NCBI GenBank assembly: GCA_965197725.1
Contig: CBDANQ010000060.1
Coordinates: 96,001 to 160,000 of the forward strand
DNA from: Longimicrobiales bacterium
Lineage (GTDB): Bacteria > Gemmatimonadota > Gemmatimonadetes > Longimicrobiales > Gaopeijiaceae
Reading direction: 5' to 3'
DNA: 64,000 bases
Shown here: positions 1 to 64,000 of the stretch, piece after piece
Position numbering within the stretch: position 1 is the first letter of the stretch
How the letters are laid out: each line of letters opens with the position of its first letter
Notes under the pieces: generated by a model
What the model was told of the DNA's origin: nothing
The model's database searches: none
What the model saw: the letters and a program-made list of their open reading frames with translations, nothing else
Program-made: the position numbers and the translations under genes

Positions 1-1585
1 TCTCAGTCGAATGATGATCGCCATCTACCGACCCCTCGTCCGCGGTGTTCTGCGCCACAGGTGGCCGACGCTCGGCGTGGCGTCGCTGATTCTGATGGTG
101 ACCCTCTGGCCATGGACTCGATTGGGCAGTGAGTTCATGCCGCCACTCAACGAGGGGTCCATCATGGACATGCCGTCTTTTCAACCATCGATCGGGACGG
201 CACAGGCGAAGGCGATTCTTCAGCAGCGCGATGCCGCCATAGCCGCGATCCCGGAAGTGGCTTCGGTGTTGGGCAAGGTCGGACGAGCCGAGAGCGCCAC
301 GGACATGGCACCCATGGCCATGCTCGAGTCCATCGCGATCCTGAAGCTGGAAGAGGAGTGGCGGGAAGGAGTCACATACGACTCGCTCGTCGCCGAAATG
401 AACGCCCGCGTGCGCACGCCCGGTGTCGCGAATATGTGGTCGATGCCGATCAAGAATCGATTGGACATGTTGGCGACGGGCATCAAGACGCCCGTCGGGA
501 TCAAGATCTTCGGTCCCGACCTGGCCGTGTTGGACGAGCTCGGCAGGACCATCGAAGAGCTTCTTCCGCGGGTCCGAGGAACAAGTTCCGTCTTTGCTGA
601 GCGCACGCTCGGCGGTCGGTATCTCGACGTGACGGTCAACCGAGAAGCGTCAGCACGACATGGAGTCACGTCCCGTGCTGTCCAGGTCGCGCTCCAGGGC
701 GCCGTCGGAGGAATGCCCGCCGGCGAAGTCATCGAGGGTCGAGAGCGATACGGAGTTCTGGTTCGATATCCTCGCGACTTTCGGGATGACCCCAGACGGA
801 TTCAAGATGTTCTCGTCGCCACGCCCACCGGAGCCCAGGTCGCCCTCGGCGAAATCGCGCATATCAAGCCCGTACAGGGTGCCCCAATCATCAAGTCCGA
901 GAACGCCAACCTCAACAGCATCGTGTACATCGACATTCGTGGGCGAGACATCGGGGGGTACGTTCAGGAGGCCAGGGCGCTACTCGAGAGGGAGTTGGAC
1001 CTCCCGAACGGCTACACGTTGGTTTGGTCGGGACAGTTCGAGGCACTCGAGCGCGCCAAAGAACGCCTCGCCTATATGGTGCCGATCACAGTCAGCATCA
1101 TCTTCCTGTTGCTCTATCTGCAGTTCGGCACCGTAGTCGAGGCGAGCCTCATCATGCTGTCACTGCCGTTTTCCTTGGTGGGCGGCGTGTGGATCATGTG
1201 GGCCCTCGGATACAACATGAGTGTCGCAACCGCGATCGGGTTCATCGCCCTCGCTGGCGTGGCCGCCGAGACGGGCGTGATCATGCTCATCTACCTCGAT
1301 CAGGCGCACGTCGACAGCAAAAAGGTCGGGACGCTACTGGGCCGAGCGGATGTGGACGCAGCGGTGGAGTTCGGGGCCGTGGAACGTGTCCGACCCTTGA
1401 TGATGACCGTCACCGCGATCATTGCGGGCCTCCTCCCGATCCTCTGGGCACACGGGGCAGGCGCGGACGTCATGAAGCGGATCGCCGCGCCCATGGTGGG
1501 CAGGATGGTATCTGCGACGATCCTCACTTTGTTGGTGATCCCGGTGGTCTATTCACTCTGGCGGGAGTGGGAAGTGAGTGAATGA
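1..1585 (+). CDS. cusA: CusA/CzcA-family heavy-metal efflux RND permease, C-terminal part (gene begins upstream of the window)
   Basis: Motifs GSEFMPPLNEGS, GKVGRAESATD, PIKNRLDMLATGIKTPVGIK, GFIALAGVAAETGV, MKRIAAPMVG; frame is open back to the window start. Confidence 0.9.
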   Translation, partial: LSRMMIAIYRPLVRGVLRHRWPTLGVASLILMVTLWPWTRLGSEFMPPLNEGSIMDMPSFQPSIGTAQAKAILQQRDAAIAAIPEVASVLGKVGRAESATDMAPMAMLESIAILKLEEEWREGVTYDSLVAEMNARVRTPGVANMWSMPIKNRLDMLATGIKTPVGIKIFGPDLAVLDELGRTIEELLPRVRGTSSVFAERTLGGRYLDVTVNREASARHGVTSRAVQVALQGAVGGMPAGEVIEGRERYGVLVRYPRDFRDDPRRIQDVLVATPTGAQVALGEIAHIKPVQGAPIIKSENANLNSIVYIDIRGRDIGGYVQEARALLERELDLPNGYTLVWSGQFEALERAKERLAYMVPITVSIIFLLLYLQFGTVVEASLIMLSLPFSLVGGVWIMWALGYNMSVATAIGFIALAGVAAETGVIMLIYLDQAHVDSKKVGTLLGRADVDAAVEFGAVERVRPLMMTVTAIIAGLLPILWAHGAGADVMKRIAAPMVGRMVSATILTLLVIPVVYSLWREWEVSE

Positions 1586-1980
1586 CGGTACTGGCGGGAG
1601 ATCACGTCAGGTCAACGTGCGTCTCGGACCCGTCCTGTCGGTTGAACGCCGCAGATGACGACTTTCAAGAATCGCGAAAGCGGCAAATCGCGCAATCCAT
1701 CTAGGTTTTCTGATGTCTTGCCGTGATTCCGACCCCTACTCGGGCGGTGATAAGAGTGAGGTCGGACCTCAGGCGCACGTACCGTGCACGCGTTGCGCAA
1801 CAGCCAGCGTCCGACCCGCCCTGCGGTGGCTCCTGGATCGCCGGTCTTGTGCTCGGTCAGCACAGGACCGCCATTGTCGGAGTTCCGGTAGAGCACCTGC
1901 TTTGAGAACGCCTGGCTGGTCCAAAGACTCGGATTGCCCAGGCCCCATCTTTTGAACGCAGCCCTGGAGGGCGACAACCC

Positions 1981-3024
1981 ATGAGTCATGCAAGGCTCTT
2001 CCCGACGATTCTCCTTCTGCTCACGACCCTCCCGGTGTCGGCCCAGGAGCGCGGCAGAGTCCACGAGCTGAATGCATCGGCGGCGACGACGCACATCAGT
2101 TTCTTCGATGCCGCGCTCGAACCGGTGCTACGAATCGAATCCGGAGACGTGGTCCGACTCTCGACGGCCAGCATCAGTCCGGGCTGGCTCCAGAACCAGG
2201 GCGTCGAGCCGGAGCGCATCCCGGAAGAGCTGTTTCGCGCATATGACGGGGAGATGCGACTGAGACAGCCCCGCCCGGGCCCTTTCACCGGCCGCGGCGA
2301 CCATACGCTCACCGGCCCGATCTACGTCGAAGGCGCAGAACCGGGCGACATGCTGGAAGTCCGGATCCTTTCGGTCGACCTGTGGCTGCCCGTGGCGGGA
2401 CAGAGCACGAGGGCCAACCTCTACCCGGACGGGTTTGCGACGAATCGCCAGTTCGTGCACTGGATCGACCTGGAGAGCCGCACGGTCGAATACGCACCAG
2501 GCGTCGTAGTCCCTCTGGAGCCTTTCTGGGGCGTGATCGGAGTGGGCCCGCCACCCGCGATGGGCCGGGTCGGCAGCGGTGCCCCGAATGTCTTCGGGGG
2601 TAACATGGACAACCGGGACCTGGGAGCGGGAAGCACGCTGTACCTGCCCGTGTTCAACGAGGGCGCTCTGCTCTCGATCGGAGACGGCCACGGCACGCAG
2701 GGGTACGGCGAGGTGTCGGGTTCCGCGGTGGAGACGGCGCTCAAGGGTCAGATCCAGGTCATCCTGCACAAGGATCAGAGCCTGCGGTTGCCGCGAGCGG
2801 AGACACCGACCCACTACATGACGATGGGGCTCGACCGCGACCTCGATCAGGCCGCACTGATCGCAACGACGGAGATGATCGACTTTCTGGTCGCGACACA
2901 TGGCTTGGATCGCGAAACAGCCATGGCACTGTCGAGCGTCGCAATGGATCTGGTGGTGACCCAGATCGTGGACGGAACCAAAGGCATTCACGCGATGATC
3001 CCAAAATCGATCTTCGAACGATGA
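1981..3024 (+). CDS. Acetamidase/formamidase family protein with Sec signal peptide
   Basis: HTLTGPIYVEGAEPGD, GGNMDN, GDGHGTQGYGEVSGSAVE, TQIVDGTKGIHAMIPK; hydrophobic N-terminus ending VSA-Q; GGAGG RBS. Confidence 0.9.
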   Translation: MSHARLFPTILLLLTTLPVSAQERGRVHELNASAATTHISFFDAALEPVLRIESGDVVRLSTASISPGWLQNQGVEPERIPEELFRAYDGEMRLRQPRPGPFTGRGDHTLTGPIYVEGAEPGDMLEVRILSVDLWLPVAGQSTRANLYPDGFATNRQFVHWIDLESRTVEYAPGVVVPLEPFWGVIGVGPPPAMGRVGSGAPNVFGGNMDNRDLGAGSTLYLPVFNEGALLSIGDGHGTQGYGEVSGSAVETALKGQIQVILHKDQSLRLPRAETPTHYMTMGLDRDLDQAALIATTEMIDFLVATHGLDRETAMALSSVAMDLVVTQIVDGTKGIHAMIPKSIFER

Positions 3025-3517
3025 CTGTGAACGAGGAGTTCGAGAGGTGATCGACGTGGCGCGAGAACACGTACCCAAAGGACAGGGACAATGAGAGTCA
3101 TACGACGGATTCGGTGTTGCGTCTTCCTCGCGGCCGCGCTACCGCTGGCTCCCCGACGGTATCGACCGTGCATCGTACACGCAGTGGGAGGTCCTCTTCA
3201 CTCTTCACTACGCCAAGCGCCTTTCCATCTATCGGGCTAACGACCAGTACGATCCTGACCGGCCCGCCGCAGAGGTTCCAGATGAGCTTCAAGAGCGATT
3301 CGCCACCTACTTGTTCCAGGAGCGGGGCCTAGACCGCTCAGACTTTTCGACCGTGGACCAACTGGGTCGGCTAGTGCTTCGCGAGGACTGGCACAAGGCA
3401 CTCGGGACTCGAGGGCAGTCCCTTGAAGGCTGGCAGGGACTGTGGGTTGAGGATCGCTACTTCGCTTGGAGTGGCCCCGGCTTGCACGGCCTTGAGGACC
3501 GTTCAAGTGTGCCGCCG

Positions 3518-4051
3518 TCACCGGCCCTTCTGGCGGGGCTCGAGGAATCGGGGATACGCAAGTCGTTCGGCAACCAGGGTGACGTCGAGTCGCTCCCTCA
3601 GACGTTCGAGGAGCTGAGTCAAGGTCCGCGCCTCTTCGCTCGTGAGGGCCTGGGCCGTCCGTCGGTTCATCGCGTCAAGCGGCTCATCCATCTCGGCGAG
3701 CAGGCTCAGTCCCTCGTCCGTAATCTCGATATCGACTCGCCGCCGGTCTTCCTCGTTCGGCTGTCGGCTCACCAACCCCCGCTTGCGGAGCTTCTCCACG
3801 AGGCGGGTCGCGTTCGCGGTTCGGTTCAGCATCCGCTCTTGGACATCGCACAGGTGGTACGTGCCCGACGTGCCCGCGCGATTGCCGCGAAGGATCCTCA
3901 GGATGTTGTACTGCTCGTTCGAGATGTCGAAGCGCTTGAGCTGTTCATGGTAAACCCGATACAGCCAGTGGCTGGTGAAGTGCAGGTTCAGCACGGCTTC
4001 TGTGTGCGCGTCCGGGAACTCCGCCTGTTTGATCTCATCGGCAAGCTTCAC
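3518..4051 (-). CDS. MarR family transcriptional regulator
   Basis: EQYNILRILRG, NATRLVEKLRKRGLV, DRRRVDIEITDEG winged-helix motifs; divergent from the NmrA-family gene. Confidence 0.9.
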   Translation of the reverse strand: MKLADEIKQAEFPDAHTEAVLNLHFTSHWLYRVYHEQLKRFDISNEQYNILRILRGNRAGTSGTYHLCDVQERMLNRTANATRLVEKLRKRGLVSRQPNEEDRRRVDIEITDEGLSLLAEMDEPLDAMNRRTAQALTSEEARTLTQLLERLRERLDVTLVAERLAYPRFLEPRQKGR

Positions 4052-4105
4052 GGCATCACCAGGTCGTCAGGATCACTTGACAATCGTCGAGCGCACGATG
4101 AGTGT

Positions 4106-4124
4106 GTATTCACTTAATGAATAC
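4106..4124. promoter_or_regulatory. Inverted repeat GTATTCA-N5-TGAATAC, candidate MarR operator
   Basis: AT-rich 7-5-7 palindrome between the divergent marR and nmrA-like genes. Confidence 0.55.
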
Positions 4125-4201
4125 TCGTAATATCTTGAGCGTGGGTCAAGCGCGGTCACTCGTGGCCTTCGCCTTCGAGCCCACTACATGGAGGTCGAAT
4201 C

Positions 4202-5068
4202 ATGCCTGACAGCAGACTGGTCTTGGTGGCCGGGGCCACGGGGCAACAGGGGGGCTCGGTGGCACGCCGACTCCTCGAGGGCAGATTCAGAGTCCGCGGA
4301 GTCACGCGCAACGTCGACTCCGATGCCGCGAAGGAACTCACGGCGATGGGCGCGGAGATCGTGCGCGCGGAGTTCACCGACCCGGAGTCCCTCGATGCGG
4401 CGCTCGAGGGTGTGGATGCGGTCTTTGCGGTGACCACGCCGTTCGAGGCGGGCGTCGATGCCGAGACCGCCCAGGGTGTGGCGCTTGTCGACGCTGCCGC
4501 CGCCGCGGGGGTGGATCACTTCGTATACAGCTCAGTCGCCTCGGCGGACAAAGCAACCGGAGTCCCCCATTTCAAAAGCAAGTATCGGGTCGAGGAGCAT
4601 CTCGCCGCGAGCGATCTCCGTTGGTCCGTCGTCGCTCCGGTGTACTTCATGGGCAACCTGTTCTTCCCGGACATGCTCGACGGACTCAAGGAAGGCGCGT
4701 ACGCAATCGCGCTCCCCGCTGATCTTTCGCTACAGCAGATCGCCGCCGAGGACATAGGCGCGTTCGTCGCCCATGTGCTGGCCAATGCGGACGAGTTTGC
4801 TAGAACGCGCATCGACATCGCGGGCGACGAACTCTCTTCGCAGAAGTCGGCGGACGTGCTGGCCGACATCCTGGGCAAGCCGATCTCAGTCGTTGCACTA
4901 CCGATCGATGGGATTCGGTCCTTCAGCGAGGACCTCGCCCTCATGTACGAGTGGTTCGTCAGCACCGGATACGTGGCGGACGTCGAGGGACTCCGCTCGT
5001 CCTATCCTGAGATAGGCTGGACCCGGTTCGCTGAGTGGGCGACACGGATTCCGGCCGCTCTCGTTTGA
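4202..5068 (+). CDS. NmrA/HSCARG family NAD(P)-binding protein
   Basis: VAGATGQQGGSVA Rossmann motif, FVYSSV, GVPHFKSK; GGAGG RBS. Confidence 0.9.
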   Translation: MPDSRLVLVAGATGQQGGSVARRLLEGRFRVRGVTRNVDSDAAKELTAMGAEIVRAEFTDPESLDAALEGVDAVFAVTTPFEAGVDAETAQGVALVDAAAAAGVDHFVYSSVASADKATGVPHFKSKYRVEEHLAASDLRWSVVAPVYFMGNLFFPDMLDGLKEGAYAIALPADLSLQQIAAEDIGAFVAHVLANADEFARTRIDIAGDELSSQKSADVLADILGKPISVVALPIDGIRSFSEDLALMYEWFVSTGYVADVEGLRSSYPEIGWTRFAEWATRIPAALV

Positions 5069-5132
5069 TCGCGACCCGATAGGCGGTCGCGCGGGGCACC
5101 CTTTGTCACATCATCCGAACCTGGGGGTCACG

Positions 5133-6482
5133 ATGCCTACCGTTAATGCCGAGGTCGAGCAGTTCATGGGAGGGCTCGTCAAGCGCAATCCGGGGGAGCC
5201 GGAGTTCCATCAGGCCGTCCAGGAGTTCGTCGAGACGGTGATGCCGGCCTACTTGAACCACCCCGCGTACATGAAGGCGCAGATCCTCGAGCGGATGACC
5301 GAGCCGGACCGGATCATCACGTTCCGGGTCTCGTGGGAAGATGACGAAGGCAACATTCGCGCGAACCGAGCCTGGCGCGTGCAGTTCAACAACTCGATCG
5401 GTCCGTACAAGGGCGGAATGCGGTTCCATCCAACTGTGACGCAGTCGGTATTGAAGTTCCTGGGTTTCGAGCAGTGCTTCAAGAACGCTCTCACGACCCT
5501 GCCGATGGGCGGTGGCAAGGGAGGTTCGAACTTCAACCCGAAGGGGAAGTCCGACCGCGAGGTGATGCGATTCTGCCAATCCCTCATGATCGAGTTACAC
5601 CGACACATCGGCGAGGACACGGACGTGCCGGCCGGGGACATCGGCGTCGGGGCCCGAGAGATCAGCTACATGTTCGGTATGTACAAGCGTTTGGAGAACA
5701 GGTTCGTAGGCACGCTCACCGGCAAGGGCCTCACCTTCGGCGGCAGCCTTGTCCGCACCGAAGCCACCGGCTACGGCACGGTGTATTTTATTGAGCAGAT
5801 GCTCGAGCACAGGGGCGAAAGCCTGCGCGACAAGACCGTCGCGATCTCAGGTTCCGGCAACGTGGCCATCTATGCCGCGCACAAGTCGTTTGAGTTGGGC
5901 GCCAAGGTTGTAACACTGTCCGACTCAAGTGGCACGATCTACGATCCCGACGGCATCGACGAGGAGAAGCTGTCGTACGTCAGGGACCTGAAAGAGGTGC
6001 GGCGCGGGCGCATCGCCGAGTACGCCGACCGTTTCGGCTGCGAGTTCCGCGATGGGCAACGGCCTTGGGGAGTGTCCTGCGACGTGGCGATCCCGTGCGC
6101 GACTCAGAACGAACTCGACATCGGCGATGCGAAGACGCTGCTGAACAACGGCTGTTCCGTCGTGGCAGAGGGCGCCAACATGCCAAGCACTCTGGACGCC
6201 GCGCACCAGTTCCTGGACGCCAAGATACTGTACGCACCGTCAAAGGCCGCCAACGCCGGCGGCGTGGCGGTGTCCGGTCTCGAGCAGTCCCAGAACGCTC
6301 TGCGCATCTCCTGGAGCCGCGAAGAAGTCGACTCGCGCCTGAGCGACATCATGAAGAACATCCACGAGCAATGTGTGGCGCACGGTGCCGAAGAGGCCGG
6401 CCACGTGAACTACGTGAAAGGTTCGAACGTCGCGGGCTTCGTCAAGATCGCCGAAGCGATGCTCGCGTATGGAGTCGTCTGA
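5133..6482 (+). CDS. gdhA: NADP-specific glutamate dehydrogenase
   Basis: GPYKGGMRFHP, PMGGGKGGS, DVPAGDIGVG, RTEATGYG, SGSGNVA, KAANAGGVAVSGLE; ATG at 5133 chosen as start. Confidence 0.96.
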   Translation: MPTVNAEVEQFMGGLVKRNPGEPEFHQAVQEFVETVMPAYLNHPAYMKAQILERMTEPDRIITFRVSWEDDEGNIRANRAWRVQFNNSIGPYKGGMRFHPTVTQSVLKFLGFEQCFKNALTTLPMGGGKGGSNFNPKGKSDREVMRFCQSLMIELHRHIGEDTDVPAGDIGVGAREISYMFGMYKRLENRFVGTLTGKGLTFGGSLVRTEATGYGTVYFIEQMLEHRGESLRDKTVAISGSGNVAIYAAHKSFELGAKVVTLSDSSGTIYDPDGIDEEKLSYVRDLKEVRRGRIAEYADRFGCEFRDGQRPWGVSCDVAIPCATQNELDIGDAKTLLNNGCSVVAEGANMPSTLDAAHQFLDAKILYAPSKAANAGGVAVSGLEQSQNALRISWSREEVDSRLSDIMKNIHEQCVAHGAEEAGHVNYVKGSNVAGFVKIAEAMLAYGVV

Positions 6483-6589
6483 CAGCACCATGAAAGCCTC
6501 CGAACTGTTCGTGGGTAGCGATATCTCACCGCCGTCGCTCGGGACTTCCGACGGCTACCCTCGGCTCGGCCACGAGGACTACCCACGAC

Positions 6590-6676
6590 TTCGCAACGGT
6601 TCGCAACGACACGCTGGACGGCTTCGCAACGGACCGTGCCGTTGCGAGTTCGGTCATTCGCTACGGGTTCGCAACG
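6590..6676. repeat. Cluster of TTCGCAACG 9-mers
   Basis: Exact copies at 6590, 6600, 6623 and 6668, a one-mismatch copy at 6657, and an inverted 8-mer at 6640-6647. Confidence 0.75.
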
Positions 6677-6739
6677 CGAATCCCGCTGCAAACCAGCACG
6701 AAGGCGCTACGAGCGCCCATGCACAGGCCGGGGGGGGGG

Positions 6740-6848
6740 GAGCCGTCCGCAGGGCTGAGCCGTGGTCGCGTGGAGGTCGCGCCCCAGATCTCGGTCGAGC
6801 CCAGCATCTTCTTCAACTGGATCGACCTGGCCCAGGGTGTTTTCAAGG
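6740..6848 (+). pseudogene. Short internal fragment of a fourth DUF5916-type gene
   Basis: GRVEVAPQISVEPSIFFNWIDLAQGVF aligns with ARIEVLPQLSVEPNVSFNWVDLPQGDF of the 54018-56366 protein. Confidence 0.8.
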
Positions 6849-6849
6849 T

Positions 6850-6893
6850 GCCTTACAATCAGGGGGTCGCTGGTTCGAGTCCGGCAGCGCCCA
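6850..6893 (+). pseudogene. 3' half of a tRNA gene (att-like remnant; isotype uncertain, Val-TAC-like loop)
   Basis: CTTACAA loop, GGGGTC variable region, T-arm GCTGG-TTCGAGT-CCGGC, acceptor strand AGCGCCC-A; no D-arm, no 5' acceptor strand, no CCA. Confidence 0.7.
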
Positions 6894-6912
6894 CTTCAAG
6901 AATAGGCGTACA

Positions 6913-6990
6913 TATCGGATCGGGCACCCTCGGAGCCACCACTTTTCTTTTCCCCTCTCAGGGACCTTCAACTACGGCTGGGTCAGCTTC
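6913..6990 (-). mobile_element. Orphan left end (about 78 bp) of IS256 isoform B
   Basis: Reverse complement is almost identical to the element start at 38470 (GAAGCTGACCCAGCCGTAGTTGAAGG...). Confidence 0.9.
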
Positions 6991-7081
6991 CCGTAGCTTC
7001 ACTCGGTCGGACACCGGCGTGTAGGCGGCCAAGTGCGAGATCAACGTGGTGCTTCCAGGCATTGACGAATAGGCAACAGCT

Positions 7082-7981
7082 ATGAATATGCGAACCAGAC
7101 TTGTCCTCCCACTGGTGTTGACACTCGCCATCGGGCTGTCAGCCCCGATCGCCGCCCAAGAAGCCACCGAGTACGGCCCGGCGAACGGCACGCTTGTCAT
7201 TGTCGGCGGTGGATCGATGGCGGGAACGGGCATCATGGAGAAGTTCATCGAGCTGGGAGGCGGTGCCGAAGAGGGCCGCTTCGTCGTCGTGCCCACCGCC
7301 GGTGGCAACTACGACCAGGAGGATAAGCTCCGAGTCTTCGACGAGGATCGGATCCTGAGTTCGTGGCGCGAGCGCGGTGTGGTGAACGTTTCGATGCTGC
7401 ATACGCACGATTCCCAGCTCGCCGACACTGAGGCGTTTGTGGCGGACCTCGCGCAGGCGACGGCGGTGTGGTTCAACGGAGGTCGTCAGTGGAACATCGT
7501 CGACTCGTATGCGGGCACACGCACCTACGACCTCTTCCACGCGGTGCTCGAGCGCGGAGGCGTGATCGGCGGAAGCTCAGCTGGTGCTACGATCCAGGGT
7601 GAGTACCTCGTCCGCGGCGCTACCGAAGGCCCACAGATCGTCATGACCGACGAAGATAATCATCAGCTCGGCTTCGAGTTCCTGCGCAAATCGGCGATCG
7701 ATCAGCACATCAACACACGCAACCGCTGGGACGACATCATCCCGGTCATCGAGCAGCAACCGCATCTGCTCGGCATCGGCCTCTCCGAGGGCACGGCGAT
7801 CATCGTCACCGGCGACACATTCGAGGTGATGGGAGAATGGAGGGTCGCGGTGCACGACAACACGCGCACGTACCAGCCCTGGCAGAAGCCGTACTTCGTG
7901 CTGGCGCCCGGCGACGCCTACGACATGAAGGCGCGTCGGGTCGTGAAGCTCGGGGATGGCACTACGCCGAAGAGGCGCTAG
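7082..7981 (+). CDS. Cyanophycinase (peptidase S51) with signal peptide
   Basis: LVIVGGG, WFNGGRQW, GGSSAGA nucleophile motif, IDQH, GIGLSEGTA; signal peptide ending IAA-Q. Confidence 0.88.
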   Translation: MNMRTRLVLPLVLTLAIGLSAPIAAQEATEYGPANGTLVIVGGGSMAGTGIMEKFIELGGGAEEGRFVVVPTAGGNYDQEDKLRVFDEDRILSSWRERGVVNVSMLHTHDSQLADTEAFVADLAQATAVWFNGGRQWNIVDSYAGTRTYDLFHAVLERGGVIGGSSAGATIQGEYLVRGATEGPQIVMTDEDNHQLGFEFLRKSAIDQHINTRNRWDDIIPVIEQQPHLLGIGLSEGTAIIVTGDTFEVMGEWRVAVHDNTRTYQPWQKPYFVLAPGDAYDMKARRVVKLGDGTTPKRR

Positions 7982-7995
7982 AGTCCAGGAGTACG

Positions 7996-8174
7996 AAGCA
8001 ACTGCGTCCCTTTCTGCAAAACAACCCGGACACCGCCAGTGCCGTCCTCCGGATCTTCATCCGTACCGTCCGAACGACCCTGTGCCGCACGACCCCTGGC
8101 GCGTCCCGCGACGCTCAGCTAGGGCGATCACCTTCCTTCATCGTTTCGACTCATCTCTGAACGCTCACTTCCAC
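7996..8174 (+). pseudogene. IS91-family (HUH) transposase fragment, frameshifted
   Basis: KQLRPFL...AVLRIFIR...AQLG followed in another frame by AITFLHRFDSSLNAHFH, resembling the IS91 (I/L)(Q/H)RFGSxLNxHxH motif. Confidence 0.7.
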
Positions 8175-8380
8175 AGTGCCTCGACCGGATAATCATGCTC
8201 GGTGAGCAGCACTTGCGGCGGGCGGTTGCCAGCCACGTGGAGCATCATCACGTGGAGCGCTGCCACCAAGGCATCGGCAACCGACTGATCGAGGAGGTTC
8301 CAGAACTCGCCTCAGGGCCGGTCGCCCGACAGGAACGGCTGGGAGGAATCCGCAGCCACTACTACCGCGAAGCCGCTTGA
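8174..8380 (+). pseudogene. C-terminal fragment of an rve integrase-core (DDE) transposase
   Basis: CLDRIIMLGEQHLRRAV..H.ERCHQGIGNRLI...ERLGG...YYREAA is the typical C-terminus of this family; no N-terminus present. Confidence 0.75.
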
Positions 8381-8521
8381 TGGGTCGATCGAATATTGGA
8401 ACAGGACGGGGGAGGGGCGCCAGCCGGCCGAGCTGGAGTCTGCCTGGCACGGGCTCAAGTTGACGTTACGCTCGCCAGGGAGGTAGGCTGGCAGCATCAT
8501 CGTAAGCCCAGGGAGGATCCA

Positions 8522-9802
8522 ATGAGCCACGCGTCCATGAAGCGCCGCGACTTCGCTCGTCTCTTCGCCCTCGGCGGCTCCGCCGCCCTGCTCGGACACC
8601 CGAGCTTAGAAGACTTCCGGCCCGGCCCGCTCTCCAACTCCTTCCTTCGTCCCAGGGCCGTGGATTGGAACGACGTTCGGGCCCAGTTCCTGATGCCGCC
8701 GGACGTGTCGGTCCTGAACGCCGCGAACCTGTGTCCGTCCCCGGCCCGGGTTCTGGAGACGGTCGTCGAGTACACGGAGCGGCTGAACCGCGAGCCCGTG
8801 CCGAGCTACCGGAGCGAGATTGGCGGTTCGAAAGAGCGGACCCGGGAGCTGCTCGCCGATTTCCTACGTGTGACTCCGGAGGAGATCCTCATCACACGCA
8901 ACACGAGTGAAAGCAACAACTGGATATCCAACGGGCTCGACCTCGGTCCTGGCGACGAGGTCCTGATCTTCTCGGACAACCACCCGAGCAACAACGCGGC
9001 CTGGAAGGCGAAGGGAGAACGGTACGGATACACCGTCAAGGAGGTCGCACAGGTCAACCCGCATCCCGGCTTCGAGTACTACGTCGAGGCGTTCGAGCGC
9101 GCCATCACCCGGAACACGAGGGTGATCACGTTCATGCACTTGAGTAACACAGCGGGAGACCTCTTCCCCGCCAAGGAGCTCTGCGCGCTGGCCCGAGACC
9201 GCGAGATCATCTCTATGATCGACGGCGCGCAGTCGTTCGGCCTGATGGATGTCGACCTGTCCGAGATCCAGCCGGACTTTTACACGGGCAGCGCGCACAA
9301 GTGGCCGTGCGGCCCGAAGGAGACCGGAGTCCTGTTTGTGAACGCGCGTGTCCAGGATCGCTTCTGGCCCTCGAGCTACAGCGCCTACCCGGGGAGAACA
9401 GGCATCTCGCGCACGCACGAGGGAATGGGCCAGCGCGACACACCGGCGCTTTATGCCTTCGGCACGCAGATCGAATTCCTGCAGTCGATCGGTCAAGGCG
9501 AGATCGAAGCGCGCAGCCGCGAGTTGGCGAACCAGCTCATCGAAGGCCTCAACGCCATCGACGGGGTGCACATGTGGACCCCGGCCGAACCGGAGCTGCG
9601 AGCGGCCGTCGTCACCTTCCGCCCTGGAGAGCTCGACCCCCGTCAGGTACTCGGGGCGCTCGAGGAAGACGGCATCGTGGCCGCCTCCCGGGGTGGGTCC
9701 GACCGCGGCGGGATCCGCTTCTCGCCCCACTTCTACAACATGGAGGTGGACATCGAGCGCGGGATCGACGCCATCGGCCGCTATATGCGCCGCGGCCTGT
9801 AG
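8522..9802 (+). CDS. Class V PLP-dependent aminotransferase (isopenicillin N epimerase / cysteine desulfurase-like) with Tat signal
   Basis: MKRRDF twin-arginine leader, TRNTSE, DGAQSFG, GSAHKW (PLP lysine), IRFSPHFYN; GGAGG RBS. Confidence 0.88.
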   Translation: MSHASMKRRDFARLFALGGSAALLGHPSLEDFRPGPLSNSFLRPRAVDWNDVRAQFLMPPDVSVLNAANLCPSPARVLETVVEYTERLNREPVPSYRSEIGGSKERTRELLADFLRVTPEEILITRNTSESNNWISNGLDLGPGDEVLIFSDNHPSNNAAWKAKGERYGYTVKEVAQVNPHPGFEYYVEAFERAITRNTRVITFMHLSNTAGDLFPAKELCALARDREIISMIDGAQSFGLMDVDLSEIQPDFYTGSAHKWPCGPKETGVLFVNARVQDRFWPSSYSAYPGRTGISRTHEGMGQRDTPALYAFGTQIEFLQSIGQGEIEARSRELANQLIEGLNAIDGVHMWTPAEPELRAAVVTFRPGELDPRQVLGALEEDGIVAASRGGSDRGGIRFSPHFYNMEVDIERGIDAIGRYMRRGL

Positions 9803-10891
9803 CCGACCCGTCCTGTTCCAAGACTCAGCCTAGCCCGGAAGGTCTGAATCGCAAGGGGATTATAACCCTCACCGCCATGCTGTCGCGGCCGACCTGCTGG
9901 GATGACAACGGGCGGATCGGTGGGACCGGAGCACCGCGCTGGCCTGGGATCCGCAGGCGTCGAGCTCGCCTAGCAGACCGTGGATAAAGTCCGGTCATCG
10001 CTGTTGTGTTAAATCAGGAGGACACGAGGGTTTTTGCAGCGAGGACGGCGATGGCGGTAGGCAAGCGGCCCGAGGCTCGGCAGGGCGAGATGTTCGTGGT
10101 GGCGAGCGAGATTCGGGCCTTGGACAACCCGTTCTACTGGGCCTTGAACGAGCTTCTGGCGAAAAGCGGGTTTGACGAGTTCGCGGAAGAGGCATGCCGT
10201 GAGTTCTACGCGGACAATCGGGGTCGGCCGGGGATTGCTCCCGGGGTGTATTTCCGAATGATGATGGTGGGCTACCTGGAAGGGATCGGCTCGGAGCGGG
10301 GCATTGCCTGGCGGTGTGGGGACTCGTTGTCGTTGCGTGAGTTTCTGGGATACGGGTGGGCGAAGAACCCGCCGGAGCATTCGACCCTGTCGAAGACGCG
10401 CAAGCGCCTGAGCGTGGAAGCGCACGCGGCGGTGTTCGGGCGGGTGCTGGAGCTGCTGAAGGGGTCGGGGTTGCTGAGCGGCAAGACGCTGGGCGTCGAC
10501 TCGACGACGCTGGAGGCGAATGCGGCGATGCGCACGATCGTGCGGCGCGACGACGGGTTGGGCTACGATGAATGGCTGGAGCAGGTGGCCCGGGCGTCGG
10601 GGATCGAGACGCCGACGCGCAAGGATCTGACGACGCTGGACCGGAAGCGTCCGAAGAAGGGCTCGAACAAGGACTGGGTGCATCCGCACGACCCGGAGGC
10701 GCGGATCACAAAGATGAAGGACGGCAGGACGCGCCTGGCGCACAAGTTGGAGCAGGCGGTCGACATGGAGACCGGTGCGCTTGTGGCGGTGACGGTGCAG
10801 ACGATGGACGGGGGAGATGTGGCGTCGCTGCCCAACACGCTGGACGAGGCAGAGCGGCAGCTGGAAGTAGTGCAGGTAGAGCCCGAGGAAG

Positions 10892-12348
10892 GAAGCTGTC
10901 CCAACCGTAGTTGAAGGTTCCTGATAGGGGAGAAAGAAAAGTGGTGGCTCCGGGGGTCCCGGGCCGATAGGCTCGGGTAGGCAAAAACCCCAACACGGAG
11001 CCACCACGATGAAGAGAACGTACGAGGTAAGGGATCGGGCGGACAAGCGCGCGATCAGGGAGTTCCTGAAGCGGGAGGGGCAGTTTCTGCTTCCGATGCT
11101 TGAGCTCGTGGAGCAGACGGAGGTCGCGATCGACGAAGTCATCCAGGTGATGGGACGAGCGACGATCGAAGCGGTGCTGGAGATGAGCGCCGAGGGTGTG
11201 GCAGGCGTGAAGCAGGCAGGTCGGTCACGAGCGGAAGACGACACGGTGTGGTATGGCCGGCAGGGTGGTGTGGTTTACCTGTCGGACCGGAAGGTGCGTG
11301 TGGAGCGGCCACGGCTCAGGCGCCGGGGCGCCGGGGAGGGTGGCGAGGTCGAGGTGCCGGCGTACGCAGCGATGCGGAGACCGGGCGCCGTGGCGGATCG
11401 GATGCTCGAGGTCCTGATGGCGGGGGTGAGCACGCGAAAGTACGGCCGTGTGATCGGTGAGATGGCCGACACGGTCGGGGTGAGCAAGTCGGCGGTGAGC
11501 CGTGAGACGGTCGAGGCCTCGGAGCGCGTGCTGAAGGAGCTGATGGAGCGCCGGCTGGATGCGTGGGACCTCCTGGTGATCTACCTGGACGGGATCCAGA
11601 TGGGCTCGCACCACGTGCTTGCTGCGGTAGGCGTGGACTCAGACGGAAAGAAGCACGTGCTGGGCGTGAGGGAAGGAGCGAGTGAGAACGCCGAGGTGAC
11701 CAGCGCGCTCCTAGAGGATCTGGTCGAGCGCGGCCTGGACCCGGGCAGGCGGCGGCTGTTCGTGATCGATGGCTCGAAAGCGCTCAGGAAGGCGATCGAG
11801 AAGGTGTTCGGCCAACGTCACCCCATCCAGCGCTGCCGCAACCACAAGCTCCGCAACGTGCTGGGTCATCTGCCGAAGGATCAGCATCCTCAGGTGAAGG
11901 CGGCGTTCCGGGCGGCGATGAAGCTGGACGCGAAGCAGGGCGAGCAGAAGCTCGAGCAGCTCGCCCGATGGCTCGAGCGCGACCACCCCTCGGCCGCAGC
12001 CAGCCTGCGCGAAGGCCTCAGCGAGATGTTCACCATAAACCGGCTCGGCCTCCCACCGCGGCTGAGGAAGTGCCTGGGCTCGACCAACCTGATCGACAGC
12101 ACCCACTCGGGCGTAAGACGGAAGACCCGCAGGGTGACTAACTGGAAGAACGGAGCGATGGCCTTGCGCTGGGCTGCGGCCTCGTTCGTGGAAACCGAGA
12201 AGAGCTACCGGAGGATCATCGGCTACGACCAGCTCTGGATGCTCAGGGCCCACCTCGACGACCATGAACCGGTTGCCGAAATGAGAAAGACAGGCTAACC
12301 AAGAGACTCTCCGGCGCCACCACCTTCAACTGTCAGCGGGACACCATC
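10892..12348 (+). mobile_element. IS256-family element, isoform A (1457 bp)
   Basis: Ends GAAGCTGTCCCAACCGTAGTTGAAGG / CCTTCAACTGTCAGCGGGACACCATC; 8-bp duplication CGAGGAAG at 10884-10891 and 12349-12356. Confidence 0.95.
11009..12298 (+). CDS. IS256 family (Mutator-like) transposase
   Basis: GVSTR, GVSKSAVSR, YLDG, IDGSKAL, QRCRNHK, STNLID. Confidence 0.95.
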   Translation: MKRTYEVRDRADKRAIREFLKREGQFLLPMLELVEQTEVAIDEVIQVMGRATIEAVLEMSAEGVAGVKQAGRSRAEDDTVWYGRQGGVVYLSDRKVRVERPRLRRRGAGEGGEVEVPAYAAMRRPGAVADRMLEVLMAGVSTRKYGRVIGEMADTVGVSKSAVSRETVEASERVLKELMERRLDAWDLLVIYLDGIQMGSHHVLAAVGVDSDGKKHVLGVREGASENAEVTSALLEDLVERGLDPGRRRLFVIDGSKALRKAIEKVFGQRHPIQRCRNHKLRNVLGHLPKDQHPQVKAAFRAAMKLDAKQGEQKLEQLARWLERDHPSAAASLREGLSEMFTINRLGLPPRLRKCLGSTNLIDSTHSGVRRKTRRVTNWKNGAMALRWAAASFVETEKSYRRIIGYDQLWMLRAHLDDHEPVAEMRKTG

Positions 12349-13094
12349 CGAGGAAGTGGTGGCCGACAAAGGCTACCACTCGAACAAGACCATGACGGGC
12401 GTGAAGGAGCGGGAGCTGCGCAGCTATGTGAGCGAGCCCAACCGCGGGCGCCGGAAATGGAAGAACAACCGGGACGCGCAGACGCCGACCTACGACAACC
12501 GCCGCCGGATCCGCGGCAACCGGGGGATGCGGCTGCTGCGCCAGCGCGGCGAGAAGGTGGAGCGGGGGTTTGCGCACTTGCTTGTGACCGGAGGGCTGCG
12601 TCGCGTCCACATACGGGGCCAGGAGGAGATTCGAAAACGGATGTTGATCCACGCGGCGGCCTTCAACCTCGGCCTTCTCATGCGCAAGCGGTTCGGGGTT
12701 GGAACCCCCCGTGCGTTACAGGGCCTCGCTACCGTACAAGCTGCGCTCGCAACTCAGGTTACAACCCGCGTCTCGCGCTTTTTCCGCCGTATTCGGCGCT
12801 ATTTCGCCTTCCTTGGGCCGAATATCGCCTCGTCAGACCCCAAAACCCGCTTCTTGCACAACAACACAGCCCCCGCGTGTCTGCCTTCTCTCCCACCCAT
12901 CATCCGCTGGGAACCTATTTCTTCCACGGACTGCTAGAGACTCCTTATGGGTGTTATAGCCCGCTGTCTCTTCGACTAACAACTCCGGTGGGCGTTCGTG
13001 CGTGGCTCCGAACTGAGGACAGCTTCCCGCGTCCCCGGAAGGGGTGTAGGCGGTAAGCGCGAAGACAAGGGGTTCGGTGGATGACAAAAGTGCT

Positions 13095-15596
13095 TCAGAA
13101 CCGAAGAAGATGTGTGATTTTGACCGCCAACGTACGGTCTTGCAGTTCGGGGAACCCCTGCCTTGACGTGTCCCGGCTGTCGCTGTAGACCAAGAACAGC
13201 TCGCTACCGGGAGAGTACTCCCAGCGGAGTCGCACGTTGGAGCTCCATGCGCTGTTCCTGGAGTTGTATTGTATCAGGCTGCTCAGAGCGCTGCGGGCTG
13301 AGGGGGCGAAGATGGCGCGCGCCGTGACGAGCCGCGTGTTGAAGCCTCCTTCAGCGAGGTCCACCCAGTTCTGCGACAGGCTGGGTTCGAGCGAGAATCG
13401 CGGGGAGATCTCGATCCGGCCGCTATAGCCGATCGCGGTTCGGTCGCCATCGAAGAAGCTGCCATACTCGGCATTGAGGCGCCCGCTAAGGCGATGCTGC
13501 TGGTTAATCGAATACGTGGTACTCACTGCTCCGAAGCGATACGCGCCCACCGGGATCACCACGTCTTGGGCGATTTGAAAATCACTGTCGAGGAACTCGT
13601 ACCGGTGCGTGTACTGGACATCCCACATATCGCCGCTCTCCAGCTCCGTCCGGAACAGGCCCTGCGCCTCGCGACTTTCGAGGAGGTTGCCGCTCTCATC
13701 AGTCACGTGATTGACGCTGGCCTGCCAGACCAGCCTCCGAATCGAGCGGCTCGAGAAAAGCCGAGGGCTGAAGCGCACCTGAGCCGAGTTCAGCCGGAAG
13801 TCGTCGCGGCGCAGGAAGCCGATCTCGGGGTTGAATGCGTCGCCAACCATCAGGTGTCCGATCTGGAGGCCGTAGCGGTCACCGTTGTAGGCAACCTGCG
13901 CGCGGTAGCTCGCGTCGTCACCCACGCCCTTCGGTGTGCTGCTCCTGGCGTAATAGCTGGTGATCTCCCAGTCCGTCAGAAATAGAAATTGGGCGTCCAG
14001 TCCCAAAACCGTGTTCGAGCCGTCCTGGCTGATCATGCGCGTACGGTGCGTGGCGATGAGCCCGATACTGCTGCGGCTCAGGATCTCACGCTTGACCCGT
14101 ACCACCGAGAAATTCGTAGGCAGAGCCCCTACGTTCGGAGCATCTCCAGTCTGAACGTTGAGGGCGCCCACCGTGACGGGGCCTGCCTTTCCGATCAGCC
14201 GGGCGCCGGCCCGCACCGGTATGGCCTCCCCCTCACTCAGGCCGATCCGCCGGCTGAAGAACATCACCGGAACGTCGGGGTTGCCACCTCTACCGCCGCC
14301 ACCTCCACCACCACCGCCACCGCCTCTACCTCTACCTCCACCGCCACCGAAGCCGAAGATGCCGCGACCTTCCAGGAAGAACTCCCGCTTCTCCGGAAAA
14401 GATTGACTGAACCGCGTCAGGTTTATCTGCTCCTCGTCGGCTTCGACTTGGGCGAAGTCAGTGTTGACCGTGAGGTTCGCGATGAGGCTCTGTGTCAGCC
14501 CGTACTTGAGGTCAGCGCCGATGTCGCCTGTCGCGCGGTTCGAGATGGGCTCTACTGCATCCAGGTCCGTCGTCATCGCTGAGATAGCGTACGGCTTGAA
14601 TTCGACGTCGATCGACTTGTCCGGTGTCTCGAGGCCCACGAGGGTGGCATGCGACGACATCCTGAAGATTCCGAAGTGGCCGGAGGAAGCCGATATCGGC
14701 GTCAGGAATGACACCTCATTCTTCCAAATCACGGTTCGGCGCATGTTGAAGCCCCAGACCTGCGGTCCTGATCCGGCGTAGCGCAAGGATCTGAAGGGGA
14801 TGACCATCTCGAAGGTCCACCCTTGGTCGAATCGCCCCGCCCTTACCTCCCATACCGGGTTCCAGTCCGTGTTCGGGTTGCCCTCGTCCGTGACTTCCAA
14901 GTCGCGCAACACCCCGAGTGGATTTGTCTGAAAGTAGAACCCGTTCCGGTTGTCATTGAACGTGTCGAAAACAATGGCGATGTTTTGGCCTTGGTTGATC
15001 TGGCGCCCATCGCGCCGCAACTCACTGGCCACCATCCGTTCGGGTTGACTGTCCCAGGCGCGGGCGGAGACGTAGATGTTCCGGTCGTCGAAGAAGATCC
15101 ACGCTTCGGTCTTCTCCGTGGCCGCCTCGCCCTCGAGCGGCAGCTGCTGGATGAAGTCGTCAGCCGGAGGCACCACGCCGTAGATGAGCTCGTCCAGCCG
15201 GCCGTCGGTACGCAGGGGCTCTTCCAAGCGAATCGCCCGCAGCGTCACCCTCCCGTCGCTGTCACGCGTCAATGTCGGCTCGACGCTCCGAGCTGGAGCA
15301 GGAGGCGCCGGGTCGGTGGGGGGCGACGAGATCTGGGCCAGACCGCGAGCGGGCATGAACGCCCAGCCAGCCGCGCATAGGAGCGTCGCCGCGAGGTGCG
15401 AGGGGACCCGCGCCTGGTGATTTCTGTAGGCTGGCACGATTCGATGACGAGGGTGGTGTCGAAGGGGGCCATGTCGGGGTTCTCGACACTGAGCTGATCG
15501 GCTACCTAGACGGTGGTAACACCACCCTCCCCGAGCTCGAGCCCGATGCGGTCGCAGCCTTGAGGGTGGCGTGTCAGTGAGGTCGTTGGACATCAC
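13095..15596 (-). CDS. DUF5916 protein (CBM9-like N-domain plus predicted outer-membrane beta-barrel), paralogue 1; true start probably downstream of 15596
   Basis: NTDFAQVEAD, NLTRFS..FPEKREFFLEG, FFSRRIGL, FNPEIGF, C-terminal Phe; poly-Gly insertion. Confidence 0.85.
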   Translation of the reverse strand: MMSNDLTDTPPSRLRPHRARARGGWCYHRLGSRSAQCREPRHGPLRHHPRHRIVPAYRNHQARVPSHLAATLLCAAGWAFMPARGLAQISSPPTDPAPPAPARSVEPTLTRDSDGRVTLRAIRLEEPLRTDGRLDELIYGVVPPADDFIQQLPLEGEAATEKTEAWIFFDDRNIYVSARAWDSQPERMVASELRRDGRQINQGQNIAIVFDTFNDNRNGFYFQTNPLGVLRDLEVTDEGNPNTDWNPVWEVRAGRFDQGWTFEMVIPFRSLRYAGSGPQVWGFNMRRTVIWKNEVSFLTPISASSGHFGIFRMSSHATLVGLETPDKSIDVEFKPYAISAMTTDLDAVEPISNRATGDIGADLKYGLTQSLIANLTVNTDFAQVEADEEQINLTRFSQSFPEKREFFLEGRGIFGFGGGGGRGRGGGGGGGGGGGRGGNPDVPVMFFSRRIGLSEGEAIPVRAGARLIGKAGPVTVGALNVQTGDAPNVGALPTNFSVVRVKREILSRSSIGLIATHRTRMISQDGSNTVLGLDAQFLFLTDWEITSYYARSSTPKGVGDDASYRAQVAYNGDRYGLQIGHLMVGDAFNPEIGFLRRDDFRLNSAQVRFSPRLFSSRSIRRLVWQASVNHVTDESGNLLESREAQGLFRTELESGDMWDVQYTHRYEFLDSDFQIAQDVVIPVGAYRFGAVSTTYSINQQHRLSGRLNAEYGSFFDGDRTAIGYSGRIEISPRFSLEPSLSQNWVDLAEGGFNTRLVTARAIFAPSARSALSSLIQYNSRNSAWSSNVRLRWEYSPGSELFLVYSDSRDTSRQGFPELQDRTLAVKITHLLRF
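14284..14350 (-). repeat. Low-complexity codon repeat encoding GGGGGRGRGGGGGGGGGGGRGG
   Basis: Run of CCA/CCG/CCT/TCT triplets on the + strand inside DUF5916 paralogue 1. Confidence 0.85.
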
Positions 15597-15748
15597 TATC
15601 CGGTCAGAGGCTCAGTAAGGCACAAAGGCAAGATCCAAGCGGCAGCCGGGCGGCACAAGGAAGCGGGGGTGTCCGAACCCGTCCACGTACGGCGAGACGC
15701 GGCATGGGACCACGAACCCCCACGCGGCAATTTTTTGGGTTGGATTTT

Positions 15749-15763
15749 ATACTCAGTGAGTAT
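15749..15763. promoter_or_regulatory. Perfect 7-1-7 palindrome ATACTCA-G-TGAGTAT, candidate regulator site
   Basis: Lies in an AT-rich patch upstream of DUF5916 paralogue 1. Confidence 0.4.
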
Positions 15764-15836
15764 TCTTTGGATGAGCATCACGTGAGATGGTTGTGGCCTC
15801 ACACGCCTTAGACGCATTTTGTCTGCCACGTTCGCT

Positions 15837-15886
15837 GCCGTCGCCCGCCTGAACGCGGCGCTAGAGGGCCGCTACCGCGTAGATAG
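15837..15886 (+). pseudogene. N-terminal remnant of a Ser/Thr protein kinase gene
   Basis: AVARLNAALEGRYRVDR resembles the RLNAALEGRYxIEREL start that I recognise from Gemmatimonadota kinases; frame stops soon after. Confidence 0.6.
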
Positions 15887-15898
15887 AGGGGTGCCCAA

Positions 15899-16000
15899 TT
15901 GAAGGCTCAGATCCCCTGGCTGCGCGTCTTCGTGGAAGGCGTGGTGATCGTGGGCTCGATCCTGCTGGCGGTTGTGTTAGAAGGAGCGGGGGGTCCGTGA
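15899..16000 (+). pseudogene. N-terminal remnant of a membrane-anchored hypothetical protein
   Basis: KAQIPWLRVFVEGVVIVGSILLA, then the frame ends after a few more codons. Confidence 0.5.
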
Positions 16001-16034
16001 TTCGCCATCCTGTTGATTCAGGAAAGGCCGTTTG

Positions 16035-16355
16035 ATGGCGTACTACTTGGTTGAAGCGGTGGCTAAGAAGGACCGTCTCTCAGAGCTTGGGGAACGGCTA
16101 GGGAGAGACGAGTTCCTTCACCTGAGGCCGTTCGGTGTCTCCGTCACGTTCGCGCTGCGTGGCGCGCGCCAGCGACCCGACGGAGGAGTGGTATGGGAGG
16201 AAGAAGACTACTGCTCCCCGCCGCTCGCCCAGGGACGTGCGGCAGTACTCGACGAATACTTTGAAGACCTTTGTGTGACATCCGTGCAAAAGCACGAGGG
16301 TTGGGCTCAGATCCGCGATCTGCCGCCACTCTTTCCTGAGTTGATCGACGAGTAG
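16035..16355 (+). CDS. Conserved hypothetical protein (WEEEDYCSPPLA motif)
   Basis: Clean ORF after a purine-rich RBS; RPFG and WEEEDYCSPPLA motifs. Confidence 0.7.
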   Translation: MAYYLVEAVAKKDRLSELGERLGRDEFLHLRPFGVSVTFALRGARQRPDGGVVWEEEDYCSPPLAQGRAAVLDEYFEDLCVTSVQKHEGWAQIRDLPPLFPELIDE

Positions 16356-16442
16356 CGCCTAACGCCGCTTAGCCCCCACTCATGCCTACCCGCATCCCGC
16401 ACCGCAGCCTCCTGTAGCATCCACTCAGGCCAGGAGCACCGC

Positions 16443-16607
16443 ATGGAGATTCCGCAGGACACGTACCAGGCTATCGAGAACGAGATCGCCAGCGATGACA
16501 GCCCGGTTGGGATCGATGCCAAGAAGACTCACATCATGATCCTTCATCAGCTTCGCGAGATTGATGAGCGTCTGAAGAGGATCGAGGACGTGTTGGAGGC
16601 GACGTAG
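16443..16607 (+). CDS. Small 54-aa protein, not in the ORF track
   Basis: AGGAG RBS; MEIPQDTYQAIENEIASDDSPVGIDAKKTHIMILHQLREIDERLKRIEDVLEAT with a coiled-coil-like C-terminus. Confidence 0.7.
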   Translation: MEIPQDTYQAIENEIASDDSPVGIDAKKTHIMILHQLREIDERLKRIEDVLEAT

Positions 16608-16659
16608 GACGGATCTCTGACGGGCCACCCGCTTCGGGCGATGCTCGTTCTCGACGGCC

Positions 16660-18900
16660 TCATCTCAGCACATCGAATTGCCGTGAATATTTGATGATGA
16701 AGTTGCGCCGGATCGGCCCTAGGCCCTCTAGCGCCTGCGTCTCGTTGTACACGATGAACAGACCGCTCCCGGCGCCCGCCTGGTTCAACAATCCGAAGCG
16801 CAAGTTCCCGCTCCAGTTCTCGACTCGGTCGTTGTACTGGATGAGAGATTGGAAGTTGACTCGCGGCGAAAAGCTGTAGTTGAAGCGCGCCTGCACCAGA
16901 TTCGTAGTGAAGTCACCCCACGGGAGACTGATGTCGCGACGGCTCCATCCGATCTCCGTGTTAAGGCTGGATCCGCCCCGTACCCTCAAGGTCGAGTCGA
17001 ACGAGGTCTGGGTCCCAGCCAGGAACTCTCCGAGCGCGAAGCGTGAGCCGGCGGACAGCGTGCGACTCTGGTCCGACCTCAGCTGCAAGTCGGTCTCCCA
17101 GTATGTGTATTGCCCGGCAGGCACGACCACGCCCGGCGAAACCTCGAAGTCCTCCTGAAAACCCTCCCACTCGATATCGATGGCGGGAGCGATAAACCAC
17201 CCATTCTCGAAGTCGATGTGGTTGTCGATGTGCCAGGTCTGGCCCTCCCGAAACCCGTCGAGATCCCAGAACGTGGTCAGTTGGGTGTGTGGACGCAGCT
17301 CGCGGAGCCACGAAATGCTGGGCGTCCGATATCTCCAGAAAATGCGGTAGTCCGTCGATCGAAAAGCGCTTCGCCTTAGGAATCCAACTTCCGGGTTGAA
17401 GTCGTCCCCGACCTGTGTGTATTCGATATGGCTGTCCAGCCCTCCCCGCCCGTACCCTACACGCGCGTTGTAGGCCATTTCGTCGCCGGTTCGGCCCGGA
17501 GTCTCGGTGCGCGCGAGGAAACCACGAACGTCCACGTTATCGCCGAGCCCCACTTTGCCGTCCACGCCGAATGTGCGGTTCAGGTCATCGGCGGCCGCCC
17601 CCCCCCCAGCCGCGTCTCGACTGACGATGATCCCCCCGAGGCTCGACCGATTGGGGAGTTCACGGCTGACCCGTGCCACCGCGAAGTTGTTCTTGGGTAG
17701 CAAATTGGGCTCACCGAGCTCACCGGGCACCGCGTCCGTCTGCATCATCAGGAAGCCGACATTCGTCCCTCCGGCGCGGCCGCTGAGACGTGCGCCACCC
17801 GCGATGGGTACGGGCGCGCCGTCTGGGCCGATGCCGATCCGCCGGCTGAAGAAAAGATCGACGCCAGACTTGCCCGCCGCCAACTGACCGGCGTTCTCGA
17901 GGAAGAACGGACGCTTTTCCGGAAAGCGTACGTTGAACCGAGTAAGGTTGATCACCTGCTCGTCGACTTCGACCTGGGCGAAATCGGTATTGTAGGTGAG
18001 GTCCAGGGTCAGGCTGGGAGTCACCCCGAACTTGGTGTCGAGACCGATAGACCCGTCGGCATCCGGCTCGGTTTGCGTGGGGTCGTCATACGCACGCGCG
18101 ATTGAACCGATCGTATACGGGGTGGCCTTGAAGTTTCGTGGCTCATCGAGCTCCAGACCGTGCAGTTCACCAGCCGAGGAAAGGCGATAGAGGTTGTAGA
18201 GGCGTCCGATCGGCGCCCAGAAAACCTGTTCACGCTTGCGCCGAATGCTGCGCTGGAAGTTCACGCCCCAGACCTGGGGCTTGGCCCCGTACCGAAGGCT
18301 GCGAAGGGGAATCTCGAATTCCGCGGTCCAGCCCACGTCGGTCACCCGTGTTCGGACCGTCCAACTGGCGTCCCAGTTCCTGTTGAAGCCGGATCCGGAG
18401 CCTACGGTCGCTCTTGTCCTGCCGCCGCCGCCGCCCTGACCCTCGTTGCTGACCTGACCATCGTACTCGATACCCGCCGGGTTGGTCCCAAAGACGAGGC
18501 CGTTCTGTAGATCGTGGTAGGTGTCGAAAATGACCTGGAACGAGTCCATGTCGCCTAGCCCGGAGTCGCGACGGCTGTCGGTCACCAGGATTCTGTCCGG
18601 CTCGCTATCGTAGAGGATTGCACCGATGTAGAGCGCGCGCCCATCATACAGGATGCGAACCTCCGTTTTCTCTGACGCGGGCCGGCCCTCCACAGGCTCC
18701 TGCTGAACGAAGCCCGTGATCGGTTGGGCCCTGGCCCAAACGGCGTCATCGATCAGGCCGTCGATGGTCGGTCCGTTTTCGACGAACGTCGCGTTGCCGA
18801 TCCGGCTCCCATTTTGCGCCGAAAGATTGGAAGTGGTCAGGCATGCCGCGGCCGCGATCACGATCAACATGCGCGGCAGGTTCACTAGCAGCAGGTTCAC
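16660..18900 (-). CDS. DUF5916 protein, paralogue 2
   Basis: GTG start after GAAAGGA; signal peptide ending LSA-Q; YNTDFAQVEVD, FPEKRPFFLE, FFSRRIG, FNPEVGF. Confidence 0.85.
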   Translation of the reverse strand: MNLLLVNLPRMLIVIAAAACLTTSNLSAQNGSRIGNATFVENGPTIDGLIDDAVWARAQPITGFVQQEPVEGRPASEKTEVRILYDGRALYIGAILYDSEPDRILVTDSRRDSGLGDMDSFQVIFDTYHDLQNGLVFGTNPAGIEYDGQVSNEGQGGGGGRTRATVGSGSGFNRNWDASWTVRTRVTDVGWTAEFEIPLRSLRYGAKPQVWGVNFQRSIRRKREQVFWAPIGRLYNLYRLSSAGELHGLELDEPRNFKATPYTIGSIARAYDDPTQTEPDADGSIGLDTKFGVTPSLTLDLTYNTDFAQVEVDEQVINLTRFNVRFPEKRPFFLENAGQLAAGKSGVDLFFSRRIGIGPDGAPVPIAGGARLSGRAGGTNVGFLMMQTDAVPGELGEPNLLPKNNFAVARVSRELPNRSSLGGIIVSRDAAGGGAAADDLNRTFGVDGKVGLGDNVDVRGFLARTETPGRTGDEMAYNARVGYGRGGLDSHIEYTQVGDDFNPEVGFLRRSAFRSTDYRIFWRYRTPSISWLRELRPHTQLTTFWDLDGFREGQTWHIDNHIDFENGWFIAPAIDIEWEGFQEDFEVSPGVVVPAGQYTYWETDLQLRSDQSRTLSAGSRFALGEFLAGTQTSFDSTLRVRGGSSLNTEIGWSRRDISLPWGDFTTNLVQARFNYSFSPRVNFQSLIQYNDRVENWSGNLRFGLLNQAGAGSGLFIVYNETQALEGLGPIRRNFIIKYSRQFDVLR

Positions 18901-19130
18901 TTTGGATACGATCCTTTCTGCTTCATGATGTTGGATCAGCCGCCTTGAAGGGGGGGGGCGTCGGCCCAATTGTACCAACTGCGGCTCCCCACACAAGGCG
19001 AAAGCCCCTACGGTCGCGATGATGCTCGCGCCCGTATCAGACCCATCCGAAGCGCCTCCGAGCCGGGCCCCACGACCGCGAGGCGGATACAGCCCTGAGC
19101 TCCCGTCTGCGGCCACCCGAGGGGTGCTAG

Positions 19131-20128
19131 CAGTCCGTGGAAGAAATAGGTTCCCAGCGGATGATGGGTGGGAGAGAAGGCAGACACGCGGGGGCTGTGT
19201 TGTTGTGCAAGAAGCGGGTTTTGGGGTCTGACGAGGCGATATTCGGCCCAAGGAAGGCGAAATAGCGCCGAATACGGCGGAAAAAGCGCGAGACGCGGGT
19301 TGTAACCTGAGTTGCGAGCGCAGCTTGTACGGTAGCGAGGCCCTGTAACGCACGGGGGGTTCCAACCCCGAACCGCTTGCGCATGAGAAGGCCGAGGTTG
19401 AAGGCCGCCGCGTGGATCAACATCCGTTTTCGAATCTCCTCCTGGCCCCGTATGTGGACGCGACGCAGCCCTCCGGTCACAAGCAAGTGCGCAAACCCCC
19501 GCTCCACCTTCTCGCCGCGCTGGCGCAGCAGCCGCATCCCCCGGTTGCCGCGGATCCGGCGGCGGTTGTCGTAGGTCGGCGTCTGCGCGTCCCGGTTGTT
19601 CTTCCATTTCCGGCGCCCGCGGTTGGGCTCGCTCACATAGCTGCGCAGCTCCCGCTCCTTCACGCCCGTCATGGTCTTGTTCGAGTGGTAGCCTTTGTCG
19701 GCCACCACTTCCTCGGGCTCTACCTGCACTACTTCCAGCTGCCGCTCTGCCTCGTCCAGCGTGTTGGGCAGCGACGCCACATCTCCCCCGTCCATCGTCT
19801 GCACCGTCACCGCCACAAGCGCACCGGTCTCCATGTCGACCGCCTGCTCCAACTTGTGCGCCAGGCGCGTCCTGCCGTCCTTCATCTTCGTGATCCGCGC
19901 CTCCGGGTCGTGCGGATGCACCCAGTCCTTGTTCCGACCCCTTCAGCAGCTCCAGCACCCGCCCGAACACCGCCGCGTGCGCTTCCCGAATCTCGCTCGC
20001 CACCACGAACATCTCGCCCTGCCGAGCCTCGGGCCGCTTGCCTACCGCCATCGCCGTCCTCGCTGCAAAAACCCTCGTGTCCTCCTGATTTAACACAACA
20101 GCGATGACCGGACTTTATCCACGGTCTG
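19131..20128 (-). mobile_element. Internally deleted copy (998 bp) of the IS1182-like element
   Basis: Both IRs intact, CTAG on both flanks (19127-19130, 20129-20132); lacks the segments equivalent to 10118-10417 and 10469-10665. Confidence 0.92.
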
Positions 20129-20243
20129 CTAGGCCAGAAACGGCAGTTTGTGTCCCCGCGCCTCGGATCCGCTCGCGTGGTCGCGCAGGCGAGGATTTCG
20201 AGATTCAACGCCGCACGTACGGCTGTCCCAGCTACCGCCGACC

Positions 20244-21158
20244 CTAGCTCTCGATCGGGCTTTCCGGGTTGTTCCCGTACTCCTCCCACGAACCGTCGTA
20301 GTTGCGCACGGACGGGTATCCCAGGAGCTCGCTCAGGACGAACCAGGTGTGGGCGCCTCGAATGCCGCTCTGGCAATACGTGATGATCTCTTTGTCCGAA
20401 GCGAACCCGGCGCCACCGTACAACTCGGCCAGCGCGTCGGCAGACTTGAACGTGCCGTCTGGGGCGACCGCGGCGGTCCACTCCACGTTGATCGATCCTG
20501 GGATGTGGCCGCCTCTTGCGGATCTGACGCTGCGGCCCAGGTGCTCATCGGGACCTCTCGCGTCGCAGAACAGCGTCGACGGGTCGTCGGTGTGGTCCAC
20601 CACGTACTGCCAGGTCGTCCGTATCGCCGGGTCCGCCGGCCCGGCCTGGTAACTGGACGCTTCGGACTCCGGCGTCTCCGTGCTCAGCACGCGTCCGTCC
20701 GCGACCCACCTCGGCTCCCCTCCGTTGTAGATGCGGACTTGCGCATGCTGGTAGTACTTCAACACCCAGTAGGCCCTTGCGGAAGGAAGATTGTTCCGAT
20801 CGTCGTATAGGACGACCGTTTGGTCCCGCTCGATACCCAGCGAGGACAGCGCCGCCGACACACCCTCTTCCGTCGCGATCTGGCCGCGGATGGGATCGTC
20901 GGGATTCGAGAGGAGGCCCATCGACAGGAAGGACGCTCCGGGAATGTGCCCCTCTTGGAATCCTTCGAGACCCCCCCCGACGTCCACCAGGCGCACGTCG
21001 GCATCATTCATGTGCGCTTCGACCCACTCCGTGTCGACCAAGACGTCCTTGGCGTAGGAGGCCGCGACGGTCTCACCAACATCGCCCCCGCACGTGGCCG
21101 CGAGGGTTGCCAGCACCATCGCCAAGAGAGGCCTGGTCAGGGCTCGTAGATACGTCAT
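20244..21158 (-). CDS. Tandem-domain rhodanese/sulfurtransferase, predicted lipoprotein
   Basis: Signal ...LATLAATC; GHIPGA, GHIPGS, active site YCQSGIRG, YDGSWEEY. Confidence 0.88.
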   Translation of the reverse strand: MTYLRALTRPLLAMVLATLAATCGGDVGETVAASYAKDVLVDTEWVEAHMNDADVRLVDVGGGLEGFQEGHIPGASFLSMGLLSNPDDPIRGQIATEEGVSAALSSLGIERDQTVVLYDDRNNLPSARAYWVLKYYQHAQVRIYNGGEPRWVADGRVLSTETPESEASSYQAGPADPAIRTTWQYVVDHTDDPSTLFCDARGPDEHLGRSVRSARGGHIPGSINVEWTAAVAPDGTFKSADALAELYGGAGFASDKEIITYCQSGIRGAHTWFVLSELLGYPSVRNYDGSWEEYGNNPESPIES

Positions 21159-21400
21159 GTTTCCTCCCTCGCTTTCGCGCGCGTGATGGTCAGGCGCCAC
21201 TCGGAGGCGCCGGTTTCTTCGATATCGGTCTGGTATCCCAGTCGGGCCGCCTGGGTCGGAATCGTGTCCAGCGCCGGAGCATGATCCGTGACTACCTCGA
21301 GCGCGTCTTTGTGCTCGGAGAGCTTCTTCAGCGCGCTCACGGTCCGCATCATCGGGTACGGACAGATCTCCCCTCTCACATCCAGTTTCGTCGCTGGCAT
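21155..21400 (-). CDS. TusA/YedF-family sulfur carrier protein
   Basis: LDVRGEICPYP (CPxP motif), LEVVTD, 81 aa. Confidence 0.9.
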   Translation of the reverse strand: MPATKLDVRGEICPYPMMRTVSALKKLSEHKDALEVVTDHAPALDTIPTQAARLGYQTDIEETGASEWRLTITRAKAREET

Positions 21401-21421
21401 GGGTCTCCCGCTCCGTGTCGT

Positions 21422-22657
21422 CTACGCGATCCGCTGTATTGCATGAGTGCCGATCCAAGCGCCGAGACCAAGGAAGACGGCAAACACCCATCCGTTGATT
21501 GCCAGCGACGGGATCGCTGAAAAGAACGCACCAATCGTGCAGCCCATGGCGATGCCCGACCCGTATCCCATCATCAAACCGCCGCCGAGGGACTGCGCAT
21601 ACCTCCTCGCACGCTTGGGCGCTCTGATTTTGAACTCTCCCGCCCCGACCGCCGCGGCGAAAGAGCCGAAGAACATGCCACACACAAGAAAGAGCATGTG
21701 GTGGAAGAAGAGTCCGTTCGAGGGCACGAGAACGCAACCCGGTAGGGATTCCACGCCAGCCAACGGTCCGGGGGAGGCGCCGAAGACGGAAGCCACTCCG
21801 GCCGACCACCGAGACACCTCGCCCGTGAAGCCCCACGGCTCCTGCGCCGTGAAGAGGAGAACGTTCAGGCCGCCCAGGGCAGCGCCCGCTGGCAGGATCG
21901 GCCAGCCGCGTACGAACACGCTCCGTGTCACGTCCTTGAGGTGGCCCCTCACGCTGTCCGTCGGCTCTCCGCCGCGCCGCACCGAAGGCACCACCATGCC
22001 GGCTCGATGCTCTACGGACACCACGAAAACGTAGACGGCCGCCAGAGCCAACAACGTCACCACTAGTGCACCCGGATGGCCCAGCCCGTGAGGCATCCAG
22101 ATCCGTGGCGCCGTGGACACGTGCACGTCCCACCACCAGTTCCACGAATACGCCGCCACCAGCAGTCCCCCCATCACCCCAGCGAAGGCGACCCACGACG
22201 CGACGTATCCCTCGCCCATGCGATACAAGCTGCCGGAGACGCATCCGCCGGCCAGGACCATGCCCACGCCGAAGAGAAGTCCGCCGAGCCCCGTGTGAAT
22301 ACCGAGCGGAAGCACATTGGCCGAAGGGGGATAGATCCCCAGTGAGGTGAGGGGCACCTGTTGGCCCATCACGACACCGAAGCCCACGGAAGCCACGGCG
22401 AGGCCCAAGAGTACGCCCTTCATGTTGCGGGCGTGGCCCAGCAGGAAGATGTCGCGGAACGCCGACGCGAAGCAGAAGCGTGCCCGCTGAAGCACGAGCC
22501 CGAACGCGAGACCGAAGGCCCAGAACATCGCGAACTCGGTGTCCGCGGTCCGTGCGACGACATACACCACTGACGCGGCAGCCCAGGCTGCCATTCCCAT
22601 GGTCACTTTGTTTGGTGCGGAGCGGGCCGGGAGGCGCGCCAAGGCATCAGTCGCCAT
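21422..22657 (-). CDS. YeeE/YedE family sulfur-compound transporter
   Basis: QRARFCFASAFRD, GMVLAGGCVSG.LYR.GEG, G.AMGCTIG; many TM helices. Confidence 0.92.
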   Translation of the reverse strand: MATDALARLPARSAPNKVTMGMAAWAAASVVYVVARTADTEFAMFWAFGLAFGLVLQRARFCFASAFRDIFLLGHARNMKGVLLGLAVASVGFGVVMGQQVPLTSLGIYPPSANVLPLGIHTGLGGLLFGVGMVLAGGCVSGSLYRMGEGYVASWVAFAGVMGGLLVAAYSWNWWWDVHVSTAPRIWMPHGLGHPGALVVTLLALAAVYVFVVSVEHRAGMVVPSVRRGGEPTDSVRGHLKDVTRSVFVRGWPILPAGAALGGLNVLLFTAQEPWGFTGEVSRWSAGVASVFGASPGPLAGVESLPGCVLVPSNGLFFHHMLFLVCGMFFGSFAAAVGAGEFKIRAPKRARRYAQSLGGGLMMGYGSGIAMGCTIGAFFSAIPSLAINGWVFAVFLGLGAWIGTHAIQRIA

Positions 22658-23462
22658 CGTTTCCGCCCCGTGAGTTCCAGTCCTGCCACGATCCGTCGTA
22701 GAGCCGCACGCGGGGAAACCCAGCGTGGCGCAGCACCATGTACGTGTGCGCCGCGCGCATGCCCGACCGACAGTAGGTGACGATCTCCCGGTCCGGCGTG
22801 ACCCCTAGCTTCGCCCACTCCGAGCGGAGCTCGCCGCTGTCTCGAGAGCACTCCCATGACCCAACCGGGACAGCGCGGAACCAGTCCCAACAAATCGCCC
22901 CCGGAAGGTGGCCCTGATCGAACTCCGTTTGAGCGCGCGTGTCGAGCAGGACGACGTCGTCGGGGATCCCGTGCTCATGGAGCCAGTCGTAGTCGGCGCT
23001 GACGTCCGCGGTCAAGCGCGATTCGAAAGCGGGCGCGCCTTCCGGTCGGGCACGCTCAGCGCGGCGGACCGTGGGTAGTCGCTCCTCCTGCCATCGGTCC
23101 CACCCACCGTTCAACACCGCGACGGACCTGTGTCCGTAGCGGTGGAGGGCCCAAACCAGCCTCGCCGAGGCCAAGCCCCAGTGAGCGTCGTAGCAGACGA
23201 CAGCGTCATTGTTGGAAAGCGTGACTCGGTCCATGAGTGCGTCGAATTCATGAGGAGGCAGCAACACGTTCTCACACCCCTCCCGCGTCCGTCCGAGCTC
23301 GGCCAGTTCCACATGGATCGCGCCGGGGATATGCTCGTCTTCGTAGGCCCGCGCGTCGCGGAGGTCGACGATGCACACCTGAGGATCGTTCGCCTGCTTC
23401 TGTAGCCAGGCCGGATCGACGAGTAGACCTGGAAGTACCATTTCTCGGCGCAGTCCCGACAC
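22647..23462 (-). CDS. Tandem-domain rhodanese/sulfurtransferase, cytoplasmic
   Basis: HIPGA, VLNGGW, GHLPGA, YCRSGMRA, YDGSWQDW; no signal peptide. Confidence 0.9.
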   Translation of the reverse strand: MSGLRREMVLPGLLVDPAWLQKQANDPQVCIVDLRDARAYEDEHIPGAIHVELAELGRTREGCENVLLPPHEFDALMDRVTLSNNDAVVCYDAHWGLASARLVWALHRYGHRSVAVLNGGWDRWQEERLPTVRRAERARPEGAPAFESRLTADVSADYDWLHEHGIPDDVVLLDTRAQTEFDQGHLPGAICWDWFRAVPVGSWECSRDSGELRSEWAKLGVTPDREIVTYCRSGMRAAHTYMVLRHAGFPRVRLYDGSWQDWNSRGGNDGD

Positions 23463-23575
23463 TTCGGTATCGAAGCTCCTAACAGCCTGGAGTGACCCGG
23501 GCTCCCGGGCTCCCCAGCCCGTCCCGTAAATTTATCGCTTGGCGACGGGCGAGAACACCCGCCGCCCAGGCCGAC

Positions 23576-25861
23576 TCAGAGCAGAGCGTCTAGGTACAGA
23601 TCGATCCGGAACTGCTTCGCGAAGCCGTTGAGCCCGTGGGACAAGTCCATACGGATCAGGCCGTCGAGAACGCCTCGGCCCACGCCGATGCCATAGAGGA
23701 AGTCGCCTGTGTCGAAGTCCGAGCGCAGTCCGGCCCAGCCGACGTCCCCGAACACGCTCACCGAGCCGACGTCGAGGGTCCGTGCCAACTCCAGCCGACC
23801 CCGCGCGAAGGACGACCCCATGAAGGTTGAACCAGCGTATCCGCGGAGCGTCTTGGCTCCGCCCAAGAACCATGCGCGTTGGACCGGCGCGTCGCCCCAG
23901 GTGGTTCCGCCACCGGCCTCGACGCCCAAGCGCCAGGTCGGATAGACCACCGGAACGGCCGCACGCAGAATCGCGCTGGCCCGCGCGTAGTCCGTTTCGG
24001 CTCTCGTGAACGTGGTCCTCCAGCGGGCCCCCTGTCCGTACAGTTCGAGCCCGAACTGTGCCCGAAAGGGCTCGCCACCCCACCACGGAGAGAGTCGCAG
24101 TTCGGCGCCGACCTCCTCCACCTCGTCGGCGTCGATGTTGGGTCGGAAGTCCCAACTCGAATCAAGCGCGTGGTATAGCGCGAAGCCGATCTCGGAGGAG
24201 ACCGACTCCTGACGCTCCGCATAGGCCCTGAACTCGAAGGACGCGCGGGCACCGATCGGGGGACGCCATGTGAAGTCGGCACCCGTGGCCCGGTAGTATT
24301 CTCCCTCGTCCCGTCCGAAGAGGAGTGCGTGCACCGAGTTGCCCAGCTCCAGATAGCCTCCCCGGGGGTCGGTGGTGGTGAGCTCGTGGAAGATGCCCAG
24401 GCGCAGCCGACGCCGAACAGAACTCCGCTCGAAGTCCAGGCGCACTTTCGCATCGAGATCCGCGAGTCCGAAGAATCCCTGGGCCTCGAAGGTGTAAGGC
24501 CCACCCAGGCTCGCCTCGAAGCGACCACCCGCGGCCGGTCCCTCCACGCGGTTGTACCGGACCAGGTCCTGGCGGGCCCAGCCCCAGTTCGCCGACCAGG
24601 GAATTCCCTGGATGCTCGGCGCTGGCAAGTCGGCCAGGCTGTTGACGTAGTCCTCGAGCTGGTCGTCCGACGGGAAACCCACCGCGTCTTCCCAGATCGG
24701 AGGCGGAAGACGGGGACTGGTGGCGACCAAGCTCCGTTCCTGGGGCACGATCATCAAAGACTCGCGTTCGCGCGCGAACTCTTCGTCGGCGGCTTCGTAT
24801 TCGATCCCGTCCTGCTCGGACAACAGTTGGGCGATGAAGGTCATGGCCTCGGCGCGGCTCTCGAAGTGCCGCTCTACGAGTCCCAACCGTGCGGCCGTTT
24901 CCGGCTCAGCCAGGTCTGCCTCGCTGGTTACCGACTCCATCGTATAGGAGAGGTCCATCGACACCGGCATCTTCAGGATGCCCGCGCTGACCTCCCCCTC
25001 CATGCGCATGCTGCGCGGGAGCCAGACCTCGAAGTCCCACAGGGCATAGTCGACGGCCACCATCGTCAGGTCGAACGTCCACGGCTTGAACAGGCCTGGC
25101 ACGTACTTGAACGATCCCTTGTCCTCCTCTTCCTGGAGCTCGGCGATGTCGCGCATGGCATCGAACTGCCGGCTCAGCCGGTAGACCGCCCGCACGAGCG
25201 CCCCGGACTCGGGCTCGATCCACAGGCTCCCCGTGATGCGGTGGACATCGGCCTCCCGAGGGAGTACGTCCAGCTGAACGATGAGGAGCCGACGCCCATC
25301 CGGGAGGGATAGCGTAAGCGTGTCCCCGCTTTCGTAGCGGTACAGGGAGTCGGCCCCGTTCACCAACGGGTGCGCGACCCAGTAGCCGTCCTCCTCGTTC
25401 GACTCGAAGGCGCTGTCGTCCTCGTGCGAAATGCCAAGGAGGAGGCGTTCGCCGCCCGGCTCGAAAGGCTCGTCGAACGGGAGGTCGTCCAGCCAGTCCA
25501 TGTCACCCTCTCTCACCGCGATCGACCGGCCCGGATACTGCGAGCGCGTGCCCAGGACCTGGACCACCGCGTCATGATCCCGGTCCCAGAAAGCCCGGAC
25601 GGCGGTCTCGTTGCGGTAGATGATGCGATCCTTGAGCGGGGTCCGAATCGCCGCCGCGATTCGCTGCTTGATGAGCGCCGTGTACCGCACCACCGACGCG
25701 TCGACGGATCGCCAGTTCGTCTGTGCCGCCTCGAAGAGCGTGCGCGCTCCGGAATCGACGAACGTGTCCGGCGCGACTTGTCCGGCGGCGAATTCAACTG
25801 AAAGGCCGAGCGAGGAGAGGACGCACGCTCCGAAGCGAACCAGCGCTCGCGTTCGTGTCAT
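23576..25861 (-). CDS. Exported protein with probable C-terminal outer-membrane beta-barrel
   Basis: Signal peptide; RYNRVEG, LGGAKTLRGY, FGDVGWAG motifs reminiscent of Omp85/ShlB-like barrels. Confidence 0.6.
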   Translation of the reverse strand: MTRTRALVRFGACVLSSLGLSVEFAAGQVAPDTFVDSGARTLFEAAQTNWRSVDASVVRYTALIKQRIAAAIRTPLKDRIIYRNETAVRAFWDRDHDAVVQVLGTRSQYPGRSIAVREGDMDWLDDLPFDEPFEPGGERLLLGISHEDDSAFESNEEDGYWVAHPLVNGADSLYRYESGDTLTLSLPDGRRLLIVQLDVLPREADVHRITGSLWIEPESGALVRAVYRLSRQFDAMRDIAELQEEEDKGSFKYVPGLFKPWTFDLTMVAVDYALWDFEVWLPRSMRMEGEVSAGILKMPVSMDLSYTMESVTSEADLAEPETAARLGLVERHFESRAEAMTFIAQLLSEQDGIEYEAADEEFARERESLMIVPQERSLVATSPRLPPPIWEDAVGFPSDDQLEDYVNSLADLPAPSIQGIPWSANWGWARQDLVRYNRVEGPAAGGRFEASLGGPYTFEAQGFFGLADLDAKVRLDFERSSVRRRLRLGIFHELTTTDPRGGYLELGNSVHALLFGRDEGEYYRATGADFTWRPPIGARASFEFRAYAERQESVSSEIGFALYHALDSSWDFRPNIDADEVEEVGAELRLSPWWGGEPFRAQFGLELYGQGARWRTTFTRAETDYARASAILRAAVPVVYPTWRLGVEAGGGTTWGDAPVQRAWFLGGAKTLRGYAGSTFMGSSFARGRLELARTLDVGSVSVFGDVGWAGLRSDFDTGDFLYGIGVGRGVLDGLIRMDLSHGLNGFAKQFRIDLYLDALL

Positions 25862-27166
25862 GAGCCCTGCCTTCGACTGTCGTCCGTCGCATCGTGCCTG
25901 AAGCGGACCTCACGGAAGTCGTCCCAGGGAACCACCCGCCACCGGGACCCGTCGGGGTCGCTCGGGCGGTTCGCACCGATCGGGGCGATGAGGATGCCCT
26001 TGTTGTCCCAGTCGACGTCGTTGGAGTCGTCGAGCTCGAAGCTCCGTCCCGTCCAGGAGTGTCACCTTGGCCCCGAACGCGTCCCCTCGCTCGATCCGGC
26101 TCACGTAGCCGAGCTCGATCGTGAAGACCACATCGTCCGCACGACCGTTCAGAAATTCCCACGACCCGGCCTCGTCCGCGTCCCACCGAATCACGCCTTC
26201 GATCTGCTCACCCGACTGCGTGACCACGGTGCCCCGCAAGAGGTGGCCTCCATCGAAGGCGTCGTAACCAACGACCGCGTCCGCCTCATGGAAGCGCAGA
26301 ATCTGGAAGTCCCGCCACGCGACCTCCACCATGCCGAGGCTCGGATCCGAGATCTGAATCCCGCGGTTTCCGCGGTCGACGTCGTTCGAGCCTGTGAGGT
26401 CCAGCTCGTCCCCGTTGACCAGCACGACCCGAGCCCCACCAGGGATACGCGCAATCGAGGTGATCTCGCCGAATCGAATGTCCAGCTCGTCACCCCCCTG
26501 CATCTCTTCGCCGTCCAGCACATCGGACTTGAGGATCTCGTCCAGATCCCACGAGACGTAGCCCGTGAAGCGATTGCCGTCACGGTCTTCGACGGTTCCG
26601 TAGAGTCGGCTAGCGGAGGCCCGGGCTCCAGAGGGCGCCGCGGAGAACACGACTCGATCGAGATCACCCCAGTCGAGCTCGACTCCACGCCGCCCGGGCA
26701 CGTCCACCACCAGCTCACGGATGGAAGGTCCCAGATCCGTAGAGCCGCCCTCCAGCTCCACTAGCTCGCCAGAACGCAGGGTCAGCTCGACCCGGTCCGC
26801 ACCGATGACGCGGAGAGACGCGAGGTGCCCGAAGCGAATGCCCGACGCCGCGGCGGATGGGAAGTCGGGGTCGTCCTCCTCCCAGGAAATCCGATACCCC
26901 CGCAGGTCGATGGTGCGCACCGGCGGTCCTTCTTCACCGCTCGATTCGACCCACGCCCGGTAGTTCTCCTCGGGGATCTCTTTGGATCCGTCCAGAATGT
27001 CCACCCAGCTGCCCTCGTTCCGGTCCCAGCGGATGAACCCCTCATGGACGTCGCCGGAGGTCGTGTACACCTCGCCCCAGATCCGGTGGCCGTCCTGCGC
27101 CCACAGCGGACCGGCGAGCCACGTCGTACACAACAATGAGCAAGCAACCGTACGAGACAGCCCCAT
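25858..27166 (-). pseudogene. Secreted internal-repeat protein with a +1 frameshift near 26049
   Basis: Three G.V.T..G...EG..RWD..E....LDG units; removing one G restores FELDDSNDVDWDNKGI (compare LTGSNDVDRGNRGI) and an ATGA overlap with the next gene. Confidence 0.75.
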
Positions 27167-27203
27167 GTAGTTCCTTGCTGAAGCGAAGGCCTGAACCTGC
27201 TTG

Positions 27204-28793
27204 TCAATAGATACGACGGCCGTCCAAGTCCGCGGGAATCGGAATGCCCGCGAGCCCAGCGAGGGTGGGCGCGAAGTCCACGGTGTAGACGGGCGCGTCC
27301 GAAGTGCCGGACTCGACGCCCGCGCCCATGAAGATCATCTCCACGTGACGGTCGTACCAATACGTCGTTTCGTGGTTCGTGCCCGTGCGATATCCCACGA
27401 GGTCTCCCTCTCCGAATCGGACTTCGACGCCCCAGCGCGATAGCGGCCCCCACGCGCGCCCCGGGTAATGCGAGTTGCGAAAGAGGACCGCGAAGGAGTC
27501 GGCGGGCTCACCGCGCGTCAGTTCCGAATGCGTGTACGCCTTCGCTACGAGTCCCCGCTTCTCGACGAGCCGGGCGAGCCGCTCCGCGAACTCCTCCGGC
27601 GAGCCACCGTCGCGCGTCGTTTCGTTGAGCGCCTCGGCGAGCCGTGCGTTCCTCTCCGTGTCCGGGATTCGTACGGCGTCCGGGTTCGTGCCCATCTCCA
27701 CCTGAGCCTCGGGGATCGTGACGACGCCGTGGTCTCCGGCGAGGCCGATCAACCACTCTCCTTCGCCGACCTCCTCGTCCAGGTACTCGAAGAACTCGCC
27801 GAGAAGCCGATCGACGTGGATCAGGTTCGAGAGCTGCTCCTGACTGAAGGGGCCGTAGGCGTGCCCGATGCGGTCCGTGGCGGAGAGTGAGATCGCCAGA
27901 TAGTCCTGATTACGGCGCTGGCCGAGCTTCAGCTCGTCGATCACCTCATGCGCCAGCGCCATGACCGCGGCATCGACGCGCGACTGCTCGAAGCCCCACA
28001 CGTTGTGGACCTGTGGGTGGTCTTCGGCGTTCTCCTCCGAGCTCACATGCGGGAACGTCGAGTGAACGCCATCGAACTCGTAGGTCGCGGAGTCGGGACG
28101 CGCGAGACTCCGAAGCCGCGCTGGTACGTCCGTGTTCCACACCGTGTCTTGCGCGATCGCTGGCATGAAGCTGCCGTTGAAGCGCATGAGCCACTCCGGA
28201 TAGCTGTTCAGGTAGTGCGTAGAGGTGATGAAGCGACCGAGCTCAGGCAGCAGCCAGTACACCTGTTCGCTCGTCTTGCCACCCATCGGGATCGCGGCGC
28301 GATCCTTCTTCGAGATCGATACCCGGCGCGACTCGTCGTTTGCGGCGCGGAGCCAGTCGGGAAGGCCTTCGCGGATCATCGCTTTCGGAGACCGCCCTTC
28401 GAGGACCTGCACGGTCTCGAAGCCGAGGATTCTGCGTGGGGGGTCGGCGACGGCGTATGAGCTCTCCCACTCACCACCGACCTGCTGGAACCAGGAGTTC
28501 GCGACGACGGCGTGGCGGGAGGGAAAGACCCCGGTGGTGAGCGTCGCGTGACCCGGAGCCGTGCTCGTGCGCGCGTGCGCGTGCGACGCCTGCGTGAAGC
28601 GGAACCCCTCGTCGAGCAGACGGCGGAAGCCGGCGGTGAAGGCCGGCTCATAGCGGTCGAGGAGATCCCCCCGAAGCTGATCGACGACCAGCATGATCAC
28701 CAGCCTCGGACCACCGTCCTGCGCCGAAAGGCTGGGCGCGACTATAGCACCGAGCGTCAGCGCCAGAAACTGTATGCGGAGGAAGCCTGTCAT
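27204..28793 (-). CDS. Alkaline phosphatase superfamily protein (PafA-like nucleotide pyrophosphatase/phosphodiesterase)
   Basis: VVDQLR, TSTAPGHATLTTG (Thr nucleophile), KKDRAA, D.IGHAYGP, GDHG; signal peptide. Confidence 0.88.
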   Translation of the reverse strand: MTGFLRIQFLALTLGAIVAPSLSAQDGGPRLVIMLVVDQLRGDLLDRYEPAFTAGFRRLLDEGFRFTQASHAHARTSTAPGHATLTTGVFPSRHAVVANSWFQQVGGEWESSYAVADPPRRILGFETVQVLEGRSPKAMIREGLPDWLRAANDESRRVSISKKDRAAIPMGGKTSEQVYWLLPELGRFITSTHYLNSYPEWLMRFNGSFMPAIAQDTVWNTDVPARLRSLARPDSATYEFDGVHSTFPHVSSEENAEDHPQVHNVWGFEQSRVDAAVMALAHEVIDELKLGQRRNQDYLAISLSATDRIGHAYGPFSQEQLSNLIHVDRLLGEFFEYLDEEVGEGEWLIGLAGDHGVVTIPEAQVEMGTNPDAVRIPDTERNARLAEALNETTRDGGSPEEFAERLARLVEKRGLVAKAYTHSELTRGEPADSFAVLFRNSHYPGRAWGPLSRWGVEVRFGEGDLVGYRTGTNHETTYWYDRHVEMIFMGAGVESGTSDAPVYTVDFAPTLAGLAGIPIPADLDGRRIY

Positions 28794-28856
28794 GCTTCGG
28801 TTCTCTGAAGAGTTCTGCCACCTGGCGGACAACTAGATTATCACGTAACCGGAGTT

Positions 28857-29273
28857 GTGCGTACCATGATGGACCACATCGAGATCCATACTCGGGGCAA
28901 GGGCCTCCTCGAGATCACCGACACGGTGCAAGGCGTCGTCCGTGCCAGCGGCCTGGATCAAGGGCTGTGCACGGTGATGGTCCAGCACACGTCAGCGAGC
29001 CTCACGATCCAGGAGAACGTGGACCCGTCCGCCCGTCGCGACCTCGAGCTTTGGCTGGAGCGGCTCGTGCCGGAGGACGACCCCAACTTCACGCACGTGC
29101 ACGAAGGTCCGGATGACATGCCGTCCCACATTAAGGCGGCGCTGACGTCGACCACGCTGTCGATCCCCATCGAGCGAGGCGCGCTGGCGCTTGGTACGTG
29201 GCAGGGGATTTACCTCTGGGAGCACCGTCGGCGTGGGTCGGTGCGGCGGTGTGTGGTGCATGTTGGGGAGTGA
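28857..29273 (+). CDS. yjbQ: YjbQ/UPF0047 family protein
   Basis: [38 protein letters not shown]. Confidence 0.92.
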
Positions 29274-30277
29274 GGGGTCCCTGGCTCGGCCCGTCGCCGG
29301 CGATGCCGCCTCGATACTCGTCGCCGTCCTCGTCGCGACAGGCTGCGGCGACCCCGTGCAGCGCCCTGGCGCGTCCACGAGTGACACCGCGAGGGCCGCT
29401 CTTCGCATCGTCGCCGTCACGCACGGCGTCTCGGCGAACCCATTCTGGTCGGTGGTGATCAACGGCCTCGACGACGCGGCACATGACATGGGCGTAAGGG
29501 TCGAGTACCAGGCGCCGAGCACGTTCGACATGGTCACGATGAGCGAGCTCATCGACGCAGCCGTCGCCTCCCGCCCGGACGGCCTCGTAGTGTCGGTGCC
29601 CGACCCCGACGCGCTGGGTGCCTCCATCCGGATGGCCGTCGAGGTCGGCATCCCGGTGATCACCATCAACTCGGGGGAGGACGCGTCAGCCTCCCTAAGG
29701 CGCCCTGGCTCACGTGGGCCAGGCCGAGTACGACGCGGGCTTCGGCGGGGGCGAGCGGCTCGCGGAGGCCGGTGTGCAGCGCGTCCTGTGCGTGAACCAG
29801 GAGGTCGGCAACGCCGCGCTCGATACCAGGTGTCAGGGCCTCACGGACGCGCTGGCGGAGCATGGTGTGCCGGTGTCGGTGCTGGCCGTGGAGCTCGCGG
29901 ATCCCGAAGACACGCGCCAGCGGGTCGCCGGGGCGCTCTTGGCGGATTCCACGATCGATGGCATGCTCGCGCTCGGGACCACCGGCGCGGAGCCCGCGCT
30001 CGCGGCGCTTCACGACCTCGGTCGCGTCGGCGCAGTGCGCCTCGGCACGTTCGACCTTTCGACGCTGGTGCTCGAGGCGATCCGAGACGGTGAGATCGAC
30101 TTCGCCATCGACCAGCAGCAGTATCTCCAGGGCTACCTGCCCGTCGTCCTGCTCACGCTGTACATCGAGACCGGCACCGTGCCGGGCGGAGGGCACGCGA
30201 TTCCGACCGGACCGGGCTTCGTGACCATCGAGACCGCGCAGCAAGTCATGGACCTCACGCGCCGCGGCGTGCGGTGA
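29260..30277 (+). pseudogene. Sugar (inositol/ribose-type) ABC substrate-binding lipoprotein, frameshift at about 29697
   Basis: Lipobox [26 protein letters not shown], then [10 protein letters not shown] and [10 protein letters not shown] in another frame. Confidence 0.85.
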
Positions 30278-30464
30278 GCCGGCGCGCGGCTGGCGTCCTC
30301 GCCCGCCCCTTCAACCGCCCTGGGGCCGCGGCGGCGGTAGGCGCCGTCCTCATCTGGCTCCTCTTTGCGGGTGCGGCCGGACCGGCGTTCCGGAGCATGA
30401 CGGGCACCGCATCGTACCTGAACGCCGCGGCGCCGCTCGGAATCCTGGCGGTGGGCGTTGCGCT
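30274..30464 (+). pseudogene. Sugar ABC permease, only the first ~63 codons remain
   Basis: TM segment plus [17 protein letters not shown], then an abrupt join to ATPase sequence. Confidence 0.75.
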
Positions 30465-31216
30465 CCGTCGCGCAGCCGCGCCTCGAGGCGCGCGACGTAT
30501 CGATGCGCTTCGGCGGGGTCGTGGCGCTCGAGCACGCGTCCCTGTCCGCGCGCGCTGGCGAGGTGACGTGCCTGCTCGGGGACAACGGCGCCGGCAAGTC
30601 GACACTCATCAAGGTTCTGGCTGGCGTGCACCCACCGACCGGGGGCGCATGCCTACTGGACGGGGAGACGGTTCGATTCCGCTCTCCCAGGGAGGCGCTG
30701 AGCCGCGGGATCGCGACGGTCTACCAAGACCTCGCGATGGTGCCGCTGATGAGCGTGTGGCGAAACTTTTTTCTTGGCTCCGAGCCGACGAGTGGCCGGG
30801 GACCGTTCCGCCGAATCGACGCGGACCGCTGCAGAGAGGAAACACGCGCCGAGCTCGCGGCGATGGGGATCGAGCTTCGGGATCCGGAGCAGCCGGTCGG
30901 AAGCCTGTCAGGCGGGGAGCGCCAGGCCGTCGCGATCGCCAGGGCGCTCCACTTCGGCGCCCGCGTCCTGATCTTGGACGAGCCCACCGCCGCACTCGGG
31001 CTTCGGCAGTCCGAGCGTGTCCTGGAGCACGTCCGCACGGCGGCCGACCGAGGCGTCGCCGTGGTGTTCGTCACGCATACGCCGCACCACGCTCACCCCG
31101 TTGGGGACCGCTTCGTCGTGCTGCGCAGAGGACGGGTCGTCGCGGACGAGCTGCGGGAGGCGCTGCCCGTCGAGGAGCTGGCGGCATTGATGGCAGGCGG
31201 GGCGTTCCCGGACTGA
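30458..31216 (+). CDS. Sugar ABC transporter ATP-binding protein (5' end at a deletion junction)
   Basis: [32 protein letters not shown]. Confidence 0.85.
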
Positions 31217-31222
31217 CCCGCG

Positions 31223-32074
31223 TCAGAACGGCCGCCTCTTCACCATGAAGTCCCAATAGGCCTTCACGTCTTCGACGCTCAGCAAATCCACGCCGGCATC
31301 CAGTAGTTGACTCCACACTGCCTCGGTGCGTTGCCTGCCGGGGGAGGGGATGTTCGAAAACCGAAGGCGGTAGCCTCCTCGGTGAGCCTCCTCGATTCTT
31401 TGCGCCAGCCGGCGAGAGTCACGCTCAGAGAGGTTTCCCAAACCGCGCCAGCTGAAATGGTCTTCCCAATCGTCGCTGATTACGGAAATGAAGTTTGCGG
31501 GAACACGCGCCGCCGAGTTCTCAATGTCCTCGAGGCGGCCATCATAGCTGGCGATTCGCACGGCCTCGCTCGTCATCAACCTGCGCGGCCGATTCCCCGA
31601 CACGATCACTGAGATCGCTCTCGTCTGAACCTGGGTCTCGGAGTAAGTAGTGAGCATGTCCGAATACTGCGCGAGTACGCCACGCAGTTCCTCGTACGTC
31701 GACCTCGCATCCGATTTGATGTCGATGAGGAGATCGAGCGAGTGTGCGCTCGCATAGACCCAGCCGTTGTGCGCTCGCACATGATCTCTAAGCGGATCCA
31801 GGTAGAGCGCCTGAAGCGTTTTGGTCGATTCCAGATCCTCCTCGTCGTGGCCGACCAGGAGCGCTCCCTCAACGAGGTGGATGTCCACTTCGATGCTGAT
31901 GAACCCGAGCGATAGAGCGTCCCACAACGGCGTTTGGCGCAGGTAGTCGTTGTGCGAATGGCCGGAGAGGATCGGCTCATTCGGGATCGCGACGGCGGTG
32001 CCCGGATCAACTTGCGCCCAAGCGCCGGTACCGCCGCAAACGAAGAGCGTCAGAAGGGTTAGCACATGCTTCAT
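31223..32074 (-). CDS. PLC-like / GDPD-superfamily phosphodiesterase (AIM6-like), secreted
   Basis: HSHNDY, GFISIEVDIHL, LYLDPL, LLIDIK; signal peptide MKHVL...AWA-Q. Confidence 0.8.
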   Translation of the reverse strand: MKHVLTLLTLFVCGGTGAWAQVDPGTAVAIPNEPILSGHSHNDYLRQTPLWDALSLGFISIEVDIHLVEGALLVGHDEEDLESTKTLQALYLDPLRDHVRAHNGWVYASAHSLDLLIDIKSDARSTYEELRGVLAQYSDMLTTYSETQVQTRAISVIVSGNRPRRLMTSEAVRIASYDGRLEDIENSAARVPANFISVISDDWEDHFSWRGLGNLSERDSRRLAQRIEEAHRGGYRLRFSNIPSPGRQRTEAVWSQLLDAGVDLLSVEDVKAYWDFMVKRRPF

Positions 32075-32079
32075 GTCAG

Positions 32080-33235
32080 TCAGCGCCGATTCAGGTTCAG
32101 GCCCGTCCCGAGCCCCAGGGTCGAGCGTGACGACAGCCCGAAGCTGAACTCCCTGCTCTGGGTGACCGTGGCCCACAGGCCCAGTGCTGCGAGGGGCCCG
32201 GGCAAGACGCCTGGATAGACGTTCACCCCGATGAAGTTATGTGCATCGTACCCCAGCACCATGCTCGCCAGCAGCGAGTCGTCCCGATCGAGGTAGAACG
32301 CCCCCGCGGGTCGCGGCTCGATGCTCTCCTGGCCGGTCTCAGGGTCGACGATACGGAGGTTGCCGTCGATTCCCCCTGCCACACCGAGGCTCAACCCGCT
32401 GTCGAAGCGGTAGGTGAGCCCGCCCAGCCCCTGCTGCCCGAGCGTTAGCAGCAATCGTGTCCGCTCGAGGAAGGGGAGGCGGACCTTGTACGCCAGGATC
32501 TGGCCCACGTTCTGTACCCGCGTCCCCGGAAGCGCCACCGCCGCCTGTGGGGACCAGTCGGTGGCGTGCAGCTCCTCCTTAAAAAAATCGCGCCAATCCA
32601 TCTATTCGGAAGAGGATGATGCCGAGTGGGTCGAAGATCAGCAGATCGGCCACTCCAGACCCGGACCCCGTCCCGTCCGGATGCTCGATGATCTCATTGA
32701 CCATCATGGTCCCCATCAAGTAGACGGCCGATGAGAGGGCGGGCATGGGAACTCCGTTGGCCACGAACCACTCCTCCAAGTACCGGGAAGTGATGCCGCC
32801 CCCGAGGATGTGGCCTCCGTAGTTCGCCGCCCACGCCCACTCCCACACCTTGGCCGTGGGAAGGAACTCCCGCTTCAACCAAGTACCCCAACCGCCCGCT
32901 CGGTCGATGGCTGTCCGCGGGTGAGTCAGCCCGTCGACGACGGCGCTGAAACCGTTTCCCCACTGGACTTCGCGGATGTCCCTGGGCTGGTCTCGAAAGT
33001 GGAGGAGTGAGAATCCCCGATTGAACAGGACGTTGAGGGGCCCCATGACCGAAACGCTGCCGAAATTCAGGTCCGGTCGGTAGAAGATTGGGCTCGGGCC
33101 GGAGGTCGAAGCGGCGGACGAGTCCGCCGACGCATCGCCCACTCGCGGAGCGTGCGCTTTCCCCCCCGGGATGAGGATCGGCAGCGCCGCGACCAGGACG
33201 GCGCGTCGAAGGAGGGTACGATTGGCGGTGGTCAT
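32080..33235 (-). pseudogene. Exported hypothetical protein split by a frameshift in a T7 run (32581-32587)
   Basis: DGLARFF continues as KEELHATDWSPQ if one T is removed. Confidence 0.7.
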
Positions 33236-33318
33236 AGCGCTTGCCCCATACGCCCCGCGGTGATCTACTACGAAACCCGAGACGGCCCGGACCTCAACTG
33301 AATGGAGGGGAATTGCCC

Positions 33319-33468
33319 GTGTCCAACACTGACCTCGACAAACTCGACATCGGTGATCCCACGCTCGAAGCGGACAATAGGCTGAGCGCCACGCTTATCA
33401 AGTATCTCCTGTGGATTGGGGGAGGTCTCTTCGCGATATGGATTGGGGCGATCGGGCTCTTCCTCTGA
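33319..33468 (+). CDS. Small 49-aa single-TM protein
   Basis: GGAGG RBS, GTG start, acidic N-terminus and hydrophobic C-terminus. Confidence 0.45.
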   Translation: MSNTDLDKLDIGDPTLEADNRLSATLIKYLLWIGGGLFAIWIGAIGLFL

Positions 33469-33638
33469 TCGGTGTAAGGTAGGTCGACCTCGTTCTCGAC
33501 ACGGGACCGGAGCGACGCGCGGGTGGTGCCCTGGAATCGGATGCTGGAACTCGACTGGACCTGACCCAGCCCCTTGGCGGGGGCGCGAGCCATGCACCAA
33601 CACCTTTCGAGGGCGCGCGTTCGCGCTCCGCCATCTTT

Positions 33639-34730
33639 TTAGCGCGAGCAGTCAGGCTGTGGCCGACCAATCTTGGTGAGGGCAATCTGGTACAACTGCT
33701 GGTAGCGCGCGCGCATTGCCCCCGCGACCGTGAGCAGGTAGAAACGCCACATCCTGCGGAAGCGTTCTCCATAGCTCGCCTCGAGCGTCGGCCAGGCTCG
33801 TTCGAAGTTCTCGTACCACGCCAGAAGGGTCCTGTCGTAGTCCGGGCCGAAGTTATGTACGTCTTCGACACTGAACAGCTCTTCCGCTGCCCTCGCCACC
33901 TGCGCCAGGGATGGAACCAGCGCGTTGGGAAATATGTATTTTCCGAACCAGGGGTCGATGGCTCTGGTGCTGCGGTTTCCAGCGATCGTGTGGAGGAGGG
34001 CGATTCCGTCGTCTCGTAGGCAACGATGAACGACCTCCATGAAGGCGCGGTGGTTCTTGTAGCCGACGTGTTCGAACATCCCTATGGAGACAACGGCATC
34101 GTAGGAACCGGTGGCCTCGCGGTAATCGGCAAGACGAATGTCTATGGGAAGCCCCTCGCATGCTTGTCTACCGAGCTGGACTTGGTCCCGAGAAACCGTG
34201 AAGCCGGTAACCTCGACACCGTAGCGCTCGGCCGCATACTTGGCGAAGCCGCCCCAGCCACAACCGATGTCGAGCACCTTCATTCCCGGCCGAAGACCGA
34301 CTTTTCGACAGACCAGGTCGAGCTTCGCGGTCTGCGCCTCTTCGAGGTCGTTCGCTTGACGCCAATACGCGCACGAATAGACCATTCGAGGGTCGAGCAT
34401 GGCCTGGTAGAGGTCGTTGCCCAGGTCGTAGTGCTGCTCACCGATCTCAAACGCCCGGTCTGTGGCCTGCAGGTTCAGCGTCTTGGCCCGCAACACGTGA
34501 AAAACGCTGCTCCAGTTGGCGCGGACCTTTTTGTCGATCTCGGCACGGATGAGTTTTACCGTCAGATCGTCTAGGGCGTCGCAATCCCACTGCCCGTCCA
34601 TATACGACTCGCCGAAGCCAAGCAAACCGTTGCTAAGGATACGGGTGTAGAGTCTCCTGTCGTGAACTTGCATGTCCTGAGGACGGGCACCGTCGACGCG
34701 GATATCCGCGTCTTCGAACAAGCGCACCAT
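33639..34730 (-). CDS. cfa: Cyclopropane fatty acyl phospholipid synthase
   Basis: GESYMDGQW, HYDLGNDLY, YSCAYW, VLDIGCGWG, SIGMFEHVG, KYIFP. Confidence 0.95.
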   Translation of the reverse strand: MVRLFEDADIRVDGARPQDMQVHDRRLYTRILSNGLLGFGESYMDGQWDCDALDDLTVKLIRAEIDKKVRANWSSVFHVLRAKTLNLQATDRAFEIGEQHYDLGNDLYQAMLDPRMVYSCAYWRQANDLEEAQTAKLDLVCRKVGLRPGMKVLDIGCGWGGFAKYAAERYGVEVTGFTVSRDQVQLGRQACEGLPIDIRLADYREATGSYDAVVSIGMFEHVGYKNHRAFMEVVHRCLRDDGIALLHTIAGNRSTRAIDPWFGKYIFPNALVPSLAQVARAAEELFSVEDVHNFGPDYDRTLLAWYENFERAWPTLEASYGERFRRMWRFYLLTVAGAMRARYQQLYQIALTKIGRPQPDCSR

Positions 34731-35018
34731 AATTCGTTCCGATTGCGCGTCCAGGGAACGCAGGAGAGCGTTGCGGGGGGGGGGCCGGCGATCGTGTCGC
34801 GTTCACTTGCATGGTTACTCATTCCGTTGGTCCGACCGGTCACGACTCGGCAAGAACGAGCAGAATTCGTACTGCGATCTCGATTGCGCCGCCAGTGGGA
34901 ATGCTTGCGCGAGCTGAGGCGCGCGCTCCCGAATTCGTGCGATTCGGCTGCGACTCCGCGTCCTAGTCGGGAAAGGGTCGCATTGCCGGCCCGACGCCCA
35001 AAAAGCGACGGAGGTCCC

Positions 35019-36899
35019 ATGCCCGCACTCATGCTCGTGATACTCAGCTTGGCCTCGATCCTCGGAGCGCACGCCTCGCCGAAGGCGGTGGCGCCGCTCG
35101 GCGGTGGGGTCGCGGTCTTCGTCACGGGCTCGGTCGTCGATGCGTCCTCGAACCAAGCGCTGGCGGGAGCACAGGTCTACGTCCCCGTCGCCTCGTCCGG
35201 AACTCTCACGAATTCCGGTGGCCGGTTCATGGTCTCGCTGGACGACGGCTACGTCGGCCAGGAGGTCGACGTGGTCGCGCAGCTCATCGGGTACGCGAGC
35301 CAGCGAATTACCATTCGGTTGACGGCAGGGGAGAACGCGCTCGACTTCCGGCTGCGGGCGGTGGCCGTGGAGCTCGACGAACTCGTGGTGGCCGCCGGGC
35401 GCGAGACGCGCACGTTGGCCCTTTCCGGCGGCCTCTCCCTGAGCGTAGCGTCTGACCGCGGACTGCCGCACGATACTGAGGCGTACGCCCACATCGAGGA
35501 GAGCGGATTCCGCCCGGTGGCTACGGCGCCGCTGTCCACCTTTTCTATCGATGTCGATCGGGCCTCCTACGCGAACGTGCGCCGGTTCATCCAAGACGGT
35601 CGGAGGCCTCCCCTCGATGCCGTCCGGATCGAGGAACTCGTCAACTACTTCCCCTACGGGGGCGCGGAGCCGCAAGGAGATGCGCCCTTCGCGGTGACGA
35701 CAGAAGTCACGCGGGCCCCCTGGGCACCGGATCATCACCTCGTGCGCATCGGTGTGCGGGCGCAGTCGATCCCAATGGATGATCTGTCCGCCAGCAACCT
35801 GGTCTTCCTGATCGACGTATCGGGTTCGATGTCCGCACAGGACAAGCTGCCTCTGCTGCGGCGTTCCTTCCGGCTGCTCGTGGATCAGCTGCGACCTCAG
35901 GACCGAGTGGCCATCGTCGTATACGCCGGCGCGGCCGGACTGGTGTTGCCGTCGACCCCCGGGTATCGGAAGCAGGAGATCGTGGCCGCGATCGACCGCC
36001 TGCGGGCCGGCGGCTCGACAGCTGGCGGCGCCGGGCTGCACCTCGCCTATCGGGTCGCTCAGGACAACTTCATCGAAGGCGGCAACAACCGTGTGATCCT
36101 CGCCACCGACGGCGACTTCAACGTCGGCCCCTCAAGCGACGGGGACATGGTGCGCCTCATCGAGGAGAAGCGCGAGCAGGGAGCCTTCCTCACAGTGCTC
36201 GGCTTCGGTCAGGGCAACTTGAAGGACTCCAAGATGGAGCAGCTCGCCGACCACGGGAACGGAAACTTCGAGTACATCGACTCCGAGCTCGAGGCGAAAA
36301 AGGTCCTGGTGAGCGAGATGTCCGGCACGCTCTTCACGATCGCCAAGGACGTGAAGATCCAGGTCGAGTTCAATCCGGCCCGGGTCGCGGAGTACCGCCT
36401 CATCGGGTACGAGAACCGTCTGCTGGCCGACGAAGACTTCAACGACGACACCAAAGACGCGGGGGAGCTCGGCGCCGGCCACACAGTGACCGCCCTCTAC
36501 GAACTTATGCCCACGAAGGCGGGGGTCGAGCGCGCACGCGTCGATCCGCTCCGCTTCCAGTCCTCAACGGCGACGGAGGCCGCCGATTCTCGGGAGTTGA
36601 TGTACGTGAAGCTCCGCTACAAGGAGCCGAACGGTGAGCAGAGCCGGCTCATGGAAGTGCCCGTATTCGCTGGGGACGAGGTCGATGTGGCCTCGCCCGA
36701 CCTACGCTTCGCCGCAGCGGTCGCGGCCTGGGGAATGATCCTCCGTGACTCCAGGTACACCGACGGGTTCGAGCTGTTAGAGGTACTCGATCTGGCCCGC
36801 GGAGCACTCGGTGAGGACGTGGGCGGCTACCGGGCCGAGTTCCTACGGTTGGTCGAACGCACGCGCGTCATGGAGCTGACGGCGAGCCGGCGCGACTGA
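35019..36899 (+). CDS. YfbK-like VWA protein with N-terminal carboxypeptidase-regulatory-like domain
   Basis: PLSTFSIDVD.ASY, VRIEELVNYF, DVSGSM (MIDAS), LATDGDFNVG, IAKDVKIQVEFNP, YRLIGYENR; GGAGG RBS. Confidence 0.9.
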   Translation: MPALMLVILSLASILGAHASPKAVAPLGGGVAVFVTGSVVDASSNQALAGAQVYVPVASSGTLTNSGGRFMVSLDDGYVGQEVDVVAQLIGYASQRITIRLTAGENALDFRLRAVAVELDELVVAAGRETRTLALSGGLSLSVASDRGLPHDTEAYAHIEESGFRPVATAPLSTFSIDVDRASYANVRRFIQDGRRPPLDAVRIEELVNYFPYGGAEPQGDAPFAVTTEVTRAPWAPDHHLVRIGVRAQSIPMDDLSASNLVFLIDVSGSMSAQDKLPLLRRSFRLLVDQLRPQDRVAIVVYAGAAGLVLPSTPGYRKQEIVAAIDRLRAGGSTAGGAGLHLAYRVAQDNFIEGGNNRVILATDGDFNVGPSSDGDMVRLIEEKREQGAFLTVLGFGQGNLKDSKMEQLADHGNGNFEYIDSELEAKKVLVSEMSGTLFTIAKDVKIQVEFNPARVAEYRLIGYENRLLADEDFNDDTKDAGELGAGHTVTALYELMPTKAGVERARVDPLRFQSSTATEAADSRELMYVKLRYKEPNGEQSRLMEVPVFAGDEVDVASPDLRFAAAVAAWGMILRDSRYTDGFELLEVLDLARGALGEDVGGYRAEFLRLVERTRVMELTASRRD

Positions 36900-36943
36900 C
36901 GCATCCCGTCATTCCGCTATATTTTGGGACTCCCGGAGGCTTC

Positions 36944-37114
36944 ATGAAACGAGTGATTCGCAAGGCGTCGAGCCACGACGATGCCCATCGCTGGGATATC
37001 GAACAGCAGCTGTCGATGACGCCGGAAGAGCGCTTGCGAGCAGCCCGTGCGATCAAGGACCGGGCATACCCCGACCAGGCAAAGGACGTGCGCGCTTGTC
37101 ATCGGTCCGGATAG
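36944..37114 (+). CDS. Small 56-aa protein (MTPEERL motif), not in the ORF track
   Basis: GGAGG RBS; MKRVIRKASSHDDAHRWDIEQQLSMTPEERLRAARAIKDRAYPDQAKDVRACHRSG; overlaps the nucleotidyltransferase start. Confidence 0.7.
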   Translation: MKRVIRKASSHDDAHRWDIEQQLSMTPEERLRAARAIKDRAYPDQAKDVRACHRSG

Positions 37115-37590
37115 ACGCGAGCCACTTTTCGCCCGACACGTCCGCGTTCATCGAGCTCCTCCACGCGCATCGGGTCCGATATCTCATCATCGGGGGGGAG
37201 GCGGCGATCTTCCACGGCCACGTACGGCTGACGGGCGACGTCGACTTCTTCTTCGACCGGGATGCCGGGAACGTGGAGCGTCTCTACGCCGCCATCGACG
37301 AGTTCTGGGAGGGAGACGTTCCCGGCCTCCTGGGGATGGAGGATCTCGAGCCCGACGGTATCATCATCCAGTTCGGGCTGCCGCCGAACCGGATCGACCT
37401 GATCAATGCGATCGCGGGGGTCGGATTCGACGAGGCGTGGGCAGGACGCGTGGATGCCGTTCTCGCGACCGTGGATGGTGGCGTGCCGCTCCCCTTTATC
37501 GGGCTGGAAGCACTCGTGAAGAACAAGCGAGCCGCCGGCCGAGCGAAAGACCTGGACGACCTGAGCTACCTGACGAGGAATCGGCGATAG
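37096..37590 (+). CDS. Pol-beta superfamily nucleotidyltransferase (DUF6036-like)
   Basis: YLIIGG.A...HG..R.T.DVD, RIDL, L..NK.A.GR.KDL.D. Confidence 0.82.
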   Translation: MSSVRIDASHFSPDTSAFIELLHAHRVRYLIIGGEAAIFHGHVRLTGDVDFFFDRDAGNVERLYAAIDEFWEGDVPGLLGMEDLEPDGIIIQFGLPPNRIDLINAIAGVGFDEAWAGRVDAVLATVDGGVPLPFIGLEALVKNKRAAGRAKDLDDLSYLTRNRR

Positions 37591-37648
37591 CGTAACGCCG
37601 GACGCACGACGACGCGCCACACCTTCGGGGAGAGCGTTATCAGGCCAT

Positions 37649-37975
37649 CTACTCGCCCAGCCGTTCCGTCAACGCCGCCTGCGCCCACTGGTTGATCGAT
37701 TGCCCGGATGCAGCCGCCGAAGCCTCGACCCGGCGGTGAGTATCCGGGTCAGTCCGTATGAAGATCGTTCCCGAGTAGGCGCGGTCGGGCTCGCGGCTGG
37801 CCTTTTCGCATGCCTTCAGGTATTCGTCGATCGCACGGTGGAACGAGGCCTCCAGTTCATCGACGCTGCGTCCTTCGAAGCCGATCGTGTCTCTCGTGCC
37901 GAGCACGTGGCCGTAGAAGAAGCGCGAGCCGTCATCATATTCTATTGCCGCGGGGTAGCCGCGGTACGTCATCAT
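37649..37975 (-). CDS. hicB: HicB family antitoxin
   Basis: MTYRGY.A.IEYD, FEGRSVDELE..F..AIDEYL, YSG, C-terminal RHH-like SINQW. Confidence 0.92.
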   Translation of the reverse strand: MMTYRGYPAAIEYDDGSRFFYGHVLGTRDTIGFEGRSVDELEASFHRAIDEYLKACEKASREPDRAYSGTIFIRTDPDTHRRVEASAAASGQSINQWAQAALTERLGE

Positions 37976-38127
37976 CGGTCGATCGCTCCCGCTTCCGTAA
38001 GGAAGTTTCTGAGCCTCTTCGCCAGGCCTCGTCCGATCTCCGGACTAGGGCGCGGCCGGTCGTAGATCAGCCACACGTCGTTCAGAACCGCACTGCCGCT
38101 AGCGTCTTGGCATGCCTACGCCCTCAT
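37972..38127 (-). pseudogene. hicA: HicA toxin remnant (internal deletion and frameshifts)
   Basis: RRHAKTLAAV N-terminal piece and LNDVWLIYDRPRPSPE...LRNFLTEAG C-terminal piece; stop overlaps the hicB start; HRPHP-like motif is degenerate. Confidence 0.7.
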
Positions 38128-38469
38128 AGTGTGCTAGCGAATAACTCTAGCGTAAACCTTCGTCTAGGGCTCCGTTCCATGGATTGAACGGTGACCACCC
38201 CCAGGGCGCTGCCATGATCCGATGGGCTAATCGCCCGTGGATGGCGCTCTCGCGATGGTCGGGGCGGTGGTCGAGGTGATCTACGAGGGGCAGATGCTGT
38301 TGAAGGGGGGGTATGGATGGGGAGACCTCGAGTCACGATTCCGGGACCGCGATCGTTCCTTCGGTGTCGAAACACACGGAACGGAGCCACCGGAGGAGAG
38401 AGATGCGAGACCGTAGTCGATGTGGAGCTTAGGCCTGCTCCTGCCATCCTCCTCCTGCTCACCGCGTGC

Positions 38470-39926
38470 GAAGCTGACCCAGCCGTAGTTGAAGGTCCCT
38501 GAAGAGGGAAAAGAAAAGTGGTGGCTCCGAGGGTGCCCGATCCGATAGGATCGGGTGCGCTAAAAACCCAAAAACGGAGCCACCACGATGAAGAGAACGT
38601 ACGAAGTAGCGAGTGACACGGACAGGCGTGCGATGGCTGAGTTCGTGAAGCGAGAAGGCCAGTTCCTGCTGCCGATGGTCGAGCTCGTAGAGCACACGGA
38701 GCTCGCGATCGACGAAGTCGTCCAGGTGATGGGCCGAGCGACGATCGAGGCGGTACTCGAGATGAGCGCCGAAGGTGTGGCGGGCCCGAAGCAATCGGGC
38801 AAGGCACGCGAGGAGGGGGCGACGGTCTGGTACGGCCGCCAGGGCGGTCAGGTCTACCTGTCGGACCGAAAGGTCCGTATCCAGCGGCCTCGGCTGCGTG
38901 AGCGGACTGGCGGCCAGGGCGGCGAGGTCGAGGTGCCAGCGTACGAGGCGATGCGCAGGCCGGGCGCCATGGCGGACCGAATGTTGGAGATCCTGATGGC
39001 AGGTGTGAGCACCCGGAAATACGGCCAGGTGATCGGCGAGATGGCCGACACGGTGGGGGTGAGCAAGTCGTCGGTGAGCCGCGAGACGATCGAAGCGTCG
39101 GAGCGCGTGCTGAAGGAGCTGATGGAGCGGCGGCTGGACGCATGGGATCTGTTGGTGATCTACCTGGACGGTATCCAACTCGGTGCGCACCATGTACTTG
39201 CGGCTGTGGGCGTGGACACGGACGGCAAGAAGCACGTGCTGGGGATGCGGCAGGGAGCGAGTGAGAACACCGAAGTGACGACGGCCCTGCTGCAGGATCT
39301 GGTCGAGCGGGGTCTGGACCCCGAGCGTCGACGCCTGTTCGTGATCGATGGCTCGAAGGCGTTACGGAAGGCGATTGTTCAGGTGTTCGGCGCGGGCCAC
39401 TCGGTCCAGAGATGCCGAAATCACAAGCTCAGAAACGTGCTCGCTCACCTACCGAAGGATCAGCACCCGCAGGTGAAGGCCGCGATCCGCGCAGCATGGA
39501 AGCTCGATGCGAGGGACGGCGTGCAGAAACTCGAGCAGCTCGCGCGGTGGCTTGAACGAGATCAGCCGTCGGCCGCAGCGAGCCTGAGGGAGGGGCTGGG
39601 TGAGATGTTCACAATCAACCGGCTTGGGCTACCGCCTCGGCTGAGGAAGTGCCTCGGCACCACGAACCTGATCGACAGCACCCACGCAGGCGTGAGGCAG
39701 AAGACCTATAGGGTGACGAACTGGAAGAACAGAGCGATGGCACTGAGATGGGCCGCTGCCTCCTTCGTCGAGACCGAGAAGAACTACCGACGCATCGTCG
39801 GCTTCGACCAACTCTGGATGCTCAAAGCTCACCTCGATGACCGCGAGCCGGTTGCCGAAATGAAGATGGCAGGTTAATCACGAAAGCCTCGGAGTCACCA
39901 CCTTCAACTGAGCCGGGGACACCTTC
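38470..39926 (+). mobile_element. IS256-family element, isoform B (1457 bp)
   Basis: Ends GAAGCTGACCCAGCCGTAGTTGAAGG / CCTTCAACTGAGCCGGGGACACCTTC; 8-bp duplication CCGCGTGC at 38462-38469 and 39927-39934. Confidence 0.95.
38588..39877 (+). CDS. IS256 family transposase (isoform B)
   Basis: 429 aa, colinear with the isoform A transposase but with many substitutions. Confidence 0.95.
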   Translation: MKRTYEVASDTDRRAMAEFVKREGQFLLPMVELVEHTELAIDEVVQVMGRATIEAVLEMSAEGVAGPKQSGKAREEGATVWYGRQGGQVYLSDRKVRIQRPRLRERTGGQGGEVEVPAYEAMRRPGAMADRMLEILMAGVSTRKYGQVIGEMADTVGVSKSSVSRETIEASERVLKELMERRLDAWDLLVIYLDGIQLGAHHVLAAVGVDTDGKKHVLGMRQGASENTEVTTALLQDLVERGLDPERRRLFVIDGSKALRKAIVQVFGAGHSVQRCRNHKLRNVLAHLPKDQHPQVKAAIRAAWKLDARDGVQKLEQLARWLERDQPSAAASLREGLGEMFTINRLGLPPRLRKCLGTTNLIDSTHAGVRQKTYRVTNWKNRAMALRWAAASFVETEKNYRRIVGFDQLWMLKAHLDDREPVAEMKMAG

Positions 39927-40343
39927 CCGCGTGCGGCTCGGCCGACCTACTCGGACCCGACGCCCCCCAGGGTATCGATGGGATCGTCCTCTTGGGACCG
40001 CAGTGTCCGGTACAAAGGCCCGGAAACGCCTGTCCTGACCTCCCTCACCAGGCGTGGATCGACGTTCGCCGCTCTATCGGCGGGTCCGTCACGTGCATCC
40101 GGTCAGGGGAAGACGGGCGATTCCGCGTCGGCCTGCGGCCCGGTAGGTACGTTCTCGATCCGGAGTCGGGGAACCCGTTTCCGACCGCGAGCGAGCAGGA
40201 AGTGGACGTCGAGGACGGTGTGTATGCGGAGGTGATCGTCAGCTTCGACACGGGAATCCGGTAGGGGAGGCGGAGGTGGCGGCGGCCCCCGGCGCGTTCG
40301 TCGATTCCGCCTTCAGCGGCGGGAACGAGCTCGGTCCGATGTC

Positions 40344-41573
40344 CTAGAGAACACTGCTCAACGGCACCGCGAGGACCCGTTCCGTAAGCCAATACGTGTC
40401 GGATCCCGTGTAAATTAGAATCCCTGCCGACGCCTTGTCGGCGTACTCGTCGAGAAAGGTGCTCAGGTGACGCGCATCGTCTGTCCGGACGCTAGCCGCT
40501 GCCTTCACCTCGATGGGTAGCAGGCCGGTCGGCGTCTCGATTACGAGGTCGACCTCGGCGCCCTTGCTGGTGCGCCAAAACAGGATGTTGGGTCGTTTTG
40601 CCCTGGTCTCACGCCAGGTGAAGAGATCGTTCACCAAGAGATTCTCCAGGTGAGCGCCGCGAGGTCGACGCTCCGCGCTGAGATGCAGGGCCAGACCGGT
40701 ATCACTCCAGTAGAGCTTTGGACTCTTCACCAGGCGCTTGGTCCGGTTCACCGAGTAAGATTCAACCGGTAGCAGCTGATAGGACGCCTCGAGGAGATGC
40801 AGGTACCTCTGCGCCGTCGTGGGCGGTAGCCCGACATCTCTCGCCAGATCGGCCTGATTCATCACATTCCCGACACGCAGGGCCGCCGCCCGCGTGAGCC
40901 GCTGGAACCCCACGAGGTTGTCGATGGAGGCCAACTGCCGCAGATCTCGCTCCAGGTACGTCCGTAGGTATCCCTCAAACCATGCTGTGCGCGCTTCTTC
41001 GGACGTCAGGGTCAAGGCGGGGTCCGGGTAGCCTCCTCGCAGGGCTAGGTCCATCCACGAGGTGGCGCCCGGGCTGTCGACTGACTCGAGCGGGCTCACC
41101 CACTGCTCGGTGGGTTGGTCTACCAACGTATCCCACGTACCTGCCGCGCCTCCGCCGGCGACCTCGTTGTGCGTCATGGGCCACAGCGTCACGTACACGG
41201 CTCGACCTGCCAGCGTCTCTGAGACGCCCTTCAATAGCTCCAGGTTGGCCGAGCCCGTAAGTAGGAACTGTCCAGGTATCCGCTCGGCGTCCACGGCTCG
41301 CTTGATGGCGAGAAGGAGATCTGGAGCACGCTGCACTTCATCGAGGGTGAGACGTGGGCCGCGCGAGACGAGTTGGTCAGGAGCGCGCTGGGCTTGATCC
41401 AGAACGCTCAGGTCATCGAGGGTCAGGTAGAGCCGATCTGACCCGCCGAGCTCTTTCGCAAGCGTGCTCTTTCCGGTCTGCCTTGCGCCAGTGACCACAA
41501 CGACCGGAAACGTCGCCAACCGCGCCTGCAGGACGGAGTGCACCGCCCGCCGCACATACGGGGGCCGGGTCAT
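40344..41573 (-). CDS. AAA_14 ATPase with DUF4143 / PD-(D/E)xK-like C-terminus
   Basis: GARQTGKST, LDEVQ, LTGSA, GGYP, KSPKLY..DTG, EVDLV, IEVK. Confidence 0.9.
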   Translation of the reverse strand: MTRPPYVRRAVHSVLQARLATFPVVVVTGARQTGKSTLAKELGGSDRLYLTLDDLSVLDQAQRAPDQLVSRGPRLTLDEVQRAPDLLLAIKRAVDAERIPGQFLLTGSANLELLKGVSETLAGRAVYVTLWPMTHNEVAGGGAAGTWDTLVDQPTEQWVSPLESVDSPGATSWMDLALRGGYPDPALTLTSEEARTAWFEGYLRTYLERDLRQLASIDNLVGFQRLTRAAALRVGNVMNQADLARDVGLPPTTAQRYLHLLEASYQLLPVESYSVNRTKRLVKSPKLYWSDTGLALHLSAERRPRGAHLENLLVNDLFTWRETRAKRPNILFWRTSKGAEVDLVIETPTGLLPIEVKAAASVRTDDARHLSTFLDEYADKASAGILIYTGSDTYWLTERVLAVPLSSVL

Positions 41574-41667
41574 TTATCATCCATTGTGTGGGTGATATAC
41601 ACCCATATAATGGGGGATTTGGAAGTGGGGTGCAAGCACCATGGCAGCCGTGCCGTCCTGGAGATTA

Positions 41668-41862
41668 TGCCACCCCGACTTCCAGGGAAGCTTCAGCATC
41701 GGGTACATTCTCAAACCGCTCGTTCCGGAGCTGAGCTACAACGATCTGGTCATTGTCGACGGGCTCCTGGCGAGCGTGGAGATCGCCCGTCTACTATTTG
41801 TCGCGGGCAGGATCCCCCCGGATGAGCGGGATAGAATTCGCCAAGACCTGCTCGACTACTCC
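41668..41862 (+). pseudogene. C-terminal fragment of a DUF2779-type protein
   Basis: HPDFQGSFSI..L..LVPELSY.DL.I.DG..AS...LLDY; N-terminus absent. Confidence 0.6.
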
Positions 41863-42636
41863 GGCCTCAGGCCACCAGATCGCACCTTCGAGAAGGACCT
41901 GGGGGTCCGTTGCTCGCTCGAGAGCCTCCAACTCCGACGTGTGGCGAGACATAACCATCGCCGAGACGGCGGCGTCGAACGCGTCCTCGCTCGAAGCCGC
42001 CAGGTCGACCATCGCCCGCGGGAGCTCCGGGAACGCGCGCCGAAGATAAGCCAACCGGCTGTCGTGGCTCGACTTCACGACCGCTCCGGTGAGCAGTCTC
42101 GGATAGATCTCGATCACCGTTGGCCGCGTCGGCTCGTGGAACGGCCAGATCGAGAAACCCGCTGCGTGCAGCATGCCGAGACAAGGCATACCGCGAAGCG
42201 ATCCCGTACCGACGGCGCCCGCGCCCCCGATCTGGAAGACGCTCTTGGGCGATGATCCGCCCATCCGGGGCGATTCCATTTCCGTGCGCCTGAAGTGCTC
42301 GCGCGACTCCGGCTTCTTCCTTCCAGGTCTGCCCCAGAACGGTGCCTCACATTCCGCGAGCCACGCCTCGCCCTCCTCCGCCACGAGCCCCCATAGATCT
42401 TCGACCCGCTTCAACCCGCTGTGGCGGAAGAACCACAGGGGCACCGAGAACGCGAAGTCGAAGCCGACGAGCAGATCGAAGTCGCGCTCGGCTTCCGCGA
42501 GGAGCTCGTCGACGATCTGCTCGCGAGATCGTCCAGACTCGAGACGTGTAAGTCGGCCGTCGCGCACCTGGGCCAGCCAGATCTTCGATCTGGCGCCCTG
42601 CTTTGCGCCGGACCAGTCGATGGCGATGTGCCTCAT
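41794..42636 (-). CDS. DUF429-like predicted nuclease (RNase H fold)
   Basis: IAIDWSGA, GFDFAFS.P, IEIYP, DAFDA, EGAIW. Confidence 0.65.
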   Translation of the reverse strand: MRHIAIDWSGAKQGARSKIWLAQVRDGRLTRLESGRSREQIVDELLAEAERDFDLLVGFDFAFSVPLWFFRHSGLKRVEDLWGLVAEEGEAWLAECEAPFWGRPGRKKPESREHFRRTEMESPRMGGSSPKSVFQIGGAGAVGTGSLRGMPCLGMLHAAGFSIWPFHEPTRPTVIEIYPRLLTGAVVKSSHDSRLAYLRRAFPELPRAMVDLAASSEDAFDAAVSAMVMSRHTSELEALERATDPQVLLEGAIWWPEAGVVEQVLANSIPLIRGDPARDK

Positions 42637-42696
42637 TCGGTGAGGGTGGGTTGGGGCGGCGAAGGCGGCATTCGGAGAGCGACGCGACTCCGGGCG

Positions 42697-43365
42697 TTAT
42701 TCGGAGGACTCCGTCGACCTACGTCCTCTCATCCACCAGCGCAGCGCCACGAAAAGGGCCGCAGACTCTCCTGCGATCCATCCCCACCACGGGTAGCTCA
42801 TCGCCGGTAGCGGGACCTCCTCCCCCAATCGTGTCACCCCGGCCAGCGCGGAGGGCACGATGAACGTCGCGAGCAACACGCAGCCCGCCGCTGCCATGAG
42901 TGACCATTCCCACGCACGAGGCGCGATGGCTCTGTAATCCATCGGCCACAGCGCCCAGGCCGCCGCCGACATGGAGAGGGCGATCAGCGACGGGGCCCAC
43001 ACCGGTCCGATCCAGACGACGGGGATGAGGAAGAGCACATCCGGCTCGACGAGAGACGCCGGCCAGCCCAGCAGGATCCACAGTCCGACGTAGTACACGA
43101 TGTCCCACACCCCGAAGACGAGCGCGAAGCCGGTCAGTGTCTGCCAGCTGGAGCGGGCCGCCGCCCACGCGATGGCGAAGATCATGACGAGGGTCGCGGC
43201 TTCCCGGCCGATCTCCACGGCCAGGTTGCCGGCGTCCATGGGCTTCAGCGGAAAGGAGAATCCCTCGGGATAGTAGATGGCGCGAAGATAGACGACGACC
43301 GCGGCTTCGAGATAGCCCATCGCGACGGCGTAGAGAAGCAGAGCTGCCCGAGGGCGGTTGAACAT
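42697..43365 (-). CDS. Conserved integral membrane protein
   Basis: AMGYLEAAVVVYLR, E.GREAATL, FGVWDIVYY, DVLFLIP..W.GPV.AP. Confidence 0.75.
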   Translation of the reverse strand: MFNRPRAALLLYAVAMGYLEAAVVVYLRAIYYPEGFSFPLKPMDAGNLAVEIGREAATLVMIFAIAWAAARSSWQTLTGFALVFGVWDIVYYVGLWILLGWPASLVEPDVLFLIPVVWIGPVWAPSLIALSMSAAAWALWPMDYRAIAPRAWEWSLMAAAGCVLLATFIVPSALAGVTRLGEEVPLPAMSYPWWGWIAGESAALFVALRWWMRGRRSTESSE

Positions 43366-43444
43366 CCGGGATGCCTCCGGGCACGGAGCACGCGTTGGCA
43401 GTGGGGCGCCCAATGTGGCAACACCCCTCGGGAAAGTCTAGCAC

Positions 43445-43484
43445 TTGACAACGCCTCCCCGTTCGTACATACTAATCGGTATGT
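43445..43484 (+). promoter_or_regulatory. Sigma70-like promoter (TTGACA-17-CATACT) overlapped by the palindrome ACATAC-N6-GTATGT
   Basis: -35 at 43445-43450, -10 at 43468-43473, palindrome at 43467-43484 covering the tetR ATG (43481). Confidence 0.65.
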
Positions 43485-44116
43485 TAACGAAAGAGACCAT
43501 CGCGACCCCGATACTGAGCCGCACCCGTGATCCCGAGGGCACGCGAGCGCGAATCGTGGAAAACGCGTTCAGCGAGATCCACGCCCACGGGTACGCGGGA
43601 GCGAGCCTCGAGCGCATTCTGGCCAACTCTGGGGTCACGAAGGGTGCGCTGTATCACCACTTCAAGAGCAAGGCCGACCTACTGCACGCGGTCATGGACC
43701 ACGCGATCCGGCCGATGGTCATGGAGCTATGGTTGGCGCCTCTCGAGCAGTCCGACGATCCGATCCGCGGGCTGGCCGAGTCGATCCGCGCGGTGTTGGG
43801 AGCCTCCACACCGGAAGGGCAGCGGTGCGGGTGCCCGCTGAACAACCTCACGCAGGAGCTCGCGGGTGAGGACGAGGCCTTCAGGAAACACCTCGACCGA
43901 ATCGCGGATGACTGGAGGGCAGGCATCGAGGCGGCGTTCGAACGCGGTCAGGAAGCCGGGAAAGTCCGCAAGGATGTGGACCCCGCCGCCGTGGCGAGCC
44001 TGGTGTTCGCCACCTACCAGGGTCTTATCGGTTCGGTGAAGACCTCGCGGGACCTCGAGGCCGTGATGGCCGGAAGCGCGATGTTCCTGGACCTTCTCGA
44101 ACGACTAAGACCGTAG
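43481..44116 (+). CDS. TetR/AcrR family transcriptional regulator
   Basis: GVTKGALYHHFKSK HTH; GCPLNNL.QE C-terminal domain. Confidence 0.92.
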   Translation: MLTKETIATPILSRTRDPEGTRARIVENAFSEIHAHGYAGASLERILANSGVTKGALYHHFKSKADLLHAVMDHAIRPMVMELWLAPLEQSDDPIRGLAESIRAVLGASTPEGQRCGCPLNNLTQELAGEDEAFRKHLDRIADDWRAGIEAAFERGQEAGKVRKDVDPAAVASLVFATYQGLIGSVKTSRDLEAVMAGSAMFLDLLERLRP

Positions 44117-44151
44117 CACGTGCCCCGCGAACTTCGTCGCGGGGTGCTTTT
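44116..44151 (+). terminator. Probable intrinsic terminator after tetR
   Basis: CCCCGCGA-loop-TCGCGGGG stem followed by TGCTTTT. Confidence 0.55.
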
Positions 44152-44161
44152 GTATTATGTA

Positions 44162-44179
44162 ACATACCGACTAGTCGGT
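44162..44179. promoter_or_regulatory. Second candidate TetR operator ACATACCGACTAGTCGGT
   Basis: Perfect 14-bp palindrome at 44166-44179 just upstream of the MMPL RBS; shares ACATAC and TCGGT with the site at 43467. Confidence 0.6.
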
Positions 44180-44197
44180 TTCTAAGGAGACAATAGG

Positions 44198-46562
44198 ATG
44201 AATGAGATGACGAACGGCTCTCCCGGACGCGCAGACCGCTACACGCGCTGGATCATCCGGAACCGGTGGTGGGTCGTGCTGAGCGCCTTGCTTGTGACGA
44301 TGCCTTTGGGAACAGGCATGTCCAAGCTGGGGCTGGCGAACGACTACCGCGTCTTCTTCAGCGAAGACAACCCCGATCTGAACGCCTTCGAGGCGGTCGA
44401 GAACATCTACACGAAGAACGACAACGTGCTGTTCATCGTGAAGCCCAGGGCGGGCGAGGTATTCACGGCGGCGAATCTCGAGGTGATCCGATCACTCACC
44501 GAAGACGCATGGCAGATCCCGTTTTCGACGCGCGTCGACGCCATCACGAACTTCCAACACACCTGGGCGGACGGCGACGAGCTGATCGTCGAAGACCTCG
44601 TGGGGCGTGGGGAGATCACGCCGGAGATAGTGGCGCGCGCCCGGCGCGTCTCGCTCGCGGAACCACTGCTGACGGGACGGCTCATCGCGCCTGACGCGCG
44701 CACGACCGGTGTGAACGTACGCATCTCGTTGCGGGGTGAGGCTGTCGACTAACTGGCCCAGACCGTGGCGTACGCTCGCGGCCTGGTCGCCGAGTACAGC
44801 GAGGCGCATTCGGAGTTGGAGATCCAGGTGGGGGGCCTGTCCATGCTCAACTGGGCCTTCGCCGAGGCGCCCATGCGGGATATGCCCGTCGTGATGCCAC
44901 TGATGTTCCTGATGTTCACTATCACGATGGGGCTTTTCCTGCGTTCCGTCACCGGGCTGGTGGCGACGCTTGCTGTGATTGGATTCTCCACGGCGGCCGT
45001 GTTGGGAATCGCGGGGCACATGGGTGTGTTTCTGGATCCGACCAGCCGCGTCGGCGCCCACGATCATCTTGACGCTCGCCGTGGCGGACTCAGTGCACAT
45101 CTTGGTATCGCTGCTCCAGTCGATGCGCGCGGGCAACCCGAAGCTGGACGCTCTGGTCGAGGCGATACGTGTCAACGCGCAGCCGGTCTTTTTCACCAGC
45201 CTTACCACGGTCGTCGGCTTCCTGACACTCAACTTCAGCGACTCGCCGCCGTTCCGGCTGCTCGGCAACCTGACCGCATCAGGCGTGATCTTCGCCTGGA
45301 TCTTCTCGATGACGGTGCTGCCTGCGCTGGTCGCCATCCTGCCGGTCAAGCAGCCCCGCGAGAGCGGCAGCCGCGTGAACGCGTGGCTCGACCGCCTCAG
45401 CGAGATGATGGTGGTCCGTCACCGGACGGTCCTGGCGGGCATGGCCGTGGCCACGGTGGGTCTGTCCTTCGCGGTGACCACGCTGGAAGTGAACGACCAC
45501 TTCATCGAGTACTTCTCCCCCAAACTCGAAATCCGTAGGGCCAGCGACTTCGGGATCGAAAACCTGACGGGCTTCTACGGCGCAACGTTCTCACTCGAGG
45601 CCGGTGGCTCGCAGGAGGTGAGTGATCCCGAGTATCTGGCGACGGTCGACGAGTTCGCGGACTGGCTCGACGCCCGTCCGAACGTGGTGCACGTGAACAG
45701 TTTCACGCGAACCATGAAGCGTCTGAACATGAACATGCATGCCGACGATCCGGCCGAGTACGGGCTGCCGACCGAACAGGAGCTGGGTGCCCAATATCTG
45801 CTTCTGTATGAGCTGTCGCTCCCCTACGGCCTGGATGTCAACGACCAGATCGACCTGGACAAGAGCTCGCTCCGGGTGGACGTCACCTACGGCGACGTGG
45901 ACGTGAAGATCGTCGAGCAGGAAGTGGCGTTGGCCGAAGCGTGGCTGGCCCGAAACGGAACGGCGACCATGCGGTCGGCGCGGGCTACGGGCACGCCGTT
46001 GATGTTCGCCAAGATCACGCGGCGCAACATCGCCTCCATGCTGCTGGGCACGGGCCTCGGGTTCGTTCTGATCGCGGGCATTCTGGTGATCGCGCTGAAG
46101 AGTGTGCGGCTGGGCGTGATCAGCCTGATGCCCAACGTGCTTCCGGCGGCGATGGCCTTCGGCGTGTGGGCGATGCTCGTAGGCCAAGTCGGCTTCGCGG
46201 TATCGATCGTCTCGGGCTTGTCCATCGGAATCGTCGTGGACGACACGGTGCACTTCCTCAGCAAGTACCAATACGCCCGCCTCACGATGGACGCGGCTAA
46301 TGCGGTGCGGTACGCCTTCCGGATGGTCGGGCCCGCCATCCTCGGCACCACGCTGATCGTGGCCGTCGGTTTCGCGATGCTCGGACTGAGCACATTCCGC
46401 GTGACCTCCTACATGGGCCTGCTCACCTCGCTCACCGTAGTGTGCGCCCTGGTGGTCGATTTCTTACTCCTCCCGGCGATCCTGCTCACGTTCGACCGGC
46501 GTGCAGTGAAGTACCCCCTTCCGAACGCCGTCCTCGTGGGCGTCGCGTCCGGCGCGGACTGA
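44198..46562 (+). pseudogene. MMPL/RND family transporter with an in-frame stop (44750) and a frameshift (about 45046)
   Basis: Three consecutive ORFs form one protein: DYRVFFS, AVADSVH, TSLTT..GFL, GIVVDDTVH. Confidence 0.88.
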
Positions 46563-46606
46563 TCCCCCTGATGACAACGAAACCCCAATTGAGAGGATGA
46601 CGAACG

Positions 46607-47434
46607 ATGAATGCGACGATAAAGACGAAAATGATGCGGACGGCGATGTCGACCGTTCTGATGGCTGCGGCCATGATCACCTTCGCGGACGACGCGCGAG
46701 CTCAGGATTCCGCAGAGGTACGAGGCCGAGCGATCGCGGAGGAAGCGGACAAGCGCGACTACGGCTGGGGCGACAATTCCACCACGATGCGCATGGTGCT
46801 GCGGAACCGGAACGGCGACGAGAGCGTGCGTGAGATGCGTAGGCGGGCTCTCGAGACCAACGAGTCCGGCGCTGGCGACAAGAGCGTGATCACGTTCGAC
46901 GCGCCGCGTGACGTGGCCGGAACGTCGCTCCTGTCGCACACGAAGATTCTGGATCCGGACGACCAGTGGCTCTTCCTACCGGCTCTGAAGCGCGTGAAGC
47001 GCATCTCCTCGGCCAACAAGTCCGGGCCGTTCGTGGGCAGCGAGTTCGCCTATGAGGACCTCGTCTCCCAGGAGGTCGACAAGTACGACTATCGCTTCGT
47101 GGGCGAGGAGGCATGCGGCGATCTGGAGTGTTACGTGGTTGAGCGCCTGCCGCTGTACGAGAACTCGGGTTACACGAAGCAGATCGTGTGGTGGGACAAG
47201 GACGAGTACCGCGTGCAGCGCATCGATTTCTACGATCGCAAGGATGCCTTGCTGAAGACGCTCATCTACCACGGCTATGAGCAGTACCTCGGCCAGTATT
47301 GGCGCCCGAACCTGATGGCGATGGAGAACCACCAGAACGGCAAGAGCACCGACCTGGTGTTCAGCGAGTGGACGTTCGGTAATGGGTTCGCCGACGGCGA
47401 GTTCACGCCATCGCGTCTCCGCCGCGGGAGGTAG
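46607..47434 (+). CDS. LolA-like outer membrane lipoprotein-sorting protein
   Basis: P.DV.GT..L, DDQWLFLPALKRVKRI, FVGSEFAYED; signal peptide. Confidence 0.88.
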   Translation: MNATIKTKMMRTAMSTVLMAAAMITFADDARAQDSAEVRGRAIAEEADKRDYGWGDNSTTMRMVLRNRNGDESVREMRRRALETNESGAGDKSVITFDAPRDVAGTSLLSHTKILDPDDQWLFLPALKRVKRISSANKSGPFVGSEFAYEDLVSQEVDKYDYRFVGEEACGDLECYVVERLPLYENSGYTKQIVWWDKDEYRVQRIDFYDRKDALLKTLIYHGYEQYLGQYWRPNLMAMENHQNGKSTDLVFSEWTFGNGFADGEFTPSRLRRGR

Positions 47435-47446
47435 GGGGCTGTATTC

Positions 47447-48670
47447 ATGAAGACCCCGCGGAAGCGCGCCCGAATATGGGCACTGATCGCGGTCTTCGCC
47501 GGGGGCGTCGCGCCCCCGGCGGCGGACGCTGTGGCCGGGCAGGAAATCAGGGGCTCGGTCTTCATTGAGACCCGGATCTTCCCCAACGACCCGCTGTTCG
47601 CCGAGCAGAGCGACGCGGCCTTCTCTCCGTCGATCGGGCTTGCGCCAGAATTCATCTGGTGGATGGACGGGGACGGGCCGGAGCTGCGCCTGTCCCCCAT
47701 GCTGCGCCTGGACGCCCACGACGCGAGTCGTACGCACTTCGACTTGCGCGAGGCCAGCGCCCTGTGGCTGCGCGACGGATGGACGCTCATGGCAGGCGTC
47801 GGCAAGGTGTTCTGGGGCACCACCGAATCGGTGCACCTGGTGGACATCGTGAATCAGAACGACGGCGTGGAGGACATCGATGGCGAGGACAAGCTCGGCC
47901 AGCCGATGGTGAACTTCACGCTGGAGCGGGACTGGGGCGCTCTGGACCTGTTCCTGATGCCGTTCTTCCGCGAGCGCACATTTCCCGGCAGCGAGGGCCG
48001 CCTGCGTGGCCTCGCCTCGGTGCTGGGCGATGCCGTCTACGAGTCCGATGCGGGGCGGTGGCGCCCGGACGTTGCAGCGCGCTGGTCCCAAAGCCTGGGC
48101 GACATTGACCTCGGCGTAGCTGGGTTCTACGGCACGAGCCGTGAACCGAACCTGTTGCCCACCGGGGCCGGGGGCGACTTCGCGCTGCAGCCGCACTACA
48201 GGATCATCGACCAGTTCAGCGTGGACGCCCAATACACGCGGGGAGCCACGTTGTGGAAGCTCGAGGCCATGATGCGCGGCGGGCATGGAGACCGTTTCGC
48301 CGCGGGTGTCCTGGGGGTGGAGCACACGCTCTTCGGCGTGGGGCCCGGGGCGGCCGATCTGGGCCTGCTGGCCGAGGTGATGTTCGACGGGCGCGGGCCG
48401 AACGCGCCCTACACGGCGTTCGACAACGACGTGTTTGTGGGATTTCGGTGGGCCTTCAATGACGTCCAGGGCACGTCCATCCTGGGCGGGCCGATCGTGG
48501 ATCTCAAGCACGGCGAAACGATCGCGTTTATCGAGGCCGAGCGTCGCCTCGGCGAGCGCTGGGTCGGCGCGGTGGAGATGCGCCTGTTCCTCAATACCGA
48601 CGTCACGGCACCGCTGCACACGCTGCGACAGGACGACTTCCTGACGTTCAGCCTGAGCCGTTTCTTCTAG
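47447..48670 (+). CDS. Predicted outer-membrane beta-barrel partner of the MMPL/LolA-like module
   Basis: Signal peptide, DLREA, VFWG.TE..HLVD.VNQ, C-terminal SRFF. Confidence 0.7.
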   Translation: MKTPRKRARIWALIAVFAGGVAPPAADAVAGQEIRGSVFIETRIFPNDPLFAEQSDAAFSPSIGLAPEFIWWMDGDGPELRLSPMLRLDAHDASRTHFDLREASALWLRDGWTLMAGVGKVFWGTTESVHLVDIVNQNDGVEDIDGEDKLGQPMVNFTLERDWGALDLFLMPFFRERTFPGSEGRLRGLASVLGDAVYESDAGRWRPDVAARWSQSLGDIDLGVAGFYGTSREPNLLPTGAGGDFALQPHYRIIDQFSVDAQYTRGATLWKLEAMMRGGHGDRFAAGVLGVEHTLFGVGPGAADLGLLAEVMFDGRGPNAPYTAFDNDVFVGFRWAFNDVQGTSILGGPIVDLKHGETIAFIEAERRLGERWVGAVEMRLFLNTDVTAPLHTLRQDDFLTFSLSRFF

Positions 48671-48712
48671 CGCTCATCGGCCGTCCTCAGCGTGCCCACA
48701 CCTTACGCAAGG

Positions 48713-49010
48713 CTATGAGAGGGTGCGAGGATATCGGAGTGAGGGAAAGCACGTGCGGTACCGGCCTCCATCTCTCGTGAGCAGCGTCATCCGTGCCACC
48801 GCCGCGTGCGCGCCGATGTAGAAGTCGGGCAACGGCGAGTGCTTAGCCCCGCCGCGCCTACGGTACTGCACCAAGCACTTGCCCGCGAGAAATGCTGCAT
48901 CCCAGGGCAACGCATCTCTCCGGAACATGGCCGGCGGCAACGCTTCTTCGGGTTCCTCGATGCGCTCGAACCGAATGGAGACCTCAGCATATATGAGCGG
49001 ATACCTTTCG
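48713..49010 (-). pseudogene. VapC/PIN toxin lacking its N-terminus
   Basis: P.IYAEVS, AAFLAGK, PLPDFYIGAHA, LLTRD..RYRT.FP; first acidic motif and antitoxin gene missing. Confidence 0.8.
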
Positions 49011-49083
49011 GACGACATGGACAACTCGGTCATGGATCACGGTTGAAGGACGCGTTCGTCCATTCGTTTTAGCTTCTTCCCCC

Positions 49084-51048
49084 ATGATCTCCGTTTCAAA
49101 CCTCGAAAAGTCGTTCGGCGACCGCACGCTGTTCACCGGCGCCTCCTTCCAGCTCAACCCGGGGGAGCGCTACGGGCTGGTGGGCGCCAACGGGTCGGGC
49201 AAGACCACGCTTCTCAACATCCTGTGCGGCGACCTGGAGTCCAGTGACGGCACGGTCTCCGTGCCGAAGCATCTGCGGATGGGAGTCCTGCGCCAGGACC
49301 AGTTCGTGTATGAGAATGAGGAGATTCTCAGGGTCACCCTCATGGGGAACCCGGAGCTGTGGCACGCGATGGTGGAAAAGGAGGCGCTGTTGGCGCGGGC
49401 CGAGCAGCACTTCGACGCCAACCGGTTTTCGGAGCTGGAGGCGACTTTTCAGCGGCACGACGGATATACCGCCGAAGCCCGTGCCGCCACGATTCTGGAG
49501 GGTCTGGGTCTCCCGACGGAGGTCCATCGCTCTCCCGTGTCCACGCTGTCGGGCGGATTCAAGCTTCGGGTCCTGCTCGCTCAGGTACTGGCAAGCGCCC
49601 CCGACATCCTTCTTCTCGACGAGCCGACCAACCACCTCGACATCATCTCCATCCGCTGGCTCGAGATGTTCCTGCGTGCTTTCAAGGGGCCGGTGGTGGT
49701 CATCTCACACGACCACCGATTCCTGGACAACGTGATGACGCATGTCCTGGATGTGGACTACGAGACGGTGCTGCTCTATCACGGGAACTACAGCGACTCT
49801 CTGAAGGCGAAGCAGCTGGAGCGCGAGCGCAGGGAGAAGGACATCGCGGCCCGAGAGCGGGACATCGCGCATCACCAGAAGTTCGTGGACCGGTTCCGGG
49901 CGAAGGCGAGCAAGGCTCGGCAGGCACAGAGCAAGGTGCGCATGATCGAGAAGAAGGCGACGGCGCTCACGGGGCTGCCCATGAGCTCGCGGCGCTACCC
50001 CACCATCCGATTCGAGCAGAAGCGCAACAGCGGAAAGGAAGTGCTCAGCGTCAAGGGCATCAAAAAGGCGTTCGGTGACAACGAGGTGCTGCACGGCGTG
50101 GACCTCACCGTGAACCGGGGTGACCGGCTGGCCATCATGGGCCCCAATGGCATCGGCAAGTCCACGCTGCTCAAGGTCATCGTGGGCGAGTTGCAGCCCG
50201 ACGCTGGAGAGGTCGAGTGGGGCTACGAGACCCATCGCGGCTACTTCGCCCAGGACCACCACGAGCAGTTCGAGTCGCCGAAGCGCACGGCCGAGGGCTG
50301 GGTATGGGATTTCTGCCCGGACAAGGACATCGGCTATGTGCGGGGTCGGATGGGGCTGATGCTGTTCTCCGGCGACGACGGCAAGAAGCGGCTGAGTGCG
50401 CTGTCCGGTGGAGAGGCCGCACGCCTGGTCTTCACCAGGTTGGCGATGGAGCGCCCGAACGTCCTGGTGCTGGACGAGCCGACCAATCACCTGGATCTCG
50501 AGTCGATTGAGTCGCTCGTCGAGGGACTCAGGACCTTCGAGGGCACGCTTCTGTTGGTCTCGCACGATCGCTGGTTCGTGAGCCAGCTCGCCACCCGCGT
50601 CGTGGAGATCAAGCGCGACGACATCGTCGACTACCTGGGCACCTACGAGGAGTACGTGCACTTCTGCGGCGACGACCATCTGGACGCCGACCGCGTGATC
50701 CTCAAGGCCAAGCGGGAGAAGAAGAAAGACAAAGGGGACAAGACGGATCGGTCCGGCGGGTCCGTCGACGGGAGCGGGCCCGCGCCGACGGAGGGCCGGC
50801 GCGGTGCTTCGAAGACGCACAGGAATCGCATGCGCGAGAGCCTCGACGCCCTGATGGCTCGCATCGACACGGCCGAAGCACGTGTCGAGGAAATCGATGA
50901 GCTATTCTGCCAACCCGGCTACTACGAGCAGACTCCGCCCGACGACGTCAGGGCGCTGGAAGATGAGCGTTCGCGCCTGAAGAGTGAGGTGGCCGACCTC
51001 ACCCGCGATTGGGACCGGACCGAAGAGGAGTTGAGCGCCTTGCGGTAG
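49084..51048 (+). CDS. ABC-F family ATP-binding protein
   Basis: Two ABC domains (GANGSGKTT, GPNGIGKST, LDEPTNHLD twice), no TM domain, coiled-coil tail. Confidence 0.93.
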   Translation: MISVSNLEKSFGDRTLFTGASFQLNPGERYGLVGANGSGKTTLLNILCGDLESSDGTVSVPKHLRMGVLRQDQFVYENEEILRVTLMGNPELWHAMVEKEALLARAEQHFDANRFSELEATFQRHDGYTAEARAATILEGLGLPTEVHRSPVSTLSGGFKLRVLLAQVLASAPDILLLDEPTNHLDIISIRWLEMFLRAFKGPVVVISHDHRFLDNVMTHVLDVDYETVLLYHGNYSDSLKAKQLERERREKDIAARERDIAHHQKFVDRFRAKASKARQAQSKVRMIEKKATALTGLPMSSRRYPTIRFEQKRNSGKEVLSVKGIKKAFGDNEVLHGVDLTVNRGDRLAIMGPNGIGKSTLLKVIVGELQPDAGEVEWGYETHRGYFAQDHHEQFESPKRTAEGWVWDFCPDKDIGYVRGRMGLMLFSGDDGKKRLSALSGGEAARLVFTRLAMERPNVLVLDEPTNHLDLESIESLVEGLRTFEGTLLLVSHDRWFVSQLATRVVEIKRDDIVDYLGTYEEYVHFCGDDHLDADRVILKAKREKKKDKGDKTDRSGGSVDGSGPAPTEGRRGASKTHRNRMRESLDALMARIDTAEARVEEIDELFCQPGYYEQTPPDDVRALEDERSRLKSEVADLTRDWDRTEEELSALR

Positions 51049-51767
51049 TACGTCCAGGAAGGCTACCAGTCCCCATTCCCTGCCGCCGGTCAAAGGATCA
51101 ACAACTGCACAGTCGATATCGGGTAGACAACGTCCCTCCCATACTCCGAATTCCGTTCCTGGTCTACGGGTATGTTCTTGGCGGGATCTGGTTCGCCTAC
51201 ATGTTGCTGCTTCGACTGACCCTGAGGGTCCGAGTTACGGGTACCGCCAACGTGCCGAACGGCTCGAACTTCATCCTTTGCCAGTGGCATGAGTCCGGCC
51301 CGTTGACGGTTGAAGCATGGATGCCGCGTCTTCCAGCCTACTTGCGGCAGCGGCCGCACGCCTGGATCGTGTATTCGGACTGGTATACGAAGCCGGTTTG
51401 GGTGCTCTTGGGTTTGGTCGGCGTCCAGCAACTCGTTCCTTCATCGACGGGGAATGGCCGACGCGCGGCCGCGGAGGAGATCGTGAGCTACCTCAAGAAA
51501 GGGTACTCGACGTTCGTCACTCCGGACGGTCCGAAGGGGCCGCCGCGAACTCTGAAGAAAGGCGTGCTTCACATGGCCGTTCAGAGTGGCGTGCCGATCC
51601 TTCCCGTGCGCATTTCGGCCAACCGCTGCTACCGAACCGGCTCGTGGGATCGAAAGATGCAGCCGCTGCCCTTTTCCACGATCCATGTGGCCCTCGGAGC
51701 TCCGATCGCCGTGACGACGAGCACCTTCGACGAGAGCATTGAAGCACTTACCGCCGCCCTAGGGTAG
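51009..51767 (+). CDS. DUF374 / lysophospholipid acyltransferase family protein (start uncertain, likely downstream of 51048)
   Basis: WH, TPDGPKGP, SWD....PLPFS. Confidence 0.78.
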   Translation: MGPDRRGVERLAVVRPGRLPVPIPCRRSKDQQLHSRYRVDNVPPILRIPFLVYGYVLGGIWFAYMLLLRLTLRVRVTGTANVPNGSNFILCQWHESGPLTVEAWMPRLPAYLRQRPHAWIVYSDWYTKPVWVLLGLVGVQQLVPSSTGNGRRAAAEEIVSYLKKGYSTFVTPDGPKGPPRTLKKGVLHMAVQSGVPILPVRISANRCYRTGSWDRKMQPLPFSTIHVALGAPIAVTTSTFDESIEALTAALG

Positions 51768-51800
51768 AGGAAGAGCCCCGCAGATCGCTAATTGGCCTAC

Positions 51801-52532
51801 ATGACGAGCAGACACCTCTTCAAGTCACTGACCGGTGCACTTCTGGTCCTCTCCGGTTGCTCGCCACCGCCCCCGGAGGGGGCGGAGTCCGTCATCGTCC
51901 TGCATGGCCTGCGCCGTACCTCTACCTCGATGGTGATTCTCGTGGCGCGCCTCGAGGATGCCGGTTACGGCGTTACCAGTTTTGGGTATGCATCGACGGC
52001 GGAGCCCATGGAATCCCTCGTCGACCAGCTCGAAGCCGCGGTGGCGCTGTGCTGTGCGGACCATGCGGACGCCGTGCATTTCGTCACGCACTCGATGGGA
52101 GGGGTGTTGGTCCGGAGCTATCTCTCCGAGCAACCCGAGCCGCACGAGGGGCGCGTCGTGATGCTGAGTCCCCCGAGCCAGGGTAGCGAGATCATCGACG
52201 CCTTCGCGGACTCGCCACGACTTCGAGCCCTATTCGTGGGCCCTGCCGCATCGCAACTGGGGACCGACTCCGCGGGCATCGCGACGCAACTGGGACCGGC
52301 ACGATTCGACCTGGGCATCATCACCGGTGACCGAAGCTTGAGCCCGATAGGGTCGTGGCTCATTCCAGGGCCAGATGACGGCAAGGTCGCTGTGGGCCGT
52401 GCCAACGTCGAGGGTTCGGCAGACTTTCTGGTCATGTCCGCGACGCACACGTTCATCATGAACCGCAGAGATGTGGCTAGACAGGTCGTGCACTTTCTAC
52501 GAAACGGTCGGTTCAGTCGGACGGACCCGTAG
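51801..52532 (+). CDS. Alpha/beta hydrolase (lipase/esterase-like), predicted lipoprotein
   Basis: LSGC lipobox, VLHGL, VTHSMGG, DDGKV, HTFIM. Confidence 0.85.
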   Translation: MTSRHLFKSLTGALLVLSGCSPPPPEGAESVIVLHGLRRTSTSMVILVARLEDAGYGVTSFGYASTAEPMESLVDQLEAAVALCCADHADAVHFVTHSMGGVLVRSYLSEQPEPHEGRVVMLSPPSQGSEIIDAFADSPRLRALFVGPAASQLGTDSAGIATQLGPARFDLGIITGDRSLSPIGSWLIPGPDDGKVAVGRANVEGSADFLVMSATHTFIMNRRDVARQVVHFLRNGRFSRTDP

Positions 52533-52550
52533 TCCCTAGGCCGGAGGAGC

Positions 52551-52718
52551 GTCGAGGTCGTGCAGGCGTTTCGACGCTTGGCGCGGTCGGGCACGGTCTC
52601 GGACGCGAGGGCGACCGGGGCAGTCGAGCTACTCGACGCCCTGCCCGTCGAAAGACGCCCCGCTGGGATTCTCGTGCCGCGCGTGTGGACGCTGCGCGAC
52701 AACCTGAGCGCTTACGAC
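52551..52718 (+). pseudogene. Internal fragment of a VapC/PIN toxin
   Basis: VEVVQAFRRL...LDALPVER....LVPRVWTLRDNLSAYD. Confidence 0.75.
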
Positions 52719-52819
52719 GGACCCAGCTTGGAGTGAATGTCTTATGGTACGCGAGGGGGTCGTGTACGTGACGGACAGCGAGAATCCTGGGGTTCGAGCT
52801 CTCGAAGGAGCCGTTTAGC

Positions 52820-53880
52820 ATGCGTATCGCTCGTCCCTGGACTGTCGGCGGTCTCATCGTCCTGGGGGCTGACGCGGGCCCAGACGTACACGCTCAGCAT
52901 GCCGCCAGCGTGACCGTCGAGGAGACGGCTGGTATCCGGCGCACCCGGTTCCCGACCCGTGCACTGGCGAGCTCGTCTACGGTCCCGATACATCCGGACA
53001 GGCCCGACCTCGCCGGGGCCTGTCCGTCACCGAAGACGCGAAGGCCGTGCAAGTCGGCAGGCTACGATTCAGCAAGCGTGGCTCCCCGCTCCTTCTCTCG
53101 GCCGACTACCGAGGAGAGCTCATCGTAGTGGGTCGGGACGGCATCGTGGTCATCGACGGGGCAGGGGCCCGGCACGACGCGTCGGAGATCGAGTGGCAAT
53201 CAGTGGAGCTCCTCAAGCGGGGTCCGCTGACGGTGCACCTGCGCTACGAAGGAACACTGGAGTTCAGCCGGGGAGGCCGTGCCGATGTAGTGATCGACGT
53301 GGAAATACCGAACAGCAAATCGTGGGTGAAGATCTCCACGGTCGTGCGCGATCTGGACCGGAGCGTGCGGGAAGTCGCCATCGAGACGCCGCTGAAGCTG
53401 GGCGAATATCCGTGGACGTGGGACTTCGGCACACCGAACGGTACGTGTGGCGCGTTCAGGGACTCGTCCGGCTCCGTCGTGCTGACACAGACGATCGCCC
53501 AAGACCGCGACGGGTCCTGGATGGTCCACGCCGGCCCGGCCGGGGCAGAGCAACCCTTCGAGAAGAGCGCGCCCAACCGGCCCGAGATCGTGCGCGGCTG
53601 GACCCACTTCCAGAACCAGTCGCAGGCTGTGGCGTTCGCGATCGAGGGGCTCGGCGACGTCCCCGGCAGGTTCACGGCAACCCTGAATGGCGAGGGCCAG
53701 ACCTCGTTCGCCTTCGCGCCCGTGGAGTCAGTCGCCGAGCACTCACTCACCGTCTACGAGCACTTCGTCGTGACGCCGGTGCCTATCGGAGCCGCCACGA
53801 GTCCTGCTTCCATCTTGAGCCCGCTCCGCGCGCGGGTGGAGCTCCGTCCGAACCTACCTACCCGTGACCACTCGGATGAT
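52820..53880 (+). pseudogene. Exported hypothetical protein broken into two frames
   Basis: Signal-bearing ORF at 52820 (VEETAGIRR..FP) followed by a coding-like ORF from about 53047; 3' end uncertain. Confidence 0.5.
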
Positions 53881-54017
53881 ACCGCCCGTGTAACCCGTAC
53901 CGTATTGGATCGCGGCGTCTCTCAGGTCGAGGAACTCGATCCGTTCTCCCAGCGAGTCCTTTTCGTGTCGAGGGGCACGCCCGGGCGCTTCGGGGTGGGG
54001 CGGGAGCGTCCATGGGA

Positions 54018-56366
54018 TCACATCCGGAGGAGCCGGTTCACCTTGATCACGAACCCCCGGTTCTCCAGCTTGGAGAATCGGTCGAATACGTCCGTGTCAC
54101 GCTCTTCCGTGTACACGATGAAGATCTCGCTTCCGGGGGCATACTCCCAACGCAGTCGAAAGTTGGCGCTGAAGGAATCGGTACCGGCACTGTACTGAAC
54201 CAGTCCGCTCAGGAAGGTCCGGGGCGAGAAGCTGTAGCTGACGCGCGTCGAAGCCACGTGCTGGGTGAAGTCGCCCTGGGGCAGATCGACCCAGTTGAAC
54301 GAGACATTGGGCTCGACGGAGAGTTGGGGCAGGACTTCGATTCTGGCCCTCTCAAACCCTACCGACGTGCGGTCGCCACCGAAGAAGCTGCCCCTTTGCA
54401 ACGACAGATTTCCCGCAAATGGGCGCTGGAGACCGAAGCTGTAGCTGAACTGGACGTTTCGAAAGCTGTATCGGCCCACCGGGATCGTCACGCCGGGTGC
54501 GATCGGAAACAGTTCGCTCAGGTTCTCGTAGCTGTCGGTGAAGTCCACGCTGAACTCATCGCTGGTCTCGAACTCGATCTGGAAATTGCCCTGTCGCTCC
54601 CGGGTCTCGACGAACCCCGCCTCGGCGTTCTCCAGGTAATTGATTCGCGCCTCGAGCGTCACCTGCCGGATGGACTCGATGGACGCCGGTCGCGGGCTGT
54701 ACCGCCCCGAGAGGAAGCTTTGTCGGATTCCTTTCCGCTGCACGAACCCGAGCTCCGGGTTGAAGTCTTCGCCAACCAGGAGGTGATCGATCTGGAGTCC
54801 CCACGCGTCCCCCGAGTAGCTGAATCGGCTACGGTAGCTCTCGTCTGTCCCGGTGAGCCCCTCGGTATCGGTCTTGGCGTAGTAGCCGAGGAGGTCGACG
54901 TTGTCCAAGACCGAGAATGTGGCGTCGATTCCATACGCCTGGTTGGATCCCGGCGCCAGGGTGGACTCCGACCGGCTCTCGAACAGCACCCCGATGCTGC
55001 TCCGCTGAAGGATGTCCCGGCGCAGCCGTAACACCGTGAAGTTGGTCGACTCGGCTCCTGCGCTCTGGAGGTCGTCCGTCCGGATGCTCAGGGCCCCGAC
55101 ATCGAAGGGACCCACCTTCCCGGTCACTCGACCACCGCCGAGGATGGGCACCGGCTCACCGCTCTGGAGACCGATTCTGCGGCTGAAGAACAGCGTGGGC
55201 GCGCTCACGCCGCCGCGGCCGAAGCCCGCGCCTACACCGGCCGTCGCGAAACCGAAGATGCCCCGTCCCTCGAGAAAGAACTCCCTCCTTTCGGGAAAGA
55301 AGAGACTGAACCGCGTGAGGTTCACCTGCTGTTCGTCAGCCTCGACCTGGGCGAAGTCGGTGTTGTAGGTGAAGTCGGCTGTCAGGTTGTCGGTGATCCC
55401 GATCTTGAGGTCCAATCCCGCGTCGGCGCTCAGGTCGTTCCGGGATTCGGGATCGGTGGTCAGGTCGGTCGCGAGCCCCGAAATGCCATACGGCTTGAGC
55501 TCGATCACCCTGCTCGACGGTGGTGCCTCGAGCCCGACCAGCGTAGCGTACCTCGAGACGCGCATCGAGAGTGCCGGCCCCACTGGAGCTGCCGACCTGG
55601 GAATCAGCGTGAGATGGCTCCATTCGTTCCTCCGACGGATGGCGCGCCTCATCTGGACGCCCCAGACCTGCTCGGAGCCCCCTCGGTACCGGAGCGACTT
55701 GAAGGGGATCTGCATCTCGACTGTCCAACCGCCGTCGAAGCGACCCGTTCTTACGTCCCAGACCGGGTTCCAGTCGCTGTTCGCGTTACCCTCGTTCGTG
55801 ATCGCGAAGTCGGAGAGGGCGCCGAGCGGGTTCGTGTAGAACATCACCCCGTTTCGGCGATCGTAGAACGTGTCGAACATGACCCCGAACGTGTCGTTCT
55901 GCCGGAGCTGACCGTTGTCTCGCCGCAGCTCGTTTGCCATCCATTCGCTCTCCGGCGCGGAGTCCCACATGCGCGCGGACACATAGATGTCCGTGTTGTC
56001 GAAGGTGAGCCAAACCTCCGTCCGCTCGGTAGCGGCTGCACCCTCATCGGGTACGCTCTGTATGAAGCCCGAGAAAGAGCGGGTCACCTCGTAGAAGGTC
56101 TCGTCCAGTCTGCCGTCGAGCTGGATCGGTCGCCTCAACCGGACCGCCCGGACGGTGGCGTCGCCGCGGTCGTCGCGGGTGATGACTTCGGGCGGCGTGG
56201 GCGGAAGGGGACCTTCGGCCCGGACCCGGTCGCTCCCCTTGGCACCTCCTGCCTGGGCAGCGAGCCCTTGGGGGCGCTCGAGCATTGCGGACACAGTGAC
56301 CAGCGCCACGACGGTAATCCAGACCTTCGAGGGTCCAAGGCGAGCCATCATAGCCATTCTCTGCAT
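54018..56366 (-). CDS. DUF5916 protein, paralogue 3
   Basis: YNTDFAQVEAD, NLTRFSLFFPERREFFLEG, FFSRRIGL, FNPELGF; colinear with paralogue 1. Confidence 0.88.
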   Translation of the reverse strand: MQRMAMMARLGPSKVWITVVALVTVSAMLERPQGLAAQAGGAKGSDRVRAEGPLPPTPPEVITRDDRGDATVRAVRLRRPIQLDGRLDETFYEVTRSFSGFIQSVPDEGAAATERTEVWLTFDNTDIYVSARMWDSAPESEWMANELRRDNGQLRQNDTFGVMFDTFYDRRNGVMFYTNPLGALSDFAITNEGNANSDWNPVWDVRTGRFDGGWTVEMQIPFKSLRYRGGSEQVWGVQMRRAIRRRNEWSHLTLIPRSAAPVGPALSMRVSRYATLVGLEAPPSSRVIELKPYGISGLATDLTTDPESRNDLSADAGLDLKIGITDNLTADFTYNTDFAQVEADEQQVNLTRFSLFFPERREFFLEGRGIFGFATAGVGAGFGRGGVSAPTLFFSRRIGLQSGEPVPILGGGRVTGKVGPFDVGALSIRTDDLQSAGAESTNFTVLRLRRDILQRSSIGVLFESRSESTLAPGSNQAYGIDATFSVLDNVDLLGYYAKTDTEGLTGTDESYRSRFSYSGDAWGLQIDHLLVGEDFNPELGFVQRKGIRQSFLSGRYSPRPASIESIRQVTLEARINYLENAEAGFVETRERQGNFQIEFETSDEFSVDFTDSYENLSELFPIAPGVTIPVGRYSFRNVQFSYSFGLQRPFAGNLSLQRGSFFGGDRTSVGFERARIEVLPQLSVEPNVSFNWVDLPQGDFTQHVASTRVSYSFSPRTFLSGLVQYSAGTDSFSANFRLRWEYAPGSEIFIVYTEERDTDVFDRFSKLENRGFVIKVNRLLRM

Positions 56367-56759
56367 CCTGATCGGCCCCCAGGTGTGCAGAAGAGTCAGA
56401 GGGTGCTACGTGAACTCGACACTGTTCAGAACGGTTTCGTTGTGGATCCCCAGCGCTTGACCGTCACCCGCTCGGCCTCACATGCGGAATAGTAGCTGAT
56501 CGTCACGAAAAGGCCGTCCGCTCGAGGTCGCACATCTGGAAGTCGAATGCACCCGAGTCGTTGAACTCGCGGGTGAATTGATCCCGTTCGGCCACTGTGG
56601 CGCGAATCTCTTCCGGGAATCCCTCGTGGGCCCGGATCCCGAACTAAATGGCGTTTCCTTTGACGACGGACTACCACGCACAGCTTGGTGGGAGAGCCGA
56701 GCGGCCTCGGAAAGGCGCCGCGCCCTCCGGAGGACCTCGATCCTTGAGCCGAAACGCCT

Positions 56760-56864
56760 GTCCTGATGCGGGAGCATGATGTCCGCCGCATCTGCACGCG
56801 CGACACGGATTTCCATCGCTTCCCGTTTGTGGAGCCCATCGACGCGTTCGTCTCAGACCGGTAG
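56760..56864 (+). pseudogene. C-terminal fragment of a VapC/PIN toxin
   Basis: VLMREHDVRRICTRDTDFHRFPFVEPID followed shortly by a stop. Confidence 0.7.
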
Positions 56865-57017
56865 GCCTCCGCCCGACATCTGATCGAGCCGTCCCATCCA
56901 GCCATCCCCTCATGGAGTGGCCGGCCGCATCGTTGGTTCAGCCGTATCTCGCTCGAGCAGGATGTGATATGGGCTTGGCGATTCGCGATGCGGGGCTTTA
57001 TCCAAAGGAGGTAAGAA

Positions 57018-57215
57018 ATGCGCAAATTGACGGGGCAAGAGTTGTCGGCGGTTCGCGGTGGTAGGCCCGGCCTGGGCACGGCTTGCGGATCCGCTGCTGG
57101 CGCGGCGTGGTCGGCGTGGCGTTGGTTTGGGAAGGTGCCGATGTGGGGCTCCTCCATCGTCGCCTATTCGGTCCTGATCGCGGGGACGACGTGCCTACTC
57201 GACGCGTTCTTCTAG
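57018..57215 (+). CDS. Double-glycine-leader peptide precursor A (bacteriocin/RiPP-like), 65 aa
   Basis: AAGGAGG RBS; leader MRKLTGQELSAVRGG; hydrophobic 50-aa core with two Cys and GxxxG motifs. Confidence 0.8.
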   Translation: MRKLTGQELSAVRGGRPGLGTACGSAAGAAWSAWRWFGKVPMWGSSIVAYSVLIAGTTCLLDAFF

Positions 57216-57250
57216 GCCTTTCTGACACTCTTCGATACAAGGAGTTGGTT

Positions 57251-57442
57251 ATGACGCGTATGACAACAGAGCAGCTGGTATCGGTGCAAGGCGGCGGCTT
57301 CTTCGATGGCTTCCTCTGCGGTGCGGGCATCGTCGCGTTGATCGCCGTCGCGACGGGCTCGGGTGGAGCGGCGCTTGGCCCCGCTTCACTCTTCTTCGCC
57401 CAGGCTGGCGTGCTAGGAGCCTGCCTAAGCGCTTTTAGGTAG
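57251..57442 (+). CDS. Double-glycine-leader peptide precursor B (bacteriocin/RiPP-like), 63 aa
   Basis: AAGGAG RBS; leader MTRMTTEQLVSVQGG; hydrophobic 48-aa core with two Cys and GxxxG motifs. Confidence 0.8.
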   Translation: MTRMTTEQLVSVQGGGFFDGFLCGAGIVALIAVATGSGGAALGPASLFFAQAGVLGACLSAFR

Positions 57443-57503
57443 GGCACGCGTAGTCCAAGACCGGAGGAGCCATGGTCCTGAGAGCGTTCGGACCGACCAG
57501 CCA

Positions 57504-57529
57504 CCACGGCGGGGCATGCCCCGCCGTGG
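57504..57529. repeat. Perfect 26-bp palindrome downstream of the peptide genes
   Basis: CCACGGCGGGGCA-TGCCCCGCCGTGG; no U-tract. Confidence 0.8.
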
Positions 57530-58291
57530 CATCCTCCGCTGTGGTGATCTTCCGCGCCAAATGGACCATGGAGGCTCGGAGATGAAGGTGTCCCCGGCTC
57601 AGTTGAAGGTGGTGACTCCGAGGCTTTCGTGATTAACCTGCCATCTTCATTTCGGCAACCGGCTCGCGGTCATCGAGGTGAGCTTTGAGCATCCAGAGTT
57701 GGTCGAAGCCGACGATGCGTCGGTAGTTCTTCTCGGTCTCGACGAAGGAGGCAGCGGCCCATCTCAGTGCCATCGCTCCGTTCTTCCAGTTCGTCACCCT
57801 ATAGGTCTTCTGCCTCACGCCTGCGTGGGTGCTGTCGATCAGGTTCGTGGTGCCGAGGCACTTCCTCAGCCGAGGCGGTAGCCCAAGCCGGTTGATTGTG
57901 AACATCTCACCCAGCCCCTCCCTCAGGCTCGCTGCGGCCGACGGCTGATCTCGTTCAAGCCACCGCGCGAGCTGCTCGAGTTTCTGCACGCCGTCCCTCG
58001 CATCGAGCTTCCATGCTGCGAGGATCGCGGCCTTCACCTGCGGGTGCTGATCCTTCGGTAGGTGAGCGAGCACGTTTCTGAGCTTGTGATTTCGGCATCT
58101 CTGGACCGAGTGGCCCGCGCCGAACACCTGAACAATCGCCTTCCGTAACGCCTTCGAGCCATCGATCACGAACAGGCGTCGACGCTCGGGGTCCAGACCC
58201 CGCTCGACCAGATCCTGCAGCAGGGCCGTCGTCACTTCGGTGTTCTCACTCGCTCCCTGCCGCATCCCCAGCACGTGCTTCTTGCCGTCCG

Positions 58292-59748
58292 GATGGTGTC
58301 CCGCTGACAGTTGAAGGTGGTGGCGCCGGAGAGTCTCTTGGTTAGCCTGTCTTTCTCATTTCGGCAACCGGTTCATGGTCGTCGAGGTGGGCCCTGAGCA
58401 TCCAGAGCTGGTCGTAGCCGATGATCCTCCGGTAGCTCTTCTCGGTTTCCACGAACGAGGCCGCAGCCCAGCGCAAGGCCATCGCTCCGTTCTTCCAGTT
58501 AGTCACCCTGCGGGTCTTCCGTCTTACGCCCGAGTGGGTGCTGTCGATCAGGTTGGTCGAGCCCAGGCACTTCCTCAGCCGCGGTGGGAGGCCGAGCCGG
58601 TTTATGGTGAACATCTCGCTGAGGCCTTCGCGCAGGCTGGCTGCGGCCGAGGGGTGGTCGCGCTCGAGCCATCGGGCGAGCTGCTCGAGCTTCTGCTCGC
58701 CCTGCTTCGCGTCCAGCTTCATCGCCGCCCGGAACGCCGCCTTCACCTGAGGATGCTGATCCTTCGGCAGATGACCCAGCACGTTGCGGAGCTTGTGGTT
58801 GCGGCAGCGCTGGATGGGGTGACGTTGGCCGAACACCTTCTCGATCGCCTTCCTGAGCGCTTTCGAGCCATCGATCACGAACAGCCGCCGCCTGCCCGGG
58901 TCCAGGCCGCGCTCGACCAGATCCTCTAGGAGCGCGCTGGTCACCTCGGCGTTCTCACTCGCTCCTTCCCTCACGCCCAGCACGTGCTTCTTTCCGTCTG
59001 AGTCCACGCCTACCGCAGCAAGCACGTGGTGCGAGCCCATCTGGATCCCGTCCAGGTAGATCACCAGGAGGTCCCACGCATCCAGCCGGCGCTCCATCAG
59101 CTCCTTCAGCACGCGCTCCGAGGCCTCGACCGTCTCACGGCTCACCGCCGACTTGCTCACCCCGACCGTGTCGGCCATCTCACCGATCACACGGCCGTAC
59201 TTTCGCGTGCTCACCCCCGCCATCAGGACCTCGAGCATCCGATCCGCCACGGCGCCCGGTCTCCGCATCGCTGCGTACGCCGGCACCTCGACCTCGCCAC
59301 CCTCCCCGGCGCCCCGGCGCCTGAGCCGTGGCCGCTCCACACGCACCTTCCGGTCCGACAGGTAAACCACACCACCCTGCCGGCCATACCACACCGTGTC
59401 GTCTTCCGCTCGTGACCGACCTGCCTGCTTCACGCCTGCCACACCCTCTGCGCTCATCTCCAGCACCGCTTCGATCGTCGCTTGTCCCATCACCTGGATG
59501 ACTTCGTCGATCGCGACCTCCGTCTGCTCCACGAGCTCAAGCATCGGAAGCAGAAACTGCCCCTCCCGCTTCAGGAACTCCCTGATCGCGCGCTTGTCCG
59601 CCCGATCCCTTACCTCGTACGTTCTCTTCATCGTGGTGGCTCCGTGTTGGGGTTTTTGCCTACCCGAGCCTATCGGCCCGGGACCCCCGGAGCCACCACT
59701 TTTCTTTCTCCCCTATCAGGGACCTTCAACTACGGTTGGGACAGCTTC
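58292..59748 (-). mobile_element. IS256-A complete copy nested in IS256-B
   Basis: 8-bp duplication GCCGTCCG at 58284-58291 and 59749-59756. Confidence 0.95.
58342..59631 (-). CDS. IS256 family transposase (isoform A)
   Basis: Same as 11009-12298 except VMGR to VMGQ. Confidence 0.95.
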   Translation of the reverse strand: MKRTYEVRDRADKRAIREFLKREGQFLLPMLELVEQTEVAIDEVIQVMGQATIEAVLEMSAEGVAGVKQAGRSRAEDDTVWYGRQGGVVYLSDRKVRVERPRLRRRGAGEGGEVEVPAYAAMRRPGAVADRMLEVLMAGVSTRKYGRVIGEMADTVGVSKSAVSRETVEASERVLKELMERRLDAWDLLVIYLDGIQMGSHHVLAAVGVDSDGKKHVLGVREGASENAEVTSALLEDLVERGLDPGRRRLFVIDGSKALRKAIEKVFGQRHPIQRCRNHKLRNVLGHLPKDQHPQVKAAFRAAMKLDAKQGEQKLEQLARWLERDHPSAAASLREGLSEMFTINRLGLPPRLRKCLGSTNLIDSTHSGVRRKTRRVTNWKNGAMALRWAAASFVETEKSYRRIIGYDQLWMLRAHLDDHEPVAEMRKTG

Positions 59749-60374
59749 GCCGTCCGTGTCCACGCCCACAGCCGCAAGTACGTGGTGCGCACTGAGTTGG
59801 ATACCGTCCAGGTAGATCACCAACAGATCCCATGCGTCCAGCCGCCGCTCCATCAGCTCCTTCAGCACGCGCTCCGACGCTTCGATCGTCTCGCGGCTCA
59901 CCGACGACTTGCTCACCCCCACCGTGTCGGCCATCTCGCCGATCACCTGGCCGTATTTCCGGGTGCTCACACCTGCCATCAGGATCTCCAACATTCGGTC
60001 CGCCATGGCGCCCGGCCTGCGCATCGCCTCGTACGCTGGCACCTCGACCTCGCCGCCCTGGCCGCCAGTCCGCTCACGCAGCCGAGGCCGCTGGATACGG
60101 ACCTTTCGGTCCGACAGGTAGACCTGACCGCCCTGGCGGCCGTACCAGACCGTCGCCCCCTCCTCGCGTGCCTTGCCCGATTGCTTCGGGCCCGCCACAC
60201 CTTCGGCGCTCATCTCGAGTACCGCCTCGATCGTCGCTCGGCCCATCACCTGGACGACTTCGTCGATCGCGAGCTCCGTGTGCTCTACGAGCTCGACCAT
60301 CGGCAGCAGGAACTGGCCTTCTCGCTTCACGAACTCAGCCATCGCACGCCTGTCCGTGTCACTCGCTACTTCGT

Positions 60375-61123
60375 ATGGGCTCGCACCACGTGCTTGCTGC
60401 GGTAGGCGTGGACTCAGACGGAAAGAAGCACGTGCTGGGCGTGAGGGAAGGAGCGAGTGAGAACGCCGAGGTGACCAGCGCGCTCCTAGAGGATCTGGTC
60501 GAGCGCGGCCTGGACCCGGGCAGGCGGCGGCTGTTCGTGATCGATGGCTCGAAAGCGCTCAGGAAGGCGATCGAGAAGGTGTTCGGCCAACGTCACCCCA
60601 TCCAGCGCTGCCGCAACCACAAGCTCCGCAACGTGCTGGGTCATCTGCCGAAGGATCAGCATCCTCAGGTGAAGGCGGCGTTCCGGGCGGCGATGAAGCT
60701 GGACGCGAAGCAGGGCGAGCAGAAGCTCGAGCAGCTCGCCCGATGGCTCGAGCGCGACCACCCCTCGGCCGCAGCCAGCCTGCGCGAAGGCCTCAGCGAG
60801 ATGTTCACCATAAACCGGCTCGGCCTCCCACCGCGGCTGAGGAAGTGCCTGGGCTCGACCAACCTGATCGACAGCACCCACTCGGGCGTAAGACGGAAGA
60901 CCCGCAGGGTGACTAACTGGAAGAACGGAGCGATGGCCTTGCGCTGGGCTGCGGCCTCGTTCGTGGAAACCGAGAAGAGCTACCGGAGGATCATCGGCTA
61001 CGACCAGCTCTGGATGCTCAGGGCCCACCTCGACGACCATGAACCGGTTGCCGAAATGAGAAAGACAGGCTAACCAAGAGACTCTCCGGCGCCACCACCT
61101 TCAACTGTCAGCGGGACACCATC
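60375..61123 (+). mobile_element. 3' half of IS256-A
   Basis: Matches 11600-12348, starting at MGSHHVL and ending at the right IR. Confidence 0.92.
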
Positions 61124-61396
61124 CCTCCAGAAGCCTGAAGAGCTTCTTGACGCTGGGGGGAAGCGACTCAGCGAGGTCGAAGGCATGCCGGGGCGATGCG
61201 TGAGGGACTAGGGAGGCGGGGCGGTGCTTGCCGGAGATGATAACAGAGGAGGCGCCCCCCGGCCGCGCCGTCTCACTCTTGCCCACGTCGGTTGCAGGGC
61301 GCACCCTACCCGTCCGCGACCCTGTCGACCCATGAATCCGCCGGCGCCCTGGCCCGCTCGCGCCCTCGACGTGGAGATTACGATGACCAGTGGGCG

Positions 61397-62434
61397 ATGA
61401 GCACCCTCGATCGTCGCGACTTTGTCCGCGGCTCGTTAGGAGCGGCTGCATGGGCCATGCTCCCCTCCCGGCCGCCCCCCGCCCCGCGCATCTCGGCCAC
61501 GGGCTTCCTCTACGACGAGATCTACCTCGAGCACGACAGCGGCGAGACTCACCCCGAACGGCCAGAACGGCTGACCTCGATCGTCGACCGGCTCCAAAGG
61601 GCGGAGTGGTACTCCTCGCTCCTACCCATCGCCTCGAGGGCAGCGGAGGTCGCTGAGCTGGAACTGGTTCACGACCCCTTCTACGTGACGCTGGTGCGGG
61701 CGGAGATCGAAGCCGGGAAGCGGCGGCTCTCCACGGGCGACACCAACGTGTCCCCCGCCAGCTACCGCGTCGCTCTCCGGGCTGCCGGCGGCATTCTCGC
61801 GGCTGTGGACGCCGTGATGGGGGGAGAGGCCCAGCACGTGTTCTGCGCGGTGCGCCCCCCCGGGCATCATGCGACCTTCGATCGAGGGATGGGCTTCTGC
61901 GTCTTCAACAACGTCGCGATCGCAGCTCGTTATGCACAGCAGAAGTTCGGAATCGAACGGGTGCTGATCGCGGACTGGGACGTGCACCATGGCAACGGCA
62001 CGCAGGACGTCTTTTATGCGGACGGTAGTGTGTTCTACATGAGCACCCATCAGGCTCCCTTCTATCCGCGGACGGGCGCGATCGACGAAACGGGCGAAGG
62101 GGAAGGCGAGGGACTCAACATGAACCGGCCGTTCGCAGAGGGAGCGGGGGATACGGAAATCGTGGGGGCGTTTCGCGATGATCTACTTCCCGCCGGCCTG
62201 GAGTTCGCCCCCGAGCTCACGCTCATCTCGGCGGGCTTCGATTCCCGCGTGGACGACCTATTGGGCGGCTTCCAGGTCAGCGACGACGGGTACCGCGAGA
62301 TGACACGCATCATGATCGAAATCGCCTATGCGGCCGGGGGAGGACGGCTGGTCTCGGTACTCGAGGGAGGGTACAACCTCGAGGGCCTCGCCTCGGGAGT
62401 CTTCACGCACATGGACGAGTTGGTCAGGGCCTGA
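61397..62434 (+). CDS. Histone deacetylase family amidohydrolase with Tat signal
   Basis: LDRRDFV leader; HPERPERL, RPPGHHA, GFCVFNN, DWDVHHGNGTQ, SAGFD, LEGGY. Confidence 0.92.
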   Translation: MSTLDRRDFVRGSLGAAAWAMLPSRPPPAPRISATGFLYDEIYLEHDSGETHPERPERLTSIVDRLQRAEWYSSLLPIASRAAEVAELELVHDPFYVTLVRAEIEAGKRRLSTGDTNVSPASYRVALRAAGGILAAVDAVMGGEAQHVFCAVRPPGHHATFDRGMGFCVFNNVAIAARYAQQKFGIERVLIADWDVHHGNGTQDVFYADGSVFYMSTHQAPFYPRTGAIDETGEGEGEGLNMNRPFAEGAGDTEIVGAFRDDLLPAGLEFAPELTLISAGFDSRVDDLLGGFQVSDDGYREMTRIMIEIAYAAGGGRLVSVLEGGYNLEGLASGVFTHMDELVRA

Positions 62435-63044
62435 GAAACAGGGGGACCCCTGTTCGGGTCGACCCCGGGAGAGACGATCATTGAAGAACACCCTCAACGC
62501 GTCGGCGGCTGCCTTCCTCACCACAGGTCTCGTCACCGTGGGCCTCCTTGTCGGCACAGCCGACCTGGCCTACGCACAGGGCGCCCCTGAGTCCAGGCGA
62601 CCGTCGGCTCCACTCTTCCAGCTCCATCCCCGCCCATCCTCGCATCCCATCGGCGCATTCGACTTCCAAGCTTCCCTCCTCCGTTCCTTCCACCTCACAG
62701 CCCGCAGCGCGTCCCGACGGCCACGCCACAGCTCACCGCCCCTTCCCTTCTTGCCTCACCTCTCGCCATGGAAGCCCGTTTGAAGTTCCTATCCGTACCG
62801 CTCGGAAGCACGGTCTTTTGCTACCGATGGACTCGTAAATTGTGAGGTGACCACAGGTTGTGGACGGACGGGCCTCCAAGGCACACAACGCAAACAGGAG
62901 AGCCCATGGCTGAGTATCCTTCCAGGGTTGTCCTTCCGCTCAGCATTTCCCTGTTTCGCCCAGTTTGGCTGAGTTGGCACACTGGTGGCACACAAGATCG
63001 GCAGTGATTTGGCGAGGGGGCGATGCCCGAACTGTCAACTAAGC

Positions 63045-64000
63045 TGTCAACGGCCATCGAAAGCTGCACAGGTCTGGCCATCGAAAATTGCACACTTGGC
63101 GGAGGTGACGAGCCTCTAGTTCGTCGTTTTCTCCTTTGCTCTTGCTCTCTTTCTCTTCGGGGGTGAAGGGCTCGACTCCGCAGGAGGCGAGTGGAGGATC
63201 TTGGAGAGGTCGGTGTGCTTGCGCATCCGGTAGCTGCTGCCGCGGATGTTGACGATGTGGCAGTGATGCAGCAGGCGATCGATGAGCGCAGCGGCCATGA
63301 CCTCGTCGCCCAAGATCTGGCCCCACTCCTCGAAGCCTTTATTGGAGGTCAGCACAGTGGATGCGCGCTCATAGCGCCGGTTGATGAGTTGGAAGAAGAG
63401 CATTGCGCCGGTCTGGCTGACCGGCAGGTAGCCGATCTCGTCGATGACCAGGAGCGAAGGATAGGTGAGGATCTTGAGGCGGCGTCCCAGCTGGCCGGTG
63501 GTCTTGGCTTCTTCGAGCGAGGTGATGAGGTCGGCCAGAGCGCCGTAGTAGACTCTGCGCCCGCTCTGAGCCGCGGCAATGGCGAGGCTGATCGCGAGAT
63601 GCGTCTTGCCGACGCCCGGAGGGCCGAGGAAGATCACGTTCTCCTTACGCTCCAAGAAGCCGAGCTCGTGGAGCGAGTCGATCTGCTCGCGCTTGATCGA
63701 GGGCTGGAAGCTGAAGTCGAAGTCGTCGAGGGTCTTGATGCCCGGTAGCCGGCTCGAGCGCATCGCAGCCTGAAGGCGGCGGTTGTTGCGCAGCGTGATC
63801 TGGGCACCGAGGAGTTGCTCGATGGCCTCCGAGGCCGTCACGCCTCCGCCATCGACCCCGGTGAGGACGTCGTCGATGGCCTCCAGCGCACCGGGCATCT
63901 TGAGATCGGCGAGCTGGGCTCGGATCCGGTCACGGCGAGAGCGAGCGGCAGCCTTCATCGGTCCCCTCCCGCGATCTGGGCATAGGCCGTGAGGGGACGT
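63045..64000 (-). mobile_element. IS21-family element, right part
   Basis: Terminus TGTCAAC with two internal GGCCATCGAAA..TGCACA repeats (63052-63070, 63076-63094); carries istB and the end of istA. Confidence 0.9.
63116..63958 (-). CDS. istB: IS21 helper ATPase IstB
   Basis: FDFSFQP, GPPGVGKTHLA, IDEIGY, TSN, DRLLHH, GSSYR. Confidence 0.95.
   Translation of the reverse strand: MKAAARSRRDRIRAQLADLKMPGALEAIDDVLTGVDGGGVTASEAIEQLLGAQITLRNNRRLQAAMRSSRLPGIKTLDDFDFSFQPSIKREQIDSLHELGFLERKENVIFLGPPGVGKTHLAISLAIAAAQSGRRVYYGALADLITSLEEAKTTGQLGRRLKILTYPSLLVIDEIGYLPVSQTGAMLFFQLINRRYERASTVLTSNKGFEEWGQILGDEVMAAALIDRLLHHCHIVNIRGSSYRMRKHTDLSKILHSPPAESSPSPPKRKRARAKEKTTN

Follow-up and report, generated by a model that had tools for sequence, protein, structure and literature searches.

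Two groups of peptide bacteriocins come closest to the locus that we describe here. Bacteroidetocins (proposed class IIf) are encoded in regions of four genes: a five-helix membrane protein, a peptide with a double-glycine (GG) leader of 15–16 aa, a thiol oxidoreductase, and a C39-ABC transporter (PCAT). According to the available text of their description (PMC6671954), the four genes suffice for toxin production in E. coli; activity drops when either the membrane protein or the oxidoreductase is deleted, and neither of the two confers immunity. Bacteroidetocins A and B have 12–13 hydrophobic residues of 42 and net charges of +6 and +2, and some of the 19 bacteroidetocin-type peptides listed in that text are only 17–30% similar to bacteroidetocin A (these 19 may already include a hydrophobic type). 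The same text leaves open how bacteroidetocins pass the outer membrane, and it notes that producers kill themselves and may release the toxin by lysis. In the available part of another paper, resistance to bacteroidetocin A maps to bamA (PMC8546649).

The other group is the subgroup of two-peptide (class IIb) bacteriocins that includes gallocin A, brochocin-C, and thermophilin 13 as well as ABP-118. The available text on gallocin A describes long peptides with few charges, a Cys near both ends, a hairpin, and a thioredoxin helper, and it reports that gallocin A permeabilizes vesicles (PMC10100652). Class II microcin systems are described as including a membrane fusion protein (available parts of PMC9746304 and PMC12219008). 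Yip1 has been tied to circular and leaderless bacteriocins, with SpoIIM defining the circular ones (available parts of PMC8659200 and PMC11580447). For marine Gemmatimonadota, the available text of PMC11316326 mentions Nif11-type bacteriocin and microcin genes and not the operon considered here; the comparison literature further includes PMC10352776, also available in part.

Here we analyze an operon with two GG precursor genes, A and B, which a preliminary description had picked out in a 64,000-nucleotide stretch of DNA (the window) as a candidate new two-peptide system. Most likely, the operon combines the action of a class IIb bacteriocin of the gallocin type with an export module of the bacteroidetocin type. 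We consider it fairly probable that the intact operon makes a two-peptide, disulfide-closed, membrane-active bacteriocin, which the PCAT would process and deliver to the periplasm and from which a pair of ABC proteins would protect the producer.

Two precursor genes with a shared core architecture

Genes A and B are real genes. The coordinates (Table 1), the homologues, and the dN/dS values bear out the initial proposal of two small genes, each with its own strong ribosome-binding site (RBS) and a 15-aa GG leader. Both cores also have the architecture that had been described: G5, C8, and G9 lie at equal positions (G5-x-x-C8-G9), GxxxG occurs twice in A and three times in B, and the second Cys is near the C terminus, with 6 residues after it in A and 5 in B. 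The cores are 70–83% hydrophobic and near neutral (GRAVY 0.70 and net charge +2 for A; GRAVY 1.37 and net charge 0 for B). The calculated average masses of the oxidized cores are 5207 Da for A and 4519 Da for B.

Table 1. Features of the A/B locus, in window coordinates.
Feature	Position	Strand	Basis or remark
RBS of gene A, AGGAGGT	57006..57012	+	Sequence; kept in G002, L034, L046
Gene A precursor, 65 aa	57018..57215	+	Sequence and ORF list
Gene A leader, 15 aa, double-glycine	57018-57062	+	50-aa core with Cys8 and Cys44
RBS of gene B, AAGGAG	57239..57244	+	Sequence
Gene B precursor, 63 aa	57251..57442	+	Sequence
Gene B leader, 15 aa, double-glycine	57251-57295	+	48-aa core with Cys8 and Cys43
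Permease 5' stub, 37 codons, RBS 57463-57469	57472..57585	+	Remainder on contig C57 from 37386
11-bp GC-rich hairpin in permease gene start	57504..57529	+	Fold z -2.8 here
8-bp target-site duplication	57576..57583	.	Equals right flank of IS256 copy at C57:35929-37385
IS256 element, 3' part, interrupts operon; transposase fragment 57633-58274	57584..58291	-	PF00872

As had been pointed out, gene B appears in the ORF list only within a longer, misleading ORF (119 aa with a TTG start). Neither this ORF nor a reverse-strand ORF was accepted as the true gene B, because homologues retain the 63-aa frame and its RBS. When we searched the 3.0-Mb genome for the leader pattern with an RBS, there were two matches, genes A and B, and 40 triplet-shuffled copies of the window gave none, although this is a lenient control because the pattern was composed with the A and B peptides already in view. 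A tblastn search of the whole genome found no further copies of A or B.

B has 18 homologues at 68–100% identity (B itself counted), and A has 5 at 75–91% identity. The names on close homologues support a Gemmatimonadota host, as had been suspected. The GG and Cys residues are kept: in the B-type alignment, GG and the second Cys are found in 17/17 sequences and the first Cys in 16/17, and in the A-type alignment both Cys are invariant (19/19 sequences). Across four homologous loci (6 pairs per gene), dN/dS is 0.21–0.33 for A and 0.12–0.54 for B, which gives independent support for A and B as genes and indicates purifying selection on both.

Neither precursor reaches the cut-off of a curated family. 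PF10439 scores are 13.8 bits for A and 16.2 bits for B (cut-off 27.1), and the TIGR03949 score is 9.3 (cut-off 21.5). Leader A has Leu(-12), Glu(-8), Leu(-7), and Val(-4); this fits the consensus given in the available text of PMC6363468, and we counted it for the bacteriocin reading. Leader B has Met, Gln, Leu, and Val at these positions. A structure model of B (mean pLDDT 68.7, moderate confidence) is a two-helix hairpin with helices 6–35 and 44–62. A wide structure search aligned it with nothing but generic hairpins (Z 6–7, below Z 8), and it had no significant Foldseek match. A profile of 31 precursors from the wider family had no match among solved structures at E below 0.1.

Two RNA-seq runs of marine sediment, from two studies, contain contigs of 779 and 710 bases that span A, B, and the start of a second B and derive from a relative that is about 89% alike. 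These contigs carry no strand information and lack a silent-region control, and we take them only as a hint of expression in a relative. Runs X18 and X19 give no cover at 57448–57583; because their contigs end within the second B copy, this gap says nothing about expression of the next gene. Runs X17 and X20 may be DNA rather than RNA.

Across 56350–57600, no sigma-70 promoter or intrinsic terminator was detected. The hairpin at the start of the permease gene (Table 1) is kept in three relatives, with fold z of -3.0 to -4.9. It has no T-run and was not called as a terminator; it is a candidate signal that may lower downstream expression or stabilize the precursor mRNA.

A short reading-frame remnant lies upstream of gene A (56749–56860) and is also present in G002, a genome of the same genus; many unrelated contigs match it, and depth is high. 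It had no Pfam match and resembles the C terminus of a PIN-domain (VapC-type) protein. A 4.2-kb block (52543–56779) between a hydrolase gene and the precursors is present here and not in G002. The block includes a 782-aa DUF5916 gene (54018–56366, minus strand).

A six-gene operon in relatives

A third gene, which the preliminary description had missed, begins at 57472 with its own RBS and is cut by an IS256 element, so that the operon is broken. Its intact form is seen in relatives: G002, L034 (a metagenome contig), and L046 (a locus in a metagenome-assembled genome, MAG). In all three, A, B, a 549-aa protein, an ABC ATPase, and the PCAT are encoded in one run. A 226-aa Yip1-like gene follows the PCAT in G002 and L046, and L034 ends inside the PCAT. 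The operon order is thus peptide A, peptide B, 549-aa ABC permease, ABC ATPase, PCAT, and Yip1-like membrane protein. The permease begins 29 bases 3' of gene B in the window and in the same place in L034 and G002, and it is whole in L034, L046, and G002. L034 is clean as far as its contig reaches; L046 has full-length matches to all four downstream genes and carries a second B-type precursor. Three other genomes (G272, G197, and G125) have the same gene set with divergent peptides. A permease search and, independently of it, a B-profile search, each of 401 genomes of the phylum, both find G272 and G197, at adjacent positions.

A search of the assembly for a C39-ABC transporter, as had been advised, found one C39 domain, in a 705-aa PCAT on contig C57. 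This PCAT belongs to the A/B operon, given the contiguity in G002, L034, and L046 and the match of IS256 flanks (see below). It retains Gln11, Cys17, His94, and Asp110 as well as intact Walker and nucleotide-binding motifs.

The 549-aa permease has no Pfam match and about 11 predicted helices, and its atlas similarity to ABC permease clusters is 0.95–0.97. The best structural matches of its model (pLDDT 60) are type V ABC membrane domains: CcmB is the top match (Z 12.0, rmsd 4.8, 201 aligned), followed by ABCG proteins (Z ~11.5) and, over the whole length, a mycobacterial efflux pump (Z 9.3). These Z values are in the uncertain range for helical bundles, and the top rows agree. Foldseek gave no match at E 0.001. 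As modeled, the 549-aa protein shows a type V ABC fold. The permease slot is filled by DUF5687 or ABC2_membrane_2 proteins in other loci. By position and analogy, the permease and ATPase are a candidate self-protection exporter.

The 226-aa protein is Yip1-like by atlas similarity (0.93) and by PF04893, which matches in three relatives (one above the cut-off). By hydropathy, 4/6 scored Yip1-like proteins have five helices; those of this genome (G000) and G002 have four.

We noticed two other arrangements of transport genes. A convergent ABC system comes right after the operon (L025:16379-19317 in G002; C57:43379-46350 in G000), and its 709-aa permease is fused to a CAAX-protease (Rce1-like) domain. 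CAAX proteases of the Rce1-like type are linked to bacteriocin immunity. In L050 (12744-17973), a single four-Cys precursor is followed by five consecutive permease-like genes (three of them DUF5687) and then by the ATPase.

Insertion sequences and decay of the operon in this genome

The IS256 copy in the window begins at 57584; on C57, another copy of this element has its end immediately upstream of the operon genes. The matching 8-bp target duplication (Table 1) supports an IS256 insertion. For comparison, the genome has 28 full IS256-like copies, with matching flanks in 23. Among unpaired IS ends, 3 of 270 pairs match; two of these are within one contig, and the window/C57 pair is the only match between contigs. 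In a run that is probably from the source sample (X1), a contig shows no difference from 56000 to 30 bases inside IS256, an overhang one short of our bridging criterion. The split of the operon across two contigs may be either a rearrangement between IS copies or an assembler mis-join.

Besides being cut after 37 codons, the permease gene is frameshifted by one base and has lost about 730 bases. The last residues of the ATPase are lost to a second IS (transposase DUF772/DDE_Tnp_1), and the Yip1-like last gene has a 90-base in-frame deletion. The precursor genes and the PCAT remain open frames, and the split leaves A/B and the PCAT without a common transcript in this assembly. Given the IS256 split and four more lesions, the operon is probably inactive in this genome; we regard an active operon here as improbable. 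The lesions in G002 are different: the ATPase stops early, B has lost its second Cys, and the PCAT contains a short duplication. Together, these three and the five in the present genome suggest that the system is being lost more than once.

Permease homologues (P0026 and P0044) also occur on a contig of 61,940 bases. In P0026, the match is confined to the first 122 permease residues and gives way to unrelated sequence, which suggests another independent permease break. Downstream in the window, 57584–61100 is a nested pile of IS256 elements (the first type, at 57584..58291, is interrupted by a second IS256 type, and an inverted partial copy follows), and an IS21 istB is at 63116–63958.

The transporter belongs to a clade without an adjacent adaptor

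We scanned one genome per species with patterns from five PCATs and obtained 43 loci. In a tree of 52 PCATs, 28 rows fall on one side of a branch with SH-aLRT 100; this is a quick tree with sampling biased by the query patterns, and it is without L063 (segment too short) and L034. The 28 rows come from Gemmatimonadota, KSB1, Calditrichota, Ignavibacteriota, and Bacteroidota. In the open-access literature, we found nothing on this operon type in these phyla.

A search for an HlyD adaptor had also been suggested, and none adjoins the PCAT. Across the tree, HlyD is beside the PCAT at 0/28 clade loci versus 6/18 other PCAT loci, as counted with five queries of limited reach and with some loci stopping at contig ends. 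TIGR01843 had no match above its cut-off in this genome. The clade consists of 22 loci that were assigned to it first and six that joined on the tree, also without HlyD. Within the 22, 19 have a Yip1-like gene (the three without it stop at or close to the end of a contig), 12 have a CxxC redoxin with a membrane anchor, and 6 have MauE. No redoxin or MauE relative was found in this genome (89% complete), nor a redoxin in the G000, G002, L034, and L046 loci, and a plasmid search with the redoxin had no match.

In the reading that we prefer, a two-peptide bacteriocin, the PCAT would cut each leader after GG and, with no adaptor gene next to its own, would take the cores no further than across the inner membrane. 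Cys8 would pair with Cys43/44 in the periplasm, closing each core as a helical hairpin, with the help of the redoxin and MauE where they are present and of general machinery in the redoxin-less lineage. The Yip1-like five-helix protein may assist production, as the five-helix protein does for bacteroidetocins. The peptides would exit by lysis or vesicles, and A and B would jointly permeabilize the membranes of competitors. Meanwhile, the permease and ATPase would protect the producer by pulling the peptides from its own membrane.

The ABC pair might instead take part in secretion. Together with the PCAT, the Yip1-like protein, and the redoxin, the type V ABC exporter could form an adaptor-free two-step route, found in at least five diderm phyla. 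The PCAT would deposit pairs of hydrophobic peptides in the inner membrane's outer face, oxidation would take place in the periplasm, and the ABC pair would then lift the peptides out for transfer to the outer membrane or vesicles. We consider this route doubtful.

The lack of an adaptor for one-step secretion would also suit peptides that act on their producer, by staying in the envelope, triggering lysis or vesicle release, or signaling, which we think quite unlikely. The self-killing of bacteroidetocin producers and their possible release of toxin by lysis are in line with this idea, as are the Neisseria GG peptides that, in the available text of PMC11798529, cause autolysis and not competitor killing, and the AraC or LuxR regulators upstream in L050, L052, and L065. 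However, the loci have no conserved sensor kinase. Typical peptide pheromones are short, unlike the long and hydrophobic A and B cores. Furthermore, the operon system is rare and patchy: a strong Yip1 match (below 1e-30) occurs in 4/401 genomes of the phylum and A is present in 2/5 genomes of the genus, a spread that is usual for competition systems. (The phylum search gave 29 Yip1 matches, the majority of them weak and to ordinary Yip1 genes.) In a Bacteroidales-centered sample, 17/401 genomes have a Yip1 match, and no module was found in G143.

Cargo across the family

Calling precursors in the 22 loci from the leader motif plus an RBS gave 31, of which 29 contain two or more Cys; the two that do not are the G002 variant and an ORF at a distance from the operon. 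The cores are mostly 38–50 aa, hydrophobic, and near neutral. Nine of the 31 have weak PF10439 matches, and single members weakly match MccV and E492 models. Among the 24 loci first grouped as other PCAT loci, 11/13 precursors are Cys-rich (six of those loci were later placed in the clade), so Cys-rich GG peptides are common beside other PCATs and Cys content alone is not specific.

Two conserved Cys, neighboring redoxin and MauE genes, and purifying selection on A and B could also fit peptides that are not toxins but small proteins of the envelope, which would bind metal or have a redox role once the redoxin and MauE have matured them. Yet the cores diverge beyond recognition between genera, Cys excepted, and have few or no His; they use a bacteriocin-type leader and exporter; and no modifying oxidase was found among the 50 neighboring proteins scanned. 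A role of this kind seems very unlikely.

At least two different precursors are present in 13/13 Gemmatimonadota loci that hold the precursor region, representing about nine separate lineages. One of them usually starts Gly-Phe-Trp/Phe, with Cys at 8. L050, L063, L072, and L081, from other phyla, showed a single precursor each, so pairing is not universal outside Gemmatimonadota.

These counts bear on whether A and B are instead separate single-peptide toxins that each bind a surface protein of related bacteria, a cocktail and not a complex. Bacteroidetocins, with resistance to bacteroidetocin A in bamA (PMC8546649, in its available part), would be the precedent, and their export gene set is the same; moreover, single-precursor loci exist and precursors duplicate freely (L046 and L047). 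Against this, the hydrophobic, near-neutral A and B cores are unlike bacteroidetocins A and B, and in those 13 loci a B-type precursor is never without a different partner. We judge separate toxins to be unlikely.

In L084 (a Mucilaginibacter MAG), a PCAT and an HlyD match have six GG precursors nearby; each of these contains eight Cys, and they are a different peptide family. L089 (5920-12561; Flammeovirga pectinis plasmid NZ_CP034564.1) has a Yip1-like, redoxin, and PCAT trio followed by a 51-aa gene, a GLPGLI protein, a LanC-family protein, and a glycosyltransferase, which suggests that the PCAT module may also serve modified peptides.

Comparison with known systems

Like the bacteroidetocins, A and B have 15-aa GG leaders and come from a Gram-negative producer with a PCAT and a membrane protein of the five-helix type; their cores, of 50 and 48 aa with two Cys each, are also in line with the bacteroidetocin pattern of two or more Cys in about 35–50 aa. 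No adaptor gene is listed for bacteroidetocin regions, and many loci of the present family have a thiol oxidoreductase. There are several differences. The producer is outside Bacteroidota, each locus has two different precursors, and this lineage has no redoxin. Bacteroidetocin cores are basic with four Cys, whereas these are hydrophobic and near neutral with two. The operon has an extra ABC permease and ATPase, while bacteroidetocin regions are without an immunity gene. This likeness was judged from the published description and from a stand-in locus that fits it (L129).

L129 has the bacteroidetocin gene order and a peptide of 15+45 aa with four Cys and a charge of +4. Its membrane protein matches a mixed Yip1 profile at E 1.7e-18 and a Gemmatimonadota-only profile at E 0.0012, a weak match that ordinary Yip1 proteins equal or exceed. 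In L129, and also in L070, which has two hydrophobic two-Cys peptides, the genes run membrane protein, peptide, redoxin, PCAT. Basic and hydrophobic cargo types thus appear to share one machine. In L129 (1378-3599), L126, and L064, the cores start Lys-Phe-Trp-Gly and have four Cys; these are possibly new members of the bacteroidetocin family.

The class IIb-like reading of the preliminary description is supported by the two adjacent, different GG precursors and their long, weakly charged, two-Cys cores. In these respects the peptides resemble the gallocin A subgroup, as they do in having a Cys near each end, a helical hairpin (as predicted for B), and, at many loci, a helper of the thioredoxin type (core lengths are 50 and 48 aa here versus 42 and 60 aa). 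But the producer is a diderm, the leader is 15 aa versus 23 aa, no small immunity peptide gene follows the precursors, the operon has a Yip1-like protein and an ABC pair, and there is no sequence match above the cut-off. Because the operon fails a defining feature of each, we file it under neither gallocin-type class IIb bacteriocins nor bacteroidetocins. The initial suggestion of a new family has to be lowered, since the export set is that of bacteroidetocin regions (PMC6671954) and the peptide design is that of the gallocin A subgroup (PMC10100652), as far as the available texts of both describe them.

Class II microcins likewise come from Gram-negative hosts and combine a PCAT with small GG precursors. 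They differ in having a membrane fusion protein and a small immunity protein; no adaptor was found at the 28 clade PCATs.

The preliminary description had left room for a modified peptide (RiPP). However, no RiPP-modifying enzyme (lanthipeptide, YcaO, radical SAM, or glycocin) was found in the six-gene operon or among 50 neighboring proteins from 16 loci. It is also conceivable, though extremely improbable, that the large membrane protein, ATPase, and Yip1 protein join the cores head to tail (calculated masses 5191 Da for A and 4503 Da for B) into circular bacteriocins. Circular bacteriocin clusters commonly have Yip1 and ABC components (available parts of PMC8659200 and PMC11580447), and in those of PMC8659200 a Yip1 protein, an ABC ATPase, and a large membrane protein are beside hydrophobic precursors, as here. 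But the SpoIIM/DUF95 protein of those clusters was found neither in this genome nor among the 50 neighboring proteins scanned, the tail beyond the last Cys ranges in length from 0 to 10 residues across the family, and the combination of GG leaders and a C39 transporter speaks for linear export.

Significance

For this genome, the main point is decay. For the family, the bacteroidetocin-type export module that was described for Bacteroidota is extended to Gemmatimonadota, KSB1, Calditrichota, and Ignavibacteriota, and it is linked to a cargo design known from the two-peptide bacteriocins of Gram-positive bacteria. Some 30 precursors with scores under the Pfam and NCBIfam cut-offs become synthesizable candidate antibacterials. 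Because the four bacteroidetocin genes work in E. coli, the intact six-gene operon of a relative is directly testable. If the adaptor-free route were true, this would be an undescribed two-peptide, disulfide-hairpin bacteriocin family from Gram-negative producers, and the route would give a handle on how bacteroidetocin-type peptides exit the cell.
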